A stretch of 61,618 nt of DNA, counting the filler, from Sluysia triapertura (taxonomy: Eukaryota): assembly GCA_046118255.1 (NCBI GenBank). It is 4 parts of 4 records of this genome, joined end to end, with 100 filler letters (N's around TTAATTAATTAA, not from the genome) between each part and the next. Parts side by side here need not be neighbours in the genome. Positions count along the whole stretch, not along the records: positions 49,846 to 61,618 come from JBJNIA010171924.1; 3 more parts are not named here. One strand, written 5' to 3'. The notes below the pieces were generated by a model, which worked only from the letters and a program-made list of their open reading frames with translations, was not told the DNA's origin and made no database searches. The position numbers and the translations under genes were made by a program. Within the stretch, counting starts at the first letter, position 1. Each line of letters begins with the position of its first letter. This document shows positions 1 through 61,618 of the stretch, one piece after another.

Positions 1-1949
1 ATTAATTTCGAGAAAATAAGCAAAGTTTAAAAAATTAACACCACAAAATACCGCTATTATATTTGATATTTTTAAAGAAGGTGAAGATATATCAAATTTA
101 ATAGATTTTTCAAGTAATTAATTATATCAGTTATGTCAGTTGCTTTTTTCAACGCAGCAGCAATTCATTCTTCAGTACATTCCTCAAATATTTTCATCAT
201 CATCATCATTATCATTATTATTATAACAGTTGCAAATTTATCATCATACAATCTGACAAAACAAAAAGTAAACCAAATTTTGATTTTAAAAATGATCCAT
301 TTATATTTAGTAAAGTGATTAATTAAAACAAAGCAAATTTTATTTCTATATTAATTAGGTATTTTATTAATTTTATTAATTAATTCTATTATCTACTGAT
401 AAAACAAATCGACTGATTTTAGTAGTAATATTAGTTTCTCTTAATAGTAATTGTTTATATAAATAAAAATTTGTATTTTTAAATTCCATAAATTTTTCTA
501 CTTGATATCCAAGGGAGTCAATTCATATTGTATTTTTTAAGGTGAAGTTAGTTTATATTATGAAATAAATAATTATTTTTAGCACATATAATTTTTATTT
601 ATGCAGTGTTATTTACTTAAATATTATTATTTGAATACGTTTATTTTTATCAATTTTAGTAATTTATTGATAGTTAAAAGTAGTTTATTTGTGTTAAATA
701 ATAATGTATCAATTTGTAAAGAAAAATCTATATTGAAAAATAAGATTTAATAAACATATACAATTATTAAAATTGTCTCATTTCTCAAAAATCAATTCTA
801 TATTTACGATACCTTCATACCTTCCCATACACCTTAAACATCAATTTATTGGTGACTCAAAGAATATAGCAGTTGATGTTTGCATAAGAGAGGGTGTCAC
901 ATAATAAAACACACAATCACGAAATGTATCAGTGTTATGAACACCAAGTCAATGTGAAACACGTTAACATAGATAACGTGAAATCATTATATTTAATTAA
1001 TTTTCTTTATTATAAGTTTCGATATATTATAATAAGCGCATATAATAAAATTATAAATGAAATTAATGCTCATTAAGAGATCATTCTAAATATTATATTA
1101 ATAGTTATTATTGAAAACTAGTTTTATATTTGATTAAATTTATATTCAAATTAAGTTAATCTATTGTTGTATTGATAAGTATTATTATTACTATGATCTT
1201 AAATTTTAAATTTATTATATTCAATATATATGAGTTTGTTTGCCACAAAACTCATTACCTTTGGATAATTGCTAGATAATATTAAGACGGAAATTCGACG
1301 TTACGTGTGTTATATAATATTTCTCATTCTTTTCTCTATCATGTTGTTTGGTAATCATGTTTGTCTGTCTGCACATTATCACTGTATTAATTTTGTCTAT
1401 AATGTTTCTGTGATAAGAGTTATTTTATTTCTTATTTTAAGTATTCTGTTAATTATTATTTTTAATTATTCTAACTTAATAATAATAACTTAATATTTAT
1501 ATTAGTTTCAGTCATAAATCTCATCATTACGTCATTAGTATAAAAGTAGCAACAGTTGTTAAACTTTTACCTAATTCATTATGTTCGACGAATTAAAATT
1601 AAAATTTATAACATCATTAGTTGCTACTAATAAGAAATGTTTAATTTTTACATATTGTTTATTAACTCCTCATCAATTAAATAAGTTGTACTACTTCAAT
1701 ATATTCTTTATCACCAAAATTATCCATCACAATCTCGACTTTCTTTGTGATAAGTTGCCAATATCGACAGATTTTTCCAAAAATCATTATATAACTTTTA
1801 CCAGTGTCCAAAATAGTTCTAATTTAAATTAATTCCCACTTTTATTAGCTTCTAAAACTTATATTTCTTTCGCAAAACTTCATAAAATTTAAATTTATTG
1901 TTATTTTCAAGGTGATATTTTCAAAAATATTAAATTTTTAAAATAAAAA

Positions 1950-2111
1950 TGCTAGACCTCATAAAATGGATTGACCGGCAATCGAATCCGGGCCCTCTTG
2001 CTCCCATCTTACTGAGCTATTAGCCCCGACCAACAGTTTTATTTTATTATAGTCAATTATACTATTATTATTCTACATGGAACTTTAGGCCTTTACCCCC
2101 AATATATCTCA
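1950..2111 (-). mobile_element. tRNA-bearing LTR (degenerate 3' LTR with adjacent PPT remnant) of the TRIM family
   Basis: Aligns to the LTR consensus (tgctagacctcataaaatggattgaccgg...tttaggcctttacccccaata, 1950-2104). It is followed by tatctca, the reverse complement of the PPT end TGAGATA seen in the 50586-50850 copy. Confidence 0.8.
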
Positions 2112-4460
2112 AAAAACCATACGTAAAAAGCACACGTTTCATTATTAAGTAGATCAACGAGAAAATTCCGAAAAATTAGTAATAACATTGTAAAAAGTTA
2201 TGACATTATCAAAAAACGTTCGAATGAAATTTTAAACAAGCCGAAAAAGATTTAAAAGATAAAATTGAAAATCGAATAATTTTATCAAAACGCTTTATCA
2301 TTAATTTTATTTGTATTAAGAATTTATGTAAACAATTTTTAGTTATTTCAAAGGGATTTTTGATTATATCCAATGAAGCGAAATCTTCGAAATGTCCAAT
2401 AAAAATATTATTTTATTTTATTAATTATTTTTAAATTATCTTTAATTACAGTTTATGAGAAAACGAATAATCTTTCTTTGTAAAAACCAATTCGAATTTT
2501 ATAAGACTAGAATACTACTACTAATAATAATAATCATTATCAAAATTTTACTGTACAAACAAATAACTACATATTTGTAGTAAACCTTTGTATTCAATTT
2601 CGAGTAATTTGTAATAGTTACATTTGTTATTGATTTTACTATGAGTTTCGATGTATAGTAAACTTTATTTACTACAATATTTTGATAAAACATGATTTTT
2701 GTATCGCAATCTAAAATTGTAGACCATTTAAAGCGGTTAAGAATCATTTTTTAGAATCTTTTTTTGTTGAATTAAATGCCCAAAAGGTTTTAATTATCAC
2801 ATTCTGTCAATTCTTATATCTAGTACTCTATTACTATATGCTCCAATTATGTTTTATAAATTTTGGCATTGCGTTATTAATTAAAATGATCCTCAATTTT
2901 TTTGTTATTTGTGAACTAATTGTTTAAAATACTAAAAATAATTAAATAATTTCTTTAATTAACGCGTTGATAAAATCCCTACATGAGTGCCATCCATTAG
3001 GATATTAGACACTATGGGCGAATCCATCATTCAGAAACATTTTTCAAAGATAAGTCACATTAAAATACTTATATTACGTAACGTTTTATTGCTATTTATA
3101 TTTCTTCCAAATTTTACTCTTTTTATTATCATCTTTAAGCAAAATATCAATAAAGAATATTTAATTACAAATTTGTTTTATACTCCATGGCAGCTAATTT
3201 TAAATTATTAATAAATACTCGAAATTAATAATTATTAGCTGAATAATCATAAAATAACTCTGTAATAAAATCTTATATTAGTAATAAAATAACAATAATA
3301 ATTCTGTAATAAATTTGAAATTACAATTGAAAATTGTAATAACACAGCCATAACAATTTGGAATTGAAAGAACGTTCGTTACATTGAATTAACGAGCAGA
3401 GTTTAGAATTTAAGAATAACGTTTGAGTTCAAATCTTATTAATTTTAGTTTACAATATCTAACTATACGCTACATAGAAAATTCGTTTTATAAATGCCAT
3501 ATTATGAACTTTGGCATTTTGAACTTTAATTTGGTGACTAAATATAAACTAAATTTGAATTATAATTATATTTTAACTTTAATATTTGAATTTTACTTGT
3601 TATAACAAACTTTGTGATTTTATTACATAATTTTGATTAAATAAGTTTATATTTGAATTTTTATCTGATTTATTTAATTTTGGAATATTTGATATTTGAT
3701 TTTTATATCTGGATTTTTATTTGAATTAAAGTAAGAAATTATATATTATATTAAATTAACGTAATAAATAAATTTTAATGTTTTGTTTTAATCTGAAGGT
3801 CAGTTTAAAAACAAAGCAAATAGACTTGAATTTTGTAAAACAAGTTACAATTTTTTAACATAATTTTGTTCGTGATCTATGGTTGCAGAACCAGTTTACT
3901 GTTGAACTTTAAATAGATCCCTTTTTTACGTTATGCTAGTTTAATTATTGTAAGTTACGATATTAATAATAATATCAACGTAATATCATACTTAAAATCT
4001 TTTATTAAATATTTGGATCTTATAACAGATCCTACGAAAAATCATTTACAAACTCATCTGATTTTTAAATTTTAGCCCTTATTGAGTTAAAATACGTAAA
4101 TTGATATTACTGTACTATACGTTTTATCATTACTTCATAACTGTTTCATAATAAATTATTATAAGCTAGTTTTATTGTTCAATTTATATAGTTACGCATT
4201 ATAAAATCAGTAGAAGAAAGTGTTTTCAACAATTGGAATTTAAATCCAATTACGTAAAATCTTTTTAAGATTCCATTTCAAGAAATCTACGTTAAATAAC
4301 TCAACTAATATCATTAATTTTTGATAAATTCTCAAAATTTCTTAATATAAAACTTACCTCCAGACATTTTTTAATTCGTTATTTAAAGATATAAATTAAC
4401 ATCACTAGCAAAGTCCATTGAGCATTTCTTTTAGCCTTACTTAAGAATCCTTTTATTCAC

Positions 4461-4511
4461 AAATCCAACGGCTAGTCCTAACAGGTAAGCCCAGTACGTT
4501 GGTGAACTCAC
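4461..4511 (+). repeat. Dispersed ~50-bp hairpin repeat, copy 1
   Basis: aaatCCAACGgctagtcctaacaggtaagcccagtaCGTTGGtgaactcac; homologous copies at 5894-5937, 19415-19455, 21707-21757 (-) and 49650-49700. Confidence 0.8.
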
Positions 4512-4996
4512 GTTAAACTTTTACTCACATAAAAGATTACTGATTAAATTCTTACCATGACATTTCAAACGAAATTTGTTTTCAGGAAAATTACGCTATT
4601 CACGAACCAATTGTGGATGCACATTTTCGTGAGTTTTATTACTGGAGTTTTTTAATATTATTTTTAAAAGTTTATTATTTTTAATATTTATTTTAAAAGT
4701 CCTATTAAAATTCGTAATCAAAAGTTATTACAAATGTGTTAATGTGTTAAATAAATTAAGAACTAACCTAATATATAAAATTATAATATTAAAATTATAT
4801 TAAAAAGTATAATAACATTAAATTTTTAAAATTAAATAATTAAAAATTGGTTAATTAAAATTAATAATATTAAAATTATAAACAAGCTTTTTATTCAAGA
4901 ACGGAAATAATAAATTTAAATAATCATTTTGAAAATGGATGTTGTTGTAAATATATAATTTTAGAGCGATATTTTAATTGTTTATAATTATTTTAA

Positions 4997-5215
4997 CCTC
5001 TTGTCGCCCGAATTAATTTTCAAATCTAATAAAAAATTTTCGAAATTACTTCCGGTAAATTGTTGTAATGAAAAGCTATTCAGTACCAGCTAAATATGTA
5101 GTATTAAATGAGTCGTAAACGCTACAGTGGGCTATAAGGGAATAAGTAAAGGCATTTGTTCAATAAATTATAGTTTTCAGTTTGAGTCGTATACGACTCA
5201 CCGGGCGACAAGAGG
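4997..5215. mobile_element. piggyBac-type MITE (219 bp)
   Basis: Perfect 14-bp TIRs CCTCTTGTCGCCCG / CGGGCGACAAGAGG with TTAA on both sides (4993-4996, 5216-5219). Subterminal palindrome TGAGTCGTATACGACTCA at 5183-5200. Confidence 0.9.
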
Positions 5216-6201
5216 TTAAAAACGGAAATTATTATTTTAAATAATTGTTTATGTGTTCTATAAAGGAAATATAGTATAAATAGAGTAAGTTTTAAATTTT
5301 AATATCAGTTTAAAAGTTTTAAAATCTAAAAATAGTTCAGATAAATCGAGTTCAAAGAACGTATAAAATAGTTAAATAGAAGTTTTTGAATTTGAAAATT
5401 AAAGAAGGTATTGGTATCCAGAAGTTTAGAAAAATTACAATATTCGAGAAACGTGAATCACGCATCAAATACATTGTTAAAAACAGATTACGTTAGTCTT
5501 AAATATTTAAGTATCTTGCCCTTACGAGGTACGTAAATTCTACTCAAATTTTGAATTTTCTTTTCACGAACATTTTAAATACGTTGATTAAAATCTGTAT
5601 AAATTAATTATTTTTCAATTAAAGTTCTTATTGACTTTAATATAGTGACATAATCCTCCACATATTATACCTTTTTTAGCTTATTAGCTTTACGATTACA
5701 TTAATGATTAATTAGTTCTAATTTATATAGTTTCAATCCGATTAAATTTTTATACTACATTGTTGTTTTTGAAAAGACTACTTGAAACAAGCTTTTAAAA
5801 TACATTATTGCAGTCCTATTTTAAATGCGAACTTAAAATAGATTAAGCAAGCAGATCGAGTAGATCGATTAAATGACTTCGTTAATTGATATAGGCAAGC
5901 CCTTAACTGAGTAAGTCTTCTACTAGAGGTGAACTCATAAATTTTTAAAATCAATTTAAGTTAGATAGGTTTTTAGAAGAAACCACTTTTGACTATTTGT
6001 GAATATATTATTTATTAAGTTTTACTCAGTTTTTTATGCAGATGTTAATAAATCTTGAAGTAAGTCAGGGAAAGTATAACCCCAAAACAAATTGATAATT
6101 TAACAAGCATTATTAAAATTATTGTTTAATTAAGAAGTAATTCGACAAAAAAGTTGTCGGAGATATTAATACGCTAATTGAGTATAGAATTTTTAAAATA
6201 C

Positions 6202-6357
6202 TGTTAGACTTCATAAAATGGACTGACCGGGGATCGAACCGGGGACTATCGCTGCGCACTTCGATTGCTCTACCATTGAGCTATCATCCCAATCCAACAA
6301 TTTTTAGGTTAGAATAGTCAACCACACTAAGTGGCACTTCAGGTCTATATCCCAACA
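6202..6357 (-). mobile_element. Solo tRNA-bearing LTR with 4-bp TSD ATAC
   Basis: TG...CA termini, ATAC at 6198-6201 and 6358-6361, and a tRNA-like A/B-box unit with TTTT on the minus strand. Confidence 0.9.
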
Positions 6358-6457
6358 ATACAATCTAATTAAATTTGGATTTAAAGAAAACTCCAGTTGA
6401 ATGTAAAGGGAAATGCATCTACAAAAGTACCATTAATGCTATGAACTAGATTGATAT

Positions 6458-6585
6458 AGTTGGGATATAGGCTTAAGGTGTCACTTGTTGGTATGGTTGA
6501 CTATTCTAATCTAAAAATTGTTAGACGGGGCTGATAGCTCATCTGTAAGTTGTGCAGGGAGAGGTCCATTTTATGAAGTCTAACA
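6458..6585 (+). mobile_element. Solo tRNA-bearing LTR (internally deleted) with 4-bp TSD ATAT
   Basis: aGTTGGGATATAGGC...TTTTATGAAGTCTAACA, with ATAT at 6454-6457 and 6586-6589. The B box is deleted. Confidence 0.85.
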
Positions 6586-7372
6586 ATATTAATATTATAA
6601 GTTATGTAAGAAGATAAACCCTCAGATTATTATAAGTTAAACAGGTTTTTTTGTTGAACAATTCCTACAGAAATGTCTCCATTAAAGGTACAAATTAATA
6701 ATTTCTTAAGCTTTCTTTCAATTTTTTCCAAAGTTACTTCTGAAAAACATTTCTTATTTTTTTAAAAATTGTTCCAAATTTTTGTCCTCTATTTCTATCT
6801 ATTTAGAGTACCATCTTGATTGCTACAATACATTTTTTTAACTTTTAATAAGTATATTGAAATTTGAACTTAAATATTAATAAATCTCATGATATATAAT
6901 ATTAATTACAGTCTTCACAAACTGCAACTTCAACTGCAAATTAATGATTCAAAATGTAAAATGAATGAATAATTAATATATTTACTACTTCAACTCCAAT
7001 TTATTAAATAAGCATAAAAATAAATACACTTATTCGAACAAAACCTGTAAAAATTAACTTTTCGATTAATGTTTTTTGTTTAAAGTTAATTAACAGTAAA
7101 TAATTTAGTGTTATTTATATAAATTCAATAATATATCAAATACTCTAAGTTTGTCGCACGATAAATTACAATATATATTATAAAATTACATATTTGTATT
7201 TGTACTTTCAAAATAACACAAAAATTTCATATAGCACATAACTATACATATATATTTTCAAATAATCCAATGAAATAAAAGTTGCAAAATTTTAACGGTA
7301 ATATAAATGAATATGTATTGATAGAAAATTTTCAACTATATTAAAATTAATCCTTTTGCTTTGAAAATCAAA

Positions 7373-8388
7373 ATGCTTAATGATTGTTGTCATAATGGTA
7401 CAATTTATCGATATTATGAATTAATTCGAATATATTTTTTGTCGTGGTTTATTTTATTAATTAACGTATTATCGATATCAGCAAGTAGTTTATGTATTTA
7501 TACTATAATTCAATTCAAAGTATTTCCAAAATCTACAAATTATTGGTTTATTTCAATGTTACTAAGTGATATATTTACGATTTTATTACCGGCTTTTGAT
7601 TATTATTTTTCTTTCATTATACCTGATTTACATAATCATTTTATGCAGAGTATTGGAGTTTTAGGATGTCAATTGAGATTCGGTTTAATAGTCGGTATTT
7701 GTTGGACTTCGTATATTTTACAATCAGGTTTTAGTATAGAACGTTGTATCAGTATTATTTTCCCAATACAATCTAGAATTATATTAACGAATTTTAAATC
7801 TAAATTAACTATTATTGTGTTAATATTCATTGGAATGATATGTGGCTTAATAATAAACATTTTAACTTTAGAAATTGAAATTAATAATAATAATTTAACT
7901 AATAAAAATATCTGTCAAAGAAAATCAATAAAAATATATAGTAATTTATCATTAACGAAATTAGTTTATTACATTGACTTGATTTTATTTCGTATGGTAC
8001 CATTTACAATAATGGCTATCTGTTGTTTTATAATAACTGTGTTAATACAAACTCGTAAAACCAATTTACTAGATCAACATCGAAATTCTGATTGTAGAAG
8101 TGATTCAACAAGTATAACTCGTGATTCAAATGCATTTATATTATTAGTTGTCATAAATCTATTAACGTTATTAACAAATCCACTCTTTCTCATTTTCGAA
8201 TTAATGGATGGTGAAGGTAGTGAAATGCAAGATTTTGCTAAAATAACTAATGACAAATGCTCTTCGAATTTATTAACATTGATTTTTAATGCTTATATAG
8301 AAACAAAGTGAGAATGTTGACTATTGTACCACGGGTTATTTATAATTGTGTTTATGCATTTTCTTTATTTGTTGTATTTAAACTTTAA
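7373..8388 (+). CDS. Rhodopsin-like (class A) GPCR, peptide-receptor-like; TM7 appears frame-shifted
   Basis: Intronless ORF with six hydrophobic segments, TM2 LLSD, TM3 Cys and FSIERCISIIFP (DRY-equivalent ERC), TM5 Pro and TM6 Pro. The ORF stops at 8311. A TM7-like VRMLTIVPRVIYNCVYAFSLFVVFKL* follows in a shifted frame (8308-8388). Confidence 0.85.
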
Positions 8389-8619
8389 TATAAGACCACA
8401 CTTTGTTATGGTTTAAACTTGTTAATTGTTGCAGGCATTAAGCCTATTTCTTTAGTAATTTTAAAATTAATACTTATTTCGTTTTTAATTGTAAAGTTTA
8501 AATTAAATTGTTTGTTTTTGATTAATGGTTGTAATTTTGTTATTAAATTTTTCAAAAAAATTATTTAAAGTATTTAAATTAAATAATTTTTCGCCCACAA
8601 CACAATAGCATAGAATTAT

Positions 8620-8990
8620 TACCGATGTTCACGATCAAACCCTTTAGTATAATACCTATGCTTTATGTGGATATCTACTTCGACTACCAGCTCTCGAGAA
8701 TTTCGTGTCAAGACCCAGACCAAACCTCAAAAAATTCACTCTGGACAAAAACTTAGGAATTTCTGCGCTCCAGTTGTGTGGCTCATAAGATTGTAAGACA
8801 CACTAAGTCGGAAATTCTCTACTTTCTCACAAATTCACAAGGATATTGTCTACGAAATATCTTTCTCGAGATTTGGCTTATCTAAAAGAGTAATCACAGA
8901 TCAAGGGACCCAGTTCGAGTCTGAAGTATTTAACTACATATTAAAACATCTAGGAAGTTCCAGACGCTGAATCCTCGCATATAATGTCGC
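8620..8990 (+). mobile_element. Ty3/Gypsy LTR retrotransposon integrase relic
   Basis: 8863-8985 translates to FSRFGLSKRVITDQGTQFESEVFNYILKHLGSSRR*ILAYN, matching the integrase core (FxRFGxPxxIxTDQGTQFES), with an internal stop. The left boundary is approximate. Confidence 0.8.
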
Positions 8991-9323
8991 TCAAGTTAAA
9001 AGTACTTATTAGTTGTAGTTTTCTGAACTTTTCTGATATATATGTACATATTATCATTATTGTTTTCGTGTTGAAACGTTTTTAGAAAATGTTAATGTGT
9101 GTCGGTGCTAATGCTGGTCATATTGATCAGTGCTACAAATGTTATTTAGTATTTGTTATAAAGTCCTTGTTTTATCGAGTAATTTTTATTGAATCATTAC
9201 TAATGTTTTTATGTCCCCACGGCCTTAAGCCGGGCATAAATTAAAAACATTAAAAAACAATTTTAAATAAGTTATTAAACTTAAGAAAAGCTCTAGATAG
9301 AATCATTAACTTAATTAGATTAA

Positions 9324-9541
9324 CCCTTTCAGCCCCGAATAAATTGTAAATACACGAAAATTAAAATTTTTGCACAAATATGGCGGCGCTCTGATGTTAC
9401 CTAATTACGTTCAAGGTAATCTTTATATCTGGAGGAAGCTAAAATTATGCTCTTCGTATTACTTTAGTAGGATCTTGCATAGCAGTTGTGTAAGAGAAAA
9501 ATCGCAATTGACGCCATATGGCTGTCGCGGGGCTGAAAGGG
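9324..9541. mobile_element. piggyBac-type MITE (218 bp)
   Basis: Perfect 14-bp TIRs CCCTTTCAGCCCCG / CGGGGCTGAAAGGG with TTAA at 9320-9323 and 9542-9545. Imperfect subterminal palindrome GACGCCATATGGCTGTC. Confidence 0.9.
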
Positions 9542-9719
9542 TTAAAAACCATTACACGAATCATAATGTAAAATGTAAAATCGGTTTAAAAATGAAAAAT
9601 TTTATAATTTACTATATTGATCAATAAATATTGATGGATTTATGAAATATACAAATACTATCATAAATTCTTTTTCAAGTTAATTCTGGATTCTGGATAT
9701 AGATAGTTCTGGGAGGACT

Positions 9720-10381
9720 GACACGGATAATCCGCAAAATATTACAAAAATAATAATAAAAAATACTAGTATAATACAAAAACAATGAAAATATATTCAA
9801 TGCTTTATTAAAAAATCGATAATTTTGGTTTGCTTAAGTGAATTTCTCAATGACTTTTTAATATCATCTCGAATTTTTCATAAAGATATTCGAGTAAAGT
9901 ATCGACAGAAGTCAGTGCCGTGTCATGATTAATACGATTGTTAATATCTTCTACCTCACTTTCATTTTCATAAGGATTCAAACTTAGATTTGAAATAATA
10001 TCAGTGTCACTCTGTATCTGGAATCCTGGATCAGATGAATCAAATTCTACCCATTTTCAAAGCCATTTAAATTTTTCATTAGCTCACATAATTCTGAAAT
10101 GTTACATATCTCATGTTCAATAGAGTCCGAAACATTACTTTCTGCATTTGACATAATTTTCAACCACGATCGAATTAGTGTTATTGGCTTAATTTTGTTC
10201 CAAGATTTAACAGCTCCATATATTGCATCCAACATTGTCATGTTTTTCCATAAATTCATTAAATCGTCATTCTCGCTGCAAAAGCTTCGAAGAAGATCAT
10301 TGCGATAATGGCGTTTCAATAAAGAGATAACTCCTTGATGCATTTTCTAAACATTATCCACGGATAATCGGAAGTTTACTG
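9720..10381 (-). mobile_element. pogo/Tigger (DDE_1) transposon deletion relic
   Basis: ORF 10047-10343 MHQGVISLLKRHYR...AVKSWNKIKPITLIRSW matches the pogo QPMDQGVI..LK..YR motif. The terminus CAGTAAACTTCCGATTATCCG at 10381 is flanked by TA. Confidence 0.8.
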
Positions 10382-11145
10382 TATATATAATAAATTAAAG
10401 CCTCGGTCTCTGATATGCAAATAAAATAAATGCTCAGTATACTAAGATTTATGAGACAAAATGACAATATCAATAAATATACACAATATATCTAAGCGGA
10501 ACACACATAATGTTGCTTAAATATTTTGATTTTAATTTAATTTAGTCATACTACTTACTGATTTGCTCGTGCAATCAATAAATTAAAAATGAAATTAAGC
10601 ATTTATCGCGCTGCACATCAATTTGTTATTGTTGTGTCGGGTTCCCCTGGAAAAACACTGTATTAAAAATTATTTAAAATTAGACTTGTCACATTTAAAG
10701 AATATTTTTTATGAATACTTTACTACAACTTCATCTTAATTCTAATCTTAATAACTAACATTATACGAACTTAAATAAGTAGTGTCAAGAAGAAAACCTC
10801 CGTAACACAATACTGTACCATCTAGAAATTATTGAAGATACTTTGATTAATTTACAATTTCTGCCGATTTAAAAACATTAAAGAAAACTTTGTTTTGAGA
10901 AATAAATACGTCTTTAAAAGATTGTACGCCCATTTGATATATGATCAAAGATGGAAGAATGTAAGAAAATTAGCTATGTCTAAAACTAGAAGATTATATG
11001 ATGAAAGAAAATCAATAAGAATCGATGATAAAGAATTATACTAAATAACCAATCAAAAGACTAAATAATTTTTAAACAATAAAGCATTTTATATAAATAT
11101 TGTTATTAGATTTGTAAATTATAAAGAAATTTAAAATAAAACTTA

Positions 11146-12263
<1,118 letters not shown>

Positions 12264-12576
12264 ATTTAACAGTTCAACTTTGGTAATGAAACGTTGACCT
12301 TGAGCTTGCTTATATTTAATGTATTATTTTTACAAATTAATTTTATTTAAATTTTTTTTAATATTTGCTTTATAACAAATTAAATAAAATGAAAATTTCA
12401 ATAGTTAAAATAAAAAATATATATTTATTTTATTATACATTTTCTTTATGCATTATTAAAACAACAAAATATAATGAATTTTATTTGATATCAAATAAAT
12501 ATTTGATACAAAAAGTGGAAATTTATTTATATTAATAAATATAAGATCCGTAATTGCAAATACAGTTTTTTCATAA

Positions 12577-14070
12577 CTAAAATTGTTCTTCAAGAATTCT
12601 AATTACTTCATCTTGAAGTTCTTCTTTATGGTTTTTATCGTTGTATCTATTACAATTGTTATAATCATAATCAATTTGAAATTCATTTTCACAATTTTCT
12701 GAGTCATGCCCACTGTTTCCTAATTGATTTTTATATTTGCTAGCAAATGTTTTTAAGACTTCCACAATGTCAGCTTTATAGTTTGTTCGTAAGTTTAATT
12801 CTCTTATCGTATAAATTGGTATAACTTCTCTTGCTACTTGTTTTATAATTTCATTACGCATTAATTTTATAGTTAATTCTGAAATCATACCAATTTTTTC
12901 AACCAAATTTCCAAAATAATTAATTATATCCAATGGAGGTTTGACAAGAAAATGTAAAAACCATTTTGTGTCTAATAAAATATATGGTAAAATCGATAAA
13001 ATTTTGTCAGTAGCAATTTTATTTCGATGAAGTATTGAATGATCAAGTAAAGCAAGCAAAATAGATATACAATTATCTTGATCTAATAAAACCCGATAAA
13101 CTTCTTCGTTACAGTTTTGAAAATTTTTTATTAAACAATTCAATCTAAATTGATAATCAATTTCAAAACATGTTTTCGTTGGTCCAAAAAAGAACGAATG
13201 TATTAAAAATATATAAATACAACGAATTATTTGACTTGTTAAACGCATTTCTTTGTCAAAATAATAACCAAATCTTAATATTCTGCGTGGTATCGATACC
13301 CATTCATCGACTTCGTTAGATGCGTATTGAATTTTCGTTTGTTCAAAATAAAGTAATGAAAATGAATCATTAAAACAATTAATTAAACAATTTAAAATAT
13401 GAGGTAATCGTAAAGAAGTTTTCGTTACTAATTGTGATAAACTATATTCGATTATATCACGATAATGATATCGACAGATTTTAAATGGACGTCGATAAAA
13501 AAACGAAAACTTTTTCAGTGGAATCCAATTACCATAATTAAGCATTGGTTCAATGCATTCGAATGCTTCACGTAAAATAATAATGCAATTTGGATGAATT
13601 TGTAGTAAATCATTAATTTCATCGCCATCTTTAATAAATACATTAGTAACGAAGCAACACTGATTAAGATCTAATAAACTGCGAGCGTTTGATAATTTGA
13701 AATTCAGTAAATTTAACAATATACTAGCATTTTGAAGATACAATACCAAACCTAATGTATTCAAATAAAGCACAGCTCGATTATGTATCATCGGTCTACC
13801 GTTTTCTAATTTTGGATTATCTGGTATTTGAAAATAACTAACTCTAAAATAGCTTGGTTTTAGCAAAGCCACTTTTTCCAATCTAGGCCAACTATTGGAT
13901 CGAATCATATTGATAATCCACTGAGTTTCTGAGTGCTGAAATGAATAATAATCGGGTACTGTGTAGCCAGAAGAACAGTTCTGAAATATTGGTGGTTTGG
14001 GTAAAATTTCTTCATTTGGAGTTTTAAAAAAACTATCTCTATTAACATTTGCAGTTAATGTGGATGCCAT
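12577..14070 (-). CDS. Intronless 497-aa hypothetical protein
   Basis: 1.5-kb ATG-to-TAG ORF in very AT-rich DNA with normal amino-acid composition. No family recognised; one weak ankyrin-like segment (LNTLGLVLYLQNASILLNLL...DLN). Confidence 0.8.
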   Translation of the reverse strand: MASTLTANVNRDSFFKTPNEEILPKPPIFQNCSSGYTVPDYYSFQHSETQWIINMIRSNSWPRLEKVALLKPSYFRVSYFQIPDNPKLENGRPMIHNRAVLYLNTLGLVLYLQNASILLNLLNFKLSNARSLLDLNQCCFVTNVFIKDGDEINDLLQIHPNCIIILREAFECIEPMLNYGNWIPLKKFSFFYRRPFKICRYHYRDIIEYSLSQLVTKTSLRLPHILNCLINCFNDSFSLLYFEQTKIQYASNEVDEWVSIPRRILRFGYYFDKEMRLTSQIIRCIYIFLIHSFFFGPTKTCFEIDYQFRLNCLIKNFQNCNEEVYRVLLDQDNCISILLALLDHSILHRNKIATDKILSILPYILLDTKWFLHFLVKPPLDIINYFGNLVEKIGMISELTIKLMRNEIIKQVAREVIPIYTIRELNLRTNYKADIVEVLKTFASKYKNQLGNSGHDSENCENEFQIDYDYNNCNRYNDKNHKEELQDEVIRILEEQF

Positions 14071-15429
14071 TTACGAAAATCGATAAAATTAAATTTGTAT
14101 TTAATTTACTAATTTTACTATAATATTTTTGTAAGAGTATGAGTATAATGTATCTGGAACCCATTTTATTTATACCATTTTTGTATTATACGGATTTTTA
14201 ATCAATTAAATGTATGCTAGTATTTTAAGCTAACCTTATTACGGTCTAGCGAAAATAATCAAATAATTTAGATTTTAAGTAAGCCACTTACGGTCTAACA
14301 AAATGTGAATAAAATTTAAATTTTAAAAGCTCTTATCTTAATAGCGCAATGTAAGAATTATGTGATGTATTTTTACTAAAAACAGAGACTATACAATTGC
14401 TTACAAAAATATAATAATAATAAAGATTTTACCACTTAAATTTCTTTAGCGGAGTGATTTTATCTTCAAGTTAACTTAGCCTTTTTACGGTTTAAGATAA
14501 ATGGTTTGATTTTAAGTTAATTTTAAATTCTCCTAGTTACGGTAAGAATCATAAACTTAAAAAAACGCTCTTACTTTCATGGATCTTCTTTGATTTATCA
14601 TATGATGATTAAAATTTTGTGTTCATATGGCTGAGAAAATTCCAGTATTTATATACTAAACTTTCAGCCGCCATATTTGTTTTTCATTTTCTTTAAAATG
14701 ATTTGTTTAACAAAAATAAGGAATTTGTGATTTTAAAATGTAAAATTTGTAATGTAATTTATTTTATCTATAAAAATTAATTTGAATTTATTTAATTTAA
14801 TAAATTTAATCTGGTTTATAAAAATTATTACTATAATAATTGATATAGAAATTAAGATAATTGAAATAAATAATAAAATAAAACATAGATAATTGAAAAA
14901 CGTAAATACATAAATAAATAATCAAAGTTAATTTATCAAAAGTTATTAGATCTCAACAGTTCGATTACTTTTATTGAAATTTTTTTGGATATAAGGCGTA
15001 TATTATACAATTTTGCATAAATGGGATTCATATTTACCCTACGAATTATAAGACAAAAGTAGACAAATATATGTATAGTATAATAGTAATAATAATCAAT
15101 CAAGCAGATTATTATTGTCATGTTCATGTTATAAATTTTAAATAAGATGTTATTGTCAAAATTATTTAAGTCTATAATGGGTTTGAAATTTTTAATTTTT
15201 GCATTGTTTTTTAAATTACTATTAAATCGTATTAACTTCACAGTTTCATTTATCATTCTTTTTATTCGCAAAAGTTTCACTCTTGGCGAAAAGCCGTGTA
15301 TATTATAATTTACTAACATTTTAACTGAAACTAAATAAATTAGAACATAATAAGGTAACATTAATATACTATTGAAAAAACACAATAAATGAACGGAACA
15401 TAGAGGAATATAGTATTGTTACAATTAAA

Positions 15430-15900
15430 TCAAGTTTTAGGATTGAGGTATACCCACGCAGTAAATTCACCAGATGAATGATCTGGATACTTTTCGTCAA
15501 TGGGGCACGTTGACTGTAGGGCTGTTTCCTCAAAATTTTCTAAGATTTCTATTTACCGAACCTGATATTTTTGAAAAATGAATACTTTTGACCCCATCAA
15601 ACATCACTACCTTATACTAGAGTACTAACGGAATATCTGCAGGTACTTTTTTAATAGAACATCTAAATATTGTTACATCGGATAAATGACTCACATGGCT
15701 CATTTCCACATATGTTTTCTCGTAATAATAAATTCGTATGATTTTGTCATTTTTAAGTTTCTAAGTCCAAAAAACAAAAAACAAAAAACATTCTCTGTGG
15801 TACGTTTTATTTAATGTATCAAAATTCATTTGTAAAAAAGATGCATTTGGATTACTGCTTGGATCTCGAGCAAGTGCAATTAAAAAAAAAAGAATTCCTT
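15430..15900 (-). CDS. Possible small multi-exon gene or gene fragment, product unknown
   Basis: GC-richer blocks separated by GT..AG AT-rich segments. The terminal block reads ENFEETALQSTCPIDEKYPDHSSGEFTAWVYLNPKT*. I could not build a fully consistent frame. Confidence 0.3.
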
Positions 15901-16548
15901 TTAGTCCACGAAAATGCCTATTATGAGGCCCGTGAGGTTATACCTCGACGACAATAAACTTATTATTTTTCTTTTTATTATTGATATTATGTTATATCTT
16001 AATAAACCTTGGTGATGTCTTTGTTATTTGTTTTTTATTTAATAAAAAAAAATAAAATAATCAAGTTATAAAGCTTAATAAGCTCTAAGTTTAATAATCT
16101 TAACTTACAATTTCAAGCTATTTTTAAATATTTAAATCATTAAAAATTGATTAAAGCAGTAACTGCATAAATTATTAATATTTTTAAGCAGTAAGGTAAA
16201 AAAAACATCAATAAAAACGAAGAATAAAACTTCAAATAGTTTAAAACGATGGTATTTTTATGTAAGCTCGATTTCATTGATATAAAACTTAGACATTAAG
16301 TTTTACATAGTTTTTAAAACATCACAGATTTTAACTATTTTCTTTGTAATTCATTAATTATTCACATTGATTATCAAGATCTTTCAAAGTTATATTACTT
16401 ATATCTCTCTACAACATACACGATATAGCTGCAGTTAATAATTTAATGATTCGACACAAAGTAAACGAAAATATAGTAAAAATATAACAAAATTAATTAT
16501 ATTTAATAATTTACGATCAAATTAATAAAAAAAATTATATTCAACATT

Positions 16549-16761
16549 CTAATGACAATTGCCACAACGTGGAGAGCAACGAACTCCACACTTACATCCA
16601 CCGGATGTATCTCCACGACCTTTAGGACCCCATCTAGCTCCCTTAGTAGCCCAGCACAGTTCCGTGTTGCACATATTACATCGCATCCAATCGCAGCCTG
16701 ATTTCTTCTGAACAATAATTTGACAACCGGGACATCTTAAAGCCTCACCTTGTTTAATCAT
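16549..16761 (-). CDS. RBCK1: RBR E3 ubiquitin ligase HOIL-1/RBCK1, C-terminal RING2 (5' part lost at assembly spacer)
   Basis: [64 protein letters not shown] matches the characteristic HOIL-1 C-terminus (RWGPGGPGDTSGGCRC...CQNCH*). Confidence 0.9.
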
Positions 16762-16861
16762 NNNNNNNNNNNNNNNNNNNNNNNNNNNNNNNNNNNNNNN
16801 NNNNNTTAATTAATTAANNNNNNNNNNNNNNNNNNNNNNNNNNNNNNNNNNNNNNNNNNNN
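16762..16861. other. Artificial assembly spacer (N44-TTAATTAATTAA-N44)
   Basis: Exactly 100 nt with a central six-frame stop linker; identical spacers at 35873-35972 and 49746-49845. Confidence 0.95.
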
Positions 16862-16880
16862 AACAGCTTAAAACCCATTT

Positions 16881-17085
16881 ATAACAATGTATTCAAAATT
16901 ATTTTAAAAAAATTCTTGGAAAATATTTTTACTTTAAGGCATAACGCCAATGCGTAACTTAATAATCACAGTGGCATTACGCCATAATGAAAATTAATAA
17001 TAAAAATATTAAATATAACAATGTATTCAAAATTATTTTTAAAAAATTCTTGGAAAATATTTTTACTTTAAGGCATTACGCCAAT
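16881..17085 (+). repeat. ~70-bp direct duplication next to the spacer
   Basis: ataacaatgtattcaaaattatttt...ggcat(a/t)acgccaatg occurs at 16881-16951 and 17015-17085. Confidence 0.8.
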
Positions 17086-17492
17086 GTCTAAAAACGATAT
17101 TTACCACACAATTTATCATTATAATAATTTTAATCAAAAAAAGGCAATGTATTATAGAATTCAACAATACTAGGATTCGTTATTAGGTTTTTTATTATTT
17201 AGCAATATTCGGTATTTCGGTATTATTTCACAATATGATCGGATTTGACTCCAAATCGATTAATCCGTCAAATGTTCAAGTTTTTGGAAAACATTCTATT
17301 GATATTTAAATTAAAGTTATGGCAAGCTTAATTTTATATTAAGTCTATTATCTTGTTTAATGCATGACTTAAAATCGGACTAAAATGTTTATTTGATTTT
17401 TGTGGTAGTTTAATGATACATATAAAATCTTTGCAACAAACTTCTTATTTAGATATTACATCACTTTTAATATCTTCAATTAATTGCAATTA

Positions 17493-18180
17493 TTATTTCA
17501 TAGTTGTATTCGTTGATGATGGAACTAATAATTTATACTTCTTGAATTCTTCGAAACATTTTTTAAACATTACCATCATTATGAGAATTTTCCGCAATTT
17601 ACTTTGTAAGAAACTTAAAGTAGATGAATAATCATCCATTTTCATTAGACGCTCTTTATGTATATTTAATTTATTGTAAAACATTGCAACCAGTAACTTT
17701 TCATCTTCTAATAAATATATATCCAAGAGATGAAGAAATATTAAAAGTATCCATTTAATAAACCCTTTAATTGCATAATTATGTAATATAATATTTAATT
17801 TTCCGAAATCGTCGTAAAATTCGATTAAGATGCTTGAAATAAGTTAATAATCTCTGAGAACCAATAACAAATACCATGCATACAACAACGTGGCATAGAC
17901 ATCAGTTAAGATATTGCCCAGAACACATCTTCTTCATTTAAATAGACCAACAAATAACTTATGTTTGCTTCAATACTTCATACTTCAATATCATACTTCA
18001 ATACAGTATTATATCAGATGAATATTGTATCAAATATAATAAAACAATATTGTACTTGGAATATGCAATCAAAAGAGATTTTATTATAGATTGTAATTTT
18101 CTTGAAGATAGGTCTCATTTCGGAAAGTTTGATTTGATGAATATTAGGAGATTTGACTAATGGTTTCTTGAGCATATAAA
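17493..18180 (-). pseudogene. Decayed USP6NL/RN-tre-like Rab-GAP (TBC domain) fragment
   Basis: Collinear motifs SNIHQI..., LLVYLNEEDVFWAIS*LM...MHG and DIYLLEDEKLLVAMFY...HKERLMKM...FLQ, spread over several frames with stops and frameshifts. No introns evident. Confidence 0.7.
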
Positions 18181-19414
18181 AACAATAAAAAACAACAGAA
18201 AAAAATAAAAACGATCACAAGGGCAATAAAGATAAAAATAGCATAAACAATAATAGTATTTAAATGATAACAACAATAATAATAACAAGAAAACTTTATT
18301 TTGGTAAATTTTTAGATTATTTCAATTGTTTTATGTAATTTGTTGAGTTTATAATAATTGCGTTAGGTTGATTCGAAGTTTGTATATGAATTTTTTATGT
18401 TTTAGGTTTGAGTTTGCCAAACCAATAATATAGACCCTAAACAGAATAGTATTAAAGAAAAATCACACGGGAGTACTTTCCACAGGGACACGAGACATTT
18501 ATTGTGGACAAACCCAATATCAAGATTATTGTATTTTGCGCAACATGTTAGTAACTTCAGAGGAAACAAATAGCATGAGTTAAGTAATAACTTGAAAAAT
18601 AGAAAGAGAAATTACTGTAAATTTATTTATTCAAGGATCGTTCGTAAATTATCCAAATATTAAAATATACTCAAAATCCTTTAAGGAGGGCTAATATACT
18701 AATTTAATTCAAAGTCAAAAGATCTTCAATTATCTTTAATTAACATGAGTGTTATAGCTTATAGTATAAGAATAAAAGTATTAATACAAGAATAAAATAA
18801 AATACCATAATGAATTATATATGTTAATTGTTTGTGCTTGTAAAATATTTAAATTAAAATATAAAGAAAAATTTGAAGAAATATTTAAATATATAAAGAT
18901 TTACTTTTGAAAATATAAAAGTACATTAAATTAATTAATTCAATTTTAAAACTTAGTTCACTTCAAAATTAGCTTAATATAATCTTTTAATATCAATGTT
19001 TTAAATTTCAAAATGGAGAATTAAAATATCGCTGCTGTTCCAAAGTTTTCGTATACAATTACGAAAGTAAAATTGTATAAATATAATTGTGTTTTATCTG
19101 TAGTAAAATAAATTAAATAGTTTTAAAATATTAAAATTAGTCGTCATATGTAATTTATTCGGAATTGTAAAAATGAATCAATTACAAATCTTATGAATCA
19201 ATTACAATTATGAATCAAAATCATAACTAATAATATTTTGACGATTATTTCAAAATTTATAAGATACATCATTTAAAATCTCAATTCCTTGTGAAAGGAA
19301 TTTCTTCGAAAAATTTTTGAACTGATGAAAAACCACATTAAAGTGATTTTATTGTACTGATTTAAATTGAAAGCTTAAGATTACGATTTGACCTCCTACA
19401 CTTGTTTACTTTTA

Positions 19415-19455
19415 AAATCTAACGGCTAGCCTTAACCGGTAAATCTAGATACTCA
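19415..19455 (+). repeat. Dispersed hairpin repeat, partial copy
   Basis: aaatctaacggctagccttaaccggtaaatctag aligns to the 4461/49650 consensus. Confidence 0.6.
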
Positions 19456-20003
19456 AATACATTCATTCTTTATTCTGAGAAAAAGATAAATTAAGCATGA
19501 TCTTCACAATTAGAATTCCACATGTATAAAACAAATAATATATATAATTGCATATAATGTACCTATAATAAAGGAATACTGTCTATAGACACATTATGAC
19601 CAAAAGTGATAAAATTTTTAGAATTAAAAGTATTATTGCTGTAATACATAACACACTGCATTGCACATTTTGAATTTCAAAAATTTTATTCTTTAGAATA
19701 TAATGAATAAAAAAAGTACCATACTTTTCTTTCAGAGTTATTTATTATTTTCAAGTCATAACAAAAATTACCATCACCTGAAATTGAATAAAAAAATTGA
19801 ATTCTTAGTAATTGAATAGTACACTCCTTGGAAATTTTGATTTTTACAAGACATAGAATATGTCGAGTAACATCTGTCAAACTTTTCGTAAAGCTTGTAT
19901 AACAAATTGATGAATAATGGATATGGTAGAAGGTTTAATACGTAAAACAGTATTAAACATATTCATTGATCAATTGATCAGTTGATTAATTTTTATATTA
20001 TTT

Positions 20004-20282
20004 TTAATTATATTCAGTCTTTATTAGTTCTTCTGGTATGTTTGGTATTATTGCAGAAATGAGATAATAAGCACCAAATACGATATGCTCAAATTTAACT
20101 ACAAATGCTAATTTAATTGCTATCATATACCAATGAAGGATAGTATAGTTTCCATGGGGATCTGCACATTTCACTTGTTGAATTAGGCGGAGAGTAGGTG
20201 ATAGTGAAATTGATAAATCCGTGTAAATTTGAATTGTGTGTACACTTATAAAATTGATGTTGGATAAACTCAGAAGTAAAGG
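20004..20282 (-). pseudogene. Orphan, frameshifted 3' exon of an anoctamin (TMEM16)
   Basis: After the acceptor ttcttgtAG it reads AFTSEFI...LHGFINFTITYSPPNSTSEMCR, then shifts frame to DPHGNYTILHWYMIAIKLAFVVKFEHIVF...IIPNIPEE. These match the anoctamin AFTSDFIP and YW..LAF...FEH.V...IPD.P motifs. Confidence 0.8.
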
Positions 20283-20667
20283 CTACAAGAAATCCCTAAT
20301 TTGTTCTTCCTTGTGTTTGTCTTTCAGGTATTTAAATATTCGATGAATTGTTTTTGGATTTACAGAATTTTGAGAACATAGTAATTCTAAATGATAGATT
20401 TTAAATAAGCAATTCTCGTAACAAGTGGTGCTACTTCTGCTGAATTTCCGAGTCTCGATTATTTTAGATTGCATTTGTGTACTTCCAACATAATTTGTTG
20501 ATTTCAAAGTGATAGTTAACTTTAACTTCACTTATTAAAATATATAAATTTTAAAACTCTTTCTTTAAGAATACAAATATAAGTTTAAATAAAATATTTC
20601 ATAAAGGTTTTTGAACTATTAGTTGCTTAATTTAATTGTTAATTATAAAATCGATAATTAATTTACA

Positions 20668-23583
20668 ATGCAAAATATAACTGACGATAAAGTAAACACT
20701 GAGGACAATAAAAATCTTAGTAATAATACTAACGAAAATGTAAACAAAGAAACAAATAACATGCCGATGACAGAAGAAAATGATTCTGCATTTAGATCCA
20801 ATATTTATCAATGGGATGGTAATGTTGAGGAAATTATTACTTCATTATATGATGCAGAAAATCCGAATAATGCTTCCAATAGAAATAATAGTGAAGCTGA
20901 TGTTAATGTTACAGATTTAGTTGTCTTAGATCCAGATCATGTAAATTTGTTTTCAAAATTGGATTTCATTTATATCTAGCCTTTAATGGTTCGATTCCAA
21001 AAAGCGTTTCATGATATTTTATTGAAAGAATTAGCTCAAGTTGAATTAGATGAAAGAGTAATTGTAAGAAATATATATATATTTTTTTGAAATACATTTT
21101 TGTATTAGAATGAAGATTTAAAAAAGCATACTAAAGAATATTCGGAAATGGGTACTGAATTATTTAAATTTCAAAGTGAACTGGCTCAGTAAGTATGAAT
21201 AATTTTTGTTTTTAATAATTAAATTTTTAATAAAGTATGATATTAATTAAGTATGAATCTTGATTTAAACTAATACTACAAAATTAAACGATATATGATA
21301 ACTTTTCGGATTAATATAACTAATATTAGATGATGAAAGATAAACCGAAAATTTTTGAATTCATTGAAAAAACCTTTAGAGCGAAAATTGTCTGCAAATA
21401 TAATTAAAAGTATTTGGATGAAATAGGAGCTCTGTAATTAAAGAAACAGAAAAAAATTCATTGACTAATTTGATTTTTTAACTTACTAAAAGTGATATTG
21501 ACACTTCTATTTAATAATTGAAATTCAATATTTGTTTTATTTTGTATGAACAACTTTTGAAAACATTTGATACCAATTTATGTAAAGATAATCTTTCTTT
21601 ATCTATTTTATTTAGTAAAGGTAAATAAATTTAATAAAAAGATATTTGCATAAATTAAACTGTGGGAATTTTAAAAGATACTTATAGAATAAAGTAAGAT
21701 TTTTACGTGAGTCCACCAATGTACTAGGCTTACCAGTTAGAGCTAGCGGTTGGATTTATAGAAAAAAGAGTTTTCAAGCAAAGATGGGAATAACTTCCTA
21801 AAGTGTCTGCCAATTTATTAAGGTACTCAGTGAGTCTATTGAAATATTTTACTTTCTGTCAAATATCAATTCCGAAATTAAATATTTAGTTGAATTCTGG
21901 AAGTATTTTAATTTATAAACAAATGGAAGTTAAGACAAATATTTTGTTAACTGAAAAATATTATTAAAAGTAGTTTACTTAAATCCTATGAAAAGAATTT
22001 ATAATAAACGATTTTACGGTATCAGAATTAAATTCTGATAAGAGAAAATATAGTTTTCTATATTTAGAACTATAGAAATTAATTATTAATAAAAAGGAAC
22101 TCTCAAATAGTTTATATTATATACTTAATACGGTACAAAAGAAATATAAAAATTGATAAGTATGTTGCGGAGAATTAATCTTTGTTAATTCTTTAAATAA
22201 TAATGATTCAATAATGGATTTTACGGAAACTATTATAAGTTTCGAAATTAATTACAAAAATTTTCTTTTAAGTTGATTTATCGTATTCGAAACTTAATAT
22301 AATAAACTAATAAACTAATAAACGTAATAATCTGTGTAAAAGAAAAATCTGGTTGTAATCTCTTAATCTCGAAAGGTTATGCAACTCTTGTATGCACTTC
22401 TTCCGAATGAAATATTTATAAAGAACTGGTTAAAGGCGTAAAAAATTGTGTGTAAAATTGTAAGTTTTATTCGTATTTATATACCTAATTTAACTGGCCT
22501 TGGCCAAATTAAAACGAAAATATTTCGATTAATAATTTTAAATTTGATTAATTTAAAAAATATTAAAGTTTACATTTAATTAATAAAATTACTTACGTTA
22601 GTTTAATTTAGATCCAAAATTAATAACAATAATAAGACAATTAATTTAGAACCAAAAACAACAATTATAATAAAACAATAATTATTCCAATAAAAATCAA
22701 TAATTTTGTTAATAAAATAAGCACAATAATCAATAAATTGTTATTAAATCATACATATCAATCAATATTTTATTTCATAGTTAACACATGTTTCTAGTTT
22801 GTACAAAACCAATATTAAATATCAAATATTCGAAAATTTATTAATAAAGAAACAGCTAAACTAATTGTTCATTCATTGATAACAAATAACATAGATTTTA
22901 ACAATGGTAAATTGCACTCAATTTCATATAGAAAAGTACAATTAATAATTAATCAAGCAGCAAGACTAATTTTCTAAGTGGGAAGATCTCATGTAACACC
23001 TTATCTTAAAGAATGACAAAAACAAGAGTAGAATTCAAAATCATGACAGCAAGATGAACATTTCATTGAAACTTAATAATCTATACAGAATCCACAGTGA
23101 TAATAAGCTAGGTGATAGCTTGTGCATTGTTTATGTTTCAAAAGTTACAATCAACTACCATAAAATGTCAAATCTCTGGAAGATTATGAAATATTTAACA
23201 AAAATGCAAAGTTCTTTCTGATTCAGAAATATAATAATAATTATTTATTATTTATTGTTATTTATCATTTAATAGCATCACAAAATTTATGAATTCTTTT
23301 GTATTTTAGATTTCAATCAATAATGGACAAATTAATAGATGAACATGAAACAGCCAAAACGTTAAGAGAAGAAGTAGAAAAATCTATCCAAGAAACTAGA
23401 TTAAGTTACGAATTACATAAAGTAGATTACGAAAAGGAATATAAGAAAATGCAAGAATATAGAAAAGAATTAGACAATTTATCTTTGAGATTGTATTATT
23501 TAAAATATGCTAAGAATGATGTTCAAGGTGATATTTGTGTTATGAAAAGAGCTGCTGAAAAAGCAGTAGAAGATTTAGAAAAA
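20668..23583 (+). CDS. CCDC40: Coiled-coil domain-containing protein 40 (axonemal ruler), 5' four exons only
   Basis: Exons 20668-20940, 20980-21063, 21109-21188 and 23310-23583 give 237 codons with consistent phases. They contain LVVLDPDH|PLMVRFQ, G.EL..FQ.ELA and DI.VMKRAAEKA. Confidence 0.85.
21707..21757 (-). repeat. Dispersed hairpin repeat copy, inside CCDC40 intron 3
   Basis: Reverse complement aaatccaaccgctagctctaactggtaagcctagtacattggtggactcac. Confidence 0.8.
22800..23180 (+). mobile_element. L2/CR1-clade LINE ORF2 3' relic in CCDC40 intron
   Basis: IRKFINKETAKLIVHSLITNNIDFNNG...VQLIINQAARLIF*...SHVTPYLKE...RVEFKI matches L2 C-terminal motifs (LIHAFITSRLDYCN, QNAAARL, HITPVL). Confidence 0.75.
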
Positions 23584-24199
23584 GTTAGTCTGTAATATTT
23601 ACTATGATTGCAAAATTTAATATCTTTAATATCTTTAAATATCTTTAAAATATATGAATAATCTCGTAATTATATTTTGTTATTGAGGTATTATTTTTAA
23701 ATAAATTACAATTAAAATTAAGTCAATATAAAACCAAAAACATTTTTGTAACTTTGATAGGCTCAGTAAAATAGCTTTAAAAATCTGTAATTACGGATGC
23801 AATATCTTGAATATCTGGCTAATTTAAGAAGACAACAAAAATAGAATGTCAAGAAAATATAACCAAACACAATTAGTGATAGAGAAAGTTACAGATTAAA
23901 CGAAGGCATCATTCGATTTTAGTAAAATAGAAATGAAAAAAATGAATACTGACAAGCATAAACAAACATAAATCAATAACACACAACTACTAAATGAATG
24001 TACATTTAAAAAATTAATTATTTATATAATTAAAAGTAATTTGTCACATTATTATAAAACCATACTTTGAAAGTTTAATGTTTATGAAAGTTGGGTTATT
24101 AATCTTTAAATTATTTATTACTTTAACAATTAGAAATTTACAATTTATTCTAAAATTTTTATTAAAAATTATAAGTTTACTTGAATATTTACTAACAAA

Positions 24200-25440
24200 C
24201 CAAAATTTATGACTAAATAACAAAAGAAAATGACAAAAAGATGACGTAAATTTATTTGAGATATAATTGAATATTATATTTAAATTTGTAACAAAATATT
24301 GTTGCGTATATCCACTCTCCCGGTCCGTTTGTAGGCATGCTATCGGTAACGTCAGTTTGCGAATTCTGAAATAAAAATAGTCAACATAAATTAATTTGAT
24401 AGCAATATGGTTAAAAATTACCTTTAATAAAAAATTGTCAGAGAGAATGTTGGATTCAAATTCGTGAAATAAAAATGTATGACTACGTTCTAGAGTAAAT
24501 TTTACTTCTTCCGCATTCAATGTTTCTAATACATGTTTAACTTGTTTGTAAAATACGAAAATCGAATTGATTGAATTATCAGTTTTATCTAAATCGGAGT
24601 CTTTCAAATTTTGGCGTATTCTTTTATATTGATTATATAGGAAAAGTAATACAGCATTTTAATTTGTTCAAACTTAGGTTTAAACGCCATAGTTTTATAT
24701 AATTTCAAATTATTTAGCACATTAACAATTAAAAACAATTTTTTATTTCTACGTTATATATATCCATATTAAATGACGTAAAATACTTTAGACTACTAAA
24801 GTCATCAGGTAATACCGAATCAAGAACTGAATGACGCTTTTCTAACAAATTAGACTTTCGAAGAGTTTTACTTAAGCATTCATTAAAATTATTACGTGAT
24901 TTGATTTCTTTCGATCGTTCTAAATTCTGAAAACAGTTTTGTATTCTTCTATACACTTCCTCTTTCATTTCACTGTGACATTTGTTGTTATACTTATTAT
25001 ATGTAGTTTTAGTTTTAATTACATTAGATTCAAATGTTTTACCTTTTAAATAATTCAAATAACCTTTTAATGATATAGCATCTTCATCTTTTTCAATTTC
25101 AATATTAAATCGATTTAATATTTCCTTATTATTAGCTAGAAAAACCTTATCGACAATTCCAGTTTCGTAGGAAATACAAATGACGAAATAATCTATCGAT
25201 GAAAATTGGAAATGGTACCATATTCATTGTTTTGTCAACACATAATTCTAACAAAACTTCAAAATCATAGCAATCATTCTGTTCAGAAAACTCCTTCAAG
25301 AATCTAAACCAAAGAACTGGTACACTTTCATCACTAATTCCATTATCATAAATTAACACATCTTGCGGTTGATCTAAAATTAATCTAATAATTTCTGTGA
25401 TGTTTTCTTTTATCGTAGGCATCTCGAGTAGAAACAATTA
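24200..25440 (-). CDS. Multi-exon hypothetical protein
   Basis: Three consecutive same-strand ORFs (25437-25147, 25058-24729, 24607-24044) with globular composition and candidate short GT-AG introns. The exact splice model is unresolved and no family was recognised. Confidence 0.55.
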
Positions 25441-28400
25441 TGATTTATTTGTTCTTTTTCTTTATTTTCTATGTATTACAAAAATATTTGTTAACGAATA
25501 AATTTTTTTATTGTTTTTTGCCTAACTTTTTACTAAAAATGCATACAGAAACATACATTGGTTGTCCAACCAGAACGAGCAACAATGATACTAATAGTAG
25601 ATTTGGTTAAACAACCAATGAAATTATAATTACACTACTAAAAATATTTAGATGAAATGACTGACGACAATGACACGTAGTAAATGTCATCAGTCGATAG
25701 TAAACGTGACATGCTGAATAGTTTATCAACTGTCGGCTGGTGACAGAGGAGAATAATTAAATAGAACATTTAATTAAATGATGGTGAGTGTTATAATGGT
25801 CTTAATAATGAAAAATAATGATGATAATAAAAAGATAATAATAATATATGAAGATTAAATAATAGTAATAATAAAGATGAAAAATAAAGAAAACACATAA
25901 ACATATCTTAATTCTATTCATAAATATCTTTCTTTTAATAATAAATAATAAAAATATTTCTTGACATATATAAAATTCATGGATATAATTTCTTATATAA
26001 AATAGAATTCTATTGACATTTAATGTAGCATTTCCATTATTCTAAATAGCCGCGGCAAATAACTTGATTATGAAATGTTTCATTACATTTGGGTCTAATT
26101 AAATTGATAGTTTGTATAAGAGTTGTTATATACAACTCCGATTGCTTTTCTTTTCTGATTGACTTCTAAATTCATTTGCGCTATCACTTTCTTCGCCTGA
26201 TTTAAAATCTATAGATTCAGACATCAAACTGGCCAGATGACCAGCACAGAAGTAAATTGAGCAGATTCACACATACATAAATATATACAGATTCAGAAGA
26301 ACAAAAGAATAAGAAGAAAGATTGATAATAAAGATAAAAGAAATAATAATGATAACAATAACGCAATTATTATAAATTTTAAAATAATGATGTTATGGTG
26401 TTATTATAAAAGTTATTATATGACAACCATGGTAATCATATTATATGACAATAATCATAATAATTATTACATATATTTTAATACGATTGGATTTATAATA
26501 ACAATAACTATAGTTCATGATAATTATGTACAATGATTATATTTATTTTTTCGAATGAGTCAAGTAGTTTGTTTAATGTTCTATGTATGTATGAGATGTT
26601 TTTATGTGATGAAGCATTGATATTTTGATATGATTTTCCTGCACACTGGTTGGTTAAAAATTGGTTGGCAAATCATGATATTGAGCAAACATATTTCTAC
26701 ATACTTTATTTTATTCTTCGATGTTGATTTCTTTGAATGGTTTCGTTTCGATAGTTGCATATCCTTAAATGTAATGTCAGATAAAACCAGAACTAACGTC
26801 TAATAATAATGATAATGATAATAATGTGTAAATAAACAATAATAATATTAAATAATATCTCTATTGTAAAAATAATAATAATTTTAATAATACAAGAAAA
26901 AATAACATTAATAAAACATAATAAAAATAACAATAATAATTTTAATATGCCTTAGCCTAGATTTTCTTTTAAGATATAAAGAGGACTTTGTATTCATTGA
27001 AAAATTACAAATCAAAAAATGCATGCGTTCTCCCCCTAGTAACATTTATTGGCCAATAGTACTCATATTTTTTATATATAAATAAACGCTTAGGCGCATT
27101 AAAATTAAAATTTTAGTAATAAATTAGGTGTTCTTTTTATTCTCACAGTAGCGATTTCTAAGTATAAATCCGATGTCACCGAGGAAATATGGTTGTCTGA
27201 AAAAGATGATAATAATAATAATAAACAAAATATTTGGATTATAACATCTGTTATCTAAATATAAAAGTAATCGACTTCGAATTTCTTATAAAATTACTTA
27301 TACGAAACTAAAAAATGCACTAACCTTGAATTTATATATATATTTATATTTTATATTTTATCTAAAATAAATAAATTAATTAAGTAAACTTACTGATGAC
27401 TGAGGACTTGAGATTGTAAACATAACTCAAGCACGAAGCTATTTAAAATTTTTGTACGACACAATCACAGTAACTTACGCAATTATCAAGGAAGGAAGGA
27501 AGGACACTTATTAATCTTAAATATATCAAAATACTTAATCAAACAATTTATTCGTAGTTATTCTTGGTCATGATTCCTTCCTACATTGAGCATCCAGTTA
27601 ACCTTTCGTGTAGAAGTCGTCATTAAGTTAATTGTATTAAGGCCTTTTGTCTGTTAATGGAAAAATAAATTACACTTAATTTCATTAAATTAGCTTCTAG
27701 TTTTCCGCTATACACAATATATCTTCATTTACATTTCATTAGTTGTTAGAGATCTGTCTCCAGTGATAATAATATGCATACTTATTATTTTGATTGTGTA
27801 AACTAAAGGTAAAGGAAATCTTGTATATCTTTTTTTCATTTGATATAATAAACTTTATTTTGTTTATCTTAGTTACTTTTCAAAAGTAAATTGTCGAAGC
27901 TAATTTATTTTTAAGTAACAGTTTTAAATTACTTGAAATCAAGGTTATAGCAGTTTATAAACTTAGTTAAAGTTAATTTATATTTTGTAAATGTAAAGAA
28001 TTAACAATAGTAATTAAAGTAATTGTCTACATTTAGTAAGGAATTTATATGATTTACGTAACTGTTTAGAATATTAAGAAAAGATTTAAATTAGATTCTT
28101 AGGTTATAAAATAGACATAACAATTTAGAATGTTATATAAATATTGATTGTCGCTAAAGATTATTAAAATTTTTAAAACAATCTATAAAAGTATCTATTA
28201 AAGGAAGATTAAAGTTTAGTGATCTGTAATTATTGACTAATTTTTAAGGCATTAAGGTAAAGGGATTTCGCCAGATTACAAGAAGAATCTATTTAAAAAA
28301 AGAGAAACAAAGTCTTTATAGAACATCAAAGACTTTATAATAATACCTACGAATATGTCGCGTTAGGTTTAAATCGTAGTTCGTAGGCGAACCCTACTAA

Positions 28401-29669
28401 TAATAATCTCTGCATTATAATTGATTTCGGCTGATAATTTTTATACATGTGGTATTTTAGTAAAACGTGGACAATTTCTAATTCGAAAGTACTAACTTAG
28501 AATTCTAATTATTTTAACGATTTCAGAAGTTAGTTTTACTTTATAAGTTTATATTTGAGTTTAATTCAGATTTAAAATCTCACTTAAGTTCTGATTTGTA
28601 AGTTATGAAAATCAATTAAAAGCTATCCTTAAATTGTAAGTTACATACTAATTTGTTAATCCTATAACTCCAAGCGTAATACTATCGATAAAGTAGAATA
28701 AAACTTCCCAAATATAATAGGATTCAAAACAAAAGGGCTAAATTATATAGTTTTAATTTTGTAAAATAAATCGCATAGGTTTAAATACGACTACAAAGTT
28801 TTATTTTAAAATCTTAGTTTAAAGAAGAGCTCAGGTATATTATTAAAAAATAAAGTAGCTGAAGGTAGAAAAGCAATACTAAAGATTTATTAAAATTATT
28901 CTTAATTTTTAATATTTAATGCTTAATTAGAGTATAGCAGTTATAAAGAAATTGCAAATTAACAATTATTTAAGTGATAAATAATAAAACTAACTCAGTT
29001 AATCTAATATTATTACTGAATATTTAACATGTATTACATATTTTAATAATTCATTTATTTATATTTATTTTTAATGTTTTTTAAGAGCTATAGAATTCGA
29101 AAATGTATTATTTGTAACAAGTAACAATTTAAAGTCATTTATGTACGGACATAATCAATATATTGTCAACTTATACAATTATTAAACTAATAGACATTGT
29201 ATTTTTTGGAAAATTAGATAATCTAGTTTAGAATCAACCGTATTATGGTTTTACCTAATTGAGCTTCTAAATCATTTGCTTCAATTAATATGAACAAGTT
29301 TTAATAAACAAAGTTATATAATTTTGATTAAAAAATTATCTGATTGTAATTTGCGTTTAGCATATAAGATGTAAATCACAATTTTCTTCTAAATTAAAAT
29401 CGAATATTAACACAGCATTTAATCTAATATATGAATTATTATACAATATTTTACTATTTCATTTACGAGGTTATTCAATTTTGCTAAATTTCAATCTAAT
29501 TATATATAATTTTTCTTAAATTTTAAAATATGCATTAAATTTAATTTAATTAGTAAATATTCTTTTTTCTGTTATTAGTATTTATTTATTTTTGAAAATA
29601 AAATTTTTCTTAATTTATGTTTATATATTATCAATTTTGAAATCTATATACAGGAAAATCAAAAAAAGA

Positions 29670-32600
29670 ATGACTGTCAATTATATGGCATCGATAGCTA
29701 CGGCAAAATATGCATCTTTTTTACGTTTATTATTTAAGTAAATTGATTTGAAATAATTTAAATTTATTTTACAAAGATGGAAAGGTAGTATTTATAAAGC
29801 TGTATGGTTTGAGATGTTAATATTCATTGGTTTATATACATTATTCACAATCATTTATCATTTTTGTTTATATGGAACTCACAAAGAGTAAATTTTTTCT
29901 TGTTAATCGGGTTTTTTTAATTAGACGCTTCGAACAGTTTTGTATTTTTTGTAAAAGTCATGCCGAAAATATACCCGTTTCATTTGTACTTGGTTTCTAT
30001 GTTACATTGATTGTATCGAGATGGTGGGAACAGTTTGCAGCATTACCATGGCCAGACAATGCGGCGATTTTTGTTAGTTCATTTATTTTAGATAAATCAG
30101 AAACTGCGAAATTATACCGAAAAACAATTATTCGTTATTTGAATCTTAGTTATTGTATGGTGTTAACTTCAATTAGTAGTTCGGCTAAGAAATTGTTACC
30201 TACTATTAAATCGCTTAAAGATAATGGTTAGTTATAATGTTTAATTTGACCTTTTTTAATGTTTTTGTGGATTACTTTTATCAATAATAAAGTTAAATGT
30301 ATTTTTAGTAAAGAATTAATAGATCGTACGTATAATTTATTTAAAATACAACATTAAACCTTTTAATCATTATTAAAACATCACAGTGAACTCTCAGAAT
30401 TAAATAAATGAGAAAATTTATTTATATGACTTCGTAACTGTTGAGTACGATAACTTCAGGATGACTGAGAATTTTGATTTTTCCGAGATATTTGTGCATC
30501 CATAATGTAGCTACATTGTTTCAAAAAACAAAACCTATTTTTAGATCTTTTGACTGAAGCTGAAGAAAAATTGCTGAATCAAGTACAAACAAGAAATAAT
30601 AAGTATTTCATGCCAATCGCATGGGCGAATCGATTGGTCAATGAAGCAGTTCGTGAGAAGTTGGTTACTGGTGATTTAGGTGTTCAAATTTTAGTGGAAG
30701 AAATAAATAATTTTCGAGGTTGTCTTGGTACATTGTATGCTTACGATTGGATAAATCCCCCATTAGCTTATACGCAAGTTAGTTTCAATTTCATGTTTTA
30801 TATCATTAATTATACAAAAATGTGGAAATATTCATAATTAATACAACTTTTTATATTTAACATTGCTGTAGATTGAAATTTTCATAATTAATCTACGCTA
30901 AACAAAATATTGATAATGAATGTGATCAATGTGATTGCAATTGATTATTCTAATCAAATAATTATCAATCAAGTTTTGAAATTTTCTATTTAAATTGGCA
31001 AATATGACAAAATAAACACCATTATAATTTAATTGTTAAATTTTCTTTGATTACAAATATAAATCAAGCGACAATATTTGTATTAATACTAACTTCATTA
31101 TGCACAACGTGTATAATCAAATATAAACTAATCTCACTCTTAATTTGACGTATACATCCAATTAAATTGATTATAGCGCGTTGGTGTGTATGTGCTAACC
31201 AAATAACCATTAATTAATGTTTTAATGGGCGATTGACATTTACAAACAATCTCCATTATTATTTAATAATATGTCTGACTCGGTTTTCATTAATCACATT
31301 GTTTTTTTGTCATGGAATTGAATTAAGTGAAATGTCGCATTAGTGAATAGATTTATTTTTTATTTTAATTGTTATTTGCTCGGTAAACAATTATTCGTAA
31401 TTAACAGTTGCTGTGAATTATAGCATGATTTGTCAATAAATGAGGTTCCGAAGTGTGTAAGTAAATATTTCGTGAAATTGCGATGTATATTCTCATATTG
31501 TGTGGAATTATCATATACAGTAATAAATTTGTCGTTCATTATGTATATTTTACATTTTGTATTTTATTTTAATTATTCAGATTATAATTTTAGAGTAACA
31601 AAATTATTTGTTGTGCTACATGAAATGATGATGCCATCATTTATTGTGTTGCTTAGAAGATGGCGATGGTTTTAAATAAGTGCTACTGTGTCTGCTCGGT
31701 AACCGAAAATAATTTTCATTCTAAAATATGACACTATCGAAAAACAAATTATGAAATTTCCAAAAATACAAAAAAAAACGATCTACATTTACTAATGAAT
31801 AACACGATTTATGTTTGAATCATTCAAAAATGACCATATCGTCGTTCTCTGGGATGTCTTGCAAGTAAACACTGGATTCCAAAGTTTGTGCGGAGTTTTC
31901 ATTTAACTGAATTTCATTAATTTAAGTCATTCTTATGGATATTGTTGAAAATTGCTAATCAAATCTTACTTGGAGGATTGTCTGAAAGTGAATCACAGTC
32001 AGAAAGTATTGTAATTTAAAGATAATTGTGTTCTTTAAATACAGAAGTATGTACACTAAAGAATGCATTGAATGCCATCTCAAGAGCCATTAATTGACTA
32101 TTAGATATCCTAATCGACTATCAACCAGGGCTTAGGAGTAGGTCTTAAATTAAAATCATCCTGAAACGTCACGCTATTTTCGAGTAAACACGATAACTAA
32201 TTTCTTTTTGATTTCAAATTTACTTTAAGTTTATTATGATGTTTTTATTGATTATTAATTGAACGATTTAAACGCAAATACTATTCGAATTTAATTTCAG
32301 ATTGCCAGTATATCTGTGTATACCTACTTTTTAATTTTCACTTTCGGAGAACAGTTTACCCCTGACAAAGAAATCAAACTTTACGTACCAATATTTGCTA
32401 TTCTGAAATTTTTGTTTTTCATGGGTTGGTTAAAGGTTAGTTTTGTTTATCGATTATTGATTATTTTAAATGTGTTTAATATTGAACAAAGTTCAGTTTT
32501 ATTACTAAATAATAATAAGGTTGTCCGTGTATGAAGTGAACCATAAAGACGAAGAACAATAAATAAAAATAATTCTAATTATTCATCATAATGGATAATT

Positions 32601-33137
32601 TTTAATTCTCAGGTTGCAGAATCTCTTATAAATCCTTTTGGCGAAGACGATGATGATTTCGAAATACCGGAAATTATTCGAAGAAATTTAAAAGTTGTTT
32701 TTTTATTTATTTTATATTGGACATATTTATTTCATTTTTTAAATTAATTAATTAATAAACGTGTTTGGACCAATCAGAAATGGAGAAAATCGTAAAAGAT
32801 TCTTGCAATATAAATATTTTTTCACTTCAGATCTGCAAAATAATCTTAGAATCAATGGAACAAAACCAGTTAAGTACAGTCCTAACAGAGTGGGATTCGT
32901 CTTGTGTCAGAAACGTCGAATCAAAGTCTGATTTATTTATCGGATCATTGGTCAATTTGAATATAAATCAATCAGCCGATATCGGTTTAATCGGTTCGAA
33001 ATTGTCTCTTTTTTCAAGCAATTTTTTCAGTAATACTAATATAAGGTTAGTTCATAATATTTAAAATATTTAACAGCTGTTTGTTTCATGCGACCCCAGT
33101 TTTATACTTAGCGATTAGAACTATCATCTTTAGATAA
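29670..33137 (+). CDS. Bestrophin (Ca2+-activated anion channel)
   Basis: Exons 29670-29737, 29777-29887, 29925-30226, 30545-30777, 32301-32435, 32613-32693, 32831-33045 and a tentative 33077-33137. Motifs [44 protein letters not shown] and [21 protein letters not shown]. Confidence 0.95.
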
Positions 33138-33896
33138 ATTGAATTATTGATTTATTAATAACGCTTTTTTATCTTTTTTGTCTTTTCTCTATTTGTATTG
33201 AATAATTTTAAATTCATTTTTTGTAAACGTATTATCAATATTCAGAACAGATAATTATAAAGTAAGTTTTATATTATTGTTTTGTTGTCTAATTCTTCAT
33301 TAGTTTAGTTACTCACTTTTTCGGTAGTTTCCAGATACATTCTTAGGAAAATTTTGATAAATATTAAAAGATGAACACTAAAAGATTGATTAAGCTGCCA
33401 AAACTATTTAATCTAAGTTTCCAATTAAAGTTTTCCCATCGATTTGGCAAAAAATCGAAAACTAAGTATGACATGAACACACTCAAGTGTACTTTTGAGG
33501 GCTTTTTAATTTTTGAGATTTCCTTTATTATATAAAGAGGCTGCCTATTGATTACTCTAAATTCGAGTGCAACCTTTTATGAACTCCTCCTGATATTATT
33601 TTATAGTTGAATATATTTGCTTCATCATTCATTGTCTCTGTGATCACTATTCGATGCAACATGTCGAATGATAATGCAGAGTAATTGAAAAATGACACCT
33701 TTAATTTGAATGGTTTGATGGCAACAATTTGCTCTACAACCGGACTGCAACTAACAATAAAACTGTCAAATGAAAACTTTATAAATAAATAGAAAATTTT
33801 TCACTAACCTTTATTTTGGAAACTGTCGATCTATTCTGTCATGTTATATTACTTATATTTTGAATATATAAAATTAGCAAAATCATATGTGTAGTA

Positions 33897-34682
33897 CAGT
33901 ATTCCTCCACCTAACTGCCACTTTCGAGTATTTGGAAAAATGTGGCGGTTAAGAAAAATAATAAAGAAAAATCAAGTGAACAGTGCGCGCTTATTTTTAC
34001 TCTTCTTCGAGACTTCTGAGACTTGATTTAGTCCTTCAATAGCTTTAAAATCAAACATGGCTGGTCGAAGTTTTTTTTGAAATTGATTAGCAGAATAACA
34101 TTCTTTTCTAGAAACACTTTCAACGTTATGAACGACATTATCTGATTCTTTTTCATTATCTTTGATTCTTTCATTCTTTCTCTCTGCTTAAAACTTCTTA
34201 ACCACACATTTGAGAATTTAAAATCTTATACGCCATTTAAATAAGCTGTTTGAACTGCCTTTTCTTTTATTATTTTATCATATTCTTCAAGTATATCAAT
34301 CATACGGACAATTCTTTGTCTAAAACATGAAACTTCATAACTGGAATTCACCAGCCCTTTTGTGTATAGAAGATCAGCATTTTTAATTAAATAATCATTG
34401 TTTCTTCTGATATCATTGATAGTTCTTCTTGAAAGTTCTTTTTTTAATTTACCTGAGAAAATCTCTGGTGCTCTATTATCTGAATATTAGCTTTACACAC
34501 ACTTTCGTGTTACCATAAGATCCAATGAAAAATTTTTCATAAACAATTAATATTAAAAGTTATGTCAAAAATAAAAATATTTTTTAAAATAGTGGTAGTT
34601 AACAGAACTGGCAGCTAGGAGGAATTTTCTATTATAATTTTTAAACTTCCTAAAAATTTGGCGGTTAGGAAGAGGAATACTG
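33897..34682 (-). mobile_element. pogo/Tigger non-autonomous element (786 bp)
   Basis: Imperfect TIRs CAGTATTCCTCCACCTAACTGCCA / TGGCGGTTAGGAAGAGGAATACTG with TA on both sides. A CENP-B HTH remnant KEKA...FKFSNVWLRSFKQR lies on the minus strand. Confidence 0.85.
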
Positions 34683-35872
34683 TAGCAGTATTCACTCGCA
34701 TTAATATAAGTATTGTTGAGTGCATTGTACACAGAAAAGACCACAATGTGTATAAACATTATTCAAATCTTTATGTATATATATTATTATATTGGTTGCG
34801 ATAATGAAATTATGTCTGAATTCATAATGAATTAATATCATATTATACTTTAATATAACTTGTAAAAATTTCGAAAACAATATAATGAAGCCTTTCATAG
34901 TACCGAGAATTAGTTTGAAATATTTGTTTTGAATGGAATAAATGAATTAAGACTTCGCGCTACCTTTGATATGTACATTTTAATTTTAATGGCTTACATA
35001 GAGTTATAAAACATAAAATTAAATACAAAAAAGTTAAATTTTAAAGATTTCAAAATTTGAAAGAGCAGAAGTAGTGAAAAAATAAAAACATTATTAATTC
35101 CATCTCGATATGTCGATAAACGGATGAACAATCATTTTAGATATTGGGTTATCAACGTTATTGAAATTATTGGTGAGATTTTCTTCATTCGTTGGTCTTG
35201 CTTGCTTTATACTTTGCTTCCATTTCGAAAACATATTTCCGATCGGGTTTAAGGACGCAGCAACAATAAGATATGATTACAAGTTTTGATTGTTTCTCGC
35301 ATCTGTCTAGCCACATGAAACGATACGTTATCCATAAGGGCCTTTGTTTCTTATTGATCCAATAATGAATTGACAAAAACAGTGAACGATTCTTTATGAA
35401 AAGGCACTGTTTGGACTTGATATTCCACACCATAATGAATCATTTCTAGTTCTTATTACCACTGCGTGTAACGATCATCATCGGATTTTTGTACGAATTA
35501 TCACGTGAATTAAACCTAGCAAAAATCAACCGACTTATTCTTTTGCTTCTTATGAATATCGGTATCAATTATTGATATATAACATCTGACATAATGCTGG
35601 GAGTTTTCTTAACCTAAAAATCTAACCTACAGCAATTAATTAATTATCTAACCTAACTAATTAATTAATTAAAAATCTAACCTAACCATAATAATTAATT
35701 ATTATGAGTCCGTTTACAGTATACGGCTTACTAATGGCGTGAAAGCAATTATCCAAATTAATCGTACAAAAAATGCTTCTCCTTAACAATAATGCGCAAA
35801 AATCGTTGTTTTACAACAGATAACTCAAAAAACTAAGTAAGACCAACGCTAATGTAGTAGATATTTAAGTTA

Positions 35873-35972
35873 NNNNNNNNNNNNNNNNNNNNNNNNNNNN
35901 NNNNNNNNNNNNNNNNTTAATTAATTAANNNNNNNNNNNNNNNNNNNNNNNNNNNNNNNNNNNNNNNNNNNN
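35873..35972. other. Artificial assembly spacer (N44-TTAATTAATTAA-N44)
   Basis: Same 100-nt linker as at 16762. Confidence 0.95.
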
Positions 35973-36330
35973 AGATTTTAAGCTTACTTAAGTAAATCAA
36001 AGTAACGTAAAAGTAAAATATTCGATATTCACATTAGAATAAGTAATTATAATTTATAAGTATTCATCAATTCAGCGAATCAATAATTTTCTTAACATAT
36101 TGATATTCAAATTGAGCACCAGAAATTATAAAGTAATTCTTTTCTTACACCAAATATCTAAATAACTAAATAACTAAACAATTCTAATCCAATAAAATTT
36201 AGTTCATTAATACTTTCTAATACTACGTATACGGAAAAATAAAATCAACGTAATAAGTTAAAATATTATTATTTTAATAATTATAAATGCTAGATTTCTT
36301 TTTATTCTCATAGAAAAATAATTAATAGTA

Positions 36331-39300
36331 ATGGGCCCGCCTACAGTACGCGATTTAAGTTCTGTGAAGGATGTACATGTATGACCTAAGGTGAAAGATG
36401 CTACTGATTTCCAGGAAAATTTTACCTTCTAATTATTTTACAAATTCTTTATTTTAACTTGCTCAAGTTTATTAGTAACTCAAAGAAAAGCAAAATTAAC
36501 AACATTCTAGGTGTATTATAATAATGTAAAATGACAAACGCATAATCATATAAACTTTATATGATAGAAAACGCAAAATGTACAAGATAAATTGTATTAA
36601 AATAAAATATTAAGAGTATATTAAATATAAATTATCACAAATTATCTTACTCTAAATAATGATGTGTTTAGTCAAAATACTACGCTTTGCGATTTAAAAT
36701 TAATGACAATAGCTCACTAATTCAGCAACTACAAAATGAAATATCAATCGTTATTATAATTTATTATTTAATAATAATTCAAATGAATCAAATCAAAATG
36801 ACTAAATCTCAAAACTAGCAATAATCATTATGACAATTAGAAAAACAATGTTCTATCCAAGGAAACCAGCGGTGATGCAAAGAAAATAAATTATCAATAT
36901 CTAAATAGTCAAAATAATATTAGATAAGTATTTGTCAATAATTTTATATTAACTAAAAGTACTTAATATTATAAAATAATTTGGGCAGGAATCCTCCCAA
37001 AAACCAGCTTATCAATTCCTAAAAAATTAAAAATTACCAGAAAATTTTTATTTTAATGAAATTAAAATAATAAACAAAAATAATTAAAGATTCTTCCACA
37101 ATTTTATTCTAATAACAGTAATAACAAAATTAAATAAAATTAATTATCAACCATCATTTTCTTTTAGTCCACTCAAACTATTTTTACTTAAATTATTTTT
37201 CGCATTAAAATAACAATCAACAATATAGTTAATATACATAAAATGAATTTTATTTCAGTTTTTAGGATTTAATTGATTTTCGATTTTTCACATTCAATTT
37301 TCAAACAAGCCATTCTACAAATATTTCAAATTCACTTCTAGATTCTCCTCTCCCATAGCAGTCATCTCAAATTCAATTCATTGCATTTGCATCCTTATAA
37401 GTATAAAAAATTCAAAATTCCATAATTAAGAATTAATTAAAATTTGACTTTGCTCATATTAAGGCGTTCCTTGCATAAACTCGGTAAAACCATACCTTCA
37501 TCGAAAGGTCTTTTTAAAACAAATACATACATAGTTTCAAATTTGCCGTAGATTTCCGCATTCAAAACTTATTCACAAAAACCTACTTTTTCAGAAGGTT
37601 ATGACAAGAGGATTTTATTTTAATAATTTGCTTTTTGTTTGTGAATTCTTTATGATACTGGACTTAATAGATTTGCAGTGTCAAAAAAAGTAAAATTGGA
37701 AGTAAATATATATGGTTAAATTAGCGTATTCCTTAGTGTATTTTATTTTGCCTTTACTATAATAAGATGAACCAAGAATAGTGTAAATTCTTATTCTGTA
37801 CAACAGAAAAACTTTAGTGTTAGAATATTTATTTGCAAAATACAAAAAACTTTAACTTTATAATAATATTTATTCTTAGAATACAAAACTTTAATGTTAT
37901 AATTAGGGTTTCCAATACCGGGATACCGGTTTTAATATCGGTATTAGGTATTATAAAAAAATCCAAGCCTGACTAGGTTTTGTTGCTTAATTTGCTGGTT
38001 TTTAATGAAAAATAAAATGTTACAAACAATTTTTACATATTTTAAATAATAACAATAAAAGGAATAATATTAAACTGCAACAGATCTTTTTATTTCTTTA
38101 AATCACGAAAAATTATTGTAAATTTTTAAAATGCGATCTTAGAAAACACAACGCATCAACTGTATTGTCATTAAGCCTGGAGCATAGTTTAGTGCAAAAG
38201 TTACCAGCAGTCGAAAAGCTCTTTCAGCTTCTACGCTAGTTGGAGGAATGATTAACAATGCACGATATACCTTTCTAAATATTTACCTCTAAATCCATAA
38301 TGTAAAGTCTACTTCTCTCTGGATGTCCATATATCTGATCGAGGAATTGTATTCGTACTTGTATATATATTTTTTAATAATCGCTAATTCTAATCTTTCC
38401 TTAAGCCTAAGTTTCTTTTCATCATCATCTTTGCTGTCATTCTCGTTTTCTATACCTTTATCGATTTCTTCTGAATGACCACAAGTATCCGGATAAAATT
38501 TTTCAATGAAATTTACTAAAAAATGACTGAATTTGAGGTTTTAAATATTTTCCTATCTTTTTCATTTTTGTAATTATTATAATCGTGTAGATATCTTCTA
38601 TTTCAGTGCGCCTTTCTTCTATCCGATTCTTTAAAGCAATATATAATTCATACGATAGTTGTGTATGTTGTTTCCTTAGTGATTGTAACATAAAATTAAT
38701 TGTCGCATTTGTTGTCAATAAATTGGCATCGCTACAGCATAATACCTCCACAGCTAGTTTCGCGGGAAGTTAAGCGAAAACAGTCAGATATTAAGTCAAA
38801 TTCACCTTCGGAAAAATCAATAGGCAATATCAAATCAATAATTGTTTTTTTAATTGGATTTTTTAGCTTCAAAAACCGTTCCATCATTATAAGTAAACTA
38901 TTCCAATGACAACATATACTCTGTTTTACATATGGCGATCTTAAAACATTCATGCGATATTTCTTCCTTCTAGATCACGCGAAATGTTTTATACAATTTA
39001 ACTAAAATCTCCTTAAAATTTTCTGCTGATATTTTGAAGCTGCGAATTCCGGTATTACGAAATTGAAAAAAGGTCCGGTATTCGGTATCCCGGGAATGGA
39101 AGCCCTAGGTGGGATGTTATGCTTGTTGGTAAATAAAATATCGAAATCCGTGATTGTAGTTCTATTCCTAGATCTGTCGGAAATTTTAATTTTCATTTGT
39201 GTATTTAAACCATGAAGAAATTCAAATAAAATATCCCAGACTTTCTAATTCATCTCATTTTTACAGGAATATTATTGGCTAATCTAAAGCATCTAGATAT

Positions 39301-51025: not shown

Positions 51026-53583
51026 ATGAACTCAATTCTATCAGTACTTCCTACGCGTCCAAAAAAAGGTGTTGCATATGTAATTTTCCATTGTTTCACT
51101 TTACCTTCGCAATCGAAGTAAGGATTAGTCCAATAGCCATCTTCGTACTTTGGAACACTGTAATACAATGGATAATGGAAATAACGCTCCAATTGGCGAC
51201 CTTCGATACCGGTACGAATCCAAGGTTTTGCTCGGTATCTCTCTAAACCAAATGTATTGGTGCCCCAGCGTTCCTAAAAGTTTTAAAATTCATAATAAAC
51301 ATTAATCACAATCATACAAGCACAGAAATTGGTTGGTGCATAAATTTGTGCGGTTTTATTTGTTGCAAAGGAAACACACTAACTTCTTGGTTTAACTAAT
51401 TTCAGTTATACTCATTTAAATCATTTAGACTAACTTTCACTTTCATTACCCTCATTAAAATGGAGTGTCAGATAGATAAAAATGAAGATTTCCAGCATCT
51501 ATTCCTTTTCTATTTTAATCAAATTTTCATCGTTTCCGCCCCGTGTCAAACCATCTTTCTGGTCAAATATTTAAAAACGAAGAAGCAATAACAACCTGGA
51601 CCAAAAATCATCAAGTTTCTTCAAACGTGGGATTGACGGTGAATATCTCACCGATTGAGAGACTGAGATTTAATAAATTAATTTTTGTTATCTGGAATTT
51701 TTTGCATGGTTTTTATTCTTGATCAGTATGTATTTTTCACAATTGTAAAAAACCGCACGATCTTATGCACTAACTCATTATTATAAGAATGTATAAGTTT
51801 AATATGATGATAATCGAAAAATCACTTTAAAATATGATTAAAGTAAAAAAAAACTAGTAATGACCTTGAGTACTCGAAACCACTTTTTCTCTGTATAAGG
51901 TGCATACTTATCAATTCCCAAATCGTATATATTGAAAGCTTGATTAACTTCACCTTTGTGAGCGTACGCACCGAACAAATTCGGTCTACTGCCGCTTTCG
52001 TCTTGAAATTTCTGGTAATCATAAAAGACACCACTGGATAAAATGTGCGGATCAGAAGCTGTATTGGCAATTACTTCTCCGAATATGTGATCTTTAATGA
52101 GCGGTTGGCCAAGCTAAACAAAACAAGACATATTTAAGTATTTAGGGTTTTGTAATGGGTTTAAACACCTGACTTAAGAAATCGGATATTGGCAGCTAGA
52201 AGATTACAAAATTGCAAATAGTTGCACGCTATGATTTCGAGATCTTCGACGTACTATAAAAATGTAAATGTTCGTTTGTTCAGAATCTTAAATCTCTGAA
52301 AGTTCTTCACGGATTGCTTTGAATACGCATGAGTTTGTGCTTACAAATCGTGAACAAGGTTCTCAATCACCGAATAGATCTGCTTCGTTCGATGTAGTGT
52401 GCGCGATCAAATAATGGACAAATCTTCTTAGATATACCAGATCGATTCGATTCAAAATTACATAATCTGAACTCTTGAGTCATCTGGAATAGCTGCGACA
52501 CTGCTCATTCATTGAACCGCATTGACTATTCAATTCATTGAAATTCTCGCACATATTTACAAAGCATCCAGAATAAGAAAAGTATTACAAAAATGCACAA
52601 TGATGTAAAAAATTGCCGGAGGCTTCTGAACGATCATTACAAGATATGCGTGGAAACATCAGACCATCAAACAATATTGCACTGCCTGAAATACTCAAAT
52701 TTGTGGTGACGTTAAAATTAATTATAAACATGCATGTTCAGCTACAAAACGATCAATCAGATGAAATACTGCCGGAAATTAGGAACTGGAAGGTGCTACT
52801 TGATCTGATTTTAGGACGAATTTCACTGATTCGTAATTTCTGTAATGTAGTGACGTCAAAATAAGAAATGGCTGTGTGGACGAACTATTCTTGCGACCAA
52901 GAACAAAGACGTCTAACATTCAAAGCATGACAATCACATACAAGTCCATCGACACTGACACGAAAGCAAAATTATCCAACAGAATTTTTTAATTCACTCG
53001 CTCTGTCAGGAATAGCACCTGACCGACCAGCCAATGAGCAACGTCGCAGAAGCAACAATATTGACAAGACCTTTCAAAGGTGAATATGTCCTTATTCCTC
53101 GCTTGATTCAAATGGCGACGCAACAAAGCTCAGGGCTAATTGTGCGGTTTAAGTATGGACATTCTCTCCATCTTCACAAACAGTGGAACAATAGAAATAT
53201 TGCATACGCACAAGTATTGCAAAATTAAACATATTAGAAAATTGAGTTTCTCTTATTTCTCTTTTCCATTTAACCAGACTGAGTGTAGCTGGTCTTGTAA
53301 TATAAAGAATCTCATCCATAAATCAATAATTAACCAATTCGACCTTGGATTATTATCAAGAAACAAAATCACTAACTCTTAAGTTGCCATATTCTTCATT
53401 TTTTACATGATTTTGATAATATGAACTCAAAAAATGAGCCAATCGTAATGCTATTCGACCTTGAACTTCGAAAACCTTTTCCGAACCATAACCAACTTCT
53501 CCTGGTAACTCTAATTTATCTTTTGTGAAAGATTTGCATGATAAATGAGACACACTTTTGTACAGTTGCAGTAACTCCATCAC
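51026..53583 (-). CDS. GPR158/GPR179-like (class C orphan) receptor, extracellular Cache-domain exons; partial
   Basis: Exons 53583-53377, 52113-51865 (absent from the ORF track) and 51273-51026 splice in frame. They give LPGEVGYGSEKVFEVQGRIALRLAHFLS...FGEVIAN..SD..ILSSGVFYD...LFGAYAHK...KWFRVLKERWGTNTFGL...DGYWTNPYFDCEG..KQWKITYATPFFG. Confidence 0.85.
51328..51779 (+). mobile_element. mariner-derived non-autonomous element in intron
   Basis: Imperfect TIRs TTGGTTGGTGCATAAATTTGTGCGGTTTT / AAAACCGCACGATCTTATGCACTAACTCA; C-terminal remnant FFKRGI. Confidence 0.75.
52150..53300 (+). mobile_element. Helitron (PIF1 helicase) relic in intron
   Basis: Fragments ILATKNKDV, PTEFFNSL, EATILTRPFKGEYVLIPR, NKAQG and RNIAYAQVL. 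A short 3' hairpin (ccag..ctgg) is followed by a CTTGT terminus. Confidence 0.8.
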
Positions 53584-54544
53584 CTAAATAAATGTGCGAT
53601 ATAAATACTCATAAAATATACTCATAAATTTATGTTGAATTAAATTCATAGTATAAAATAATTATTATAGAATAACTTTAGAAATTACTAATATTACTCT
53701 TTTATGGCATAGTAAAATTGGAATTACTGAAATAAATATTAATAGAATTTATTAATACTGGAATGAGTATTATGGAATTAACCTACGCCTAAATTGTATG
53801 AAGTTATTCGTTTGCCATTTCTGTTTTGAGTGTTATTGTTTATCTAAGAAAAATACACATAAATAGCCAAACACAACGGGACTACAACAGAACTCGATAT
53901 CCATTATTCTTATTTGAACAAAAAACAAATCATGAATCATACAAATAAATGAAAGTATAAAAGTACTAAAACAAGGGGACACAATTTTCTGTAAATTTGC
54001 AAACGCTGGTTATTCACTGCTGGCGATTACTTAGATTATATTTCTATGTCTCAGAGATAACGGGATCATGCTTATCTGGAACATCTCTCTCATCAGTAAT
54101 TAGTTGGGGGAAATAACCATAACAAATTAAGAAATAAAGTAGAATTTTTGTAAAAACAATTTATTTGTAGCCCTTCTTTTCAAGTTTTTACACTTGTATA
54201 TATTTATGTTGTGGCCTTAAAATGTTTGCAAGTTCTCCACAAGTTGTACTTTATTATTGAAAATAGTATACAAGTACCAACAAGTTATACTATGTATTGC
54301 CACACACACCATTATTATCAGGTTTATATTGTTCGGTTTCTTGAATTTAATTGTGAAGACAAACAACGTAGAAACAGAATTCAACAATAAATTCATTGAA
54401 TAAATTGAAAAGAAAAATAAAACTTGTGTCTTAAATAAGTCCAGAAAAGGGTTAAATAATGCCACTTCCATTCTTACATCAGAATAATTTAAGTAACAGA
54501 ATGAAAAGTCAGCATTAAAAGCGAAATCAAATTAGACTACAAAA

Positions 54545-54613
<69 letters not shown>
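54545..54613. repeat. (AAT)n microsatellite
   Basis: Direct inspection. Confidence 0.95.
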
Positions 54614-54726
54614 TTACATAACAAATATAACAAAAAATATTTTAATTAAATTAATTAAATTAATATTAATTAATCTAAATCAATAATGTATATCTAGCAC
54701 AAATAACTAAACTGATACTACAGTAA

Positions 54727-54958
54727 GATGTGATGATGATAATGATAAAGATGATGATGAAGATGAAGATGAGTATGATGATAAAAATGATGATGATGAT
54801 AATGATGAGGATGATGATAAAGATGATGATTATGATTATGAAAATGAAGATGAGGATGATGATAAAAATGATGAAGATGAGGATGATGATAAAAATGATG
54901 AAGATGATGATTGTGAAGTTGATGATTATAAAGATGATGATAATTCAAACAATGATTA
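54727..54958 (+). repeat. Degenerate (GAT)n tract, open as poly-Asp on + strand
   Basis: gat/gaa/aat/aaa triplets over ~230 bp. The His-rich and Met-rich ORFs in the track are other frames of this repeat. Confidence 0.85.
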
Positions 54959-55154
54959 AATTTGTATCTAGAATTCATATTATAACCGATTTCATTGAAA
55001 GACAATAAAGTAATTAATAAATTAAATGGAAATTTAGATTAAAAACAATAAGCAATATGAAACTATTCACTGATTCGACTTGGAAATTCCTATTAATTCG
55101 TATTTGTAAAAACAATGAATCAGTAAATTAAAAATTAATTCATATTTAGTAATA

Positions 55155-55286
55155 NNNNNNNNNNNNNNNNNNNNNNNNNNNNNNNNNNNNNNNNNNNNNN
55201 NNNNNNNNNNNNNNNNNNNNNNNNNNNNNNNNNNNNNNNNNNNNNNNNNNNNNNNNNNNNNNNNNNNNNNNNNNNNNNNNNNNNNN
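55155..55286. other. Sized assembly gap
   Basis: Run of N. Confidence 0.95.
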
Positions 55287-56129
55287 AAATTTAATTAACA
55301 CTAAAAGAAACAGCCTAAAAGTATTTAGTATTGTCAATAGATTCAAAAAAGCTTACAAATCGAAAATTAAGCATCAAACTCTCAATAAAAAAGTGAAATA
55401 AATTGACCATATTATTACTAAAATAATATTTTTATTAAAATAAATAAGACAAAATAAATTATTAATTTCATCAAAGTTAGTGAGATGATACAACCCCATT
55501 CTTAAATAATTTGGAAATAATAAAAATCCCTGGAAAATTATATCCAGAATTAAATATTTATCAGTAAATATTTACAAAATTTAGGAAAATATCGACATAA
55601 ACACAAAAAATACTTAGAAACATCGTTAAACAAGGGAGAAATACGAAATCATTAACATTTAGTTAGTACTCAAAAACATCTTATATTACTCTAACATCTG
55701 TTAAACAACGAATAGTAACAACCACAAATAAATATTCACTAACAAGGCGGATATAAATAAATAAAGTACATAATTAGAGTTATTATACAGAAAGAAGACA
55801 TAACCAGACGATGATATGCACTGCAATTAACTAGTATATACAGAGAATATAACAAAGGAGACACACAAAGTATTGTAGTATTACATTGGATTATAAACAT
55901 CATTAACAAATTTAAATTTAAAATCAGCATCATCATAAATTTCACTTGTTGAATGAAAATATGACTCACAATAAACACAAAACAATAAGAAGAACTAAAA
56001 AGTACGATCTAACTCTTGGTACACGAACTCTATTATCTGGCTTCATTATTTGGAAAAAATCAGATTTCTATTTTGAACTGGGCCGTACATTTGTGATTGT
56101 TTTGTTCATTGTTATAACTTGATAAAAAT

Positions 56130-59100
56130 TTTATAATATTAATATATAGTCATATTGATTTTCCTCGGATATTGAAAAATAAGATTCAAAAGTAATAAGT
56201 TACACAATCTTAGTTAGCACTTCTACCTGTAACAGCAGAGACGAATATTAACTCGGCCTCCAGGATAAATTTATACTAAGTCATTTAGAGATAAAAAGAA
56301 AAGGTAAAATAAAGTAAATCCAAATAATATATTTACAGAATGTCCAAAAGTAACCAAACCGCAAACTTAAATAAAAATTAGATATAAAAAATTAGATATC
56401 TTCTTTTACGTCATTTTCTTCACTAATATTCATTTCCTTCTGCGAATAGTAGTCTTTGGAATAACTTTGGCTACGTGATCTTATTGATTTTGTTCTGACG
56501 TCATTGTTTGATTTTTGTTCAGCCTGTGCGCTTCTGGACACTCATTTTTAAAAATTCAGCGAATGACTGAATTGGCATGTTAACAGACACAATTGTGTTT
56601 ATTGGGACAGTGAGAATCCCCGTCGTATTATTGAAACGGAAGCCAGTCACAGTCTGGTATGAAATCGACAGCACTGGCTTAGTTGGCCCATTCTTCTTTA
56701 AAGGAACTGTTAATAGTGAACGATATCTTGATATGCTAAAGAGAACACCTGAGCACTACACCAAAGATGTTCATCAATGGCGTGATGAAGCATTTTCTAG
56801 ACGCCGAGAACCAATCGAATTACTTACCAAATCCCCGGATTTCTAAAGGATGCAGTTAATTCTAAAATCTAGAACAATCGATCAACTAAAACAAAGTATT
56901 CAGCATGAATGGAACCAAATTTCCATGGAAACTTGCTAGAAAGTATGTCGCAGTGTTGTCAAAGATGTGCTTGTATTGAAGTTCAAGGTGGACATTTTGA
57001 ACATTTGTAAATACTAAATATATCTATTAAATTTGTCGTTTTTGATATCAAATTTTTATTTAAGTTTGCGGTTCGGTTACTTTATTAACTACTCGGTCCA
57101 ACCATAATTTAAACGTATCATCATCAATACCATATATATGTAATTCTACTTCCAGATATACTAAAAAGTTCTTTCAATTTAGAATCATATTCAGATCTTT
57201 TCATTCAATTCAACACTATGGTTAAATTGAAATCCATTATAAACTAAAAATTATATAATTTTCCATAATGTTTGTATTGTTTAAGATTGATAGATATTTC
57301 AGAACTTATCTTTCCTATCATAGCTTTCATGGACTGCTCCATTTTTAAAAAATATTAAACTGAAAGCACCACCTTAAAACCTTTCATTCCTTTATTCTGT
57401 TATCATTCATCGATATGCTCAATCTAAGCTGAACATATCTTGTTGGGATGCAGGCCTATAGTGCCATGTAGTATAATTGAATATAATAAAAATGATAGCT
57501 CAGTGGTGGATCATTGGAACTGCGCAGCGAAGGTCCTGGGTTCGATCCTCGGTCAGTCCATTTTATGAAGTCTAACATATGGTGAGCCCACATATCGAAT
57601 ACCCTTCTGATGTTGGAGTTAATGATTTATAAGATGTTTGAGGACAAACATAACTGAATTGGGTGATATATGTTTGGATGAAGGCCTAAAGTGCCATGTA
57701 GTATTATTGAATATAATAAAAATGAAATTGATAGCTCAGTGGTAGGGCATTCGAACTGCGTAGCGAAGGTCCCGGGTTCGATTCCCGGTCAGTCCATTTT
57801 ATGAAGTCTAACAAATTATTCTATTACTTCTGCGTATTAAATTTAACTTGGTCATTAGAATTAAATACCGACCAAAAATAAATTATCATCAAATAACTAA
57901 ATTTAAATATGAAAATTAATAAATCATTTATGTGCTGAATAAACAAACCTTATCTAATCGCCAACCTCCGGAGGCACCTATTTTACTGTGAGATACCATG
58001 ATTTTCTTTAGAGAACCCAATGGTTCACTGGTTATCTTAATTAAGTCATTACATTATTATTAACAATTTATTACAGCGTTTTTCATATAATTTAATCCTC
58101 TTGTCAAATGATTTTCATCTGTATTCCTTACACGAAGAATCAGTGATATTCTTTTAAAATTATAATTAAATGATCCCCAATTGTTCTATTTCATTTGCCA
58201 TTCTTACATTTGGCGTATTGTTTTGGTTATGGATTCAATAAATTTATCAATTGTTGTAATATAATGCTTTAAATTATTTGACAAAATGATTAAATTATAT
58301 GAAAAACCTTGTAATTTATATAGTATTAATATCATATTATAAAGTAATTACTCAAAAGCGCTTAGAATGCGTCATTCATTTAAAATATATCTGAAATAGA
58401 AATAACATTGTCTTCTTAAATATTTCACAATCTTCCAGTAATGTGACATTATCTGGTAGCTAGTTATACATTTTTGAAACATGAATGAAATATAACTTGT
58501 TACTGTGGATTCTGTATAAATTATTATTATAACTTAAAGATATATTCATTTTGGTTTCCGAATTTTTATTATATCAAGAAATATTCAGAACTTCCGAAAA
58601 GTAAGCATACTTCTTAATTATTACTCGGAAAATCAATCTTGCATATTGATTCAATATGTCGCAATTTTTTTGTACGGAACTAAGTAAAATATACCTTTAT
58701 TAAAATCTATTGTCACAACGTTATTAATAAATTTTCTAATATTTGACATCCTTTTTAACAATACATTCAATATTTTCTTCTATGTTCATTTATGAATCTA
58801 TATATTTTGTACTTTTTACAATCTATAATTAATTCATTTATTGTGGCTTATTTTTTCTTCATTGATTTTCAAATTTTATTCTCAAACCATTTTATACATT
58901 GAGTTATTAATTTTTAGAGCGAAATAATTCAATTTGAATAAATGAAAAAGAAACACAATTGTAATGAATGTGTGTGTCAATGAAATTTATGTGAATAATG
59001 GTAATGGACTATGGATGTGTCCTACCGAAATGTGATGTGGTAACGCAATCAATAAATTTCCTCATTTTCATTTTTAGTGGAAAAAACAAAATTATCCATA

Positions 59101-59765
59101 GTAAAAATAAAAAACAATATAACACTTCTTTACATGTGGATTGACAAAATACTGACAAAACTCAAATGGTAATTCACTTTATGCGAACATTTACATCATA
59201 GCAATGCTTTTATTCATACTTTTATTCCACTATTCTTTGTCATGCCAATGGTAATGCTGCTTAGTACAAGAGGAACAGTAGTTTCGGGTCACTGGTCAGC
59301 ACCTCGTACAAGAATTAAAGATTCAACACTTCTGAGCGTGAATTTCGTCTAGAAAACATGATATCACTTTGCTAATGCTTCGTATGAAGACAAAAATATT
59401 ACTTGGTTTCGATAGGTGCAACAAGCATTGCATATGGAAATGCATTGTGTTCCGTATTGCGTATGTAAGAAGCATGAAATCATTTGCAGACGACTTAAAT
59501 TATTCATTTTGTTAGCTTTAGAACAAATAACATATACATTTCTTTTAGATAAATCAAAAACTAATAAATTAAATAATTAATAATTATTTCATATAACAAA
59601 CTCGATATTTGTTAACTGAGTCGTTGAAATATTTACTAGGTTCTGAAATCTGATAAATGTTGGACCATTTACCTGACTGACCCAATAACTGCATGTAAAC
59701 CGTTGAGAAATCGTTGGTGTATTTGGAAGAAAAATTCCAAAACATTACATCATATTTGATTTGTT
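56130..59765 (-). CDS. PLAT/LH2-domain exons of a larger gene (partial, possibly pseudogenised)
   Basis: Exon 59765-59602 (YDV.F...VYMQLLGQSGK...F...VNKYR), exon 58035-57949 (ITSEPLGSLKKIMVSHSKIGASGGWRLDK) and an exon from 56226 (VEV...) rebuild the PLAT pattern LG.LKKI.I.H...G...GW.LDKVEV. The third exon has an in-frame TAA. Confidence 0.7.
56336..57096 (+). mobile_element. Tc1/mariner-superfamily transposon deletion relic
   Basis: Imperfect TIRs CAGAATGTCCAAAAGTAACCAAACCGCAAACTTAAA / TTTAAGTTTGCGGTTCGGTTACTTT...CTCGG, TA on the left. Transposase remnants HNCVYW..ENP, VW...GLVGPFFFKGTVNSERYLDML, SPD and GGHFEHL. Confidence 0.85.
57441..57813 (+). mobile_element. Complete TRIM (non-autonomous LTR retroelement, 373 bp) with tRNA-derived Pol III unit in each LTR
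   Basis: LTR1 57441-57577 (TG..CA), PBS TGGTGAGCCCAC starting 2 nt downstream, 93-bp non-coding interior, PPT-like GAATTGGGTGATATA, LTR2 57671-57813 (TG..CA). No TSD visible on this copy. Confidence 0.9.
58330..59500 (+). mobile_element. Decayed piggyBac-like transposase
   Basis: Scattered remnants (MPR..F, K.FM, VD.., KW..., GHW, Cys-rich C-terminus) with many stops; boundaries approximate. Confidence 0.5.
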
Positions 59766-61618
59766 CTATAAAAATTAAATTCTCATTTACTTTCAAAAGA
59801 AAGTCTAGTAGTAAATCTAAAAGCTAAACCAAAATAAAGAGTATTTTGAAAATACTTAGACCTTTTGGAAAGGTCTTTTTCTAAAAATCAATTCGTTTTG
59901 CAAGATATCAAAGTGTCAAAAATGCCATTTTTATTTTTTTCCTAATATTTATACAGTAATCTTCCCTATAACAACGGATTCTAAAATTTCGAAAAAGCTA
60001 CTCATCAAAGTGCCATTATTAGTAAATTGAGGGAGCAAATTATAGCCGCAATTTGGATATCAACTTTATATAAGAAAAATAGTATTATAAAATCGACTTA
60101 AAGTTTAAACGTTTTAAAAGAAAAATAAGGTTTTCCCAAAATATATTGAGGAAATATAATACATTTAATATAATTAAAAACTATTGCAGCTTTAATTTTA
60201 AAATCTAAAATTTTTATCTCTTATACTAAAGACCTTTTCATCTTATTTTATCAATTAACAATGGTGTAAATTTTGTGTAGTAAAGTTTTTGAATTTGTAG
60301 TTTTTTCATTATTTGTTAAAATAGCTCTCATTTCGAGATTAAGATAAAGTACTTACTGTTAATAACCATTAACTTATAAGTTACAGAAGCTCCCACCAAA
60401 CGTCATAAGTCGTTTGCTGTAAACAGACCATGCCCAAAAATAATTTGCCGTAGATTAAGTGTTACAAAAAGCAAAGCAACACTTTAGAAACTATGAAATC
60501 GTGGAACATCGAAATGATCACAGTTATGAAGCCTTACTCAATCCAAACTAATTCGCACATTTTGAAACAACTATATATATAGTGTGTGTGTGTGTGTATG
60601 CAAATATCATTGGAATTTGTGATAATCCAGATCTGAAAACAAAAAATTGATAATTCTTAATGCAACGACAAACTGTAAATCTTTAATCCATCCGCTAGTT
60701 AGTTTTGATAGTGCAGTAGATTGTAATCTTACTGAGGATCTGTATGTATCGATGAATTAAACCTTGTGATTTTAAAATTCTTTTATTCTTTAATTAATCT
60801 GCCACAAATTAATTCACTCAATTAATCACAAAACGAAAACAATTCGTTTTGAAGGTTTATTAATAAAAAGTTGTGCATAGTATTTAAAGGATAGTAGAAC
60901 CAATAAGATAATGAAATAGTAAAGACTTTACAATTAATTCCAAATTTTAGTAATAATTTTCCCCTCAATAAAATTTTTATTACAAGATTTTACGATTTTA
61001 GTATTTGGAGTAAACTCTACCTTAAAAACTTATAAACTTACTAATTTTATAATCCCAATAAAATTAAATGTAATTGTTCAAAATTTCAAATAATTAATAA
61101 AATAACTGAAATGATAAATATAAAACTGTGTTGCTAAATTGTGATTGTTCTTTCAATTGAAGCTAGTTTTTACACTAGTCAGAAACCAGATAGCATTTGC
61201 ACTATCACAATCAAGTTGAATTCTTGAATTTCCCAGAAAATTCTAGAAAATTACGACTTTCTTTTTCAACATTTTGCAATTTCAAGGATTGTGATGACGA
61301 CCTAACAAATATATAGAATTATACATTTGTTGTGATTCTCTCTAAAAATTCAACAATTTTAAAGTTAATTTCTAAACGTGAAGGGTCCATAATTTGCAAT
61401 TTATGTCGTGAAGAAGACGCAATAATAGGATTTCAGTCAAAAACTGCGAGAATTCTTGGTAGAGAATTTAATGATTATGTATACCTCTTTACACTAATTT
61501 AATTTAAAAATATCTTTTGTTATTTCTTATTTTATTTATTCTAAATTAATAACGCTCAGATCATCCTAAACTTGTAACAATTCTTTAAAATAAATTAACT
61601 TCAAAAAATTTATTCACT

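What the first reader, a model, noticed from the sequence alone, without database searches (positions are those of the whole stretch)
57441..57813. Miniature LTR retroelement whose LTRs carry a tRNA-derived Pol III gene
Seen: two ~140-bp direct repeats starting TG and ending CA. They flank a 93-bp non-coding interior that starts with a TGG-led primer-binding site and ends in a purine-rich tract. A second two-LTR copy lies at 50586-50850. Five more LTRs lie at 1950, 6202, 6458, 45925 and 48066. The LTR consensus contains a tRNA-Cys-like sequence with A box TAGCTCAGTGG, B box GGTTCGATYCC and a TTTT terminator. Both LTRs of this copy share one deletion (loss of GTTAGACGGGGC), as expected when LTRs are regenerated by reverse transcription. 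Established: this is TRIM architecture, and plant Cassandra TRIMs carry a 5S-derived Pol III promoter in their LTRs. From memory, tRNA-LTR elements with 4-bp TSDs have been named Helenus, so the class may be known while this family is probably unannotated. Inference: a Pol III-driven parasite of an LTR retrotransposon, abundant here (7 loci in 62 kb), that scanners would mislabel as a SINE or pseudo-tRNA.
Basis: partly seen in the sequence, partly recalled or inferred. Interest (0 to 1): 0.9.

Follow-up and report, generated by a model that had tools for sequence, protein, structure and literature searches.

The report
Tiny tRNA-bearing LTR retroelement (Helenus type)
This is a 373-base non-coding jumping gene built like a miniature retrovirus whose two end-repeats each carry a decayed tRNA gene; the type (Helenus) was published in 2024, so this is a new and very abundant family of a known kind.

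Summary
Two direct repeats (57441-57577 and 57671-57813, 91% identical, TG...CA ends) flank a 93-nt non-coding interior. The interior starts, after two bases, with TGGTGAGCCCAC and ends in a purine-rich GGGTGATATA. Each repeat carries a tRNA-like module with canonical A and B boxes and a TTTT just after it. A second, damaged copy in the same order lies inverted at 50850-50586, with unrelated flanks.

Contigs of the one public run that holds this locus show a very abundant dispersed family. 11,336 contigs lay on the element. Depth jumps from about 15 to 10^5-10^6 exactly between 57441 and 57813. About 500 contigs leave the element at base 57813/57814 into unlike AT-rich flanks.

This architecture matches Helenus (Kojima 2024, PMC10886601), the tRNA-bearing TRIM class. 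None of the five element-specific motifs I looked up occurs in that paper's sequence file, so this is probably a new family, likely in an arthropod.

Not confirmed:
- a 4-bp target-site duplication (ATCT versus AATT in copy A);
- Pol III transcription (motifs only);
- the "tRNA-Cys" label (the acceptor stem looks tRNA-Ala-like).

Verdict: new member of a known kind, of modest interest.

The parts
57441..57577 (+). 5' LTR of copy A (137 nt, TG...CA)
   Evidence: Direct repeat with 57671-57813, 91.2% identity. The upstream flank is unrelated to the element. Depth rises from about 15 to more than 10^5 here.
57496..57564 (+). tRNA-like module of the 5' LTR: box A 57496-57506, box B 57539-57548, TTTT 57561-57564. 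The 5' acceptor strand is lost by deletion.
   Evidence: Read directly. T runs. It falls below the Rfam and ARAGORN thresholds.
57580..57591 (+). Primer-binding-site-like TGGTGAGCCCAC, 2 nt after the LTR's CA
   Evidence: Identical in copy B at 50756-50745. 11 of 12 bases match the complement of the Apis mellifera tRNA-Trp-CCA 3' end as printed in Fig. S2 of PMC10886601.
57578..57670 (+). Non-coding interior (93 nt)
   Evidence: 85% identical to copy B's interior. It is itself highly repeated, with summed depth of 4-8 x 10^5. Five other contigs bridge LTR end, interior and LTR start in the same order (table 8, records 2-6).
57661..57670 (+). Purine-rich tract GGGTGATATA (weak polypurine tract) abutting the 3' LTR
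   Evidence: Copy B has GGGTGAGATA at the same place.
57671..57813 (+). 3' LTR of copy A (143 nt, TG...CA)
   Evidence: 301 and 204 contigs leave the element at 57813 and 57814 into flanks that agree only 0.42-0.45 (table 7).
57725..57800 (+). tRNA-like module of the 3' LTR: box A 57732-57742, box B 57775-57785, TTTT 57797-57800
   Evidence: Rfam tRNA 36.8 bits, E 8e-5. ARAGORN tRNA-???. It does not fold better than shuffles, z 0.22.
50586..50850 (-). Copy B, same order but defective. 5' LTR 50850-50760: box A region deleted, and it ends in CA right at the tRNA-like 3' end. PBS-like site 50756-50745. 3' LTR 50663 to about 50586, broken off within box A.
   Evidence: Flanks unrelated to the element.

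Best explanation

Shown here:
- Two LTRs with TG...CA ends and a short inverted terminal repeat.
- A TGG-led site 2 nt after the 5' LTR and a purine tract before the 3' LTR.
- No coding capacity.
- A second collinear copy.
- A dispersed family of very high copy number with base-exact outer limits.

Inferred mechanism:
- An RNA starts near the 5' end of the tRNA-like module in the 5' LTR. It is driven by the internal A and B boxes, perhaps helped by the TATA-like ATATAATAAAA about 26 nt upstream.
- It reads through the LTR's own weak T4 stop, crosses the interior, and ends at the T4 of the 3' LTR.
- On this reading the tRNA-like module is R, the 13 nt after TTTT are U5, and the first 55-70 nt are U3.
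- A host tRNA with a 3' end like tRNA-Trp primes minus-strand synthesis at TGGTGAGCCCAC. The purine tract primes the plus strand.
- Gag, reverse transcriptase and integrase come in trans from an autonomous element, most likely Gypsy/Ty3-like as proposed for animal Helenus.

Copy A is an old insertion. Its LTRs share two derived states inherited from the parent (the 13-nt loss, and A where most copies have T at 57531 and 57767). Each has since gained private changes.
For: - Repeat structure and identity.
- tRNA module.
- Second collinear copy with different flanks.
- Family census from the single run: 11,336 contigs laid, sharp rise at 57441 and fall after 57813, 505 contigs with loose ends at 57813/57814 into non-consensus AT-rich sequence with no A-tail. 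Records 2-6 bridge LTR end, interior and LTR start in other copies.
- Shared and private differences of the two LTRs: tables 3 and 7.
- Published definition and layout of Helenus: LTRs written TG..., upstream part, tRNA-like, TTTT, short tail...CA, with TGG-led interiors.
- The only T4 runs on the sense strand of copy A are the two right after the tRNA-like modules.
Against: - No target-site duplication at copy A: ATCT versus AATT, 2 of 4. The best alternative needs shifted limits. Copy B cannot be tested.
- The purine tract is weak beside the G-rich tracts of published Helenus.
- The PBS matches the printed honeybee tRNA-Trp end at only 11 of 12, and no host tRNA was available.
- Lack of T4 runs inside the element is not significant against its own composition (P 0.48).
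- No RNA data: no RNA run holds the locus.
- Summed depth is lower over the first 25 nt of the LTR than over the interior. I put this down to copy A's five private changes there, but that is an inference.
- With two LTRs and one interior, a 1.6-unit local tandem duplication gives the same picture for this single locus.
Confidence: 0.8

Rival explanations
1. It is a tRNA-derived SINE moved by a LINE. The unit would be tRNA head, body (the 'interior') and tail (the 'LTR 5' part', which ends A-rich: AATATAATAAAAATGA). Copy A would then be about 1.6 units laid head to tail.
For: The tRNA-like head has A and B boxes. The stretch just before each tRNA-like module is A-rich. The tRNA 3' half is the most abundant piece, followed by the interior (table 2). 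No TSD of LTR type is seen at copy A.
Against: Both copies begin at the same base (TGTTGGG), about 55-70 nt upstream of the tRNA-like module, not at its start. About 500 contigs end at the CA 13 nt after the TTTT, not at an A-rich tail. A Pol III transcript from the head would meet TTTT before the supposed body. TGG sits 2 nt after the CA, and TG...CA forms an inverted terminal repeat. No variable-length duplication flanks copy A.
Confidence: 0.08
2. It is an ordinary Pol II-transcribed TRIM that merely captured a tRNA or SINE fragment in its LTR. The tRNA-like part would be a passenger or a structural or processing signal. The TATA-like and AATAAA-like sequence in U3 would serve as the real promoter and poly(A) signal.
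For: ATATAATAAAA lies about 26 nt before the tRNA-like start in copies that keep the 13 nt. A TTTT right after the module would stop Pol III in the 5' LTR. Copy B's 5' LTR has lost box A, and several contigs show the same kind of loss (tables 5 and 5c), so box A is not needed for a copy to persist. The Helenus paper itself says the Pol III promoter is unproven.
Against: Boxes A and B are canonical in both LTRs of a copy about 9% diverged. The tRNA 3' half with box B is the best-kept and most abundant part of the family. The AATAAA-like and TATA-like sequences overlap, which would leave an R of almost no length.
Confidence: 0.1
3. It is a local tandem duplication or a short satellite-like array (period about 230-236 nt) of a tRNA-containing repeat, not an insertion made by reverse transcription.
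For: A single LTR-interior-LTR unit equals 1.6 tandem units. One contig joins an LTR end directly to an LTR start (joint 57578>57671). Tandem arrays are reported for the Helenus family LTR-11_DR. Copy A has no TSD.
Against: Two loci 7 kb apart, in opposite orientation, both start at TG of the same unit and hold just two LTRs. Hundreds of different flanks follow the CA end. Tandem Repeats Finder reports nothing here.
Confidence: 0.02

Closest known systems
Helenus (TRIM with tRNA-like LTRs; Kojima 2024, Biology 13:119, PMC10886601)
   Same: LTRs of 100-320 nt written TG..., upstream part, tRNA-like with A and B boxes, TTTT, short tail...CA. Short non-coding interior that starts with a TGG-led PBS 0-3 nt after the LTR and ends in a purine tract. 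Total length is within the published range of 311-1263 bp. The tRNA-like part is not a working tRNA. Some published families use a tRNA-Trp-type PBS (Helenus-2_SyJa).
   Different: None of five element-specific motifs (PBS, LTR ends, U3) occurs in the paper's sequence file. The published hymenopteran families are GC-rich, 537-1263 bp, with TGTAAC/TGTCAC...GTTACA ends. This one is AT-rich, 373 bp, with TGTTGG...CTAACA ends. Its purine tract is much weaker. The 4-bp TSD is not seen at copy A. Abundance looks far above the largest published family (5,575 LTRs), but my figure is only a rough one.
Cassandra (plant TRIM with 5S rRNA in its LTRs) and Ajax (nemertean, 5S promoter part)
   Same: Same idea: a small-RNA gene with an internal Pol III promoter and terminator inside each LTR of a TRIM. 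Grouped with Helenus as TRIMp3.
   Different: The module is 5S-derived rather than tRNA-derived. They make 5-bp TSDs. Pol III transcripts have been shown only for Cassandra, per the statement in PMC10886601.
PbTRIM (ant TRIM; Zhou and Cahan 2012, PMC3532108)
   Same: An insect TRIM with 4-bp TSDs, often ATAT, inserting in AT-rich DNA, with abundant solo LTRs. Here the flanks are also AT-rich, and ATAT or GATA stands just before the TG of both copies.
   Different: PbTRIM is 480-781 bp with a tRNA-Leu PBS, and the passages I read mention no tRNA-like module in its LTR.
tRNA-derived SINEs (SINE2)
   Same: tRNA-derived module with A and B boxes, short, non-coding, very abundant, and mis-called as tRNA by tRNA finders.
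   Different: SINEs start at the tRNA head, end in a tail shared with or recognised by a LINE, and have variable TSDs. Here the module is internal to a terminal direct repeat with TG...CA ends.

Membership tests
Helenus / TRIMp3 | Two LTRs in direct orientation around a short non-coding interior, with the whole element in the TRIM size range | tested here: met
   LTRs of 137 and 143 nt, 91.2% identical, a 93-nt interior, 373 nt in all. ORFs are 45 aa or shorter. Copy B is collinear.
Helenus / TRIMp3 | LTR holds a tRNA-like sequence with conserved box A (TRGCY...YGG) and box B (GGTTC) | tested here: met
   TAGCTCAGTGG and GGTTCGATYC in both LTRs. Rfam tRNA 36.8 bits. ARAGORN.
Helenus / TRIMp3 | LTR termini TG...CA | tested here: met
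   Both LTRs of copy A and the 5' LTR of copy B. The 3' limit is fixed to the base by 505 contigs.
Helenus / TRIMp3 | PBS just after the 5' LTR, complementary to a host tRNA | tested here: inconclusive
   TGGTGAGCCCAC lies 2 nt after the CA and is identical in copies A and B. It matches 11 of 12 against the honeybee tRNA-Trp 3' end printed in the paper's Fig. S2. No tRNA of the host genome was available.
Helenus / TRIMp3 | Polypurine tract just before the 3' LTR | tested here: inconclusive
   GGGTGATATA (A) and GGGTGAGATA (B), 7-8 purines of 10. This is much weaker than the G-runs of published families.
Helenus / TRIMp3 | 4-bp target-site duplication (animal families) | tested here: inconclusive
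   Copy A has ATCT versus AATT, not a duplication. Copy B's 3' end is missing. One copy about 9% diverged cannot settle a family trait, and no further copies with flanks could be fetched.
Helenus / TRIMp3 | Dispersed multi-copy family including the interior | tested here: met
   11,336 contigs of run X1 lie on the element. The interior is as repeated as the LTRs, and the flanks after the CA end are heterogeneous.
A published Helenus family (sequence identity) | Shares family-specific sequence with a consensus in DataS1 of PMC10886601 | tested here: not met
   TGGTGAGCCCA, GTCAGTCCATT and AGGCCTAAAGTG were each found 0 times. Only generic tRNA-box words, and TGTTGGGAT in two fungal families, occur. 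The look-up was by exact words, not by alignment.
tRNA-derived SINE (SINE2) | The element starts at the tRNA head and ends in an A-rich, simple-repeat or LINE-like tail with variable TSDs | tested here: not met
   Both copies start 55-70 nt upstream of the module at the same TG. The family ends at CA with no tail. No variable-length duplication is seen.
Functional tRNA gene | Cloverleaf with a 7-nt anticodon loop and an intact acceptor stem | tested here: not met
   The anticodon loop is 10 nt in the Rfam alignment. ARAGORN gives no isotype. In copy A the 5' acceptor strand is deleted, and the fold is no better than shuffles.

The most novel reading that the evidence does not exclude
The tRNA-like module may be the working R region of a truly Pol III-made retroelement RNA, in what may be the most abundant Helenus family yet seen (rough order 10^4-10^5 copies, against 5,575 LTRs for the largest published family).

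In a sub-lineage like copy B, the 17 nt after the module are lost between two CATT words. The LTR then ends in CA exactly at the tRNA-like 3' end, and the PBS follows 2-3 nt later. At least two further contigs show this junction. If such copies really transpose, the tRNA-like module alone would serve as R plus U5 and would supply the integrase end.

Full members also keep a perfect acceptor/T-arm minihelix with G3.U70 and A73, the alanine identity set. This leaves open that the small RNA is recognised by tRNA enzymes (RNase P/Z, CCA-adding enzyme, AlaRS).
Probability: 0.2. Interest if true: 0.6.

Novelty: new member of a known kind. Interest (0 to 1): 0.35.

Why it matters
Helenus/TRIMp3 elements were described only in 2024 and from few lineages. 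A further family that is compact, AT-rich and extremely abundant would widen the known range. It would also be a convenient subject for the open question of whether these LTR elements are really transcribed by Pol III. For annotation, each copy can be called as one or two tRNA pseudogenes or as a SINE, which would inflate tRNA counts and misassign tens of thousands of repeats in this genome.

Tried and rejected
- Further copies from public collections. Two exact-pattern scans of metagenome contigs found nothing. The scan of bacterial and archaeal genomes found only a genuine archaeal tRNA-Ala that shares the T arm and acceptor strand. It is not a copy of the element, but it pointed me to the Ala-like acceptor stem.
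- Copies through proteins. An ORF across the element has no relatives in the protein collection. The neighbouring mariner ORF gave one relative on an 8.9-kb contig that lacks the element.
- Only one sequencing run holds the locus, and it is not RNA, so expression, RNA ends and strand could not be examined.
- Tandem Repeats Finder reports no array.
- An apparent resemblance of copy A's upstream flank (AACATAT) to the LTR end proved no better than shuffled flanks.
- T4 avoidance as a Pol III signature is not significant against the element's own composition.
- A thermodynamic fold of the tRNA-like modules of copy A is no better than shuffles.
- The 'tRNA-Cys' label is rejected in favour of an Ala-like acceptor stem with an unassignable anticodon.
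- The host could be narrowed only to 'probably arthropod', from one exon of a GPR158/179-like gene.

Full report
**What is there.**
Reading 57200-58100 and the repeat search show two direct repeats, 57441-57577 and 57671-57813. A global alignment gives 124 matches in 136 aligned columns (91.2%, K2P 0.094) plus one 6-nt gap. Both repeats begin TG and end CA. Their ends form a short imperfect inverted repeat (TGTTGG...CTAACA), as in LTRs.

Between them lie 93 nt with no ORF longer than 45 aa. Two bases after the CA of the first repeat stands TGGTGAGCCCAC. The interior ends GGGTGATATA, directly before the TG of the second repeat.

Each repeat holds TAGCTCAGTGG (box A), GGTTCGATYC (box B) and a TTTT five bases after the T arm's partner strand. 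Rfam scores 57725-57796 as tRNA at 36.8 bits against a gathering score of 29, and ARAGORN calls the same stretch a tRNA of unknown isotype. The module in the 5' repeat is not detected.

**The second copy.**
On the minus strand, 50850 to about 50586 aligns with copy A in the same order: LTR start, tRNA-like 3' half, the identical TGGTGAGCCCACATATCGAATACCCTTCT, an interior about 85% identical, GGGTGAGATA, then LTR start again.

It is damaged. The first LTR lacks the box A half of the module and the last 17 nt. The second LTR breaks off within box A.

The flanks of A and B resemble neither each other nor the element. Local alignments score no better than shuffled flanks. So the 5' limit at TG is base-exact in two independent loci.

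**The family.**
Only one public run holds the locus, and it is not RNA. Laying its contigs on 57250-58000 at 80% likeness put 11,336 contigs on the element.
- Summed depth is about 15 in the unique flanks. It rises to 10^5-10^6 between 57441 and 57813 and falls back to under 110 after 57821.
- 301 contigs leave the element at 57813 and 204 at 57814. They run into sequence that agrees only 0.42-0.45, meaning many different AT-rich flanks and no tail. The split between the two positions is what an A-rich next base would give.
- The interior is about as repeated as the LTRs.
- Five contigs that differ from the window by 12-15% bridge LTR end, interior and LTR start (table 8, records 2-6). The arrangement therefore recurs elsewhere in the genome.

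The tool warns that summed depth is not a copy number. Dividing by the flank depth suggests an order of 10^4-10^5 copies, which I offer only as a rough guide. The density in the piece, two copies in 11.8 kb, points the same way.

**History of copy A.**
Twenty contigs continue after 57495 with AATTGTTAGACGGGGCTGATAGCTCAGTG (table 7), and copy B's second LTR has the same words. Both LTRs of copy A lack about 13 nt there.

Both LTRs also have A where most contigs have T (57531 and 57767). Each LTR carries private departures from the majority letter (table 3). Shared derived states plus private changes are what a pair of LTRs made from one template and then left to decay would show. A local duplication would look the same at a single locus.

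**The tRNA-like module.**
In members that keep the 13 nt, the seven bases before box A (GGGCTGA) pair perfectly with TCAGTCC after the T arm, with G3.U70 and an A at the discriminator position. From established knowledge this is the tRNA-Ala identity set. A genuine archaeal tRNA-Ala found by chance has the same acceptor and T arm.

The anticodon arm is aberrant, with a 10-nt loop in the Rfam alignment. No isotype can be assigned, and 'tRNA-Cys-like' is not supported. In copy A the 5' acceptor strand is gone, and the modules fold no better than shuffles. These are not working tRNA genes, as reported for most Helenus families.

**What it is.**
The layout is that of a terminal-repeat retrotransposon in miniature with a tRNA-like sequence in the LTR. 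This class was named Helenus by Kojima (2024, PMC10886601). It is defined by two LTRs with a tRNA-like part, a PBS and a PPT, with 4-bp TSDs in animals and 5-bp TSDs in fungi and plants. Lengths run from 311 to 1263 bp. Animal families are thought to be moved by Gypsy elements.

LTRs in the paper's sequence file have the same internal order: TG, upstream part, tRNA-like, TTTT, short tail, CA. Three of the family-specific words I looked up (PBS, LTR end, U3) are absent from that file. The hymenopteran families printed there are GC-rich, longer, and end TGTAAC...GTTACA. So this is not one of the published families, within the limits of a word look-up.

The PBS matches 11 of 12 against the complement of the honeybee tRNA-Trp 3' end shown in the paper's Fig. 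S2. The same figure lists a Trp-primed Gypsy and a Trp-primed Helenus.

**How it most likely works (inferred).**
An RNA starts near the 5' end of the module in the 5' LTR, reads through that LTR's own T4, and stops at the T4 of the 3' LTR. That makes the module R, the 13 nt after it U5, and the first 55-70 nt U3. A host tRNA primes at the PBS, the purine tract primes the plus strand, and an autonomous LTR element supplies the proteins.

The two T4 runs are the only ones on the sense strand of copy A. This is not significant against the element's own composition (P 0.48), although only 9.6% of windows of the same size in the piece lack a T4 run. Pol III transcription is untested here, and the Helenus paper says the same of its families.

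A Pol II reading cannot be excluded. On that reading the TATA-like ATATAATAAAA about 26 nt upstream of the module is the promoter.

**What does not fit, or could not be tested.**
- Copy A has no target-site duplication: ATCT before, AATT after. The only exact 4-mer needs limits shifted by 4-5 nt. For a copy about 9% diverged this is not unlikely, but it is still a miss.
- The purine tract is weak.
- Depth over the first 25 nt of the LTR is much lower than over the interior. Copy A has five private changes in 57667-57681, which probably breaks alignments there.
- I could not fetch more copies with flanks, so the TSD and solo-LTR census is still to be done.

**Variants seen.**
Several contigs show LTRs without the box A half, as in copy B (tables 5 and 5c). 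One contig joins an LTR end directly to an LTR start (57578>57671). At least two contigs, like copy B, go from the tRNA-like 3' end to TGGTGAGCC after 2-5 nt, skipping TTTTATGAAGTCTAACA. In copy B this loss lies between two CATT words and leaves an LTR that still ends in CA.

**Host and surroundings.**
The piece has 20-36% G+C. One exon (51010-51192, minus strand) resembles the GPR158/179 extracellular domain, and its nearest cluster is arthropod. The host was not identified further.

**Limits I kept.**
I report only what the copies and the tool tables show.

**Verdict.**
It is a new, very abundant family of a class already published, and of modest interest.

Noticed in passing
window 56347-57083: Internally deleted mariner-like transposon. 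It has 45-nt terminal inverted repeats, 93% complementary (I22), around broken transposase remnants. The ORF 56577-56846 includes ...VGPFFFKGTVNSERYLDML..., and later pieces include ...QLKQSIQHEWNQIS.... Its one relative in the protein collection lies on a contig that also encodes a Transposase_1 protein. The element ends about 360 nt upstream of copy A.
   Followed up: partly
window 51010-51192 (-): Probable exon of a GPR158/179-like receptor (Cache-type extracellular domain). Pfam PF22572 scores 25.3 bits, just under its cutoff. The nearest Atlas cluster is arthropod. Copy B lies about 160 nt from this exon, presumably in an intron.
   Followed up: partly
window 54530-54626 and 54695-54982: A long AAT/ATA microsatellite, followed by a minisatellite with a 9-nt period rich in ATG/ATGATG (D1 and D2). 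Its inverted counterpart, a TTA run, lies at 49947-50016.
   Followed up: no
window about 55150-55340: A run of N (an assembly gap or masked stretch), seen as X in ORF 55146-55346.
   Followed up: no
window 58070-58114 and 58271-58315: A 45-nt inverted repeat, 89% complementary, with arms 156 nt apart (I25). It may be a small MITE-like element.
   Followed up: no
L001 1474-1548 (-): A genuine tRNA-Ala (CGC) of a Methanosarcinales MAG shares 26-29 nt (T arm, acceptor strand, TTTT) exactly with the element's module. This is ordinary tRNA conservation, not transfer, but it points to an alanine-type origin of the module.
   Followed up: yes
window 57441-57813, contigs of run X1: Structural variants of the family in other contigs: LTRs lacking the box A half, an LTR end joined directly to an LTR start (57578>57671), and junctions from the tRNA-like 3' end straight to the PBS, as in copy B (tables 5 and 5c).
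   Followed up: partly
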